DNA from: Hyphochytrium catenoides
Taxonomy: Eukaryota > Protista > Hyphochytriomycota
Direction of reading: 5' to 3'
Length of the DNA: 64,000 bases
Assembly (NCBI GenBank): GCA_900088475.1
Contig: FLMG01001670.1
Span: 1-64,000, forward strand
Shown one piece after another: positions 1-64,000 of the stretch. Under the pieces are notes generated by a model, which saw only the letters and a list, made by a program, of their open reading frames with translations, searched no databases and was not told where the DNA came from. The translations under genes and the position numbers were made by a program. Each line of letters begins with the position of its first letter. The first letter of the stretch is position 1.

Positions 1-285
1 TGACCGCCGCGGCATATCTTCAGGCATTGCTGTGAGGCAGCTCACACTGGATAACGGTTCCAATTATATAGAGCGGAGTATGATCAGGGTAGAACCAGAC
101 ATATTATGCCCTCCCACAACTCAATTGCTGATATCTGTCTCTGTCTTTGACCTCCGGAGGTGCATTATTATGGGAACGGGCGGTTAAGGGCCGGGCTCTC
201 TTGTAAAGTGTTATTATTACTACATCTACCATGGTCTTTACATGATCTCTGCTCCATGTCAACGCTGCTGCTGAGGACAGAGAGA

Positions 286-290
<5 letters not shown>

Positions 291-342
<52 letters not shown>
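291..342 (+). repeat. (AG)n microsatellite
   Basis: Perfect AG dinucleotide run. Confidence 0.97.
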
Positions 343-344
<2 letters not shown>

Positions 345-544
345 AGCGGGAAGACAGAAAGAGCGAAGAGTAATGACCTGGAAAGGAATGGGGGTGAGAG
401 GTTGTTGGAGGCAGAGGAAGGGAAGGGTTGAGGGAAGGGAGAGAGGAGAAGCGGAAGAAGCATCATGTTGATCCATCAAATCAACAAGGAAGAAAGTCTC
501 CATGTCTCTAGGTGCCCTTGCCCCTCTCTCCTCCTCATGGAGAC

Positions 545-2420
545 TCAGGAGCTATCACGATAAATAGAGACCACCAGCGACGCAGCAGAGGTCTCACCGA
601 GACTGTCGGATGGAACTGCAGACAACAGGGTAGTGGTGTGCAGTACAGAACTGCATGAAATCCAGCAGGAGAGTATTGACGAGGGACCGCATCGGGACAG
701 GGTGAAAAGTCTTCTCTCCCCATCCACCTTCTATTTCTTCTTGCCCTTCTTCTTCTTCTTCGTCTTGTTTTGATTCTTCTTGGACGGAGGACTTTGTGAC
801 GTATCTAGACCAAGACTCTTTTCGAAGGCCTGCATCAGAATCTCATCCGGGACACCGCCTTAAGGTCCAAGGTGCATTGTCAGCGAATTGAGGGAAGAAG
901 AGACCAGGGATAGGGTTAGCGGGGAAGGCTAAGTTAAAAATCCTGTCAGAAGCCCATAATGTAACACTTACGATTGGTTAGATTCATTGGGTCCAACTGA
1001 TGTCGCTTCATTAGCCGGCTGATTTGCTGAGATAAGATGAGAAGTACTGTTTAACACAAGGCAGCTCACGAGCAGCGAGTATGGCGGCACTAACATCAAT
1101 CACTTGCTTCTTGGTCTTCTCATCATCGGTCTCTCTGTACTCTGGAAGGACTCCAGACCAAGGCGGTGGGGCTGCAAATATCGAGGTTAGTGGAGTCGGC
1201 TTCTGCTACTCCTCAAATGTCTCTTCGCCTTAAGCCCTCGCCCGCCCAGTCTTGGAAGAAAAGGAGGCACGAACGGTGACTTGCAGACTTACCCGATTTA
1301 GTCGCTGGCGCAGGCTCTGCGACTTTGCCTTGAGCCTTGGCTGATGCAGCTCTTGTCTGCCCCGACGCCTGTTGCGCCCGTCCTCTGGCATTGGAGTCTT
1401 TGTAACGCGAAGCACAACAATGGCTGTCAAAGAAGGCGATGCACCTTACTGCGCTATGCTTCTCTCCGCCACTCTTCCATCATCCATCGGCCTAATCATT
1501 CCTCTCTTTAGAGAACTTACAGGGTTTCTGGTTGCTCTGGCGTCCAGGTTGACTAGGGGCCGCGGTGCGACTATGATGTGCACAGCAAGGGCAACCGGTA
1601 GGTCCCTCGTTTCTGTATGAGCTGTAGTAGTCATCTTCGTCATCCTCATCACTCTCATCCCCCCAATCCTCATCCTCGTCGTCATATTCGTCATGATAGC
1701 CACCAGAGAAGCCAAAGCCGCCTCCTCCCCCAAAAAAGGAACCACCCCTGCCCATCGCCTGAAGAGATAACGATAGTCAAAAGAAGAGTCGACATGCTGC
1801 GTGGAGGTTCACTCGAGTTCTTACCATTTCGTACATCAAAATCTCCTCCAATATCTCTGGGTGGCAGAATACCTCGTCCTCCTCGTCGTCGAAGACAAAT
1901 CCTGGGATGCCAGAGCCTCGGCGACGATTCCTACCCCCAAACGTTGAATTGAACATATGCGACTTGAACGCCATGTCCATAAACCGCATAAACAGGAAGT
2001 CCTGTCCGTCCAAGCGCCAGAGAGGCCATTTTAGACCCTAACACACCCTCGACTCTTGCGACAATGTTACTACCTACCTCGTCAAAGTCTTCAAAGTCTT
2101 CCTCCTCAATGTCGGAGTCGAAGTCATAGTCCGCCGAAGGGGTAGGCCCCTCTTTGTAGTACTTGTTGAGCACATGGAAGGCCTTGCTTATCTGATTTAG
2201 GCGCAACAAAAGACAGTCAGTGGGGGTTTCACGTCCATTCGCCATCCACCTTCGCCTATATGGCTACCTCCTGAAACTTCTCGGTGGCGTCAGCCTCGCT
2301 CAGAGTTTTGCATTTGTCGGGGTGGTACTGCAAGGCTAGCGTCTTATAGGTCTTCTTCACGACCTCGATGGACGTCGGCATCTCCAGCCCTAGAACGGCG
2401 GCAGCTTCCACTGGTCTCAT
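545..2420 (-). CDS. J-domain (DnaJ/Hsp40-family) protein, multi-exon, with acidic and G/F-rich regions; 3' end uncertain
   Basis: Exon 1 reads MRPVEAAAVLGL...KKTYKTLALQYHPDKCK...ATEKFQE and splices to ISKAFHVL, completing a J-domain with the HPD motif. Downstream exons join in frame through GT-AG introns: GGSFFGGGGGFGFSGG, acidic tracts, QISRLMKRHQLDPMNLTNRGVPDEILMQAFEKSLG. The stop at 545 is tentative. Confidence 0.8.
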
Positions 2421-3251
2421 CCTGGAATGCTGATCACTCCGAGGAGACTCCTCGTACTTTGTCTTGCCGGGAGTGTCGTACTGACGAGATGGAGCTTGAG
2501 GATGAAGATTGACAAGTGTCAAGCAAGAGCCTTCAATCTCGGCTCCTAGGACGTCTGCACCCCCAACCAGGTTATGCTTTCTTGTTCGGATGTCGCCGCT
2601 GCTGCCTGTCTCTATGACGGTGCTTGCTGCTCGAAAGGTTTGGCGCGAAAGCGGCGGTGAGCGATTCTTTTAGCCGCTGAAGCACGGCAGCTGTAGAACC
2701 TATTATTATGCACTGGAGGGTATTATCTTCGTATTGCAGTTGACGCTAGGGCATTACTATTCCTGCTAAGGTAACAAGCAAGAAGGGAACTGTTGGATGT
2801 TGAAGGGAAGTGGCTCGATAAATGATTAATCATGAATTAGTTATGGATTAATTGATTCTTGAAACTCTCACTTGCAGATTATCTGGGATCTGGGCATCAT
2901 CAGAAGTAGACGACGTTGTGCGAGGAAGAAGAATCTGATGGGAGGAGTTTATCATTTGTGATGAAGAAGCCCTGGGTCTTCTTCTCTAACTTTATGAGCA
3001 TAATGACACACGGACAACAATCATGCTGATTATTCAACAGTAGCTCAGGTATCGACAAGAGGATGGAGGTAGACAGCAGATAACAACAGATAATAGCTAC
3101 ATTGGCTAATCTTTCACCACCTAGCGAAAGGGCTAGCTTTCTTCATCTATGAAGCTCGGAAGACATCTATCTTCCGCTATAAATAAGTTCGATAACAATA
3201 GTGCCACCAGACACTGTTCTGCTGGTTAAACTCCCAGCAGCAACAATGATA

Positions 3252-4673
3252 TCAGTGCAGCAACCAGCGTATGCTTGGGAGTTGAACCCGCTTGAACCCG
3301 CCGGTCATTGGGATAGACGAGGCTAATGGTGGCAAAGTGATCATCTCTCGCTTTTGATTACTGGTAACGCCCGATGGCATGAGCGACTTTGTCGAAGGTA
3401 ACCTGGGGAAAGCTTGCGGTGAGGGGGACTGACTCGTATGTGGCTGTGGTGCCAGTTGGTGAAAGGAAGGGACGCTGGTCTTCTCTGGACCAGGGAGAGG
3501 AGAAACTTCGTCATCTGTAGCCACTGAGGTAGAGCCATCATCCTCTTCGTCTTCGCCTGAATCTATCTCTGAGTGCTTCCTTTTCAGCCCTCGATTAGCC
3601 GTACAGATATTCTCCGCCTCCACCGACTTCCAGAACTTCCTTTCAAGATGAAAAAGCTCAGTAAAGACCTCGTGCCGGTGCTTTCTGTCCATAGGCTTGC
3701 CGCTCTTTTCTTCTGCCGCTAACCGCCGGTAGACATGGTACTTCCTTACGCAGCCTGCAAACTTTTTGCTGACTCTCATAGGACTGCAACGCAAAACTTC
3801 TGACAAGAACTTCCGTAAGGAGGTGCTACCAGGGATTGGCAGCTGCCCAGCTTTAAAAACTTTGATCAAAGCCTCAGCGTAAGCTTCCTCCTCAACAGTC
3901 CACCGACCTCGACGGACTTTTTGAGCGCTTCTTCGATGAGTGTTACACTGCCATCCCGACCCACTTCTTGTAAGCCAGGAAGGATGACATCCACTAACGC
4001 TAGGTTTGTCACCTACATCAGCAGCCAGGTCTTCCACTGCAGATCTCCACGATAGACGGTGACTAAGTGAGGTCGAAGACGTAGATTCCGTTGTTGCCGG
4101 AGAAGATGCTGGGCTGCTACCAGTTTCCTCTACAACCATTGCTGCTTCTTGAGCAGCGGAGAGAGCCACCTCCAGCTCATCCTCGGGACAGACTGCAAAA
4201 GACCTATACTTGCATAGAGGAAATTTCTTGCTTATCCTCATTGGATCACAGTTCAGAGCTTCGGCAAGAAATTTGCGAAGAGACATGTTTGGGGCTAGCT
4301 TCAGTTCCCCTTTCTTGATAGAGGCAATTAGCCTCTCGGCGTAAGCCTCTTCCTCTGGTGTCCACCTTCCTCGGCGCCACGAAGGAGGGGAAGATGAGTG
4401 TGAACCTCTTGACTTAGTAGGTAAGTCCATTCTTGGAGATGCTGGTCCTCTTAACTTGGAGTCAAATAGACCAAAAGATTCGGCAAGCCGGGAGCCTGTT
4501 GTTGCTGCTACAGCAGCATTAGCCTTTGCCTTCACTGCCAGTTTATCTATACCTTTGCAGTCTCTGCTTTCTGACTCGCTGGTAACTGCATTTGACCAGC
4601 ATGATGATGGCTTCTCTAATGCCGCCGCCGACAAAGGAAAGGGAGATATGCTAATGTTGGGTAGAACCATCAT
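3252..4673 (-). CDS. Intronless putative transcription factor with two stramenopile-type Myb/SANT-like repeats
   Basis: 473-aa ORF containing RRGRWTPEEEAYAERLI...SLRKFLAEALNCDPMRISKKF and RRGRWTVEEEAYAEALI...SLRKFLSEVLRCSPMRVSKKF. Also a basic LKRK motif and an S/P-rich tail. Confidence 0.85.
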   Translation of the reverse strand: MMVLPNISISPFPLSAAALEKPSSCWSNAVTSESESRDCKGIDKLAVKAKANAAVAATTGSRLAESFGLFDSKLRGPASPRMDLPTKSRGSHSSSPPSWRRGRWTPEEEAYAERLIASIKKGELKLAPNMSLRKFLAEALNCDPMRISKKFPLCKYRSFAVCPEDELEVALSAAQEAAMVVEETGSSPASSPATTESTSSTSLSHRLSWRSAVEDLAADVGDKPSVSGCHPSWLTRSGSGWQCNTHRRSAQKVRRGRWTVEEEAYAEALIKVFKAGQLPIPGSTSLRKFLSEVLRCSPMRVSKKFAGCVRKYHVYRRLAAEEKSGKPMDRKHRHEVFTELFHLERKFWKSVEAENICTANRGLKRKHSEIDSGEDEEDDGSTSVATDDEVSPLPGPEKTSVPSFHQLAPQPHTSQSPSPQAFPRLPSTKSLMPSGVTSNQKREMITLPPLASSIPMTGGFKRVQLPSIRWLLH

Positions 4674-5594
4674 CGCTATAGAAGTGACTCCTCCAAAGGG
4701 AGAAGCTAATAGAAGGTGGTCTGTGCTTCTTAGTAGTAGTGCTATGATTTGTCTGCAAGGTCAGGCGAACAGGCCAGCATAGGTAGAGTATTGCTCTTCT
4801 CCGTCTTCGTCGTCATCGCCTGTTGCTGCGCTCAGGGCAGCCAAATGCAAACTGCCTGATATCCGCTGATCGGTTCGGGGACCTCTTTCTAAGGCCTGTG
4901 AGGTTGCGACAATAGAACGGTGGGCATGTGCTGCTTCATCATCATGGGAGAGGCGAGAGAGAAGAGAGGAAAGCGCAGCACTTAGTGCATGATCCATCAT
5001 CATCATGAGAGGCCACAGCCAAACTAGTCACTCCTCCTCCATGAACTGCTAAATACGGGATAGGACGCAATATGTACTGAATAGAAACCATTCCTCCCGT
5101 TCAGATTCCTTATTACTTGCTGCTGTACACCTAAGATGTCAAATGGGAGGGACAGATTCTCCTCTTTTTCTACCCTCCACTCCTGACACACATTTAGACG
5201 ATGTGCCCTCAGATCTAGTAACAATACTACTGGAAGCTAGAGGATGACCATCAACATGTGTGTCAGAACGAAGATCCCACTTTGGAGCAGTTTTGATCTT
5301 TTCTGTGTCTTTTCTAGGAGGAGACCGAATCTTCTTTCTGTCCCCAATAAGGAAGTTTAACTTACTGTAGGCGGGGATTCGAACTTCAAAATAGCAGCAA
5401 TGACCCCTGTGGAGAGTATGGTAGGGCTTGGGCTTGAAGAAGGGAAGGTCGGCGGCGTGTCCTCCTCTCAGCGCTGTAACGGCCCCTCTGCCGCATCTTC
5501 TGGGCCCTGAAGATTCAACTTTACGGCAAGCCCCGTGATCCTTCTAAGATTCCTCCCCACAGAATCTGCAGGCTGGGAAGATGCCTCGGCTTGC

Positions 5595-5597
<3 letters not shown>

Positions 5598-5629
<32 letters not shown>

Positions 5630-6100
5630 CTTCTCTCTCGCTCTCTCTCTCTCTACTCTCTCCCTCTTCTGTCTTTCTCTCTTCTCTCTCTCTCTCTCTC
5701 TTTCTTTCTCTCTCTTCTCTCTTTCTCTCTCTCTCTTTTTCTTGACTATTTTTGGGGGGAGCGACTCTGGACACCAAGGAGGCAGCTGCTGCTTGAGCGA
5801 GGATGGACGATGAGTTGATGGTGGAAGAAGGGGGAAATCTTGGAAGACAAGAGAAGGTGTTTGCTGATGATGTGGGTCTGCTTGCGCTGGCCTTCTTCCT
5901 TTCCCTTCCTCTTCTCTTCTCAAGCTCTTCACACACTCAACGATCCAGAGAGGTGCGAAAAGATTGATCTGTCTGCTACGACAGCTAGAGAACATGTCTC
6001 TCCCTCTCACCCTTCCATTCCTCTATTATTACTCTCTCTTTTCTTTCTCTCTCTTCTTTCTTTTTTCTTCTCTCTCTCTCTTTGCCCCGCTCTCTCTCTC
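5598..6100 (+). repeat. Compound (CT)n microsatellite region
   Basis: Two CT-rich tracts (~5598-5740 and ~5995-6100). Confidence 0.9.
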
Positions 6101-6599
6101 TGCCTGCTGTCTCTTATGCGTCGTACTCTTGGTCGTACTTGGTCCTGGCACGAACCCAACCACCAGCAGCACAACAAACCTCTCTTCGCCGGTGGTACGA
6201 GTTTAACTGCTGGCACAAAAGTTGGGAAGAGGGTCTACCTTTATTACTGAGAAGGCTGAGGCGGCCCTGCAGCTGTGACACAAAACACTTCCGTCAGGGG
6301 TGAGGAGGAGGAGGATGCGAGAGCAAGATGTCCCATGGGATTTGAATGGAGGATGTGGCAGAAAGAATCTCACTTCACAGATAGGGAACAGACGGAAAAA
6401 CGCAGCGGCAANNNNNNNNNNNNNNNNNNNNNNNNNNNNNNNNNTTATAATAAGTTGGACTCCTGCCTGCGGAAAGAGCGGGCAAATATGTTAGTCCAAC
6501 GTCAGGCCATCGATCCGTTGCTGCCCTCGCTCGTCTAACCTCCGAAGGAAGAATAAATACGGCAGCCTTGTACTAGCTTCTCCCACTACTCAGAGTAGG

Positions 6600-8560
6600 A
6601 CGAATCTTTCATAATGGCCTTTGTCCTTGCCTTCGTCCTTCACTCTTGTTCCGTTTGATTGAAGATAACGTTAACTGACACCGACGTCACTGTGACTGCT
6701 GCAACGAAGAAGAAAGAGAGACGTTAGATGATCGTTGGCCGTCGGCTCTCGCTTCTAGCAGAAGATGTGGCGTGCCACCATGTCTTCCTGATACAATCTG
6801 TGTGTTGTGTGGGTGAATTCTTTCAGTTTCCAGCCAACAGCAGCAGGTTCTTTCACTCGCATCTATGAGATTCCTAATCATTAGGACGGCTCCCTTTGTC
6901 GTCAAGAGCGTCATGGAGAGAGTTGCTGCCTTTGTTGTCCACACTGGTTCTTGACATGCACTCCTCTCCATGGCAGATGGCACAAGGCTGGTCTCATGCT
7001 CTCCTCATGCTATTATTCCACAGAGTCACTCTTCTCTCGCTAAATTTGTCTCTTAACTCTTTCTCATGCCATATTCTCATTGCTTCTCTCTGTCTCTTCC
7101 CTCGCTGTACTTTCGCATTTTTTATCACTCACCTCCATCTTCTTTCTCTCTTACCACTCTCCCTTCTCTCTTTCTCTTTGTCTCTTTCTCTGTTGTCGCT
7201 ATGTCTGTCTATCTGTCTCTCTCTCTCTCTCTCTCATTTCTCGTTTCACCCTCCCTTGTTCCGGTTTTCTCTCCTGCATCGGCCCAGACCTTCCTCCCCT
7301 CTTCCACTTCTTGCATCTTCAGAGCAGTTTCGCTTGCTTTTTTTTTCTTCGAATCAGGACACCCTGGGAAGGCTACACCATGATAGTGAAAGACAGTGCG
7401 TCATCTCTCGCTCGTGCTCCACATACTATCTAGAAGTAACGTGCCAACGATGTCCGTCGGTCCCTTGATCACATGTACGTTGCAAGAGAAGCTCCCCCTC
7501 CTGTTCTTCTCAACTTCTCTCAAGATGATTAACGTGCCGATCCTCAGCCCCGGGACGAGGACGAAGACTGCTGTTCGTTGTTTTGAATGAACTTCTTGCC
7601 AATCCTCCTCGACCTCCTTATGGTAGTACAGTGCCGGCGAATCGGCAGCTAATCTGCACCGGGAAGTAGATTCTTCTAGTCCACCCACCACGCAGATTAC
7701 TAGGTAGCGGGACAAAAGAATTCCTGAGGAAGTGCACTGTACAGTCTTTGAATGATCGCTCTATGGCAGCTACTAACTATAGAACAAAGCTGTCCATTCG
7801 GCTGTGTCTTTCTTTTATCAATTGTGCGGTTGCATAATGAATGTTGATGTCATCATGTTATAAATGTTGTTCGTCTAGTAGATCTAGGGCCAGTCACCTG
7901 CAGTGTACGCGGGAGGTAGTAGGAGCTCATGCCAGGGAGTAGCACGCACAGTTGCCACTATCTGCCTTAGTATTGATTGATAGACAGTTCTGAGACGGAT
8001 GAGAGCAAGTAGCAGGAGAAGAGCGGTGGACGAAGCCGTAAAAAAATTGTGAGGAATGCTTAGGCTCGTTGCCCGATACGTGCCATTGTTGCTTGTTATA
8101 GCTGCCTTGGGTGGGTGACAACAAGGCTAGAGATGATGAATCTTGTTCTTTTTTTCTGATGAATCTATAAATGAAGGCTCCGCGGCAGATGATGCCAGCG
8201 GAAGGCGACTTCTAAAGATCCGTATGGCCACGAGACCACAGCTAGTGACAGGTCGGGATCTTTACCTCCCGTCGATCACTAGTCGTCTCCGTGATGCTGG
8301 TTCAGAGGTTTGCTAAGGACTTCACCATGGTAGATCCTTATACTTGTCTGTTACGCCTGCCATGAACTCTTAGCCTACCCTTAGTTGCAGGGTTTGTCAG
8401 GCGGAGGCCATCAGCCGGCACATCGAAGGATGATGAGTCATGAACATTATTAGCATGATTGTGTGAATACATTGAGGCAAGTTGGGGAAGCTCTGGTCCC
8501 TCATCATCATGGATCTTTAGATAGTTAAAGATTCTCTTGTTGGCGTAGCACACCAGCAGC
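6600..8560 (-). mobile_element. Probable highly decayed MULE/MuDR transposase remnant, interrupted by a CT microsatellite
   Basis: Broken frames give MULE-like motifs in the expected order: HNH (~8460), HCR*LALD (7882-7908), NGQL...HFLRN (~7730-7798), LVICVVGGLEES (~7668-7705) and SWIM-like IDASERTCCCW (~6834-6870). Many stops and frameshifts; no TIRs seen. Confidence 0.4.
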
Positions 8561-10251
8561 GGCCCACAAAGCTGCCTCCTCCTTCTTTGCTAGCCGCACG
8601 GCTTGCGAAGTCCTCATCTACATAAGCATAACGAGTAGGTGTGAAAGGGGGAACCTCTTGACGACCGTAGGTTGAGGGGCAAGTGATGGTGACGTACTCC
8701 TACTATCTTTCTATGCTGATCAACCTTTTATTTAAGACTCCTTAGAGCTTTTAGAGCTTCAGCGTAGGAGGCTGTTTGTGCTGATCTCCTTCTTAGACAC
8801 AGTGGGCGCTGCCGCAGCAACAAGTAAGAATAATGAAAGCGCAAAGAACCTTGAGTGCAGAGCTTTTTATCGCTAATTATATTGTTATTAACTTGGAGTC
8901 CCGGTACAAGACAAAGCATTGCCACCATCCAGTTGCTTCCCATAAGCTTGTCTGCATCAGACAGGTGAACAAGAGTGCTTACCCGATCGCGCCTCCCTTT
9001 TAAAGGAAATGTTGGTTAGGAGTACGCGCAGGGCCATCAAACTCTTCCGGAGACACGTAGAAAGCTACTCTTCGTCGACAAGGCTCTTACTTAGCTACTG
9101 GTAGCTAGGCTTCTGTTAATGGAACGGTCAACAGGTCAGGCGCGTGCATCTCCGGAGCTGTGAAGGAAAGAAGAACAGAGACACCACTACACACTGCTCA
9201 AGTCAGCCTCCTCTAACCACAACTCTGGCCCATTCTGCTGCTGAGGCGCCAATCCAAAGATTGCTGGCAGCTTAGCATTTGACGACTTGATTATAGTCAG
9301 TCGACTTCATCTCCTATTTCGTTCCCGCCACAGCTGTGGCTGCTGCTGCTGACTTGCATGTCATAATAGTAGCTCTAGGTGCCACACATGGCATACAAGC
9401 ATATTGGGAGCTAAAACAAGGCAAGACGATGCCTTCCCAACTGCCGGCCCCGAGCTGGCGACGGGCAGCATGACTCCACCTGATGCGCAGCAAAGGTTGG
9501 CGTTCTGTTGGAGGGCCATTCCCGCTACCGCTCTATCTACAACCTCCCAATACAATGAAGAGCACAGCAGTAATGCTCCATCCCAAATAAAGAGCTTTTA
9601 CTGCTACCTTGGAGCCAGACTTCAATGAGTAGGATAGCTGCCGTAGAAGGACTATCACTGTTTCAACCAAGAGGAGGAAGGGGATGAAAAATCTTCAGAA
9701 GAGAGGAGTCCAAAGTCCAAAGCTTCAAAATTCGCTGTCGATGCCGATTCCTATCTACGTTAGCGGCTATGCCGTCCTGATGAAAGGAAGGGCCTGTGCC
9801 CCTGCTACAGTACCCACTCTCACAAGATTGATTACTAAAATATAGTGTTTCCTAGTAATCGAAGGCACGGACTGAGAGGCTTTTGGATGGCTGGGTGGAC
9901 GGAGCAGCGATGATCTTCAAGACAAAATCTGCAGATTTATTATCAGAGTTCAAGCACATGCAAGATAGGTTATCCGTGCTATGTATAGGGTTAGACCTCT
10001 GATCTAGGGGTTTATAGCAGCAGTACGCTACTCTTCGTTGTGCTCCTCCTAGGCCTTGCTTTGCCAGATAGTTCACTTATTCCCCTAAGCCTTCTTTGCA
10101 GCATAGGCGAGGCGCGACGACGGGTACTCTTCCCTTGTTCTTCTGTCCTTTGACTAGATCCTATGTATTTAGTTCGGGTCTTCGCTCTGAGGTCCCTTTG
10201 AGGCTCTTTCGGACAAAGTCGTTCTCATCCGGGAGGAAAGGTGCTTGTATT

Positions 10252-13200
10252 ATGACACCCACGGGACCTGCGGTTCCTCCAGATTCTGCCTCATCAAGCG
10301 CTGCTGCTTCGGGGAAGGAAAATGGCACTACCCTGAGGCAAGCTAAACCGCTACCAATACTTCCTGTCCCTCTGGAAGAGCTTAGNNNNNNNNNNNNNNN
10401 NNNNNNNTCGCCTATTTATCATCTCTCTCTCGTATAATGCTATGCCTCGGCCTCTTCCTTACCTATCGATCCGTCTGCTTCATCCTTCTTTATACCTCCG
10501 AACCGTAACCATCACACTTATCAAATTGTTGGTCCTGCCTCTCTCTGTCTGTAGACCCAGAGTTCTCTTGGGAGAGCGTGAAGTCGAAAGCACTGCAGAC
10601 ACTTGCTGCGGAGAAGGTCAGTGCTACCTGATCTAGTGAAGGAAAGGAGAGACCGTGGCTCTCAGATGCTTGACTCTCTTCTCCGTTCAGAGTCCAGAAG
10701 GAGCTCGGTCAATCTTTTCTTCAACTATTGGAGAATGGGTAGCTAAGTACGAACAGGAGAAAGATTCTTGGTATAAGCGCACGACTCTTCTAGGTTTTCT
10801 CTCTCTCTCTCTCTTCTTCTCTCTCTCTCTCTCTCTTTGATCTTGCTCTTTACTTTCGCACTTCTCTGTCTCCTATCTCTCTCGTCTCAGATTTCCGATT
10901 GCAACCTTTCACCGTTATGTAAGGCTGAAGACTCTGACTGTGCTTGAACCTCAGGAGGAAGAATTATATTGCCGATGCCATTTGTCATCTTTGGTGCGAG
11001 TTCGCAGACATGGAGAAGACTTTGAAGCAGTTCAAGCAGGTCTCGTACGCCTGTTCAGCTTTTCTCCACGCTAGGGGAGTGTTACGTCCTCTTACCTCCT
11101 TCGTACCTTTCCGGTGCATCTTTTGGTAGGCCGTTAAAGTCTTTGAGAGTGCGATAAGCTGTCCTGTCGCTGGTAAGAGGGCTCTGGTGTGGATTCGGTA
11201 AGTCTTGTATCCATCTACGACGCTAACGAAGGGTCTTTTGGTCGTCCCGCCCTCTTCAATCGTCAATTCTATTACAAGCCTGTGCGCTCCGCCTTCCCGT
11301 ATATAGCTTGTCTCCGTTTCCGTCCTCTCCCTTCTTCTTAAAATATCCACCACCTGTCCGTATTGGTCCCTCTGCTTGGGGCTGTGTACCGCTCCTACGA
11401 TCCTTATGGTTGCTCTGCCTCTTTCAGCTATGCGGAGTACTATGTCGAACGCCAAAAGCATGGGAACGCCAATAAGGTCTTTCTCCGGGCGATAGAGAGC
11501 ATGACGGTAAGTTGGCAATCAGCACGATCCAAAATGTCCTGTAGATGTCTTCTATATTCACTGTGAAAACACGCCTTGCTAATCTTTCCATATCCTGCCC
11601 GGTACTGATCTCCTCTTGTCATCTGTTTAGATTCCGGAGGTTCTCACGGTATGGGAGCATTTCTTGACCCATGTCAACTCCATGAACAAGAGCGCGTCAC
11701 CAGAAAAGCCCGAGCTTACTATGGAGGCGCTGCAGGCCTCAGCTCTGTCACCTGAGAAGCTAGCAGAGTTCACCGCTGAGTTAAAAGCCTATAGGGAAAA
11801 GGGTATTCAATTGCTGCTGTGCCGCTTAGATTCTTTCGCGATTGACTCAATGCGCAGTATCGCCCTTACCGAGCCTTTGCGACTCAGGAGTTTGTCGTTT
11901 GCCCTTTCTGCCTGATATCCTTCATCTCTTCCTGCTGCTTCCTTCTTTTGTCTCATGTCTATCCTTCCATGTAGAGGAGCGAGAAGAAGTAGTCGTAGCG
12001 TCTATCAAGTCTCCCACCCAGATTGTACGTGAGAAGATTGCGCAGGCAAAAGAGTCAGGCATGGTTGTGGACCTTGAAGGGGAAGAGTCTCAGCCCTCTC
12101 CTAGGATAGCCCCTCGTTCCGCTGCGCCTTCCCAGTCTTCGGGACCCATCTCTTCTACCACGCAGCTACCTTCCGTCATGGGACAAAGTGCACCTTCAAA
12201 CGTTGGCGCCCGACCCGTAACTTCCATCCCCCTGGGAACTCCCAAGGGCGGTGCCATTCTCCAGCAGCCTCGCACCCCTGGCCCTATCCTTGGTGCACTT
12301 CCGACCCCTGCTAACGCCTTGCGCGGTCCGCCAATGCCGCGGGTCCCTCATCATCCTGCAGGGCTAGCAGCGGGTGGAAGACAGAACATTCCGCCATCGT
12401 CTTTCGCCCCGTCTTCTCTTCCATCTCATGCCGGTGTTCCGCCCCCTGCTCGTTCATATCCCCCTTCACAACCTCCTCCTCTTCACCAACCTCCTTTCCC
12501 TAGCCAACGGTCAGGCTCTTTTCCCTCGCCTTCTTTTTCACCTCCTTCTCATACTCCCCCCATGCGCGGAAATGTGAGAGAACCTCTTCCTATGCGCCAT
12601 CCTGCGCGTGAGCCGTCTCCTCCTGTGCGAGCGCCTTTGAGAGATGCACCTAGTCCGGTCGCGAAGCCTGCTGTCACGACCCCACCACCTCCCCCACGGC
12701 CCAGTCTTCTCTTTGATCCTTTGCCTTCTACTGTACCTATTCCTCAGGTCCCCGAGGGTGTCCTGGTCAACCTCAGTGAAGTCTTACAGGTAAGATAACG
12801 CTTCCGGTACAGTCACTCTCCTTCCGTCGTGGTAGTCTTATCACAGGGGTTGTTGTCTTTTCTTCCACTCTACCCTTGGTATATATTTCCTTGGCTCATC
12901 GTTTCTGCTCTACAGTCACGACCCATCTTCATAGCCTGTCCTCCGTCCCCTCGCACCCATCGTAGTTGTTTTCCCTATGGCATAGGCTTTGTTCTCACGC
13001 TTGTGCCCTTAATGTCTTCCTCAGGATCGGTCTGTCTTTGACAGAGTGCAAGCTTTATATGATGCTCAGGTGGCTCGAGACCAAGATTATTTGAGGCGGT
13101 GGGGAGCGCTGTACAATGGACAAGCGGACGAAGGTGCAAGGCTGGCACAGACACACAAGGCCGAGCTTGCTCGGGAAGGAGGGCAAGGAAGCCCTCAGGT

Positions 13201-14835
13201 CAACTTATGTGCCTCTTTGTGCCATGCTCCCCTCTCTCTATTATCGCGTCTTGGTGCCTTGTCGGTGTATGCCTTGTAGGTGTATGCTGTGCCGCTAAGG
13301 CACTTTCTATCCGTAAAGCTCTCCTTCTGGAGCCATTCCCAGCTCTAACGTCTCTTTCGCTTTTTTTTGTTGTACCTTCCTCGTCTCCGTACCTACAGCT
13401 TCTAAAGCAGCAGCAGACAGAACGGGAGTGTTTCAGTGCCAAGTGCAGGGCCGCGCAATCTGCCTTTGTTAACGTAACAGGTGGAGAGTTCCGACGATTG
13501 CTGGGTGAACAGCAACAGCAGTTGCAGAGACTTCGTCTGCCTTTGATGTTTGAGACTGCCGATGTGGAGAAAGTGGAGCTGCAGCGTCATCTAGTTCAAT
13601 TGATTCTGACCGCCAAGCAGATGAGTGGCAGAGGTGGGAGTCAGTTGCTCGACATACGTTCTCTCTTTCATTTCATCGCGTCCTCATCACTGTGTATGAC
13701 TCTTTGGACTTAGTCAATCTTTGGTTTAACCTAGCTGCAGAAGAGGTGATGGGTCTTCACGGTATCTGGTATCTTTTCTCTCCATCGCAGTATACTGCTG
13801 CTTGACAGAGGAAGATATCGTCCACCTCCACTTTGCTCCATTATACCGACGTGTTCCCCCGTACTTCTGCGGCCACCGCCTTCTTATCAACTCTTCGTCC
13901 AGGTCCTCAGCAGTCCCCTACAGAGTCCTATGCAGCTGCCAGGGGCGCATCAGCCTATCCTACACAGCCTGCTGCGTACAGTCCAAGGCATGAGCCTAGT
14001 CCTCACTCTCCCCCACCACCAACTTCAGATGTATATCCATCTCATCGACAGGCACTAGACAGAGCGCCTGGCCACTATCCCGCCCCTGTTAGCCAGCAAA
14101 GAGATTCAAGAAAGAGGCCGCATCCCGAGAGCTATGCTCATCCTTCCCCAGCTCCTGAAGGGACTCAAGGGTACTATAGACAGGACACAAGAGCAGCGGG
14201 ATACTATGACGAGAGAGGGAGAGAGGAGGCGAGAGGAGGGCGAGGGCAAAGAAGAAGCTTAGCTAGTGGAGAAGAGAGATTTGGTAGAGCTGAGGGAGGA
14301 AGAAATGTTATAAACCGAGGTGATTATCCAGACGATAGAGACGTTAGAGGGGGATACGGAGGAGGTGCGGTCAGTTACTCCGCAGGAGGTTACGACGGAG
14401 GAAGAAGAGGATACGGAGAGAAGGGAAGACCGTACAGCTATCCCGGAGGCGGAGGACGGGGTGGAGAAGGATACGGAGGCCCAGTCGGAGGGGAAAGTGA
14501 GTGGAGCCCCAATAGAGGAGCTTGGCGAGGTAAGAGCGTCTCTTGCATCTAAGTCATCAGCTCCTTTGTCTAGCACATCTCTGCTCCTTCCCGTTGTTTG
14601 CTCTCGGGATGGATCGACCCTCGCTCGTTCTATCACTATCACTTATCATCCTGACTCACTTTCACTTACTTTCTCTCTCTTCACGTCACGTGATGCTTTA
14701 GAAGGAGGCGGCGCTGCCCAGTCCGGCCCGTACTACCAACAGGGACAGGGTAGAGGAGGACGTGGTGGCCCGAGAGGAAGAAGTGGCTCTCAAGGCCCTC
14801 CGCCATATGGGGGTTACCCTCCAGGCCCTTACTGA
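10252..14835 (+). CDS. Multi-exon protein: HAT/TPR repeats, Pro-rich linker, DGCR6-like domain, RGG/YGG low-complexity tail
   Basis: Spliced exons give HLWCEFADMEKTLKQFKQAVKVFESAI and VWIRYAEYYVERQKHGNANKVFLRAI (HAT-like), then a long P/S-rich exon. Next comes LVNLSEVLQDRSVFDRVQALYDAQ...EQQQQLQRLRLPLMFETADVEKVELQRHLVQLIL (DGCR6-like). The tail reads RGGYGGG...GRGGRGGPRGR...YGGYPPGPY*. An N-gap lies at 10386-10407. Confidence 0.8.
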
Positions 14836-15140
14836 TAGCGTCCCTCATGTATATCCTCTTCTACACTATACATAAGCTGATCTATGGGCACAGCACGTCC
14901 TCAGCATTCAATCCGTGCTACTTTCCCCTCATGTCATCTCTCTCTCTCTTTGTCTCCCTCCTTTTTCTCGTCTGTCTCTTTCTCTCTTGCTTTTCTGTCG
15001 CTATCTTTCGTGCTTTTCTATCTTGCTATGCGAGTGGGGAGCATCTCAGCGAGCGCTATTGCCTTTCTCTCCTTTCTACTATAGCTTCGTCGTTATGAGG
15101 CTTGTCAGATGTGAGTCAGGAGGGAAGGCAACGAGACTAC

Positions 15141-16194
15141 TTAGTCATTAGAGCGACTCCTTGAGCGGGTTCTACCTCTTCTTCTCTCTTCATCTCTAGA
15201 ACGGCGGACGGGACTGTTAGAGCGTGAGTGTGATGGGGCAGGACCAAGGTCCTCATCTCCGTCTCTGTCTCTCCTCCGGTGAAGATGATGCTCATTTAAC
15301 AGAGGAAATTTTTCTTCTTCTTCTAGGCCTCGGGGGGATTGTACCCAGCGCCTACTTCTACCACGGAACTCTTGGTCTCTGTCGTGGTGGAATGGCATGT
15401 GGCCAATAAGCGACGAAAAGAGCAAGAGTTGCTTGAGTTACTCAGAACAGAGGTCCATATGGTAGCGAAGAGTGGGCGAGAGTCTTGGGTCAAAGAGAAG
15501 GAGGACTGTCTAAAGATCGTCGGGGGAAGAGATAGAAAGAGGGACTGGTACTAGAGTGACACTTACTTTGGCGATGGCAGCGTGGTCATCAGTCTCTTTG
15601 GGCTGCTGCTGCGTGATCTGCTCCTGTCTCTTCTACTTGGAAGCTCCCGCTCAGGACTATCGCTGTCACTTTCCATGCTAGACTGCCTACTCTTGGACAC
15701 CCTCGACGGAGAAGAGCCACTTCTGCTGTGTCTCGGGCTTGGTACCGGCCGAAAGGATATCTGAACCTGGGAGGAACCGGAAAGTGGATCATCAATGGCA
15801 AGAGACGGATGAGAGCAAGGCCCAAGTGCAGGGTGTGCGTTAGAGAGGTATGATGGCAGGTAACTTCAGAGCTTGCTCTCTCTAACTATCCGTGCACGGG
15901 ATGCTTACCTCCACTCGTTCTTTTCCTAACCTCGCCGGGTTCTTCTGGAAGTACCTGAAAGTATTTAGTGCCTGCTCTTCAGTGTCAAACTCCACGTATG
16001 CGAAGCCAAAGGGCTGCAGGAAGAAGAGTATCAGCCGGTCGATCGTCTTTCCAAAGGGATGGACCGCCTACCTCCTGGGAAATCCAAAGGCTAGACACTG
16101 GCCCGCACACAGCAAACTCCGCCTCCAGTTCTGCATCGCCTACATCTTGAGGAACACCTTCGATGTAAAGTCTCTTTCTCCCATGGGGAGCCAT
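15141..16194 (-). CDS. SR-like splicing factor (one RRM plus RS-rich tail)
   Basis: RNP2-like LYIEGV in MAPHGRKRLYIEGVPQDVGDAELEAEF. RNP1 PFGFAYVEF follows an intron. Tail contains RRDRSRSRSSSP and RGRTRSRSRSND*. Confidence 0.85.
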
Positions 16195-16718
16195 TGAATC
16201 AGCGCCAGCTCCTCGCCTAACCTAACAGACTGCTCAGAAACCACCTCCGCCCCTCTAATCTCCAGCGTACTCACTGCAGCGGCAATAGGGAACGAGTCAA
16301 TAATATAAAGACTCTAACTGCCTGCTATCGGGGATTCAGAAACTCAGAATCTGGACAATCTTCAACCCAGAAAGCCAAAGCTCCTCGAGTCTGCCATCAG
16401 TTCTCCGGATCAAAGGGTTTGATTATCGCTTACTTTACAGATTTTTTCAAGCTTTTCAGATCTTCTACGACAGTTTCTCTTTTCTCTTTTCTTGGTTTCT
16501 TCGTTTTTGAGCTTTTCAGATCTTCAGATCTTCACATTGTGCTCTGTGCTCTGTGGCTCGGACAACTTTTAGGAGTTAGAAGTTCCTCCAAGAGGTCCAT
16601 GGCCTTCGTCGGCTGCTTTCGTCTCGGTGATGTGACTCGTTGGCATGCCTATAGTGAGGGGCTGGCCAAAGCCATAATAAGGCATTTCACTCTGTTACTC
16701 AGGGAGTTACTACGGTGC

Positions 16719-18617
16719 TTAGTGTTTGCGCTGACGCTTAAGAAAACTCGTAATCTTTGTGCCATTTCTTGGGGCTTTTTCGGCTGACCCTCTCCTTTTG
16801 TTGGTCGGCTTCCAGCCGCTAGGCCGTCCACCCATGCCTGTTCTTTCCAAAGCAGCTTCTCTCTCCTTGTGAGGACCCTCTTCTTCATTTTCTGCATCAG
16901 ATGGGTCCCCTACATTGCCATGCCCTGCCCGATGCTCCTGGTAACTTGCCTTCAGCCGAGCAATGTTTTGTTTCCTAGCCTGGTCATGATCCACAATGGG
17001 CTTTGGATAGTCTTTCCCTATAATGCACTTGGCTCTCTCTTGTACCAACCTTGGGGCCTTCCATGGCTCGTAGATATACTGGGTAGGGTAATCGGCTAGC
17101 TGGGGAAGGTACTTACGAATGTACTCTCCGCTGGGGTCAGTCTTCTTCCCAAAGGATATGGGGCTGTATATGCGGAAGTACTGGTTGAAGTACGCGCTAG
17201 CGGACAGCCACATCCAGTTCCCAGCGTTCAGGCTCCAGTCCGAATCCAAGAGCCACTCTTCAAACACAAGCTTCCCATCCACCCAGGAAACGTAGAGATC
17301 ACCTCTAGTCAAAAAGCAAGCCACTGCATGCCTAGCTAGGTGGTGAATCCAACCCTCTCTTCGTAGCTGCGTCATGATTGCGTCTATAAAGGGATAGCCG
17401 GTCCTCCCATCCTTCCAAGCCTGAAGATAGGCTACGTTGTTTTCCCAGCCAATCTGCCTGCACACAGGATTGCCTATCATTTTGTCGAAGTTGGGCGTGA
17501 AATAACCTTGGAGATGAAAGAACTCCCTCCACAAGAGCTGGCCGTGAAGAGAGACTGGAGGCATAGTGTGCAGCTTCTTCCTCATCTTACACTCGTCATA
17601 GACATCCTTTAAGCGGTAGTAGAACTCTCGTGGGGAGAGGCACCCGAGCATTAGATAGGGACTCAACACAGTGGTGCTGGGGGCCAAAGAGTTAGGCGCC
17701 GTCTTCGGCTTTGCAAACTTCCAAACCCACTCCTTTTTCTCCAAGTACTCAGACATCCTCCGAAGGGCTTCGGTCTCCCCTCCGGGATACAGCAGCGGTC
17801 CACAGTCTGCCTTCTTCACCCCCACCTCCTCTAAGGTGGGCACCTTCCCGCTTATGCCTGGTATGGGTTCATCTGGGGTTCCAGGCGGCATCAAAGATTC
17901 AGGAGGATCCAATGGCTTTTGAGGGAAGCCCATCCTATCTAAGGTCTTGAGCATATTTTGATAGTTTCCTGGCACTGCCCCGAAGTTGGCTTCTCGGACG
18001 CTAATCAAGGACGGGAGGAAAGACAAGGGATTGTTAGAAAGGAGCTGGACAGAGAGAGCCTCTAGGAGGGATGCACCAGCCCGGTGTGCACTGCTAAGGG
18101 ATGACGTCCTCTGTTCTGTACCTGTCGAGGTCATACAAAGTGTGTCCCCACGTCTTCATGACTTCAACCTTGTGTTCTGCCGCCAAATCGTCAACGGCAG
18201 GGTCCCGCCTCCTTGCATACTCAGTCGTATCAATCTCGTAAGCTAGGCGAGTGATCTTCCACCTAGAGAAGAGCTTGGGAAAGACTTCGGGGCTCACAGG
18301 GTCGCCCCTCAGCACAAATAGCCTTTGTTTTAAGGGTTAGAGAAGGTGAGCTATGAATATATGTTATTTGAAAGCAGAGTATCCTACCGCGAATTGTGCT
18401 TCCGTAGAGAGGTATCTAGGTCAGTCAGGCTTTGGAGGAGAAAACGCCATCGATTGGCCCCAATGAGTTCCTCACTGGCTGTATCAATGATGAAGACAGG
18501 CCATAAATTTGTTGTGCCGCTGAGCGCTCTCAGTAACGAAGGGTTATCGTGCAGTCGGAGTGCCTTACGGAACCAGTAGATGGTGTTATGTCCGCGAAGG
18601 CTGTCGGCCTTGACCAT
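16719..18617 (-). CDS. (6-4) photolyase / animal-like cryptochrome (CPF1/aCRY type), 3 exons
   Basis: Motifs WFRKALRLHDNP, LSPYLMLGCLS, GQLLWREFF, GRTGYPFIDAIMTQL, WIHHLARHAVACFLTRGDLYVSW and NAGNWMWLS. Intron 1 is 18323-18387; intron 2 is ~18001-18121. Confidence 0.97.
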
Positions 18618-19687
18618 TTTGTCGCCTTACTGTTGAACAAGTAAGAGCAGTTCGATAGGCAGGTCCTCTTGGCTGTTCGTTTGTGCTGTGCAACGTTTAC
18701 AGATTCCGTGTCCGTAACAGGACAGGGTCTCGAGCTGTCTCATGCGTCAATGGCCAGCCTGAACAGCGAGAAGATGAAGATTCGGTGGGCGATGAGCGGA
18801 GAACAGTCGGATGACACTTGATGACAGTGCGCGGCCAGGGAACAGTTGGACTGACAGAAGGCCACACCTCTAACTTGAGATCCTGCCTCCAGCTGTCAAT
18901 CGCTCCTCGAAGCCTTTGACGAGTTCGGAGGATGACGTAAGAAAAACGGATGTGCAAAATATATCTTTCACACCGTTCTGATGTAAATATTGTGAAGAAT
19001 TTGGGGTACACTTTGCTTATTTCACAAAAGAACAACCTTCCAACTGTGCTGTAAATTTACCATTTTCTTGCCCTACTTTGAATCTCACGGCTATACTTCA
19101 CAATTGGCGATTCTTGTCGATCAAGCTCTACTCGTAGGATGTAATTCCTGCACTAGCTGATGTCCCATGGACTTTCTAAGCAGCACAGCGCCCTGCAGCC
19201 TCACTACTTCATGCCCGGCTGGTCGGGCGCTCCAAGCTTATCGAGTGCAGACAGGCTCATCTTTATCAGGAGACGACTTCATTGTTGAAAGCTTGGATCG
19301 ACACCAGCAACACTGACGAACCGTCAGTGGTGGTATGAGCCAAATGAGAGACCCATTGCTCTTAGTCTGGTAGGAAGCAGTAGACTCTAATCCTGACAGA
19401 TATCGGCGGTCGATTCCTGTCGAACTGCACATAAGCGCTTTTAAACGGCGCCTTAGCCAGGTGTTAATAACAGGTTTGACAACCAGACTCTGTGCTTGAC
19501 TAGAAAATGGCACAATTACTTCCAACCCATCGATCCATACAAAGCAGCACGATACTTAATCAGATACAGACGATGAGTTCCATCGTTGCGAGGCCAAGAA
19601 CGTCTGGTTGGGAAGGGGAGCCAATGCAAGAGACTACGGCTCAGGGCAGTATCTAATGTGGTGTTACAATCAGCGTTAGAAGTTTAG

Positions 19688-20798
<1,111 letters not shown>

Positions 20799-21489
20799 TG
20801 TATTGTATAGGATTCCAGGACCCCTTGTCGTCAGCTCAAAATCAAGTCCTAGTCCTCAGTTACCAGATCTCAGGGCTGCTACAAACCGCAACCCACGCAC
20901 CTCCAGAAACAGCTGGTGTATCTCTAGAGCTCCGATGGAGATAGGCCGTTCTTCGTCAGTGATCTGGGATCTCCATTGAGCTCTTGCAGATGCCTCAAAA
21001 TCAATAACATAACAAGGTCAAAGCCAGCCTTTGCTATCGGCCGGTGAAATGACTGACAAGCGCAACACAACGAAACTGTACCTTACAATCTGGCAAACAG
21101 TATACTTACGATTTAGCTGCACGAGGCACTAGCGGGTAACGCCCAGGAAAAGCAAGGCCCAGCTACTATTGGTCATAAGAGCCATTATTATTCATGATAT
21201 CATGCATTTCTCATGCAGAAAGTGTACGCCAGTCAGTCTGTCCGTCAGTTCCCAGCATCACATCACAGAGTTCGACATTACAGTCAGTCATACAGACAGC
21301 AAACAGCACACCGAAGGCTCCAGAAAGCAGATTTGCTGACGAAGCTTTATTGAAGCGCTTCATTCACCGATACTTCCCAAACCTCGAGCTTTCTTTAGCA
21401 GCTTCGACAGTTTATCGCCACAGCTTGATCCGAGGAATCGCATCAGCAGGTGCTGTACGGAGTACGAGCTATATTTACTTAATAGAACC
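20799..21489. promoter_or_regulatory. Putative bidirectional promoter between NDUFV2 and QCR6
   Basis: 691 bp between divergent ATGs. GTCAGTC occurs at 21232 and 21283 and in reverse at 21051. A 12-bp palindrome CATGATATCATG lies at 21193-21204. Confidence 0.55.
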
Positions 21490-21850
21490 ATGGTAAGACT
21501 AGACTGCTCTTCTCTATGCCTTGCCCTCCGCCACCGAGTATTGCATCTAGTCAGTGTCTGTGGGATACCTAAGCTAACTTTATGCCCCTATTGCAGTCGG
21601 ACCCAGTAGACCCTATGCCACGGATCAGAGAGGCTTGCGAGCCTAAGTGCAAAGCAGAAAGCAAGTTATATCAGGAGTGCGTTGAGAGAGTTACAGCCCG
21701 CGGCGACGGCGACTGCGAGGGCCAATACTTTGAGTTCCTCAAGTGCATCGACAAATGCGTAAGTCACACAGCTGCTACACGGTGGCGTTATAATAGGACT
21801 GACGCACTTGTCTCTAGTCTGCTCCCCAGATCTTCAAGCACTTGAAATAA
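21490..21850 (+). CDS. QCR6: Cytochrome bc1 complex hinge subunit, 3 exons (first coding exon is the ATG alone)
   Basis: ATG, then intron 21493-21596, then SDPVDPMPRIREACEPKCKAESKLYQECVERVTARGDGDCEGQYFEFLKCIDKC, a second intron, and SAPQIFKHLK*. The Cys pattern and C-terminal IFxxLK are typical of UQCRH/QCR6. Confidence 0.95.
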
Positions 21851-22436
21851 GATCGTACATAATCTAACCACTATGGAGCTGCTCTTGTGAGTGCCCATAT
21901 TTCCTATCAGAGCGAAGAGGAGGAGTCCTATTGTTTTCCTTATCTGCGTACTGGGTGCCTAGCGAGGGGTGCATCATTGATAGTGTCAAGCAAACGAAGC
22001 AGGAGGATAAAACGTTAGCAAAGCTAAATTACGGAGTCAATCTACTCTAGAGTTGACATAGTGCAGATAGTGAAGCAGTAATTTGCCGCTGCATGGACTT
22101 GCCCATTTGTCTTCGACCCTGTATGACCTCTTGTCGGTCAACCTCTATCAAAACTAGGTCCTTCAGGTCATACTTTTCTTCTTTTGCTTCCTTGCCCGCT
22201 TTCAAGGCAGGAAGTTCTGTAGTCAAGCTCTCCTTGCTTTTGCTTAGTGAAACTCGATAGCGAGGGACGTCGTCCGATATTTGTCACAAGCATTGGCAAA
22301 GAAAGGCGCATAATACTAAGGCGAACGCTCTTGCGGATATGGTGCCTTTGGGTCTCTGCCATGCATGTAGCGCCCTCAATACTCTATCTGGGAAATCTCA
22401 ACAGATACACCGAGATGAGGACGAGAAATTTTAGCA

Positions 22437-23699
22437 TTAGAAGTTCTTGTTCATTGCGTTCTGAGGTATGAGGGCCACTCTGTCTCCACGTCTGCTGGTC
22501 CCTGGTCCTTGATAGACGTAGATCACGGGCTGGATATGGTACCGAAGAATGTTCTCTACAACTTTTTCTGTTACTCCTAGGCGCTCCGCTATTGTCTTCG
22601 TGTCTGCCTTGTCCTCATAACTCAGCGAGAAGAGGCTCGATATCTCTACCGCGGTCAGTCTCTTTTTTATCACGGGTCGTGGACTCGGAGCGCTGGCAGC
22701 CGGGCTGGGGGCCAGCGTCATGCTTGGTGGTAAACGCTGCTCAAAGGCAGCAAAGTCCTAAGTCAAGGTCCAGAGAACAACAAGATAGTGAGCAGCAGAA
22801 GGCTGCAATAAGAAAACAGAGCCTTGAGTGGAGTACACTTCGAAGCGGCGCACAAAGAAGCAAAACAGTCATAACAGAAGACGATGAGCAACCATACGGT
22901 TATGGAAAAGAGCTCGGAGGACAGTGTCACACATACAATCTTCCTGGATGTTCCTTGCGGCGCCGACTTAATATCCATTCTTGCCATAATTTGCTTGGCG
23001 GCGTCTGCCAATGGATCTGTGACGGAACAGCGCGAGCGACACCAGGAAGTAAGGGGTGATAATGTACCAACAAGCGCGAGGATGGAAGTTAGCCCGTGAA
23101 GGACGGAGCTCAGGTAAGGTCTGTAGATAGTTGCGGGCAGGCTATGGGAAGATGAGAACCATTTGAACCTCTCATAAGAAGAAGACGTGCGGAGAAGGCA
23201 AGAGCCTGAGACTAGGACAGAGATTAGAGACAAGAAAATTTTGCCTAGACCCCCTGACGCCGACGCACCTGTGCTACTCGAGACCACGTTCTTCATTTCT
23301 TCGGGCACGTCTTGCTGTCGGGCTGCCCAGTGTGTCATTGAAAGGGTTAATCTCCATAGCTTTAAGTTGATGCATTCCACATTACAGGCTTTTCTTACAT
23401 CGAGGGCTCTTGCGTCCGAAGGAGTCAACAGGCGTCGCGTCATACCGCGGGCCTAAGTCAGCGAGTTTTTCCACAGTTTCCTATGTAGTCCCGGCAAAAA
23501 TAGGCATCAGCGCTGACCCAAATCAGTCTAGTCAAACGTCAAACAATGTGGATGTTGCCATTGTGTCCCATGAGGTACGGACGGCTCTTACCTTTGCTCC
23601 TCCTTTCACAGCATGACCTGAGGTTGGAGGTGTAGGTATGTCCTTGCCGAGTCGCTTTACTCCCTCAGTGGTCAACCTTTTCGAGGCTCGCTGACCCAT
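22437..23699 (-). CDS. NDUFAF4-like (UPF0240) complex I assembly factor, about 5 exons
   Basis: Stitched product: MGQRASKRLTTEGVKRLGKDIPTPPTSGPRYD...DPLADAAKQIMARMDIKS...RLPPS...KKRLTAVEISSLFSLSYEDKADTKTIAERLGVTEKVVENILRYHIQP. It matches the remembered NDUFAF4 layout: MG start, DP..D...M.R, RLP, then a helix-turn-helix-like IAExxxxxxxxVxxILxY C-terminus. Confidence 0.7.
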
Positions 23700-24515
23700 A
23701 CTTACCAGCTCTGCTGTACCTCAAGGCCGACGAGGCCTGGTAGATTCCGCGACGCTTTCTAGGGATATAAGTCTTCTGTCTCCTACCTACTCCACCAGGC
23801 GATGGCCACGATTAGCCCCGCATGTCCACCATACAGAACGAACAGCACAAGTTGCGCACTGCAGTGTGAAGAGGTAGGACCGGCGCTTGGTGTAGATAGG
23901 AACAGAAGGCAGAAGGTTCTTTAGGAAGACGCTTATGAGTCTTCAGAATGCCGGAGTCGCTCGTCTGGGAGCAGCATCAGAATTCTCTGACAACGGATCT
24001 GCAGCTCTGAGGGAGGAAGAGTTATGAAGATCATGAAACCTTCGCCGATGAAGGTTTGAAATGAAATCTTTCTTTATTGATAAAGGGTCTTGTGGTAGGG
24101 ATGAAGCTTTGTGAGGAAACAATCAGAAGGAAATAAAGGCTTTGTGAATCTGTTGGAGAACTTGGCGATGCCCAACATTGAGAGGAGACGGAGATCAATC
24201 GAGGGAGAGAAAGGCCAATAGCAAAAGCAACAGCAGAGCCAAGAAGAGACTTGACAGCGAAGAGCTCAGATGCGTAGATCCCTGTCGGCAACACTCTTTG
24301 ACGGTCTCAATTGGATTGAGCTCGACAATATCGAACCCTGTCTGTAGCTGATTGAGCCGCCTTATTCCTTTTCCGAGGTGGAGACGACGAAGGCGAGCTG
24401 CTGAGTAACATCGTCTTCATCTGAGTATAAGCTCCGCTGTAGTGCTTCTAGTAGCTGCCCCGTTATGAGGGTGGCCGCTTAGATTAAGTCTGTCCAGCTG
24501 ACTCGCTAGTAGAGG

Positions 24516-27308
24516 ATGGCAACGTTCACTGTGGTCCCCAAGCTCCTCTGCATTATCACCCATCAGACGCTGGAGAATGGGGGCAGACATGAGCATCTTG
24601 ATCCTTTTTTCCAAGCCCTAGAAACCAAGAACATTGATCTACACCTCTGCTCCGACGGCGACGACTATATGAAGGCCGTAAGCTGAGACTTCGTTTCTCT
24701 TCTAAGCTATATCTGTCCTAACTGCCTACCAGTGACAACGTCTAGTCTGTCATAACCCTACCTCCCTCACTTTTGCCCTCATCCCTTTGTTTGCTCTCTC
24801 TCTCTCTCTCTCTCTCTCCCTATCTCTCTCTCTCTTCCTCTCTTTCTCTCTCTCTCTCTGACCCTGCTGTTTATGTTATTTTCTTTTGTCTATTAGTTCG
24901 ATGCCAAGCTATATACTGCGGTCGTTATTTACTTCACGGGAGACAAGCAGAACATGACCCGCACGACGGACATTATTAAGCGAATTGCAGGGGTCAGAGG
25001 CAGGCAGTTTATCATTGTGTTCAACCCTGAGGCAGCAGAGTCCTTCCGCATACGGTGCGAGTGATGCTCCTCCCCTCATCTATCATCGCACTGGTTGCAA
25101 CTAGACTCCTTCGCGCTGTTCAGCCAAATCGGCTTCACCTCACTTGGCTCCTGGGCACCTTATTTCGCTGTCCTTCCCTCTTTCTATCCATTCCGGAAGG
25201 CTCTTTCCTCTCTCTCTTTGTCCGTGGTGGGGATCTTCGTCTCTTGTTTGAGTGACTCTCCTAGTTCTTCCTTTCTGAACCATAAAGAAGTGGACATCAT
25301 AAGGAGGCCCCGCTATCTCCTGCTACTTCTTACATTCCCCTTTCAGCGTCAGTGTCTCCTAGTTAGCACTAGCGATGAAACTCTCACTGGCTTTGGCTGC
25401 TTTTTCTTCCATCGATGTAGCGCATCTTGCATAGATAGCGGCGCGGCAATGGTGACGGGCGCCGTGAATGACATCGTGCAGGTGATTCAGGTGCTGGGCC
25501 GGCATCGCCTGCAGCAGGAGCAGGCGCGAGCAGTGAACCTGCCTTCTACATTCTCCTGCCCTATTTGCGGAGAGGAGCGGCTCAGTGAGGATCATCTATG
25601 TGAGCACTACCAACTATTCCATCAGAACCTCTCAAACAGGTAGGAAACCGACGGTAGTAGTTCGGTCTCTTTGCGGGATTATCCTTTTTGATTCTCTGGT
25701 CCGGCTACTTCTCCATGTGCGCGGGCCCGTCTTGTGTCTTCTAATGAACCGAGTGAGCACACTTTCTCTTATGTATGTGATGTTTTCTTGTCGAACTCAG
25801 TCCCGATTCTTATTGAATGGATGAGTTATGGTCTAGCATCGCGCCGTAGCCATCTTTCGTCCATCTGTCACCTGATATGCTGGACAATACGCTACACGAG
25901 AACTTTGCACACCTAGTGTTAGCCGTTCTTGTTGCGTGTTATCAAACATTCTCTTAGTTTTTAGTCTCTCCTTTGCGCTCTTCCCTCCTTTGCGCTTGTT
26001 CTCTCGCTGTCCCATACTCTTTTCTCCTGGCTTGTGTGGTGTTGCTCCTCCTCCTACAGCCATGCAGGTCTGATATTTGTTACGTTTGACCTCTTTGGAA
26101 ATTTTGTTTGGTGTCATTGCTCCTACAGAACTGCCAGTAGATGTCCTGTTTGCGGTTCTAGTTGCGATAAGAAGAACCCCTTATCAGTCCATCTTCATGA
26201 CATGCATGGCCCTAACGGTCGTAATAAAGCTATGGTAAGCGAGAGACGACCATGCACCCACTCGCCTGATCCCCTTTGTAGTGGTTTTAGTTCCTCGTGA
26301 ACACATCCCTCTCTCCCCATATTTCTTTCTTCTCCACTGCGTGGCACTACCCATCCGAGGATTAGTCTGGCATCTGTACTTCGCCCTTTTCTCGGACCTA
26401 TGAAGCTGCGTGATGCCTAAATAGCTGTATGATACTTGGTCTCAGCATAGAAAAGAACGAGTGGTGCCCACGTATTCTTTCGCCCTCGTTGTCTGTATGA
26501 GAGAAGATGGAAAAATGCTCCTTGTCCAGGAGCCAGCTAGTTGGGGCTGGTGGCTACCTGGTGGCCGTGTAGATCCTGGTACTCTACAACTCCTAGCATT
26601 TTCAATATGAGCCTCCCTTTACTCTATCTTTCTTCTGCCCTGTCACAGGCTCTCTCCTCTCTCCCACGTCATCACTGTTCCTTGACACTTCTTAACGTTA
26701 GGGGAGGACTTCCAAACGGCAGCAATACGAGAGACCTTGGAGGAGGCAGGTGTCAAAGTTAAACTTACAGGTGGGGCAGCCGTCAACCTCACACTGTACT
26801 TTAGATAGGCGTGAGAGAAAAAGATAAGAGGGAACAGAGAACATGGAAAGAGCCTACTTCGTTTACTGACTAGGCCAAAGGTGTCTTGAAGGTCGAGTAT
26901 TCGGCTTATGAGTGGGGCAACAGGCTGCGTGTTATCTTTCTCGCCACACCGGCCAACAAGACTCCAGACGGAATGCGCCCCAAGTCCATCCCAGACTTTG
27001 AGAGCATGGGAGCCGTGTGGGCCACGCTTGAAGATGTTATGGAGCTAGGGTGAGGACTCATGGACTTGCACTGTTCCGCTACTCAGAACCTGAGGGAGAG
27101 GTGGTTATTTCACCTTCCTCAACTCTCCATTTCTCGTCTTGCGCTCTCTCACTGGACTCTACGCCTTCCGTTTGCTCTGTGCCCGTCTAGCATGATGCAG
27201 AAACTACGCGGGAGAGAGCCTCTCGTGTGGATGCAGTATTTAGCAAGTGGCGGTTTCGTCTTTCCTCTCTCTATCCTCTCAATGGAAAATGAGATCACTT
27301 TGAGCTGA
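24516..27308 (+). CDS. Nudix hydrolase (NUDT18-like) with N-terminal receiver-like domain and paired C2H2 (Di19-like) zinc fingers, about 8 exons
   Basis: The Nudix box GGRVDPGEDFQTAAIRETLEEAG is split by an intron. Fingers read CPICGEERLSEDHLCEHYQLFH and CPVCGSSCDKKNPLSVHLHDMH. The C-terminal KLRGREPLVWMQYLASGG is NUDT18-like. The N-terminus CSDGDDYMKAFDAKLYTAVVIY...FIIVFN...CIDSGAAMVT is REC-like. Confidence 0.88.
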
Positions 27309-28359
27309 GGCAAAGTGCAAAGATCTGCTCTGATCCGGGCAAAGCATCAGCTACTTGTGTCGTTCAAGGAGCTGTTGCAAAGCCTCCCAGGAGGTTGCCA
27401 TCTATGTAGAGAGGGTAACAGAAGGTTGGAGACACGGGCAGCGAAGTACGAAGATTCCCAGATAAACTTTGCCGACGCAGCTAGATCCGAGTCCGAGGGT
27501 GTGGAAACATTGAGAAACGTTACGGAAAGTCCTAGGTCCAGCTTCAGAAGGAGAGCTTTTCCTCAATAGAGGCGAGAAGACAGAAGGGACAATGTAGGAC
27601 CAACTATAAAGCTCGACCGACGTCTCAAGTGGGCCAAAGGTCTCTGAGATAGATGGACTGGCTGCTGACATTGGTAGGGACGCATAAGATCATGTAATAT
27701 ATACTGGCATCAGTAGAACTCGTAACCCCTGGAAGTTAAGGTGGTCTCTCATGTGGGTGCATGGGCTTTAGAGCATGAGGATGATGAGCTAAGAGAAGTC
27801 CTAGTCTAACGATTACAACCGTTCACTAATGGAGTACCAGCACAGGCAGTCTACTGGATACTCCCTTCCTACTATCTTGGCTTCCTCGTTAACCCTATGT
27901 ACTTCTCAATGTTGACAGTTTGAGTCCCCTGTCTTAGTACAGGGGTACGGTGTTGCCAGTGAGCCTCGCGCCGTAAAAGGTACCGTCCACGCTATGGACA
28001 CCAGCCCGACCGACCGCATAAGAGAAATGATAAGCATTGATTACCAAGTCCACGAGGGCCAGGCAGTGGGTGCTAGCACTATATTTTGAAAGAGGAGTAG
28101 AGTCTTTTGAAATGAAGCCAGCACGGCTCAGATGTGGCGAATGTCTCCCAGTAGGGTGAAAAGGTAAGAAGCCACTGTTATGGTCTTTCACAGAGATGTT
28201 GAGATGGGTTAGGGACAAGTGTGAAGAGGCTGACAGTGATGCTTGCGGAAGGTGTTCCACGAGCCCCTTAAGGTTTGAGTTAAGGCCCCTTGTGGCACTC
28301 TGAACAGCACGTGGACTATAAGAACCACTGTTGCTGCCACCCCATGGTAGTCCTGTTGG

Positions 28360-29340
28360 CTTCTAGTCACTGATAGTCCTCTTTTGGGGAATGTCCATAG
28401 TCAAGCTTTGCGCTGGGCAATCCCTCGGCGTTATCCCCTTCCACTTGTCCTCTCCTTTACGAAGAAGTACATCGCGTTCTATGAACTAGGGCCTTCGCCC
28501 GAGGATCTGGAACACTCGAGCTCTAATGTAAGACTGGTTGTTTTGCCAGGTCGTCCGTAGGAAGAGCTTAGGACTGGCCAAGTTCCTGCAGCATAGATCC
28601 AAACATTGAAGCTCGCACGCCCGCTGCCGTAACGAACCTCAATCTGTATCGCTTGTAGAGAGTACTGGCGACTGCCTTCCTGACCTCCATTCAAAAGCTC
28701 CTAGCTCTTAGGCACACAAATATTCAAAGTTATGGACCTCCTGCTGGTCAAGCCCTTGGCCCAATCCACATCTGCATAGTAGTTCTAGCTGGAGCGTGGC
28801 TGCAGGGTCGTTTTGTTCCCATCAAGAGCCAGCTGATAGTGTTTGCTCTTTGAGTTCCCTAGTACTTCTACTATGATATACACCAAAATCAGGCCTCTGG
28901 CTACCATCAGACATATTACAGGCCCCGCTGCTTCGCGCTATGGGAAGGCGGTTAAGCGGGAATATTTCTTTAGCTATGAAAGATGAAGAGCTTTCCCTGT
29001 GCTAAGCGCTCTAACACCTCTTGTACGATTGTATTGGGCAAAGAGCCAATTGCCCTCTATGTCGGTCTCATCGGATTTAAATGATTAAAGGATTATGGAG
29101 GCAGTAACCAGTTCACCAAGGTCCTCGACCTCAAAGTCCTGATGTGGCTGATTCTGAGGACGTTTCATATCGTTTCGGCATGATCGTTGGACTTGCCAAC
29201 CTTCACAGGCCCCATGCAAGAAATGCCATCATCACTCATGGCTAAAGGAATGATCCCGCACAGTAGCTTTTCCCTAGCGTGAGCTCCCCATTGCTCTGGA
29301 GATAGCCGCAGTTATAGACTGCCCCAGATAACCTGCGAGA
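28360..29340 (-). mobile_element. Decayed Ty1/copia LTR-retrotransposon pol remnant (RT + RNase H)
   Basis: Broken minus-strand frames read, in order: IIPLAMSDD (YVDD site), FEVEDLGEL, QEVLERL, FP*REAAGPVICLMVA/RPD, YYADVDWAKGLTSRRSIT, GAFEWRSGRQSPVLST, MLQELG, NNQS, YFFVKE. These are collinear with copia RVT_2 and RNase H consensus. Confidence 0.8.
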
Positions 29341-29520
29341 TACGGCATCGTGCCTCAGATCAACCAGAGAGTGTGTGACGCTTCACAGCACCCACATCAA
29401 GAAGAGAAGAAGTCACGGACACCTGGAAGAGGTAGAAGTATACCAAAGACACCTCCTGTTAACGAAGCACGCTGTGGCCCGCACAATGCAGCAGGAAAGA
29501 GGAGCTCCCATGACGACGAG

Positions 29521-29571
29521 CAGCAAGCAGCGGCAGCAGCAGCAAGCAGCAGCAGCAGCAGCAGCAGCAGG
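29521..29571 (+). repeat. Imperfect (CAG)n trinucleotide microsatellite
   Basis: cagcaagcagcggcagcagcagcaagcagcagcagcagcagcagcagcagg. Confidence 0.9.
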
Positions 29572-29994
29572 AGCTAGCGCTGGTCTCCGTCAATGTTTCA
29601 ATGAGAGGCGGAGTCTTCAGTAAGATGACCACTGGGAAACAAGATAAGTTGTGACGATTGAAGAATGATGGCCGGTAACGTCCAGATGTCAGTTGGGTAT
29701 TGAACACCTAGAGAACTGTACCTTTCTGTCTCTCTCTCTCTACTTCTATGCCTCTATCTCTTGTTTCCCTGAAGCCTTGTATTATACCTACTCTTTCTAG
29801 CGTAAATTCCCCTCTATCTCGCAAACTACTGCCACCACCCTTAGAGTTCTCCTCTTGCCTCTGAGTCTTCTATCTCACCTCCCAGCGCGCTGTATTAAGC
29901 CCTCTGAAGAACGACTCTACCTCGCATATCAGCCCCTCTGTCTCTCAAGTCAACAACCACGCTTTGGCCCATCAGTTTGTACAGACAANNNNNN

Positions 29995-30031
<37 letters not shown>

Positions 30032-30427
30032 CTCTGTGTATTGGTGTCTCTCTCTTCCCCTCGTTCTTGGGTATCGCTTCGGTCCTTTGACCTTCATCTG
30101 TCCTGTTCCTCCTCCTTTCTTCTTCGTTCTCCAGCTGTCACTGACCTTCCCTTCGCCTTGTTGCTCTCCTTTACTGTCTCTCTCCAGGTTCCTTCTCAAC
30201 TTTCTCTCTTCATATCCAGTTTCTCGTCTCTGTAACTCTCCAGGAAGCTTTTCCCAGTCGGCCTGCTTGCACCATCGTTGTGTGATCAGTCTTGAACTGC
30301 TATAAGCCTTCTCATACCCGCGTTTGGTCTCGCACCTTTGACGTCAGCAACCGCGCACATCCTAGGTGTGCACACAGTTTCCCTCAGCAGCTTGCCAATA
30401 TCCGCTAAGATTGCAGAGTTCAACGGA

Positions 30428-30493
30428 CAGGACAGGCTTTACACTCTTCTGGTCGCAGTTACACTCAGGACAGGCTTTACATTCTTCTGGTCG
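30428..30493 (+). repeat. 28-bp direct repeat, 2 copies, just upstream of the hydrolase ATG
   Basis: CAGGACAGGCTTTACA(C/T)TCTTCTGGTCG at 30428-30455 and 30466-30493. Confidence 0.9.
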
Positions 30494-30515
30494 TTCAGAG
30501 CGCTCTCCTTGGAAG

Positions 30516-31858
30516 ATGGCGCTAATTCTCCGTCGTGCAGCTTTGAGAAGCCGTGAGATTCCTGTTACCAAGTCTCTGCTGCACTATCAAGCTGCATCTG
30601 TGTCCAGCGTCGCCTCTCCAGCCGAGGATGTTGCCCTAGACAGCCAGGAAGTGACTCCATCCGATCCTGAGAAGCTCTCACTCTCCATTGGAAGTGGGCA
30701 TACTGTTCGGTATACGGACAAAGGCAGTGGGGACCTTGTCGTTGCTCTCCATGGCTCTCCTGGCTCTGCTAGGGACTTCCGATGGCTGGGGACACACCTA
30801 GAAAGTATGGCGAGGCTTGTTCGAATTGATTTGCCCGGACAGGGAGATACACCGCTGCACAAAGCGGGTTATGAAGGCCTTACGATCGAAGAAACGGCAG
30901 AGGTGGTCAGCCGTACAATGGACACGATCCTAGAGCGAGAGGGAGATGGTAAGGAAGAGCTGAGAGTTTCTCTAGGTCGATACTGCCACCCCTGTGACTT
31001 AGAGTTCTGTCCTTCAAGCTTCGTCCTGTAAATTCAGTCACTTGCCTTCTCCATACTTCCAGTTTGTCATGATGGCTCTTCCCTCCTCTTCCCCACTGAT
31101 CCTCTCTCTTTTTGGCTGCCTTTAACTCTTCTCTACCCATCAATGTGTGCTTAGGGACTCGAAAGTACGTCGTGGTGGGACATTCAATTGGTGGTCCTCT
31201 TGCTATCAAGCTAGGAGCTGTGGACCCACGCGTCAAGGGTGTCGCTGTACTAAACCCTGTCTGCGTGACTCCTCACAAAGGGCTCGGACCTAAATGGCTA
31301 AGGGACTTCGCTGGACTTCAGATAAAGAGGGACAGCGCGCTGCTGCCATTCTTAAAGCCGATCATTAAAACTTTCTATAAAATCAGCGGCTTCTCGAGCT
31401 CCATTCCTCTGGAGGAGCTACTAGTGGCAGTGGTTCGGGCTCACGAGCTGGACTTTAGGCAGCTGAGAGCAAATGCTGAGAATCTGAAGGTGAGAGGTTT
31501 CTGTCGCTATGAAAATGAGCCAGTCCTGCCTGTTTGTTCTGATGACCTTTGTCACCGTCACTTGATGCCTATAGTTAATCGTGTTCCACTGCTGTAATCA
31601 TTCTTTGGCCTTTATATTGTCTTTGTTCTATCATTTTCCCCTAATCGACCTAAGTCGAGTTGTCTCTGCTCGTAGCTTCCTGCCTTCATGGCGTGGGCTG
31701 AGGATGATCCTCTCATCCAACCCCATATCTCAGAGGAGCTGGCCACTATTCTTCCTGCAGGGCCTCGGTTAGGCTACAAGAAGGGAGGCCACAACGTGCA
31801 GAAGACTCAGGCCGAAGAGGTTGCCCAGAAACTTCACCAATGGATGAGAACTCTTTGA
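30516..31858 (+). CDS. Alpha/beta-hydrolase with probable mitochondrial presequence, 3 exons
   Basis: MALILRRAALRSR start, oxyanion ALHGSPGS, IDLPGQG, nucleophile GHSIGG, acid AEDDP, His in GGHNVQK; ends HQWMRTL*. Confidence 0.92.
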
Positions 31859-32440
31859 ATAGCCAGAGGAATGGCGGGACACAGAGTGGTCATGAGACCC
31901 CAGCTAGAAACAGAGTTCCCAAAGTAATATGCCCAGACTCTTTAGGGGTTGAGAGTCCTCCTTTTCTGTTCTAGGGATGGGAAAGGGATGATGAGGATCC
32001 TCTTCGGTTAACCTAGATTACTCTTATTTAATGCAACTAGCGCCATCGATCTGGCCAAGTGGTACGTTTTGTTAGCGCTTCTCCTGATCTTCTATCATGC
32101 CTAGCTTCCTATTTGCTATCTTTATCTTCTCCGTAACTATTCAAAGCCTAGAGGCAGGAGGCTAGGTTTGAACGGGAACAAGGTCATTTCTCTGTTTTTT
32201 TAGTAAAACGTTACTAGTGCCCATTCGGACAGTGAGCAGAGGGCACTTCCACTCCACAGAACACACATAAAAAGCGAGACGACCCCAGAACGAGGAAGCA
32301 CAGACTATGCTTCTAAACGACTCACAGGCTTCCCACATACAGATCCATAATTGACCTGTTGAGCTCCGTTGCCCATGAGAGCAGCTAAGCGATGAGCCCA
32401 TTCCTTGTCCCATGACATGGCCTTTTCATAGGCTTTGGTG

Positions 32441-34393
32441 TTAGACGACGGACTTAACATCAACTACCGGAAGCACCTCCCCATCCTGGGTAGAGGTCTC
32501 TTGGTGGTGGCTCTCCTGCACTACAGCAGGAGCAATTGCTTCTTCAGACTCGGCCCTTGTCTCCACCTCACTCTGTTCTACAGAATCACTGGCCTCTTCG
32601 TCGCCCTTAACCTCTCCTGCTTCCTCAGAAACGGTTGACTTCTCGTCGACCGCCTTCTCCTCTTCTTCGTGGACCTCGAGACCCTCAAGCCCTTCCGTAG
32701 AGCCAATATGGACAGCTGACAGGCCAGTCAGGGGTATCTCCCCACGTCGGCGTCGGAGCCAGGTTTCTCCATCGGAAGCTCCGTCATCACAAAGCTTAGA
32801 CTCCGGGTCCCCCAGATAATTTTCATACCACTGTGGAACGCCTCTTCTCACTTTCAGCGTCTTCCTATCGACAACATCCATATTGACCTTTGGCGTTGTG
32901 ACTGAAGTAGTGTAAGTCTCATACAAAGACTCCAGCGTGTTCTCGGCACATCGGACTGCAATACCATTAAAGTAGCACCGACAAAGAGCAGCGTCGCCCT
33001 CTAGGGTAGGCGAAAGCTTGCGACTCCACCCAGGATCCATGAACATGTCCACCTGGTTCCCAAAGTGTAGTCCATCTTCAGGGTCCGCTGGGTCGTTGAG
33101 ATGCAAACGAAGGAAAGGGATGTCTTTCTCGATAAGATCTTTCTCTTCCTGTTCTTCCCCATAGTAAGGGTCATACCAGTAGACGACGGTCTTGGTCTTC
33201 GTTCTATAACTATTCCCTTGTGAAGTTAAGGTCCGACATTTCTTTCCTTGCATCTCCCCATACATCCAGTCATTTATCCCTTGCTCGAGCTCAGTAGCAA
33301 GCTCTCTCTCAGTCTTGTCCGGCTCACTAAGGACCAAGATGTCGAGGTCTAAGTCCCAAGGAATTGTCCCATCATGGCGGTAGATACCGATGGCGGCCCC
33401 GTAAACCATAATATAAGAGTGATCTGTGGCGCTGAAGGCTTCCTCGATGGTGCTGATGCTGGACTCATAGAGTAAAGAGAGGGATGATGAGTTGTCTCGA
33501 TCGAAAGTTCTGCGGTTCGGATCTTTCAGCCAAGTGCACTCAGGCAACTCTGCTGCCGTCCTCCACCTTTTGAGCTGGCGCTTCTCCGGCTCCTCAGTGG
33601 TCCTCGCTGAAGCTAAATCCTGTGAGGATGGTGGGTTTACGATCTCCTTTTCCGTCTGCTCAACCTCCTTGTGCTCCTGTTGTTCACCTTCTTCTTTATT
33701 CTCTTCTCCTTCCTTCTCCACTCTTACTTGATGCTGCTCTTCTTTTTTGCCTTCTACTGCTTCTTTCCCTCTTATATCGCCCCCTTCCACGTGTTCTTCC
33801 GCATCTCCCTTTGGTTCATCACTCTTTTGTCCTTGCTCTGCTTCGTCTATTATCTTTGACCCAGGTCCACCATCTTCCCGACTTTCTTCTGCTCTTACTG
33901 CTGGCTCCGTCGTCTCCTGAGAAGAGAGATATGGCTCTACTGAGATATCCTGTGAGTCTGTGAGTCCATTCCCTATCTTCTTCTCAACAGCAAAATCTGA
34001 AACTATCGAATCGTCGATAAGGTCACTTGGTCCATTCTTGACACTGATCCCTGTTCGGGCATTGTCTGAGTGTGCCTGGATGCCGGGTAGGTCAGGGTAC
34101 CTGGCAAGGAGAACCTGCTCGCCGTTTCTAAGGTTGTGCCTGATGGATGCTTGGAGTGGAGCCATGACCATCAGATTCTTGGGAAGAAGGCTGGGCCTGA
34201 GGAGCAAGATGCCGATATAGATGACCCAAACCAGCGAGAAGCCCAACGTGAAGCTCTTTAAAAATCTGGGCCTGTGAGGGCTTTGGAGCTTTTCAGACTC
34301 ACAACTAACGTTCTCCGCAGGATAGCTCTCGGCATTGGATCGTCGCCGCAAGGACTGCCCGACGTCATCGTCAGGTGCATTCTGAAATTCCAT
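32441..34393 (-). CDS. LicD/fukutin-related phosphotransferase, type II membrane protein, intronless
   Basis: One TM segment (FTLGFSLVWVIYIGILLL), a long acidic stem, the LicD motif YGAAIGIYRHDGTIPWDLDLDI, a later VDMF, and an acidic C-tail. Confidence 0.88.
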   Translation of the reverse strand: MEFQNAPDDDVGQSLRRRSNAESYPAENVSCESEKLQSPHRPRFLKSFTLGFSLVWVIYIGILLLRPSLLPKNLMVMAPLQASIRHNLRNGEQVLLARYPDLPGIQAHSDNARTGISVKNGPSDLIDDSIVSDFAVEKKIGNGLTDSQDISVEPYLSSQETTEPAVRAEESREDGGPGSKIIDEAEQGQKSDEPKGDAEEHVEGGDIRGKEAVEGKKEEQHQVRVEKEGEENKEEGEQQEHKEVEQTEKEIVNPPSSQDLASARTTEEPEKRQLKRWRTAAELPECTWLKDPNRRTFDRDNSSSLSLLYESSISTIEEAFSATDHSYIMVYGAAIGIYRHDGTIPWDLDLDILVLSEPDKTERELATELEQGINDWMYGEMQGKKCRTLTSQGNSYRTKTKTVVYWYDPYYGEEQEEKDLIEKDIPFLRLHLNDPADPEDGLHFGNQVDMFMDPGWSRKLSPTLEGDAALCRCYFNGIAVRCAENTLESLYETYTTSVTTPKVNMDVVDRKTLKVRRGVPQWYENYLGDPESKLCDDGASDGETWLRRRRGEIPLTGLSAVHIGSTEGLEGLEVHEEEEKAVDEKSTVSEEAGEVKGDEEASDSVEQSEVETRAESEEAIAPAVVQESHHQETSTQDGEVLPVVDVKSVV

Positions 34394-34874
34394 TTCTTTG
34401 ATTAGCAGCACTTAGCGTTCTAAAATACTGCTCATACTCCTTGTCTCAAATGAGCTGTGATAGGCGTGGGTGTGCTCGAGCGACGAGAGAAGCGGAATTA
34501 TCGCGCACGATGCGATGGAGATCGCAGAATGAGTGCAGTAGGGCGAGGCCATCACAATGGGATGCTTCTTGGATTTTAGGAGCTGCCTCACTGCAAGGAA
34601 GCCTTTGTTCAAAGATAAACGAGGAGCACAGATGTCTCTCCTCCGCTCCATCGGTACTTTATGTGGTAGCTGTCTCTGCAGCTGTATCTGCAATGTCCAA
34701 TAAGTTTACGCTACACTTCTTCTTCACTCCTCTCTCTTCATAGTTCCTATACGAGCCTGAACTGTCTTGTCCCTTCCAATCTCACTTCTGCTGGCTCTCT
34801 GAGTCCGCTTCAGATAGTAGTACTCGTAGTATCTGCAACGAGGGATGAGGGGCTCCACAACCACCTGCGAAAGG

Positions 34875-35054
34875 TGAGAGAGAGGAACGAGAGCAACAGA
34901 GTGTAGAGAGAGAGAGTGTAGAGAGAGTGAGGGTAGAGAGACAGAGGGTGGAGCGAGAGAGAGACAGAGAGACAGAGAGACAGAGACAGAGAGAGTGAGC
35001 GAGAGAGAGAGAGAGAGAGAGAGACGGAGAGAGAAGAGAGAGAAAAAGAGAGAG

Positions 35055-35105
<51 letters not shown>
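34875..35105 (+). repeat. Compound (AG)n microsatellite
   Basis: Long GA/GACA-rich tract; source of spurious ERER/SLSL ORFs. Confidence 0.95.
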
Positions 35106-35106
<1 letters not shown>

Positions 35107-37075
35107 CAAGAATGAATCCGCTTGTAGTTCCTACCTCCTGCAGTGACCTTGTGGCTTCTTGTGTGCAGCAGAGAAGCAGGCTCAGGCCCTCAAGCAGACT
35201 GAGGAAAGAAGGCCGCAGGAGGGAAAAAAGTGATGGGAAAGATCCAGACCATGAACGGCCCTTCAAGTCCTCACTCACCCTGATGAAAACGGAGGGCAGA
35301 AGACCTATTCTCGGTTGAGGATATTAGACTCGGTTCTATAACTTGTTATGTAGTACAACCTATTTCACTTCCTTCCACCAATACACTACTCTCGTGAAGA
35401 GTAGACCTATGTGACATAATCTCCGGAGATGGAATCAGAAAAGGCATTTTGTTTCCTCTGTAGGACCAGAACGGCAAACCCTGATTAGCTTAGGCCTTAC
35501 TTTCGGTATTTCAAAACAAAACTTCCATCGTTCAAAATGTTTACTTTTCATTGTTGCTGAAAATTTAGGGGCTAAGGAATCGCTCTGGTACGGTGAAAGG
35601 ATTTTTGAAGGATTCACTTAATTCTTGAACAATTAAGAGCCGAAACTTTGAGGGTTTTGGAGGGCCTGCAGCTCCCGAATTTTTGGACGAGTGTCTAAAG
35701 TTTGAAGTTCTGCTTGAGGTTTTCGCAATGGCGCAATGGAGGACGGCCAATATTAGAGCGGCTTCTCGAAACTAGGAAACTATGGCACTAACGACAGTGT
35801 GGGCAGCGCGCCTAATATTATGAAGGCCTTATTATTAGACGCCTTGCAGAACCCAAATATTGGTTGATAGTCCTGATGCAAGTCTTTGTGTTAATTAGTA
35901 AGAGTTTTGGGAGTGGGTCCGCCTTCGAGGGCAGACAGAGTTAAGAATGTTCCTCAGTATAGACAGGGACGCCAGAGCAAAGAGAGAGAGTGACGCGGTG
36001 CTGGCAGGGAAGGTGATCTCTGGTCGTTCTCTCTGCCATCCTGTACAAAGATTTCTATCGCCGCCGCCTTCACCCTCATCGCGACAGCAAATGGACTTCC
36101 TTCTGTTTGGTTGTTTGAAGCCCATCTGTGGCCTGACTTGCCTTTTTGATGCCAGCTGCGGCCAGACTCAGCCTTGAATGTTCGTTCGACATAGAAGAGA
36201 CCACAGCTGGCACTGCCTCTAGTAGTAACTACAGCGCCTTGTAGCAAGAAGGCGGCGAGCCCCTGTCTAGCAGATTGACTCCCCTTCGTCGTAGGCATCA
36301 GAACTTCAGAAGACTTCAATTTCATGTACACCGAAAGGGATGCAACGCGTTGACGAGAGAGACAGAGCCAAGCAAAGAGTATCGTGATAGGGACATCCGT
36401 ACATGACCGCGCCTAGCCGCCGTCCGCAAACAAAGTCGGATAAGAGGACTTCAGTACCTTTGCGCGGCCTAGGGTCCTGAGTGATGGTTTACCTACTGAC
36501 TGTGAGGTAATTAGATCGCCCAGGAGACAATCGATTAGGACTTATGGTGGGCTCACTATGGTGTAAAAGAAGCCATTTTCTTCTTCTCCTGTTATTCGAA
36601 GGCTTCTCATGGCCGGCGATTGCAGGCTGCAAGTCAGCGTAACCTCATTGTCAAGTGGCTTCTTAGCGCCTGCGACTTCGGAAAGATTGAAGCGCTTCAC
36701 TACACTCGATAGGGAGAAGCATACAAGCCAAAAATGGGAACTTTCTATGCTGCCGTCTCCATCCTCCCATAGCATGAGCCATGGGAGCTTCGTACAATGC
36801 TTCCTCCATATCTTTAGGAGTCAGAAAAACTGTTGAGTCTCTATAGGCACCATGTCAAAACTTCCAATTGTTGTCTAAGTGGCCTATACTTCCCGTGCCC
36901 TCAGCACCTTATATCATGAGTCATAGGATGAAATTGTCTGTCAATAGTAAGAACAGGTGACGGGTGAACTCGATTCCGTCTCCGGTGAATGCATTGTTCG
37001 CTGGTACTAAGTCTTAATCTTCATAAATAAGCCAATTTAAGTTAGGTTTGCACTACAGCTGGAAGACTCAGAGCT

Positions 37076-40000
37076 CTAAGAGTCCAGGGCATGGTCATTA
37101 TCTGACACATCAGAATGAGAGTCTGACGAGCTCATCAGCTCATCCAGAGCTGCTTCCATGCCGAAAGAGAGGCGGTCCAAGTAGGAATCTCGTCGGCCAT
37201 CTTGACCTGATTGATCATCTACTTCTAGGGGCTCTGCAGCCGAGATGGACTTCTTCAAATAGGAGACGACCTGCTTCCGGTTTCGTAAGAGTTGCATCTC
37301 CGGAGGAGTGCTGGGTAGAGACGTTGGGAAGTCGGCAATGTCTCTTCGTTTTGGCATTGGCGGCTTGCCGGAGGGCTGCTGCCCGGTACTTGGTCTAAAA
37401 GTCCCCGCTTCCCGAGAGGAGGTTTCTACCTTGTCCGAGCTGAAGAACTCTGCCGGTAGCGCTTCAGGCCTTTTCTTGCTGGCTGCAATGGCAGTATGTG
37501 GCACGTCGTCCATTGTGCGAATCCTTCTCACGGGAAGTGGCTGTGGCGGCTGTGCGCCTGTCTTCGTTTCATCTCCGGAAAGCTTTCTCCTTGCCTCCTC
37601 TGACTTTCTATGGGCCACCATCGTCTGGTCCTCTATGTCCTGCGATAAGGGATGGTTGGCAACCATGGAGATGATAGTAGGATCAATCTCCCCAAGGCTG
37701 ATTGAGCGCTGGTTGCTCTGATGGTGCCGTTTCTGATACCGTTCCAACTGCATCTGGCGCTTCTCTAAATGTCTCTCTCTTCTTCTCTCTTCCTTCATCT
37801 CTCTCTCTCTCTTGATCTTGGTAATCCAGTCTGAGAAAATGTCTTTCTTTTGCTGATGGTCTCTTCTGTACAGCCCATTCACATCCTCTTCATGCACACT
37901 TCGCTCCTGTTTTCCTCTTCCTCCTCTAACAGCCTGCTTGAACTTCCTGTCGAGGGACACCCGCCTGTCTACGGGGTAGGCCACTAGCTTCGGCGTTTTC
38001 TTGACCCCTCCCGAGGCTAGCTGCGTATCAACATAATCCTCAATTACCTATTGTTGGCAATAGAGTTCAGTCAGCTGTAACCAGGTGTACTGCATAGGCT
38101 GTACAAGCAGATGGACTACCTAAAGACAACAGACATTGGCATGAAAGGAAAGTGAAATGGAACATCGTAGAGTGAAAGCGTTGGCGACTTACATTCGGTG
38201 GCTCGATATAGAAAGCTTGGTATCCGATCTCCTTTTCTGTCACAACTTCACTCAGGGCTAGTGGCCTGCAAAAGAGCAGGATTAGGTTTGGCTGTTGGCC
38301 ATGACAACCTGTGTCCGACGAGCTTACCCTAAGGGCGCTTCACTATTCACAAATATTCTGTCCTGAGGAGCCCCAGCGGCCAGACCTGAGAGGATAAGAC
38401 GGTGACGGAGTCTCAGATCCTCTATTAAGCTCGACCAACTCGAAGTCCTCTCTTTCTTTGCGTCCTGAAGGATGCTCGTGGCGTCTATCTCTTGTGGCCC
38501 AATCTATGGTGGAATACTTGTGAGTCAGAGTTTCGTTCCTTCTCATCTAGCTTCCTCTGCTTACATTATTCAATATAGTTAGCAGGTCTGCTGACGTTTT
38601 GCAGTGCAGCAAATCTTCTTTGTATCGTCGAACAAGGGCCAAGGCAACCTGAAAGAGGATCTGTGATGGCAAGGAAGCCAACTTGTATGTTGGAGATACC
38701 CGTCATTCCATAAAGATCATAACTCACCTCGTCTCCACTGATGAAAAGATAGTCCCATACCGCCGCCGTCAGCTCTCGAGGAAACGGGCTGGCGAAGAGG
38801 GTCAAAAACCACTCCGTGCAAGTCAGAGAAAGCTCCATCCCTGTCCCACCCAGTCGCTGGCAGTTCAAGAGCAGCAGATAGTGGTAAGAGATCGAGAAGA
38901 GAAGGATATGCTGATTGAACAGAGGGTACCTGTAAGTGATTCGCAACTTCCGGTATACGTGAGGCTACGAGGTCAGCGAACACGTGCTGATCGATAGCAA
39001 CTCCTAGCTGTTACAGAATAGAGTGAGCGGGGCCTTTCCCTTGGAGTCGACATCACTAGGCAGATATCCTCCTTCTTTATAAGTGACTAAGCCAAATCAG
39101 AACCAATCCTGAACCCAACCACTGCATCAACACAAATCTGTGTCCCTATTTCCTGCTGTCTATATGTGGTCCCTTTCCGGCCCTCCCCTTACCATATTGG
39201 TAAAATAGTCCGGGGGAACTATCCGCACCAACTGGACTAGCAGCCAGAAGGCCTCTTCCTCCTCGACAAAGTCGAGCAATCTAGCCACGATAAAGTTGAA
39301 CCCCTGGCAATATCCAAGCTTCGGGTTGTGCCGCACATAGGCTAGTAACACTCGTCGAAGAGAGACAACCTTTTGATAGGTCTTCCCGCATACGTCTCCA
39401 CCAAAGGTACGAGGCAGATCCGCATCTATTTGAGTAATGGCATCTACATATAAGGCTGCAACCTCCTCACTTGCGATCCTGGAAAGATCATGCAAAGGAC
39501 ACAGAAGAGAGTAAGCCCGAGCCTCTAAACTCGCAGGAGGTAGTTGCCCAACTGCGTAAACGGAGAGCAGAAAAAGCCCAGCCGTCGAGGTACGAAAGGT
39601 CGTCGAGGAGAAAGACAGCGTGCGCACACTCCTTATGAAGCGAGAGGATGGACCCAAGAGGGCCGCCCGCCTGGGAACGAGGAACGAAGTGATAAGTCCA
39701 GAGAGAAAAATATCTTTCGTCCCTTACTTTATATCTGACCGGACTAAATAGTCAAAGTATCCTGGATAGTTGATCAACTCCTTCTGCCCATTTGAGAGCA
39801 GAAGCCATAGCTGTTGCAAGAGTCAGTACATTACCACGCCGTGTCAGAATATAGATGAGAACTCATCTTTCCCCACATATATGCCCGGGTTCTTGCAGCT
39901 ATATCTTCCCGTTGCCTTCTATACTTCTTCCATTCCTTTTGGCTACTGATCCCAACCAAACCCTGACGGCTACAGATTTTGGCGTTGCTCACCTTCCCAT

Positions 40001-41535
40001 GGAGGTCTGATGGTACTCCAGAGTTGGGAATCTCTCCGACAATTAGCATTCGAAGCTTTTCCTCTAACTGCCAAGCCTCAAATGCATCCTCTCCTTGTCC
40101 CCGTTGTCTCGGGGTGGACGCAGTCCTTTCTTGGATAATCAGCTTCTGCATATCAAAAGGAAAGATCAGCGCTCTCTTGGGATTTGACACCAAGAGGAAG
40201 ACGTAACGAAAATGGGAGATGCAGGGTCCAACCTCAGTAAAGAGCTCATAGTCCTCCAAGAGCGAGAGCCAATTGGCTTTTGACATCACTGGTCCCGGAT
40301 GGCTTGATTCCGCTGAATGAGTTGCCTTGGACTGCTGCTTTTCAAGGTCTTCTACGGACTGTTTCCCATCCGCCCCACTTCTACTTCCCTTCTCACGGGG
40401 CTGGGTCGTAGCCTCATCCCAAATATCGAACTCCTCCACCAAGGAATGGCCTTCCTCCTAAAGATGGAAGTGAATGAGCAAAGGCAGAAAGGTAGAAAAA
40501 ACTTTCGCCTACAGCTTACCATGGAAGACGGGGTGCCTGCTAGATGCAACATTGACAAATAGACGCAACAAAATTGTCAGTTATTGAAATATAACGACTC
40601 CAAGCTAATGGAGATGGCGTGTTATACCTGTAGAGCCTATACCCGGCCCAGCGGCAGTGGAAGGAATGCTGTCAAGAAGGTGGAGGGCCGGCATGGACCT
40701 AGAGCCCTTCATCCCGTTGTCTAGCCTACACCGGAGATGATCCGGAAGGAGAGAGAGGACATTTGGCCCTTTGTGCCGAAGTGACTGAGGCCCCAGTTCA
40801 TTCATGGCCCGTTGGGTCACTGCTGCCTGTAGAGATAAGATAGTAGATGACACTACATGATCCTAGGTCAGTCGCAGCCGAGTGAGGAGTACAGCCTCAT
40901 TGATTACCATTGTCAGCATCGAAGACATCAAGAAGGTCGGAAGGACTGAACAAAAGGCGTTCCTCGACTCCTAGGTCCTTGCTTGCCCTAAAGATGAAGA
41001 GGTCACGTTATCTAACAGCATAGCGTACCACGTCATGCACTTACCTGAGGAAGCTCTGGATGTTCTGACAGTATGCCGCAACATTTTGTTCCTCCGCAAT
41101 AGGGATAAATTTGTCTGCTTGTCCTAGTGTTCTGTATATACTATTGATCATACGACAAAGTCTGACGCCAGACCGAAGGCTCTCTCTCGAGCTGGCTGTG
41201 AACTTCTCTGCAGTGACCATCTCTACCCAAAGCTGTGCACTCTCCAGTCGTTTTTTAAGCTTGGCACTAAGGTTGAATCCGCCTTCCTCCTCCCATGAGA
41301 GAGACTTGTCCCGCTTTGCCAGCAGGAGGTCATACTTCTCGTTCAGGTCGCTTGTCTGAGATCTATGTCCGAAAAGCTTTGGAGGGAGAGGTGGAGTGTG
41401 ACCAGCGCCTGCTCCCAATGATTGCTTTCGGTATACCTTCGCATCCTCTGGAGCCTTATCCTGGCTGGACCCAACCTTCAACCCATCTTTTGGGGTACGT
41501 GCCCCAGGAGAGGCACTTACATTAGTTGAGGTCAT
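37076..41535 (-). CDS. Rab-GAP (TBC domain) with N-terminal calponin-homology domain and coiled-coil tail; start uncertain
   Basis: CH domain: AQLWVEMVT...SLRSGVRLCRMINSI...NIQSFLR|ASKDLGVEERLLFSPSDL. TBC domain: GVPSDLHGK|LWLLLS, R-finger IDADLPRT, Q-finger GYCQGFNFIVARLL, EEEAFWLL, WFLTLFASPFP, VWDYLF. Confidence 0.92.
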
Positions 41536-42353
41536 CTGCGGAACAGCTGTTCACCAGCTCAGCGGACTACCGCGGCATGACTTTCTTTCTTCCGGACATG
41601 ACCGCTGATGTTGGTGGTTGTAGGCATCATAGGAGCCAAAGAGCAGCCTAATGGGGCTCATCACCTGGTGTCCATTGCCGCAGCTTTGAAGCCTCGGTTC
41701 AGCTAGCGAGAAGTGCCCATTTAAAACGTCTCTTTCGTACAGCTAGAAGGTTGCCAATCGATAAAGCTACCTGCGGTTCTGCGTGACGGAGCCGCAGCTA
41801 TGAAGAAGCGCAGTCCAGCCTGGTCATGGGTTCGCTGTATAAGGAGCAGGTTTCAGGCTGTTCCATGGCTTCACGCTGCACTTTCTTTCACAGCTTCCGC
41901 TCTTCAACCCATCATCAGACAAGAGAGAGGACCAGAGATCAGAATCAGAGAATCAGACCTCAGGTGGTTAACATGATCTCAAAATTGTAGTTACCATACC
42001 TGTAACCACACTGTGATCCAATATATGATTTATTGCGGAGGACTATCGGAGCTTCTGCCAATAAATCTCCACGTCTCCAGTCTCCACACCGAAAGAAAGT
42101 TCGAGACGGATCACAGCTCTTCACGTCTGAGTTCACATAGAATAAGAACACACTTAGGAAGCAGGACCGCGGCCTGGTGTGCTGCTTCAACCTTGTGGGT
42201 TCATCGAGCAGCTTGACGTCTGTGCGTGAGATTGAAGACCGCCGCGGTTCAACACGCTGCTTTCTTATCGTTGGCTGCGGGAGCTCCGTGGCAAGGATTG
42301 GCTTCTGTATAGAGCATTCTGACGCGAGGAAGAGGCTCTGTCAACGCCGCCCA

Positions 42354-42913
42354 ATGTCCTATCTGCTCCCTCATCTACACTCAGGATGGGCCGTTGACCA
42401 GGCAATTCTCAACGAAAGTAAGCTTCAATCTTCTTTCTCCTTTCCTGTGGCTACCAACGGGCTGACCATTCTACTCTCTTTCAGATGACCGTGTGGTTGT
42501 CATCAGATTCGGACACGATTATGATCCAACCTGTATGCAGATGGATGAGATTTTGTGCGCAATCGCCGAGGACGTTAAGAACTTTGCCGCTATTTATTTG
42601 GTTGACATCACGGAAGTGCCTGACTTTAATACTATGTACGAACTATACGATCCGTGCACGGTGATGTTCTTCTATCGCAACAAGGTAAGCTCAATGCTTT
42701 CTTCTCGTCACCCTGCTCTTTACTAAGCATTGCTCCGTGCCTGTGCAGCACATTATGATTGATCTGGGTACCGGTAATAACAACAAGATAAACTGGGCCT
42801 TCAACAACAAACAGGAGATGATAGATATCGTAGAAGTAGTATACAGGGGCGCGAGGAAAGGTCGAGGTCTCGTGGTCTCTCCGAAGGACTATTCAACGAA
42901 ATACCGCTATTAG
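42354..42913 (+). CDS. DIM1: U5 snRNP thioredoxin-like protein Dim1/TXNL4A, 3 exons
   Basis: MSYLLPHLHSGWAVDQAIL...VVIRFGHDYDPTCMQMDE...HIMIDLGTGNNNKINW...GRGLVVSPKDYSTKYRY*. Introns at 42418-42484 and 42685-42748. Confidence 0.98.
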
Positions 42914-43333
42914 AACCGTCGAGTGACAGGTGGCAGGATGCTCGCNNNNNNNNNNNNNNNNNNNNNNNNNNNNNNNNNNNNNNNNNNNNNNCAAGCATGT
43001 CTTAAAAATGGTCAACGGTCCTTTGATGTTCTTGGTATGCTCACAGACAGGGTGGAGCCTTCATGTGCCAGGGCCTGTGATGCCAGTCTGATGAGACAAA
43101 GGGCGGCAACACTACCTCTTCAGTGGTAATCTACATGGTGTGCAAGCTCCGGAATCCGCCCCTGCTTGGATCTTAGTTTACCTTTCAACCTTTATTCACT
43201 ACTACTCTATGAGGGAGTTATAACTACCTTGAAACAAGTTCTGAGGTGACTCCAAGGCCACCAGATCCATTGGCTCTATGAAGCTTGCCCAGGTTAGGTC
43301 CAAAAGTGAGGATACCAGTATATGGCCCCCCAC

Positions 43334-43495
43334 TTTAGAGAGATACCTCTGATCATGCCAAGCTCCCTTCCCTTGAACCAATGCTGAAAGAGAAGATGAC
43401 ACATTCAGTTTGGAGAGATACCTCTGATCATGGCCATGCTCCATTCCCCTGAACTAATGCTGCCATAGAGGATGACACATTCGTCTGGTTTGGAG
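43334..43495 (+). repeat. Diverged ~75-bp tandem duplication
   Basis: Two copies sharing GAGAGATACCTCTGATCATG ... AATGCTG ... GATGACACATTC, starting at ~43334 and ~43409. Confidence 0.85.
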
Positions 43496-44329
43496 GCTTC
43501 ATGCGTGTCACTTGCGGAGCAAGTTATCAAGAGGCAGCGAGCTGACGTCCCTTGTTTGGCAGAAAGGTGCTTCCGCGGGCTGCCCATGGTCTTGGTTTCA
43601 GGAAGAGGGTGCTTAGGGATGTGGGAACCTCAATAAGTTAGTAGGTCGCTTATGCCGCACCGGAGGCCAAAGCTGATACGCGAAGTACTTATATCCCGCA
43701 TCGAAAGATCCGGACTATCATTATCTCCTACTCCTGACATGATTCACCATAAACTCCAGCAATCACATACTCCCTGTCCCCAACCAGGCTGTAAGACGGG
43801 GAAAGAGACTGATCAATCAGGACGGAAGCGTACGATGACAGTGAGACCTTGGCGTCTCACTAATAAATGGAGATGAATCTCTGTTTGTAACTATGAAGTA
43901 TGCTCTCAGCTCCTGGGGGAGCTCTGCATGCTATGCAGAAGGCGTTACACTCCTTGGCCTGACGCTGGGAAGGAAGGAAGGACGCCGCTCACCGTTAGCC
44001 CGTGTATCTCGCCTCCATGACTTCGGGCTCTCTCCTTCTCTCTCTCATTCTTCATCCTCAAGCTTGCTTCTTAATGTCCTTGCTTCTGACCGTCTTCCCA
44101 GCCTATCTTGTGAGGCGACATGACAGGAGAGACTCTGCGGCATGAGCAGTCCATAATCAGCGAAAGGGGCGGCACCAGGATCTGATCGAGACACGCAGTC
44201 TGGGTCATAGACCGGGTCGAATCCGCTCAGCCTCCCACGTCCCTGACCTTGAGGATAGAAGGGGTAGCCCACATATTATCAACTGATTCGCATACGGGCC
44301 GGCGTGTCAACCGTAAGCGATTCGGGCTA

Positions 44330-44855
44330 ATGTGGCCTTTGAAACGAGGGATGGCAAGTATCCTACTGCTGGGACTCAGCTGTGTCCTGCAGGGTCAGTT
44401 TGCCCTGGGAGAGGTATTTGAAGGGTCTTTGCTAAGGAGAGACGCCTGGGCCGTGGTAGAGCGCTTCTGGTACTTGCAGCGTCGCTCTACTCTACCAGCT
44501 CTGCTTCTGATGGTCATTAACACCTCTATTCTTGCAGCTTCTCGGATGATAGCGCCAATACTCCCACTGCAAACTACTCACTGACTGTGGGCATTGTCCC
44601 AGCCTTTGGGTCTAAGTTAGCGTCTAATCTGACGCTAACAATGTGCCTGTATAATGACCTGGATCCCCTCCAATTCTCGGAATATCTGAAGAATGGGGCT
44701 TTCCAGTGCTCTTTCTTGGTCAATATGTATTGCAAGGGTATGACGAAGCGAGACGAGAGGGAATCAACCAAGCTGTACATGGCGAGGGTTAACGAAGCAA
44801 GAGCGAGAAGAGAAAGAGATAGGGAGAGAGAGAGAGAGAGAGAAAGAAGAGAGAA

Positions 44856-44887
<32 letters not shown>

Positions 44888-45328
44888 CGAGAGAGAGAGA
44901 GAGAGCGAGAGAGAGAGAGACGGACGTAGAAAGACTTAGTTCTTCACAAGGTTCTGGATAAAGGGAGACGCCCTTGGCCGTCCTCGCTTTCTGCTCTCTA
45001 ACGAACTCCCATACTGCATGTCCTATCAGACAAGAAAGAGTTCCAGCTATCCAGCAAAGATGGCGGCCCTCTAACGTTCTCGGGCTCGTTCTCCAAGGTT
45101 AAAAAGGGCTACAATTGGGTCGGATTCTCTATCTGCAACTCCCAGCAACAAATCTGTACAAGCCTTTGCCAGGGGAGCCTCGCCTACTTTGACATCTCTT
45201 ACCGGTACCGCCTTGACCGCCAACTAATCTCTATCACCGTTTGCCCTACACCATGGCAGCATTGTTCCGTATCTGGGCATATTACCTAGCTCGCATGCTT
45301 TCTTCTCCTTCAGATATGTCGTTCTTCA

Positions 45329-45363
<35 letters not shown>

Positions 45364-48300
45364 ATCTCTATCTATCTATCTCTCTATCTCTTCCTATCTA
45401 TCTCTATCTATCTCTATCTGTCTCTCGCACACAAACACCATTCGCTTTCTTTGTGCGATTGGACCTTTTCAACTGCTTTCCCCGACTCCCATCCTCTCAC
45501 TAGACTCATGTCTCTTCTTTGGATCAATTTTTTGTCCCTTAGATTCCATTTCTATAACAAAGGGCTCTCCTTCTTCTTCACGGAGACCTCAGCTGATAAG
45601 CATGGCGTCTTCCAAGCTCTCATCTTCACGGTGATGGTCATGGTCGCCACCTATTGCTTCCTCTGGTATACGTGTTACCTGCTTTACGTCAAGAAAAGGC
45701 TTCACACAACGGTATGGAAGATGCATTCTTAGGACTCTGCAGCATAGTTCCAATGTTTCTTCTTATGTCTTGCAGCCGTTTATTTGAAAGACAGCGCCTT
45801 GAAGGATTGACCTCGATTCTCAGCCTTCGTTTACCGCCTTCGTCTACAACGAGGCGGTCTTCACTCCACTGCATCCACCTTTTGAAATATGCCTCTCAAA
45901 CCTTTATCCGCCTCTGGCTTCATAGGTCCTTATCTTCGGATGCTCTGTCCAGGCTGAGGTCGCCAGTCAAGTGGTAAGTGGTAGCTCCAGCGAGTGAGAT
46001 AAACGTTTCTATCACTAAAATCTGGCTGCAGAACTCCCTGTGCTTTCTCTTGCCCTTGCCATGACTTCGTTGGCACACATCCATGACCAGGGCTCTCTTT
46101 TCTGCCCAGCCCATACGTTCTAGAGTTTTTGAGTCTGGTCTAACTCACTTGTCTTATCCTGCTACGACTCATTCCCACGCTGTTCCCTCTTGGTATCATT
46201 GGCGATTGTGCGCCTTCCCATCAGGCATATCTCGTCTACTATAATTCTGTGGAAACAGATCAGCTAGCATCGGACGCTGCACGCATCATCGGAGTATCTC
46301 TTCATGAGTGTGCATATGCGCTCCTTCTGTTGCAGCTAATACTGGTGGCCAAGGGCTGGACCATCGTTCGGAGAAAGATATCCAGTGTCGGAAGAGTGAA
46401 GATTGGCCTCTTCTTTACCATATACGTCATTATTGTCCTCTCCTCCTTGCTTTGGACATGTGAGTCGATAGTTTCCCAGGGCTGATGGGTCCGCCACATT
46501 GCCCCTACTTCCACATCTCTTCTGCATGGTTCGGTTCTTCTGTCACGCGGATTTGGCCCTAGCCGGCGTGTCTATGCCTTGCCCCGTGCTATAATGTTGC
46601 TTTTCTCTCGTCGTGCCCTTATTGCCATCCCGCTTTAGCCTTGCTAGCTTCGTCGGAGAGGCAGATCCTTTCCACTAGCCTTTAGGCCTTGTTACACCTC
46701 TTCTGTCCTGTTCCGATTCCAGAAAGCACTAAGCTTCGATCACCTCTCTCTTCTGCAAACTCCCATCAGTCACCGTGCAGCAAGATCTATCAAGCTTTTT
46801 CCTCTATAACAGCCCGCCAGGCCGCATACTTTTTATCCTAAAGTTCTTCGCTGTCGTCTGGCTTGTCTATGCCTGCAAAACTACTTTGGTGGGTACCTCG
46901 TCTTACTCACACTTTCTCCTGGCTGAGCACGTATCTTCCTTCCAGCTCTGGCACGTTACAATCTTCTCCATTTTTTCCCAGCTAAAAGGTGTCTTCTCAA
47001 CCATCATTTTGCACCCTTCCTTGTCGGTCAAAGGCCAATTTTGAGACGAAGAGAGGCTTCTATCGGAAGTTCACTTTCTTCGCGGGTCTTTACCTTCTGA
47101 TCACCCCGCTTTCAGCCTCGTTGGCGCTAAGCTTTGAACCAGATAAACGGATGCGGGTAAGAACGACCCATACCTAATGTCTCTATACTCATGTTCTTCT
47201 TTAGTAGCTAGCTCTATCGTATCTTTTCACTTCTTGGACTGCATCCAGGTGGCTCTCTTGATCATAGATGTTCAGAGCGCGAGAGCGTGGTCTTTCTGCT
47301 TCGCAATTATAGGTGTTATCTAGATCACTGTCCCTTTAGCTCCGATGTTGCTACGATAACCTCTCATAGAAATCCCAAGGCTCACATACCTCTCTCTCCC
47401 TCTTTTTCTTCCTCGTTCTCGTTCTCACTCACTCGCTGCTTCTCTCCCTGTCCTCCCTTTCTGTTCTGAACGCATTACTCTCTTCGGTCGAAATTCTACA
47501 TCTGAACCTACTCTGGCCAGTTCACAGCAATCTTCGAGCTGACGTCCATCACCGTGGCGCAGTTGACGCTGTGTTGCCTGTACAACCCTTCCCTCAGGTA
47601 GGTCCTGCAGGGCTTGCACGTACTTCTCACCCATGCAGAGCTGGCTGTCTTCCATACCTCTGCCTTCATACATTGGTCTGCCGCTTTGTCTCCACTGTTC
47701 CACTGTGTTCACTCTTCACCCTATTTTTCTAGTGGACTTCTGGTTCCCTTCGTCTATCTTCACTGCGCCTTTCAGTACTATCTGACACTTCCCTGTTCTC
47801 TTCTACTTTCTGGCAGCTGGAACAAGTCCTTTCCATTCCACGCGACCACTGAGGAAATGGTGGGAGCGGCATGGAAAGATAAGCCCGCCCTGAAGACCGA
47901 GGGTAGCGTCAGCGAGGACGCCCTTCTCCGTCATCGGGCATCACTTAGCTCTGCCACCCCTTCGCAGTCCTCTCTCTCTCCATCTCCATCTCCCACGAGT
48001 AAAAGAAAGCCTCGTGGTCTCTCGTTTGTAGCCGATCCTCAGCAGCGGATGAGCGTGGTAGCTGCCAATTTTAACGGCGAGCCCTTTGTCACTCCTGAGA
48101 CGACTGCCGCCCTAGAGAGGAAGCCTGAGGATGACTCAGACTATAAGAAAATCGTGGACTACAATGTCTTCGTCAGACTAAAGAAAAAGGAGTTAAGGAG
48201 ATTGCAAGGCAATACATCCAGCGTTCTAGCGGTAAGTGGACAGCCACAATGAATCGGATAGGAGGGAAGCAGTAGCTGGAGGTGGGGAGGAGAAGGGAAG

Positions 48301-48820
48301 AGAAGAGGAAAGGAAAGAGATCATTAGAATTGTTGAGGGTCAGCGGCTGCAAACCACACACTGCGATGTCTAAATAACTGAGCTGGACGACTGTCAAAGG
48401 ATGTCGAACAGCTCTTTATGCATGTCATTGCGCGGGAAAAGTAAAGAATCATGAGAGATGGAAGAGCGCCAGATAGGCGCAAACAGCGAAAGAACTAACT
48501 CTCTCCTCTAATATTTTCTCCTCTCTTAGCGCATGGAAGATCTGTTCAACTGTGTAGGGGAGCTTAACTCTACGCTGTCGCTTGTGGAGAAGACGTTCAT
48601 TGACCGTCAGCACAAGATACTGGCGGACTTCAAGGCCAAGGAGCAAGCGAGAAAAGAAAAGAAGGAACGCGAGAGGGAGAAAAGAAGAAAGGAGCGAGAA
48701 GAAAGAGAGAGCCAGCACAAGCTTCTCGACAACGAAGACGGTTCTGCTGGCAGGAAGACAGACGATAGAGACAAGAGTCGGAGGAAAGAACGTAGTAGGC
48801 AGAAAGATGACGAGAACTAA
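44330..48820 (+). CDS. TMEM145/GPR180-family 7TM protein with signal peptide and charged C-terminal coiled coil
   Basis: Signal peptide followed by WAVVERFCF. Further motifs TSADKHG, KKRLHTT, LILVAKGWTIVRRKISSVGRVKI, YNSPPG and WNKSFPFH, then an E/K/R-rich end. Confidence 0.85.
44797..44920 (+). repeat. Intronic (AG)n microsatellite
   Basis: GA tract inside a TMEM145-like intron; it is purine-rich on the sense strand, unlike most other intronic tracts here. Confidence 0.9.
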
Positions 48821-49195
48821 TCCTTTAGCATTGGGTTGTCTCATGTTACTCTTCTGAAAGCTTAGCGTCATCAGGAAGAAGCACTCAACAAAAGTTAGTC
48901 TCTTTTTTATTTATGGAACTGTATGATAATGATAAGGCTTATGGCTGTGAGGAACCTCAGGACCTGACGTGCATTCCCGTTCTCTTAAGAGTCTAACCAT
49001 AAAAACAGATACAAGGGAGCTGGAGAGCCTAGTAGAGAGACAGGGGCGCAGTAACAGGGGAGACGGCCTAGCAGCCCATAAGCATACGGATTTCAAGATG
49101 CTTTTGGACTGAATGTGCTCCAGGATAACCCTCAATGACGCTCAAGCGTGAAAGACCAAGGAACATTTGAAGAGCGTATCGTGATTACCCATTTC

Positions 49196-52100
49196 TTAGC
49201 TAGCTTCAGGGCTTGTAACACTTACTAGCCTGCCATGAGCCATCCTTGCCACGCGATCTGCAATATCGGTCATCTCTTCTCTGGCACAGATAGCAATGAT
49301 AGTGCTTGTAGGGAAGACCTCGCGTATCAGCTGCCGAAGAGGAGGGTGTAGATTAGGGCTTTTAGGAATGATCTGCGAAGAAAGAGCTTGAAGAGAGAAG
49401 CAGCAGACAGAGAAAGAGAGAAGAGAGAGAAAGGCGAGATTTACTGCTAGAAGGCCTTAATCCGTCAGAAGCAGGCTGAAAGTGTGAAGGATGATACTGG
49501 CAGTGACAACAGGGAGACCATCACCTGCAGTAGTTCCCTGTCAGCTTCCACGCTGGAACTACCCGTAGCTAGGTCAACGAGAACGATCCGACGTTTGAGA
49601 AGAATCTGTCGAGCGACGACCAACCGAAGCTGATCACTTATGCCAAGACCAATGCTTGCAACCTGTGTTTGAATAGCAAGTTAAGTGTTTGAAAAAGAGG
49701 CAATGATTCTAAGGAACATTAGAACTGCGACAATGCCGTGGCCCACGTCCTGGATGAGGAGTGATAACTGAGGAAAGAGCTGAAAAACACAAGCCATAGA
49801 CATAACTTAATGAAAGAGAGGTCCGATACTGCTGGATGGCGGTATGCAGAGAAAGGACAAAAGATTCGTTTTTACCTATCTCTAGTTGATAGAGCCAGAA
49901 AGATAGAGAATATTGGCGCGAGCGCCGAGAAGAGTTGAAGGTTAACGGATCGAAAGCGTCGCAGCGTAGGTTGATACCTGTGCAGCGCTTTCTCCATGGA
50001 ACAAATAACTGAGCCCTACGGCACCTAAAGCCTCTGCAAGCTGACGGTCCTGGAACTCTCCAAAAGGATCAATAAGTTCGCGCAATGTCCCTACCAGGCG
50101 GCAGAGGAGGAGACAGTAGGATCAGCTTCTAAGCCCGTGTACGCTGGACTTGCGGCCCGCTTTCCCGGCGCGCACAGATGTCTTCTTCTCTGTCGTCATA
50201 TCGTCCCTCAAGTCTTTGGACATATCTCTATTGTCTACTTACCTTTCATCAGCGGGTCATACAGCGTCACAACTCCTATCGCAGTTCTCAACCTTTCCAC
50301 GCCAACATGTTGCGAGTCAATGGTATCTATGACAATTTTCCCACTTGCAAGCGGATTGATGGCTAGTAATGACATGAGCAGTGTCATTTTCCCGGCCCCC
50401 GGCGGCCCGACAAAGCACAGAAGCTCTCCCGAAGCAACGTGAAGGTTCAGATCCTGCAAACGCGACAGCGTCAGAACACCTTAAAGTGCGACCAGTAAGT
50501 TGGAGCTGGGTGTCCAGCTAACTTCCTATCCCCTACTTGAAAGAGTGCGAGGCCTTTCCCCCTAGCACCAGCCCTCATTTTTACCCATGCATCTTCAAGT
50601 GCTAGCTTCTTTAGCAGTCAGAAGCAATGTCTGATCATCCTGCCTCTCTGACTGAGCCTGTTAATTGGTGCTCAACGTACTTGACCTCTACTAGGAATCC
50701 ACTCTCTCTTCCTCCTTTTCCCACCCAGATACCTTTAGGGCAAGCCAGTCCTCTGGCTTGTATCTGAAACTAACGTCCTTGAAAGTAATATCTCCTCTGT
50801 CTGGCCAAGATGAAGGCACTGAGGAGTCAGAGAGAAGAACCCGGCGTTCCGAAGGAACTGAGTGGATCAGTTGGTAGATTTTTTGAAGACTAGTGCCCTA
50901 AAGAAGAAGAGATACAAGACTTAGTATCAACATAGAACCATCAAGCCAGACATTCACGCCTGCACGGACACCAAGAAGCCTGGAGAAGTCATCTGTCTTT
51001 ATGGTCTCAGTCAAGAGGTAAAGAATGGAAGCAGAAAAGGATGGGATCGAAAGTCCCACGAACAGTCAGTCGGATGAGAAAGATGTTGGTAACAGTAGGT
51101 CACCTCAGCCTTCACCGCTAAGAAGTACAATTAGTATTTAGCCGAGCTACCTACGTGCTCACCTGACTAGCAACAAAGCCGAGGCTTGCAATCCAGCTCT
51201 CCAGGCTCGGCTCTAAAGCCATAGCGTATACCATGACAAGGCCCAGAAGAGACGGCGACAGCCAGGAGGGCGGCCAAAATAGTGCGAGACAGGCGGCACA
51301 AAAGAGGACTACAGCGGCTACAAGCTGGGCCCGAACCTCCATCCATTCCGTACAAGAAAAGTAAGCAAAGAGACATTCGTGATGGGCATCTGTCACCTCG
51401 TGGTATCTGTAGCATAGGGATGGCCGGAATAGAGGACATAGAGGGAGTTAGGTTGCAATTCGGTAACAAGGATAGACGTCAGGGTAGGAAACATCTCAAA
51501 GATCTCTACGTCTAGCCTATTGGCATATAAGGTACTCCGTGTCCGGTCTTGCCACCCCCGCCCATGTTCGGTTCGAATCCATCGCTACAATGTCTTTTGG
51601 TCTTACCGTCTTTTGGATCTCTTCCCTTGCAGTGTTCCGAAGGCAGTAATAGTCCCCAAGCCCTCGAAAGTCCCAGCAATGGTGTCATTAAGCTCCTCAT
51701 GGGCATCATGCCCTAGCTTCTGGACCTCCCGCATTCCCAAGAGATAGGGCCGGGCGATAAGGAGGAAGTATAACGAGATAGGAAGTAGCAAAAGGGCAAG
51801 GAGCCTACGAAAAGAATGGGTCCAGAGACAATCAAAATGGCTTAGACCTCCTGCACCACTAGTAAAACCGGGACATGCCTTTGATTAATCACCTGGTAAA
51901 GACTGCAAGAACAGTTATGATAGATAGCACCGAGAAGGACGTCGCCAACACGTTTCCTAATGCAAAGGGCAGACGGAGGTCAATATTCTCCTGGTCTTCC
52001 GCCAGCACTCTTTTCACTGTCTTCGTGTTGGATCTAGAAAGGAAGGACAAGGGAGCACGAAGAGTCTTTCCGAGTGTCCGCTGATGAATCGCTTGAGAGG

Positions 52101-55100
52101 CTCTGAACCCAGCGATTTGTACGATAGACGTCCGTACAACGATGACCAGTACCGAAGAAGCTGCAAATGCTGCGTAGAACGCGTAGAAACGGAGATCTCC
52201 TTTGATGTCAAGGGAAGCAGACGACGATGACTAGATGTACGCAAGCAAAGTGCAGGTTACAACCCGGCAGAAAAAGAGCGCAGTGGTCATCCCTCCATAA
52301 CTGAATGGAAGTGAGTTCACAGGCCAAGGGCGAGGGACCTAACGCAGTAGATTGGATGCAACAAGGAGGAACAGAAGTGGCACAGGTAGGGGAATATTGG
52401 AATAAGAGGTAGAGAGATATAGTCGAAGCCTACCCAGCTGGCTAAAGTCCAATCAGACATGAAGGAGAGGATTTGCCATCCAATCTGTACTAAGATTAGG
52501 ACAATCAGGATCAAGAAGCTGCCGGCGTTGTCAAAATAGCGAAAGAGGGATGCCGAGAGGGATGGACTGTCCTTCAATAGCTCGTCGTAGTCCACTAACG
52601 TGTTCTAAGGTGTAAGGCCCAGTGCAAATGGAAAACAGACGACCGTGAGCGTTGAAGGGTGTGAGCGAATTNNNNNNNNNNGTCTTGTGCAAGATCGAGT
52701 CATTAAAAGTCTTGACCTTTCTCTCCGCTGAGGAAAAGCCTTCCGCTAGCAGATCCTCACTTGTAATCCCTACACAACAGATAGCAACGGGTGAGAGGAG
52801 GCCACCACAGAAGGAAAAGAATCCTAATGAACGTAGGTCAATCGACGCCGCCAAAGAAGCACCTAAGGAAAAGGGCAGAACAATAGCAAATCAACGAGCT
52901 TGGTACATGAGTGACTAGTTTATGGTCGTTGGCATATCCTACCAACCGTAGCCCCAGCCCAGGGCTTGCTAATAGACTCCAGGAATAGCGAATCATCGTC
53001 ATGCATGCTGACCGAGGTGGCAGCGGAGTGGAAGGAGGACAGACTCTCTCCTGAACCCCTCCTCTCCTTCTCCTTCGCTTTATCCTCTGCTAAGCTTATA
53101 TTTGAAGGGAGATCGTATTCTGGTAGCTTCAAAGCTTTTGCTGATATATTCCGGACGGTTACGTCGCCCTTCTCTGAGACCGTTATTGTCCTGTCCAACT
53201 GTCAAGAAAATGAGCCTTCCTATTCGTTCCAGCTGTAGTACGTTGGCTCTTCACTTCATTTGTCCCTTTGCTTCCTTCTTCGCTACCCCCGTTAGTGACT
53301 AATTTTCAAGGATGCTTCTCCTTTCCATGACCTCCAAACGTTAAAACCTACCCCTTTGTCGGGGAGGAAAGCTAGTTGCATCTGCCTTTGCCCTCCCACT
53401 ATATTCCCACGACTCCCTCTGTTTGAAGTACACTCTTACCATTGGATGCTTGGCGAGCTCTCTTATACTAGATGCTAGCATCACCGTCCTGCCTCTCTTT
53501 ACTAATAGTTCCACCAGGGCATCTTTTACTAGCGCCAGAGATAGCCGAAGAGACATCGCTCTGAATGGGGAGTCCAGGACAACCAAGTGGGCTTCTGAGT
53601 AGCAGCACCGAGCGAGGGCAATGCGTGCTTGAAGACTTGCCGGAGCCCTCGAAGTAACCTACGGCCAAGGGTAGACATGTGAGAAGGATACAGCAAGAGC
53701 AAAGCAGCAAGTTCATGTCTCTAGTTAGCTCTATTCCTCATGCTCTTCGCCGACTCCTAGCCATACCAGGGTGGCGTCCCCTTCTTTCATAACCGCTAGA
53801 TCTTCCAGCAGATGGCAGGCAGCGAGCACCCTGTTATACTTTGGGATGTCATATAGCCGGCCAAATAATATATTCTCACGGATACTGCGACGCTAAAACA
53901 GCAAAAATGGGTTGAACAAGGACACCGTTAGAGCGCAGCTCCACTGTGTAGAAAAGAGGAGACGGTAGAGAAGGGGAACTGGGACGTGATAGAAGGACTT
54001 CCACAGTTTATCCTCTTGCACTGAACGAGGTAGCCTTGGAGACTATGAGGAGGATGCTGGCAGAAGATCTGTTGGTCAGCTACCTGCAACCAAGGTTCCC
54101 CAGACCCGTAGGCCACGTCTCCTGCAAGGAACATTCTTCCTTTCTCCTTTCTATAAAGACCAGCTAACGCTCTGCACAGTCCAGACTTGGCTTGACTCTT
54201 GTCTTCCTCTGAGCGTATGAGAACAAACTCTCCTCTTCCTACGCATAGACTGACAGCACTAAGAGCCACCCTAGGCAACTTAGATCCTGACTCTTTCGTC
54301 ACAATGTCCTTGGGGTCCACGAAATCTGCAAGAGATCTATTACTTAGGGAGAGACTTGATGACAGGGTATAAGAATAAAAAGGTATGGAATCAGAGCCAT
54401 CCTATGCACTTTGCAAATTGAACGCATTTGCCAAAGGACAAGGAAAAGTTCAGCTGGACAAGAAGAGATTTGAGGGTTGCGGTTTAGCCATTCTTACCTC
54501 CACCATTGATGCAAAGAAGGATAGTAGAGGGAATAGAGCCTGGACCATACTCCTCTGCTCCTTGAGGAGTATCCACGTCCTTTTCTTCCAAATCCAGAAA
54601 AGAAAGCAGACGCGAGAGAGAGACCTTGCACAGAATGATGGAGCTGATATACGTAGGAAGGCTTCGGAGGGGAGTCTGCAGACGTCAAAAGAGCAGTTCG
54701 CTTTGTGAGTCGTCTCCCACACAGGACCCAAGGAGTTTATTAACAGAAGCCGCAGAAATATGGCTCGATTGTTTAGAGCTTTAGACAACGATACCCTGAG
54801 GAGACTCAGCCCAGGCAGCAGCGAGCTTAATAGATTTGTCTTAAGAGTGACTTGCCAGCCAGACTCATTAGGAATCACCAGGACACAGAGGAAAAGACAG
54901 CAGGACAGAGGAAATGACAACACGACAGTGATGCTTACCAAGAATCCCCAAGCCTTACCTGGATCATCTGCAATAACAGGATGGCAGTAAACACCTTAGG
55001 AGGCGATAGAGCTTTCCCTTGCACCAAAGCATAAAAGCCGAAAGTGGCAAGAATGACTAGGAACGGGATGCTCCACAGGAGGATGATATTGACAGCCCCG

Positions 55101-57176
55101 TACATGAGGTAGCTGGAAATCTAGGAAGAGGTGACCGAAAGAGAGAAGGAAAGAATTGTAAAACCCCCAGTTTTGAAGCGTAAACAGTTCGAAGAAGAAC
55201 CACGGCAACACTTCCCACTCTGAGTTCAAACACAGAAAGCGGCAGTCCACTAACGATGGTTGTCAGCCTGCCCAGTAGGGAACAAAGAGACTTTTGTATT
55301 GCAACGAGTACGATTTTGGGCGAGGTGACGGGGAGGTAGGCCAGTTGCAGCCCAATATCCATCAAAATCGAGTGATCAGTTGTCAAACAACGGCCTGATA
55401 AAGAGAAAAGGCACGAGGTACGTCGCTTTTTTTAGGCTCCTCACCTCCTTGGCCTCTGTCGCTCTAGCTGTTCTTTGAACATACAGGGTGGATTTCTCCT
55501 CCCAGGCGTTGAACTTGATAATAGGAAGAGCATCGAGCAGCTTGGAAATTGCCGCTAGCCTTTGGCGTGAGCTTTCCGTCAGGCTCTGATAGACGCGACA
55601 CTAAAGATTTGAGAGCCAGAACCAGTATTACGGGGAGGAAGACGGAGTTGGAAGCTCATTAGAAAGAGGCAAAGACCCTAAATAAGCAAGAGGCTAAGGA
55701 AAGAAAAAAGAGGTAGAGGGTCCTATTGCACGACTACAGCTCGACTCTTAACCAAGACTGAAATGCCATTGGGCAGAGGAACTTTTGATCAAGCAAAAAG
55801 AGCATAATACGGTACACCGCAGGGGAAGAGGCCCAAGTGACGAAGCATCAACTACGGCACCTGTCTGACGCTGATCCAGTTGTTCACAATGAGAAGTAAG
55901 ACATTTAACGCCAGCCCTAACAACGCTGCGGGCCCGAACATGAGGCAAAGCGTGATGGAGATGGCGAGAGAGAGAAGAGGAAGTGCCCAAAGCTGATGTA
56001 AGGCGAAGAGGCAGTTGATGACATTTCCCACGTCAACAGTGAAAAGNNNNNNNNNNNNNNNNNNNNNNNNNNNNNNNNNNNNNNNNNNNNNNNTGAAGGT
56101 ATAGAGCGGCTTGCCAGATATCGAACTCCATACTAAGGGCAAGAAGATCTGGAAGAGGTAGGCCGTCGTAGGACAGAGTGAAAGAGTTCAAAAGATGCTG
56201 TCCCACCTTCGTCTCTCTGGCGGTCACTGAGAGGTTGAGGACTTTAGAGTAAAGTAGACCCTTCAGCCCGCCCGTCACCTCCATCATCTGCAGCTGCGAC
56301 TGATGGAAAAAGTGTATAAAGAAGAAGGTTTTTAGAAGACGAGAGAGAAAGAGAGAGAATAAGAGCAATAGGAGTTGGCTTGTCCGTGGTAGAAAGTCCA
56401 GGAACGTAGGGATGGCAAGTGCGGATAAAGATGAAGGAGAAGACAAGTAGGTAGAGGACACGGAGTGTGCCTCGAGGAAAGGAGAGCCAATCCAAGAGAG
56501 TGACGTGGTTCCGTTCGCATGACGGGAAGTGCTGGCTGGCTCCTCTCTATCACCGCGCGAGTATCTTCTTTCGCCCACTTGAACGAGAAGAAAGACAGAA
56601 AGAGGAGCGACTAGGTCCATCAGAAGGGCGACAGCGAGGAAGAGCCCAAGGCGACGGTAACTCCTCGCATTGACTTCCGATATGACGGTAAAAAGAGACG
56701 AGGACGATCCTTCTTTGGCTCTCTCTTTCTCCCAAGCTCTGCTATATCGCCCCGTCGCTATCTTGGACTGAGCTGATGAAGGGAGTGACCAAAGGTTGAA
56801 CTGCCGGAGCACAGGAGGCAGACCCCGTACGGCATTCCTTCCTATGTTTTGTTGGCGCGCTTATGAGAGAGAGAGCATTAGTAAGCAAAGAAGATAGCGA
56901 GAAAGTCTTGATGGACGAGAAGACTGATGAAGCGATAAGGTGGAGCTGGCAGAGTTAGGAGACGGATGTACTATGCCATCACCTACCTCTAGCCGCTCTT
57001 CTGATCAAAGGCCAGGCCCAGGTAAAGGTCAGCCTTGACCAAAGAGGTGCAGACTCGTCGGGACTCTTGGGCTTGTTTGTGACATGAGCGCTGTCAGAGA
57101 GGCCAAAAGTGCTATAGTGGGGAGGAGAAGAGGAGGAACCAGGGCCAGGAGAGGGTAGCAGGGGAGCAGTGGCCAT
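49196..57176 (-). CDS. ABCC/MRP-family full-length ABC protein (short form, no TMD0) with both NBDs degenerate
   Basis: Lasso motif SPDESAPLWSRLTFTWAWPLIRRA, then TMD1 and NBD1 (GDVAY..EPWLQ, SIRENILFG, RIALAR). TMD2 and NBD2 follow (WPDRGDITFKDVSFRY, GPPGAGKM, LRTAIG, DPFGEF). Ends GRLVSVTSPEAS*. N-gaps at 52672-52681 and 56047-56093 appear intronic. Confidence 0.9.
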
Positions 57177-57984
57177 GATGGACTACGGAGGAAGAGACCG
57201 AAAGAGACAAGGGTAGCGAGAGAGAGGGAGAGAGAAAGAGAGAGAAGGAGAGAGAGAAGACAGTGACCGTGAGAGCCTTAAGAACGATGGCCTTTCCTCT
57301 TCTTTCTCTGACTTCAACTTGCCGCTAGTAACTCCAGTCAAGCCTGGACTCTGACCCACGCAGAATCCTTCCTTCGATCTCACCAAATGGCGTTCTGACT
57401 GAGACGCCAACCCGTCAGAGGATGTCCCGCAGGCTGCCAAAGGTGTGAGCACTGATGCGCGTGAGGGTGGGGTAGGTAGGAAGAGGAAAAGAGGGAGACA
57501 GAAAGAGAGAGAGAAGCATGGAACGGAAGAGCGCGCGAGAGACAGAGACAGAGAGAGAGAAAGAGAGAGAGAAAGACAGAAGGAAGAGATATTTGTTTCT
57601 TGGTTTTCTACTACAAACTGCATCTTCCATTATCCTATGATCGGTCTTGATATCTCTCCGCAAGAATCCCTAATGCTTTGCGCCTCTCTGTCTCTCAGTT
57701 CTCGTATCTCCTGGTTTGAGTACCCATGTCCTGCATCCTTTCACCTCTGCAATTCACCAGGAGCGACGGGGTTTCGAGAGGAAGAAGAAGAAGAGGCACG
57801 CGAAGAGAGCAGCGCGAGAGAGACTCTATCCCGAGACAATAGAGAGGAATAGAGGCGAGTCTAGCAAGTGAAGTCGGTCGAGGGACAGGGTATCGAAGTT
57901 GGAGGGAGAAGGGAGATATTGCGACAGCGGAAGCCTAGACTCGCTTTCTTGCTGAGAGAAAAAGAGTCTCTGTGCCTCTAAACC

Positions 57985-60900
57985 ATGAGCAAGCTCCCTC
58001 CCCTTTCGGTCGGTAGCAGAAATGCGGAGCGCTCAGACCTTTCTCCAGCCAAGAAAAGTGGTCCAAGCGCGCAGGTAGTAGCGATCGATGCTAATTTTAT
58101 GTGATACTGATGGACTCGATCGATGGCAGTATCCCTAGGAGGAGGGTGGCAATGATGAGGTATAGAAGAGGGGAAACTGACAGACAGAAGCTTGGGGTTG
58201 ATTTGTGTCAAGCAGCGGCACACAGAGAAAGAGAGCATCATCCGAGTAGCTGTCCTGACCACCTCCTCACGATTTGACGGGCAGGATGTTGATCTACACT
58301 CACGCTTTAAAGTCTATACTCCAAGGGTGCGCAGCCGGTCCTTTCACGTCCTTGGAGGAAAGGAGGGAGGGAAAGAAAGTGCTGGAGCAGCTGTCCAATC
58401 TGAACGCAATCTTCTCTCTGAGTCAAAGCCTGGAGGAACATTAGGAGGCGGATTGCACGCTATTGACGTCAGGGAGCACTCAGACCGATCATCCTTCCGC
58501 TCAGAAGAAGCGGATGAGAGCGACTCTAGCGATAGCGAAGGGGATCAGGACCACCTCTCCCTTCTGGATCCTTACTTCGATCTTACAACCTCAAGACTCA
58601 AAAAGATCTTCTTTCTCTTTGACCAGGACGGTGAGAACACAGCTATGAATATGAGTTCGTTTTCCAATTGCGTCCCATTGTGCTCTAGTTCGTGGTTCTC
58701 TTTCACTTGTCTAAGGATGACGATGAACGGCTTTCAGGTCGTAGATGTTGCCATCCTAGTCGATTCTTGGCTGCTTATCTGTCTAGCCATACCTCTCTGC
58801 TGCAAATGGCAAGGGGCCTTTCTCTCTCTCTTTAATGAGCTTCCTGCCCTCGTTTTCATCCTGCGACGCCCACAGATGACGGTGTTGTCAGCTATGAGAG
58901 TTTCCGGCGTGGGCTTAGCGCCATGGGAATTGGAACGGAGGACGATGACTCTTTCCGTGCCCTTATAAGGAATGTTGATACCGACAACAGCGGTGGCATT
59001 ACATACCAAGAGTTTGAGAGTGCGGTGCAGATGATAAAGATGGCAGACCTATTCAAGCAAGAGACAATAGAGCAGATGACTGACAACTATTCTATACCAC
59101 TCTCCCCTATATATGTGGTGGACTACTCGCCGGAGAAGGTAAGAGAAAGGGTGATTGATGGAAGGCAGAGAAGCAGAAGAGGGAATAATAGCATACAGCT
59201 TTGGAGAAGGTGGAAGGGGTTATTAAGCCGAGAGATTGCAGACACCAAAGGCGTAAGACTGAATGTAGTGTACAGATTTCATGCCACTAGAAAACAGGAG
59301 GCGACATAGATACCTAGGACCTACGAGCAATTGACGTTCACAAAGTCCTAATTCTTACTTGTGCCTTCAGATTCGTTTTCAGGATAACGTCCGTGACCTT
59401 CGCCGCTTCTTCTTCTCTCCACTTCCTTCCTGGGCGACAGTTCGCTGGGTGAACATGGAAGGAATTGACCCTCTAAATTTGAAGCGCTTAGCTATCAGGT
59501 ATAGACTGCATCCTCTGGCAGTTGAAGATGTGCTGAAGGACGAAAGGCAGAGGCCCAAATTTGAGATCTACGAAGATCATAACTTTCTGGTATGGGCATA
59601 GAGCCAATTCTCACCCTGTCCGGGAGTCATGACATCCCTCTCTGGCTGAGTTTATATGACATCCCTCTCTGGCCAAGTTTATGTCCACCACGGGTCGACC
59701 TGCAGCGCCGCGCTTGAGCTGACTCTAGCAATGTTTTCGTTCCTGATTAGCCCTTCCCTATATCCAGGGTGGTCTTCCAATCCTGAGATCTCAAGCCCTT
59801 CTCCCACCGGCTCTTCTTTTGTTGAAATGCCACAGGTTGTACCCTTGCTGAAGATGGGTAAGCGCAGCCATGGGCAGCCCTTTTTGGGCACGATAAAGAA
59901 AGAGATGTCCCACAGAGGAGGCAGCAAAAAGGTTATCTCGACAATTAAGATTTCAACTTGGTCACAAAGCATCTAGTTCCCTTTTGCTAGTGGTTCTCGC
60001 TTTGGCACTCCTCTCTGGTATCGGAGGTAGCCGCATTTCCTCTTGGCAGAACACCTATTTTTTTCACCTTCTTCGGTCCATCCTCTTTAAATCTACCCGC
60101 TTGTGTCCTTCGCCTACCTAATCTGGTCGTGGGTTAGTCCTCTGATACTTTTTTGCGTAAAACAGTCACTGTCCACTAGGCATCCTTTCACAGAGTTCCA
60201 TGAAGAATTCCAAGGCGATAAGGAGCCTGCGTTAGACTTTGTAGTGCAAATGTCTCAGGTTTCCTTATTCATGTTGCCCAAGATGGTGGTCACTGTGACG
60301 GATGAAGAGGATCCGGTGCTGAGAATAGGAATGCACAAGCGGCTAGACACTACTTATGCGAAGGGTAAGGGTTAAAGAAGAGATCCTCCTGAACTGCCTT
60401 CTTATCGTGGATATGCTTACTGCTTCTTAAATGCTCTAGTCTTCCCCATTGTGAATTAAATACTTGAATCTGAAAGTCCCGCGCTTAACTTCTATCCTTG
60501 GTTACGACGTGGCGGTTCCTCATCTCATTAAGCCACAGACAGACCATAACTCTGGGTAATGCCTTCATAAAATTTCATGGCCAAACCCGTCCTTTCAATT
60601 TATTGTTCCCTATGGGTCTTCATTTTGCTTCGTTCTGTGTCCTTCCATCCTTGCCTCGTCTTTCGCCGCGGTGTCTCCTCTAATTGATTGAATGACGCCG
60701 TTTCTTTCTGCCGGCAGTCCGTCAAAATGACGTTCAGTTTCTTATTTACGCCATCCTGGATACGCTGGTGGACGAGCTGGTCCCCATCGTAGTGGCCTTC
60801 CAGGTCGCTGTGACGAAGATGGAGCGAGAACTTCATTCTCTTAGAAGGATTGAAGATTTTAAGCTAAACAGGGTGCAGAGTCTGAAGAGACAGCTGGTAC

Positions 60901-61908
60901 AGGTGCACAGAGCCATCAAACCGATGAGGGAAGTGGTCAGGAACCTTATTGAGGACGAGGTCTTCAACGTACGTGATGCAAAGACGTATTTGGATTCAGC
61001 GCGGATGGCGAGTTCTCCGCGTTTGCCATTCATAAAGTTCCTGGCCTAGAGTTTCATCTTGTCTAGAACAAGCTTTTGTTGTCCGAATAATGCCCCGCTC
61101 TTCATTACTTACCCCCTTGGACCGTACCTTCTTTGGGCGTTATTGTGAGTTTTTTTAGCCACGTGCTAACGAATGATCGCTGTCTAGTTGGTCCATTCTT
61201 GGGGTGATTGAAGACTGCTAACTATGCTCTTGTCTGTGGATGGTTGCTCTTCTTCTCACACCGAGCCTTGTCTGACGACCCTATTCTCTCCTTTAATCTT
61301 TTCTCCTCGTTCACGGTAGAAACATGTCACAATGTACATGAGAGATGTGCACGATCACCTTGTACAGATGTTGGAGGATGCAGAATACGTAATAGAGAAT
61401 TGCAGGAACATAAGCGAAGAGTTCCATAATCTTCGGTCTCAGCGACAGAACGAGGTGATGTATATCCTCACCCTGGTCACGACCATGTTCATACCAGCAC
61501 AATTTCTAACGGTAAGGACCATACAGACAGGGAACAGGGGATTCTCTTCGATGAACATTCTGTACTTGCCTATTATGTGTGTTATTATGTGTGGGAAGGT
61601 TAGCGGCGTTAGGAGAGAGAAAGGGTTAAACCTCATCGCGACCGTGGCTTCTAGCTTCACCTGTGGGAGTGTAAATCGGCTTACATCTGCTATCTTATGT
61701 TTTCTCCTTATGCGTGACTCTCCCTTCCACTTCAATCGTCTCATTCTGGCTACGCCGCTGCTTACCTTCCTAGGGTGTTTATGGGATGAACTTTGACAAT
61801 ATGCCCGAGCTACACTACGAGTATGCATATTACGTTTGGTGGGTCATTGTACTCTGCTTTTTCCTCTCTCTCTTCTTCTACTTTCGGCTGGTCAAGCGAT
61901 GGATCTAG
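57985..61908 (+). CDS. CorA-family Mg2+/divalent cation channel with N-terminal EF-hand pair
   Basis: EF loops DQDDDGVVSYES and DTDNSGGITYQE. CorA motifs RWVNMEG, YRLHPLAVEDVL...[63 protein letters not shown] and a second TM; ends KRWI*. Confidence 0.95.
59629..59682 (+). repeat. 27-bp tandem duplication in a CorA intron
   Basis: ATGACATCCCTCTCTGGC(TG/CA)AGTTTAT x2. Confidence 0.9.
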
Positions 61909-61978
61909 ACAATTGCAAGGAATAAAAATATCTCAGCATCGCATTCTTCACTTCTCCTCTTTCATAATAATGGATAAG

Positions 61979-62030
61979 GCCAATCCTCTAGGCTCAACTG
62001 CCAATCCTCTAGGCTCAACTTGGCAATCCT
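61979..62030 (+). repeat. 21-bp tandem repeat overlapping the ankyrin gene stop codon
   Basis: GCCAATCCTCTAGGCTCAACT x2 plus a partial third copy. Confidence 0.9.
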
Positions 62031-64000
62031 TTGCTTGTGGCTCCGCTGCGAGGTCGCTGTTCTGGCGGCCTGTTCTCAGCATCCCTCAAATACTTGTACA
62101 GGATAATATTCCTGTTCTCTTCTGCCACATCCTTTGGAGTCTTTCCTCTATTGTCCTGTTGCCTAAGATTTGCTCCATACTCGAGCAATACGTCTACGAT
62201 CTGTTGGAGGTTGAGACGGGCTGGAAAGGATCCGAAAACGGAAGTTAGACAACGTACAGAAAGAAGATCAAGACACACGAGGCGTGGGATGAGTCGCAAC
62301 GAGAATACCTAAGGGGATAAGTCTAAGAGGGTGAAGCGCCTTGGTAGCGCTTACGCAGGGTTTAATTGTCGAGTAGGGAGCCAAAGAAGAGACACAAAGG
62401 AGCTAGCGTGTTACAGATCTGTAGCCGTCTCAAGAGTCTGGATCCTTACCAGCTGCATGAAGAGGAGAGGTCCCAAAGTTATCCTGCACGTCCACGTTGG
62501 CCTGCTTCGCTACGAGGACCTTGACAGAGTTAGCAGCTTGGGCTTCCACAGCACTAAGGAGAGGAGTTTGCCCCATATGATTGCACTGCTCAATCGGAGC
62601 ATTTTCAATTTTCAACATCTCGGATAGCAGATCGTCATCTCCTCTTAGCGCTGCGTAGTGAAGGGCGGTATTCCCATTACCGGGGTCTACCTCACTTAGG
62701 AGAAGATCTGTCTTTTCCTAAGATTTAGGATGTGTTCAACATATGCATTAGAATAATGAAAGCGAAGCATTTGGATTATGAGAGCACGCTGAGAGAGGCA
62801 GGTAGTACGCGGAGGAGAGTTAATTAAGAGCGAGAGTTTGACTGAACATACAAGCAGAAGCAAGGCGACATCTGCCCAACCATCCATGACGCTGATTATC
62901 AAAACGTTTCTTCCTTTCTTGTCCCTTATCAACCTTGGGCTGCCGTAGCTGTCAAACGATATGAGTCAGGAAATAGGGTGAGCAGTCGTGTTATGGAAGA
63001 CAACCTCGCAGGCACCCAACCCTTCGTCACAGGTTCAAATACTCTTCACTCTTCCCTTTCCTTCATTCTTTCTTCAGTTTCTCCTTTCCTATCCCCTCTT
63101 GCCGTAGCATGTTCCTCCCCTGACATTATTTGAATCGTACTCGTGCAGCATGGTGCTGATCTTATCATATTCACCACATTGAACTGCCGCCAAAAAGTCT
63201 GCCTTTGAAGCTTCAGTGTGAGGGTACTTTCGGGCCTTTCCTTTGAAGATCTAAGGGCACGAGAGGGTGAGAGGAACATGGAAGATGGGAGACGCAGACA
63301 ACTTTGCTGCTCAAGAGAACAAAGAGAAAGGGGAAAGGCGGCAAACATTCTTGTACTCTGACCTGAGAGAGACCGAGTAGCGAAGGCACGAGAAGTATGT
63401 ATATAGAGCAAGCACGCTGAACCCAAGTCAAAGGAGGAATGAGAGCGTAAGCCAATAGACCTGCCAGGTCCTCCAGAGTCTGAAGATGATTGTCTCCCTC
63501 TTGAAGGGAGGTGGCTGAATGATCTCATTGACCAATAGTTGCCTGAAGGTAGAGCGATTGAGTCCGTGACGTAAGTATTTCTTCTCCCCGTCCTAGCATC
63601 AGTGAACCCTACCTAACATTTTGCTCGATCCCTTTGGCTGTCAGCTCTTCTAGACACGTCTGGCAAAGGAAATAAGTGAGCTCGTTGTGCAAGTAGGCAG
63701 CTAACTCCTTCTCGCAAAAGTGGCAGAGAGTTGGTGTCTCTTCATCTCGCTGCTCCGCCCATCGACGAGCTCTTCGTATGAGGAGATTGGTGTAGTACTC
63801 CCCCAAAGTATCTGTCACTATCCTTCTGTGCGCCTTCTTCGCTGCTCGAGCCTTTCTTTGAAATGCCCGTTTAAGTCTTAAGCGAGAAGGCAGAGTCGGG
63901 CAGAAGACGTTGCATAAGAAAGACTCTTTTTCTTTAGATGGAGGCAAACCATTGACGTACCTTCCATCCTTTACCACATTAATAGGGTTTTGCCCGTTGT
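62015..64000 (-). CDS. Ankyrin-repeat protein with upstream Cys/His motif; 5' end outside the window
   Basis: Ankyrin repeats GRNVLIISV, GNTALHYAALRG, GQTPLLSAV, GTSPLHAAARLN and GKTPKDVA. Upstream CHFCEKELAAYLHNELTYFLCQTC is B-box-like. Confidence 0.88.

Follow-up and report, generated by a model that had tools for sequence, protein, structure and literature searches.

A candidate non-hydrolyzing ABCC protein with motif losses at both ATP sites in Hyphochytrium catenoides

We describe an ABCC-type gene in which the residues expected to support hydrolysis are altered at both composite ATP sites and the assembled reading frame is open throughout. The gene lies in a 64,000-nucleotide stretch of Hyphochytrium catenoides DNA (contig FLMG01001670.1), hereafter called the window. 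In current models of ABC exporters, transport depends on at least one competent ATP site, and even CFTR and SUR, which do not pump, keep one. The reading that we favor, with moderate confidence and on the basis of the predicted protein, is that the gene encodes a selected, non-hydrolyzing derivative of the ABCC family whose NBD2 may bind nucleotide. The pseudo-ATPase proposed in the initial annotation is partly upheld, namely as to the ABCC type, the loss of hydrolysis residues from both sites and the open exons.

Architecture and integrity of the gene

The gene runs from position 57176 to position 49196 on the minus strand, in at least 20 exons, and has the domain order TMD-NBD-TMD-NBD with an N-terminal lasso region, as in a short ABCC. 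The range first assigned to it, 49196-54330, does span NBD1 through the stop codon, but the gene starts further out, at 57176. Its assignment to the ABCC type was sound: the best matches of the protein, in stramenopiles, are named MRP1/ABC subfamily C, and the model is collinear with stramenopile ABCCs by tblastn and MAFFT alignment. The start lies ~45 residues upstream of the lasso motif with no additional TM bundle, that is, no TMD0, while hydropathy peaks retain the 6+6 TM pattern and a TMD2 exon gives a Pfam ABC_membrane match of 35.7 bits. The exons, from the start codon to the stop codon, are as follows.

56987..57176, minus strand: exon 1, start codon (ATG at 57176) and ABCC lasso, no TMD0; donor GTAGGT; tblastn match to the Achlya ABCC N terminus
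56207..56859, minus strand: exon 2, TM1, TM2 and the first part of TM3; open frame, 3' end uncertain, with the next junction in the gap 56047-56093
55861..56046, minus strand: TM3-TM4 exon; homologue profile match of 29.8 bits; donor GTGCCG
54498..55600, minus strand: three exons completing TMD1 (55600-55422, 55112-54959 and 54675-54498); GT-AG, in frame, collinear with homologues
54084..54325, minus strand: NBD1 exon a, destroyed Walker A RSEEDKSQAKS, Q-loop Gln replaced by Gly
53767..53892, minus strand: NBD1 exon b, conserved SIRENILFG block
53440..53658, minus strand: NBD1 exon c, signature lost (3-residue deletion), Walker B VLDS, H-loop Ser; phmmer, alignment, DNA contigs with zero differences at full depth
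52943..53198, minus strand: last part of NBD1 leading into the linker, with one RRGS site
52682..52769, minus strand: linker exon, running into the gap 52672-52681; contig joint 52668 to 52682, loose end open in frame
50733..52604, minus strand: five exons for TMD2 up to the start of NBD2 (52604-52434, 52230-51893, 51804-51607, 51406-51163 and 50897-50733); GT-AG, in frame; Pfam ABC_membrane on 52230-51895
50243..50453, minus strand: NBD2 exon, Walker A GPPGAGKM, Q-loop VTLYDP; Pfam ABC_tran 41.5 bits, PDB matches, alignment
49978..50090, minus strand: NBD2 exon with the DPFGEF block; alignment
49525..49662, minus strand: NBD2 exon, signature GISDQ, Walker B LVDLAT (Glu to Leu), altered D-loop; alignment
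49196..49330, minus strand: last exon, H-loop ICAR (His to Ala), TAA stop at 49198-49196; alignment

The initial annotation had reported open NBD exons with GT-AG junctions, and this holds for the whole assembled gene: ~1411 assembled codons contain no stop, and all 17 fully assembled introns (80 to 315 nt) have GT-AG borders. Stops or frameshifts in the TMD exons, which it had named as a possible refutation, are absent from the assembled TMD exons. As to the assembly gaps, which it had named in the same way, the outcome is mixed: the frame continues open for at least 10 codons into the gap at 52672-52681, but two junctions stay hidden, one in that linker gap and one in the TMD1 gap at 56047-56093, and either gap could conceal a frame break. 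The TMD1 gap covers the acceptor and ~8 codons of the TM3-TM4 exon, and the homologue profile sets the open frame before it (exon 2) and the exon after it end to end at profile position 220.

The linker gap stands for ~178 unread letters, since contigs from two runs bridge 52668 to 52682; the two sides of the gap are therefore not contiguous. The 10 or more further open codons were read from the loose end of a contig that extends the linker exon, and a separate acceptor, at 52604, opens the exon after the gap. The gap thus lies within the NBD1-TMD2 linker and touches no NBD motif. The linker comprises ~95 assembled residues plus up to ~55 in the gap, with one RRGS site.

Alternative junctions were considered at two places. 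Acceptor 52862, which would add a long hydrophobic insert to the linker exon, was rejected in favor of acceptor 52769 because the other allele moves the AG by one base (change at 52863/52864), breaking the frame, and because variant density there is intron-like. The TMD1 junction 55422/55112 was picked by homology. The two further donors, GTGAGG at 55444 and GTGCCT after 'YL,' were set aside for donor 55421 with acceptor 55113, since this was the sole option matching homologue spacing. We consider the gene probably intact and maintained by selection rather than a pseudogene, as set out below.

Motif losses in the two NBDs

The NBDs of the model were aligned with those of 10 ABCC homologues, which are canonical at all compared motif columns. 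In NBD1, the Walker A motif 'G-x--VGSGKSS' is replaced by 'RSEEDKSQAKSG', with every glycine gone and two residues inserted; the A-loop Trp is absent, and Gly stands in place of the Q-loop Gln. The signature reads 'SRA---PASLQAR' for 'LSGGQ,' including a 3-residue deletion, Walker B is 'VLDS,' and the H-loop has Ser in place of His. Scanned singly, exons a, b and c gave no Pfam match, while a homologue NBD1 was aligned by tblastn with an E value of 3e-13. A phmmer search with exon c recovered NBD1 of SUR1/CFTR at 2e-5, the top PDB sequence matches being SUR1, SUR2 and CFTR, and the Atlas entry for this exon is 'ABC_tran fragment.' As judged from the missing P-loop and A-loop, NBD1 has probably lost nucleotide binding, and it would persist as a structural domain with no nucleotide bound.

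In NBD2, Walker A reads 'GPPGAGKM,' with Met for Ser/Thr, the Q-loop is 'VTLYDP,' with Tyr for Gln, and the signature is 'GISDQ'; Leu replaces the catalytic Glu of Walker B ('LVDLAT'), and Ala replaces the H-loop His ('ICAR'). Three elements persist, namely the adenine-stacking Tyr of the A-loop, the Asp of Walker B and the G-x-x-G-x-G-K loop, so NBD2 may still bind ATP, though without hydrolyzing it. An NBD2 exon scores 41.5 bits against Pfam ABC_tran (cut-off, 25) and matches ABCB and ABCC structures in the PDB about equally. The two NBDs are unequally degenerate, NBD1 more so than NBD2. NBD2 has nonetheless lost its Mg-coordinating Ser/Thr, Q-loop Gln, catalytic Glu and H-loop His, and the NBD1 signature that would be the partner of its site is deleted; at most, nucleotide would be bound here as a ligand.

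A catalytically competent site, comprising Walker A GxxGxGK[ST], the Q-loop Gln, Walker B hhhhD-E, the H-loop His and a partner LSGGQ, is absent at both positions. The claim that both ATP sites are destroyed is borne out, all five catalytic elements being altered in both composite sites relative to the 10 homologues, and the alignment to stramenopile ABCCs that had been proposed as a check reproduces the losses. Every motif string quoted at the outset is present, in frame on the minus strand and in exons bounded by GT-AG. We infer that hydrolysis would be absent at both composite sites.

It is conceivable that the protein is still energized, either because ATP bound at NBD2 is turned over slowly by a noncanonical route or because binding by itself powers one stroke. 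The three elements retained by NBD2 would allow for this, and two papers indicate that a stroke can be powered by ATP binding and that transporters tolerate one degenerate site (PMC7205462, PMC7544095). We nevertheless regard continued energization as quite improbable, since NBD2 has lost its Walker A Ser/Thr, Q-loop Gln, catalytic Glu and H-loop His together, the NBD1 signature needed to close the NBD2 site is deleted and the second site is devoid of any P-loop. To our knowledge, no ABC exporter operates with such combined losses, and none was found in the literature searched.

The NBD exons are matched by independent DNA contigs from three runs, several at zero differences, so the motif changes are not read errors. 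Single full-depth contigs with zero differences cover NBD1 exons b and c (53298-53841), where both alleles most likely share the degenerate motifs. A rhizosphere metagenome run sharing 9% of the words yielded nothing for the locus. A canonical Walker A, signature or Walker B-DE string occurs in none of the minus-strand frames between 48 and 58.5 kb, and tblastn found no second NBD-like match in this interval; an alternative exon restoring the canonical motifs, which the initial annotation had raised, is thus not present there. With two scaffold gaps inside the gene and an assembly derived from a heterozygous diploid, one might suspect that mis-assembly, read errors or wrongly chosen exons mimic motif loss and that the real transcript is canonical. 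We give this hardly any credence: the losses fall on seven separate exons and are reproduced by contigs of three runs, the locus offers no alternative canonical exon, the 178 hidden letters belong to the linker and the other gap to TMD1, and homologue spacing leaves no space for an extra NBD exon.

Evidence for selective maintenance

Allelic variation was taken from DNA contigs, the listing covering 40 of the 124 variant places and 12 of the 28 indels. Among those 40 places, coding changes were 15 synonymous to 5 non-synonymous; with a neutral non-synonymous share of 0.70 to 0.75, p for this ratio lies between 2e-6 and 4e-5. All 14 of the indel or joint places listed are non-coding. The TMD2 exons (50733..52604) account for 10 synonymous changes and 1 non-synonymous change among those listed, and the NBD and linker exons for ~5 synonymous and 3 to 4 non-synonymous, numbers too small to reveal whether the NBDs themselves are constrained.

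When the model's identity to its homologues is divided by the identity among those homologues, the ratio is 0.97 for TMD1, 0.71 for NBD1, 0.72 for TMD2 and 0.67 for NBD2. TMD1 is conserved as in ordinary ABCCs, and the NBDs and TMD2 evolved faster. Had the excess divergence of the NBDs been neutral, ~7 to 10 stops would be expected in them; none is observed. The synonymous excess, the non-coding indels and the lack of alternative canonical exons together favor a maintained gene over a pseudogene.

A search with a TMD2 exon found no orthologue, its best match among 1.84 billion representatives, a set from which the protein itself is absent, having 36% identity, and a metagenome scan with NBD1 exon a returned only four bacterial ABC ATPases, matched via one peptide word. 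This lack of an orthologue and of any entry in the protein collections is what a young or unexpressed pseudogene would show, that is, a duplicate ABCC that has become functionless but has yet to accrue stops or frameshifts. The exceptional divergence of the NBDs and TMD2, a pN/pS that is not clearly low in the small sample from the NBD exons alone, and sequencing runs that, as listed, are of DNA type with no RNA run among them would also fit. A listing free of RNA runs does not amount to a lack of RNA, and expression may be low. We consider a pseudogene unlikely, since 1411 codons and 17 introns show no stop, frameshift or broken splice site, the 15:5 ratio and exon-free indels indicate constraint while the two alleles diverged, neutral change in the NBDs would have left the stops mentioned above, and TMD1 shows the conservation of a working ABCC.

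Possible function and relation to known ABC proteins

The closest relatives over the whole gene, by score, are stramenopile ABCC/MRP-type exporters, namely those of Achlya hypogyna (OQR92921.1) and Saprolegnia diclina (XP_008605150.1) and a EukProt protein of Chromulina nebulosa. They share with it the domain order, the lasso, the 6+6 TM helices and the blocks SIRENILFG, WP.RG..F and DPF.E, at ~24 to 32% identity by domain, with TMD1 identity in the normal range. Unlike the present protein, in which none of these elements is intact, they have a canonical NBD2 Walker A, Q-loop, signature, Walker B and H-loop and an ATP-binding NBD1. TAP1/2, TmrAB, ABCB11 and Pdr5 resemble it in having lost the catalytic Glu, the H-loop His and the signature at one site that only binds ATP, whereas here both sites are degenerate. 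In each of these transporters, the second site is canonical and drives the cycle (PMC7544095, PMC7205462, PMC8421411). A literature search for ABC systems degenerate at two sites found only ones degenerate at one.

In the mechanism that we propose, a diploid stramenopile gene would give rise to a full ABCC protein, with lasso, TMD1, NBD1, linker, TMD2 and NBD2, that carries out no ATP hydrolysis and does not run the ATP-driven cycle of the NBD sandwich. Its conserved transmembrane part would work independently of ATP or would only sense nucleotide. Candidate roles include a channel or facilitator, a sensor, and a partner or scaffold for another membrane protein; all of these are speculative. 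The chances seem to us evenly balanced that the gene represents the first case of a full-length protein of the ABC exporter type retained under selection after loss of hydrolysis at two sites, with TMDs working without an ATP cycle and NBD2 possibly a nucleotide sensor. If so, a doubly dead but selected ABCC would reveal the capabilities of the exporter fold in the absence of an ATP cycle, provide a natural 'locked' scaffold for structural studies and extend the pseudoenzyme idea to ABC transporters. The present weight of the case is that of one lineage-restricted gene, known from DNA alone.

SUR1 and SUR2 (ABCC8 and ABCC9), ABCC proteins with a degenerate site 1 that act as non-transporting regulators of KATP channels, offer one precedent. 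SUR holds Kir6 through TMD0. The neighboring gene, on the plus strand at 58.9-61.8 kb, matches EF-hand and CorA families in Pfam and is arranged head to head with the ABCC gene, which starts at 57176. This arrangement, along with the SUR1, SUR2 and CFTR matches of NBD1 exon c, raises the idea of a SUR-like regulatory subunit for a divergently transcribed EF-hand CorA-type channel, the two genes sharing an upstream region. Such a role is very improbable in our estimation: adjacency is the sole link, and divergent gene pairs are common in gene-dense genomes; no orthologue was found for a comparison of co-conservation; and the protein has neither the TMD0 nor the competent Mg-nucleotide site of SUR, which carries TMD0 together with a consensus site 2 that binds and hydrolyzes MgATP (PMC5790381).

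CFTR (ABCC7) is a second point of comparison. It too is an ABCC with a non-catalytic site 1 and a linker bearing PKA-type sites, and its TMDs form an anion channel whose gating relies on ATP bound at each of the two sites and hydrolyzed at site 2 (PMC5626490). Here, by contrast, the chemistry of the NBD dimer is absent, and the assembled part of the linker carries one RRGS, against a long R domain with many sites in CFTR.

Gene model and junctions of the ABCC-type gene

Six-frame translation and reading of the DNA revealed a multi-exon ABCC-type gene on the minus strand, with a start ATG at 57176 and a TAA stop codon at 49198-49196, modeled with 20 assembled exons.

Assembled exons of the ABCC gene
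57176-56987, minus strand, exon 1
56859-56207, minus strand, exon 2
56046-55861, minus strand, exon 3
55600-55422, minus strand, exon 4
55112-54959, minus strand, exon 5
54675-54498, minus strand, exon 6
54325-54084, minus strand, exon 7
53892-53767, minus strand, exon 8
53658-53440, minus strand, exon 9
53198-52943, minus strand, exon 10
52769-52682, minus strand, exon 11
52604-52434, minus strand, exon 12
52230-51893, minus strand, exon 13
51804-51607, minus strand, exon 14
51406-51163, minus strand, exon 15
50897-50733, minus strand, exon 16
50453-50243, minus strand, exon 17
50090-49978, minus strand, exon 18
49662-49525, minus strand, exon 19
49330-49196, minus strand, exon 20

The 17 introns that are assembled in full all have GT-AG ends and measure 80 to 315 nt, and no stop codon occurs in the ~1411 assembled codons. 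The domain order is lasso region, TMD1, NBD1, linker, TMD2, and NBD2 (TMD, transmembrane domain; NBD, nucleotide-binding domain); the absence of TMD0 makes this a "short" ABCC. Hydropathy gives the usual 6+6 transmembrane (TM) pattern, and Pfam matches were obtained on the TMD2 exon (ABC_membrane) and the NBD2 Walker A exon (ABC_tran). In a search of 1.84 billion representatives, the nearest proteins were only 30 to 36% identical; the best whole-gene scores belonged to stramenopile ABCCs of Chromulina, Achlya, and Saprolegnia. As judged from predicted architecture and nearest relatives, the protein is an ABCC family member. The locus agrees with the diploidy and mean intron length (208 bp) published for Hyphochytrium catenoides (PMC5795050).

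Two junctions required a choice. At the TMD1 junction (55113-55444), TACCTC is present on both the donor and acceptor sides, leaving the splice ambiguous; three donors (55444, 55421, and 55415) keep the frame open, and only 55421 matches the spacing in homologues. At 52863-52864, the AG (minus strand) is TA in one haplotype, with a new AG one base downstream; since splicing at that site would then cause a frameshift, the acceptor was set at 52771/52770.

Two assembly gaps lie inside the gene. The gap at 52672-52681 is spanned by Logan contigs from two DNA runs, in which 178 letters separate 52668 from 52682, so the ten N stand for ~178 unread letters. The loose end of a third run keeps the exon frame open for at least 10 further codons with no stop, and the downstream exon has its own acceptor at 52604, which together place the gap inside the NBD1-TMD2 linker. 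Up to ~55 codons of the linker and a single donor site are concealed in it, and it cannot contain an NBD motif. The gap at 56047-56093 conceals an acceptor and ~8 codons of the TM3 exon. On a profile of 22 homologues, the pre-gap open reading frame and the post-gap exon lie end to end at the same position; no large piece is missing, and the exact junction is within the gap. The pre-gap frame runs beyond the likely donor AAG/GTGGGA (56207/56206) as ..VGQHLLNSFTLS.. (56094-56260, minus strand), which looks like the beginning of the post-gap exon, LFTVDV.. (55861-56046, minus strand), also in DNA (CTCTTTCACT versus CTTTTCACT). This likeness could mean that an intron arose when part of an exon was duplicated in tandem, that a duplicate exon has decayed here, or that the local assembly is faulty.

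Loss of ATPase motifs in both NBDs

Alignment of both NBDs with ten ABCC homologues, all canonical, bore out residue by residue the motif losses listed in the initial annotation. The NBD1 P-loop lacks glycines altogether and carries two inserted residues. In the same domain, the A-loop Trp is gone, Gly takes the place of the Q-loop Gln, the signature has been replaced and has lost three residues, the Walker B Asp is kept and followed by Ser, and Ser substitutes for the H-loop His. In NBD2, the Walker A sequence is GPPGAGKM and the signature sequence GISDQ; Tyr replaces the Q-loop Gln, Leu the catalytic Glu, and Ala the H-loop His, and the D-loop has also changed. NBD2 retains the A-loop Tyr, Walker A Lys, and Walker B Asp. 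Both NBDs are still matched in PDB sequence searches. Alternative exons restoring the motifs would have spoken against the initial annotation; neither a regex search in every frame nor tblastn with the NBDs of homologues detected a canonical NBD exon in 48-58.5 kb. The NBD exons recur in DNA contigs from three runs, in several cases with zero differences. The motif loss is real, neither an assembly nor a read artifact, and the protein does not pass the test that defines a competent ABC ATPase.

ATP hydrolysis by ABC proteins depends on the Walker A Ser/Thr together with the Q-loop Gln for Mg2+, on a Walker B Glu that serves as the base, and on the H-loop His; site closure requires the partner NBD's signature. 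These elements are absent at both sites, making an ATP-hydrolysis cycle very unlikely. NBD1 is probably unable to bind nucleotide; binding of ATP or ADP as a ligand may persist in NBD2.

CFTR (PMC5626490) and SUR (PMC5790381) keep one working ATP site, as do the one-site-degenerate exporters TAP, TmrAB, ABCB11, and Pdr5 (PMC7544095, PMC7205462, PMC8421411). In the Hyphochytrium protein, by contrast, both sites are degenerate. Our literature search surfaced no characterized ABCC with both ATP sites dead, and none is known to be established.

Evidence for and against a maintained gene

Integrity, allelic variation, and the divergence pattern argue for a maintained gene. There is no frameshift in ~1411 codons, and all assembled splice sites are intact. 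Stops or frameshifts in the TMD exons or N-gaps would have spoken against the initial annotation; the assembled TMD exons have none, and the frame stays open for at least 10 codons past 52682 into the linker gap.

The DNA runs contain two haplotypes, as contigs at about half depth that differ by 1 to 5%, which fits a diploid. Among 40 listed variant places (about one-third of all variants), 20 fall in modeled exons, 15 synonymous and 5 nonsynonymous, against a neutral expectation of 70 to 75% nonsynonymous (p between 2e-6 and 4e-5). All 14 listed indel/joint places are noncoding. Among the listed variants, TMD2 has 10 synonymous and 1 nonsynonymous; the NBD and linker exons have ~5 and 3 to 4, too few to demonstrate that the NBDs as such are constrained. 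Contigs over 53298-53841 have full depth and zero differences, so both alleles most likely carry the degenerate NBD1 motifs.

Relative to the mutual similarity of other ABCCs, similarity to them gives a ratio of 0.97 for TMD1, 0.71 for NBD1, 0.72 for TMD2, and 0.67 for NBD2; TMD1 resembles other ABCCs as closely as these resemble one another. Were the excess NBD change neutral, roughly 7 to 10 stops would be expected, versus 0 seen. Counted against maintenance are the lack of an orthologue in the protein and metagenome collections searched and of RNA runs in the sequencing-run search.

Possible role and neighborhood

The conserved TMD1, intact TM pattern, and reading frame under selection suggest that the function resides in the membrane part, which could act as a channel or facilitator, serve as a sensor, or partner another protein. 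One gene lies divergent from the ABCC start:

58923-61796, plus strand, EF-hand and CorA-like Mg2+ channel gene (Pfam EF-hand_1; CorA, 58 bits)

A SUR/Kir-like pairing of the ABCC protein with this channel would draw on their divergently transcribed, adjoining genes, but adjacency is the sole link, and we consider such pairing highly improbable.

The acidic, serine-rich linker after NBD1 carries a single PKA-type RRGS site (53040-53060, minus strand). A convergent neighbor ends in a very Lys/Glu/Arg-rich tail (48530-48820, plus strand) with no Pfam match, its stop codon only ~375 bases from that of the ABCC gene. The ABCC 5' region (57190-57640) is rich in CT/GA low-complexity runs ("SLSLSL" frames), which also occur in introns of the gene (49390-49440).
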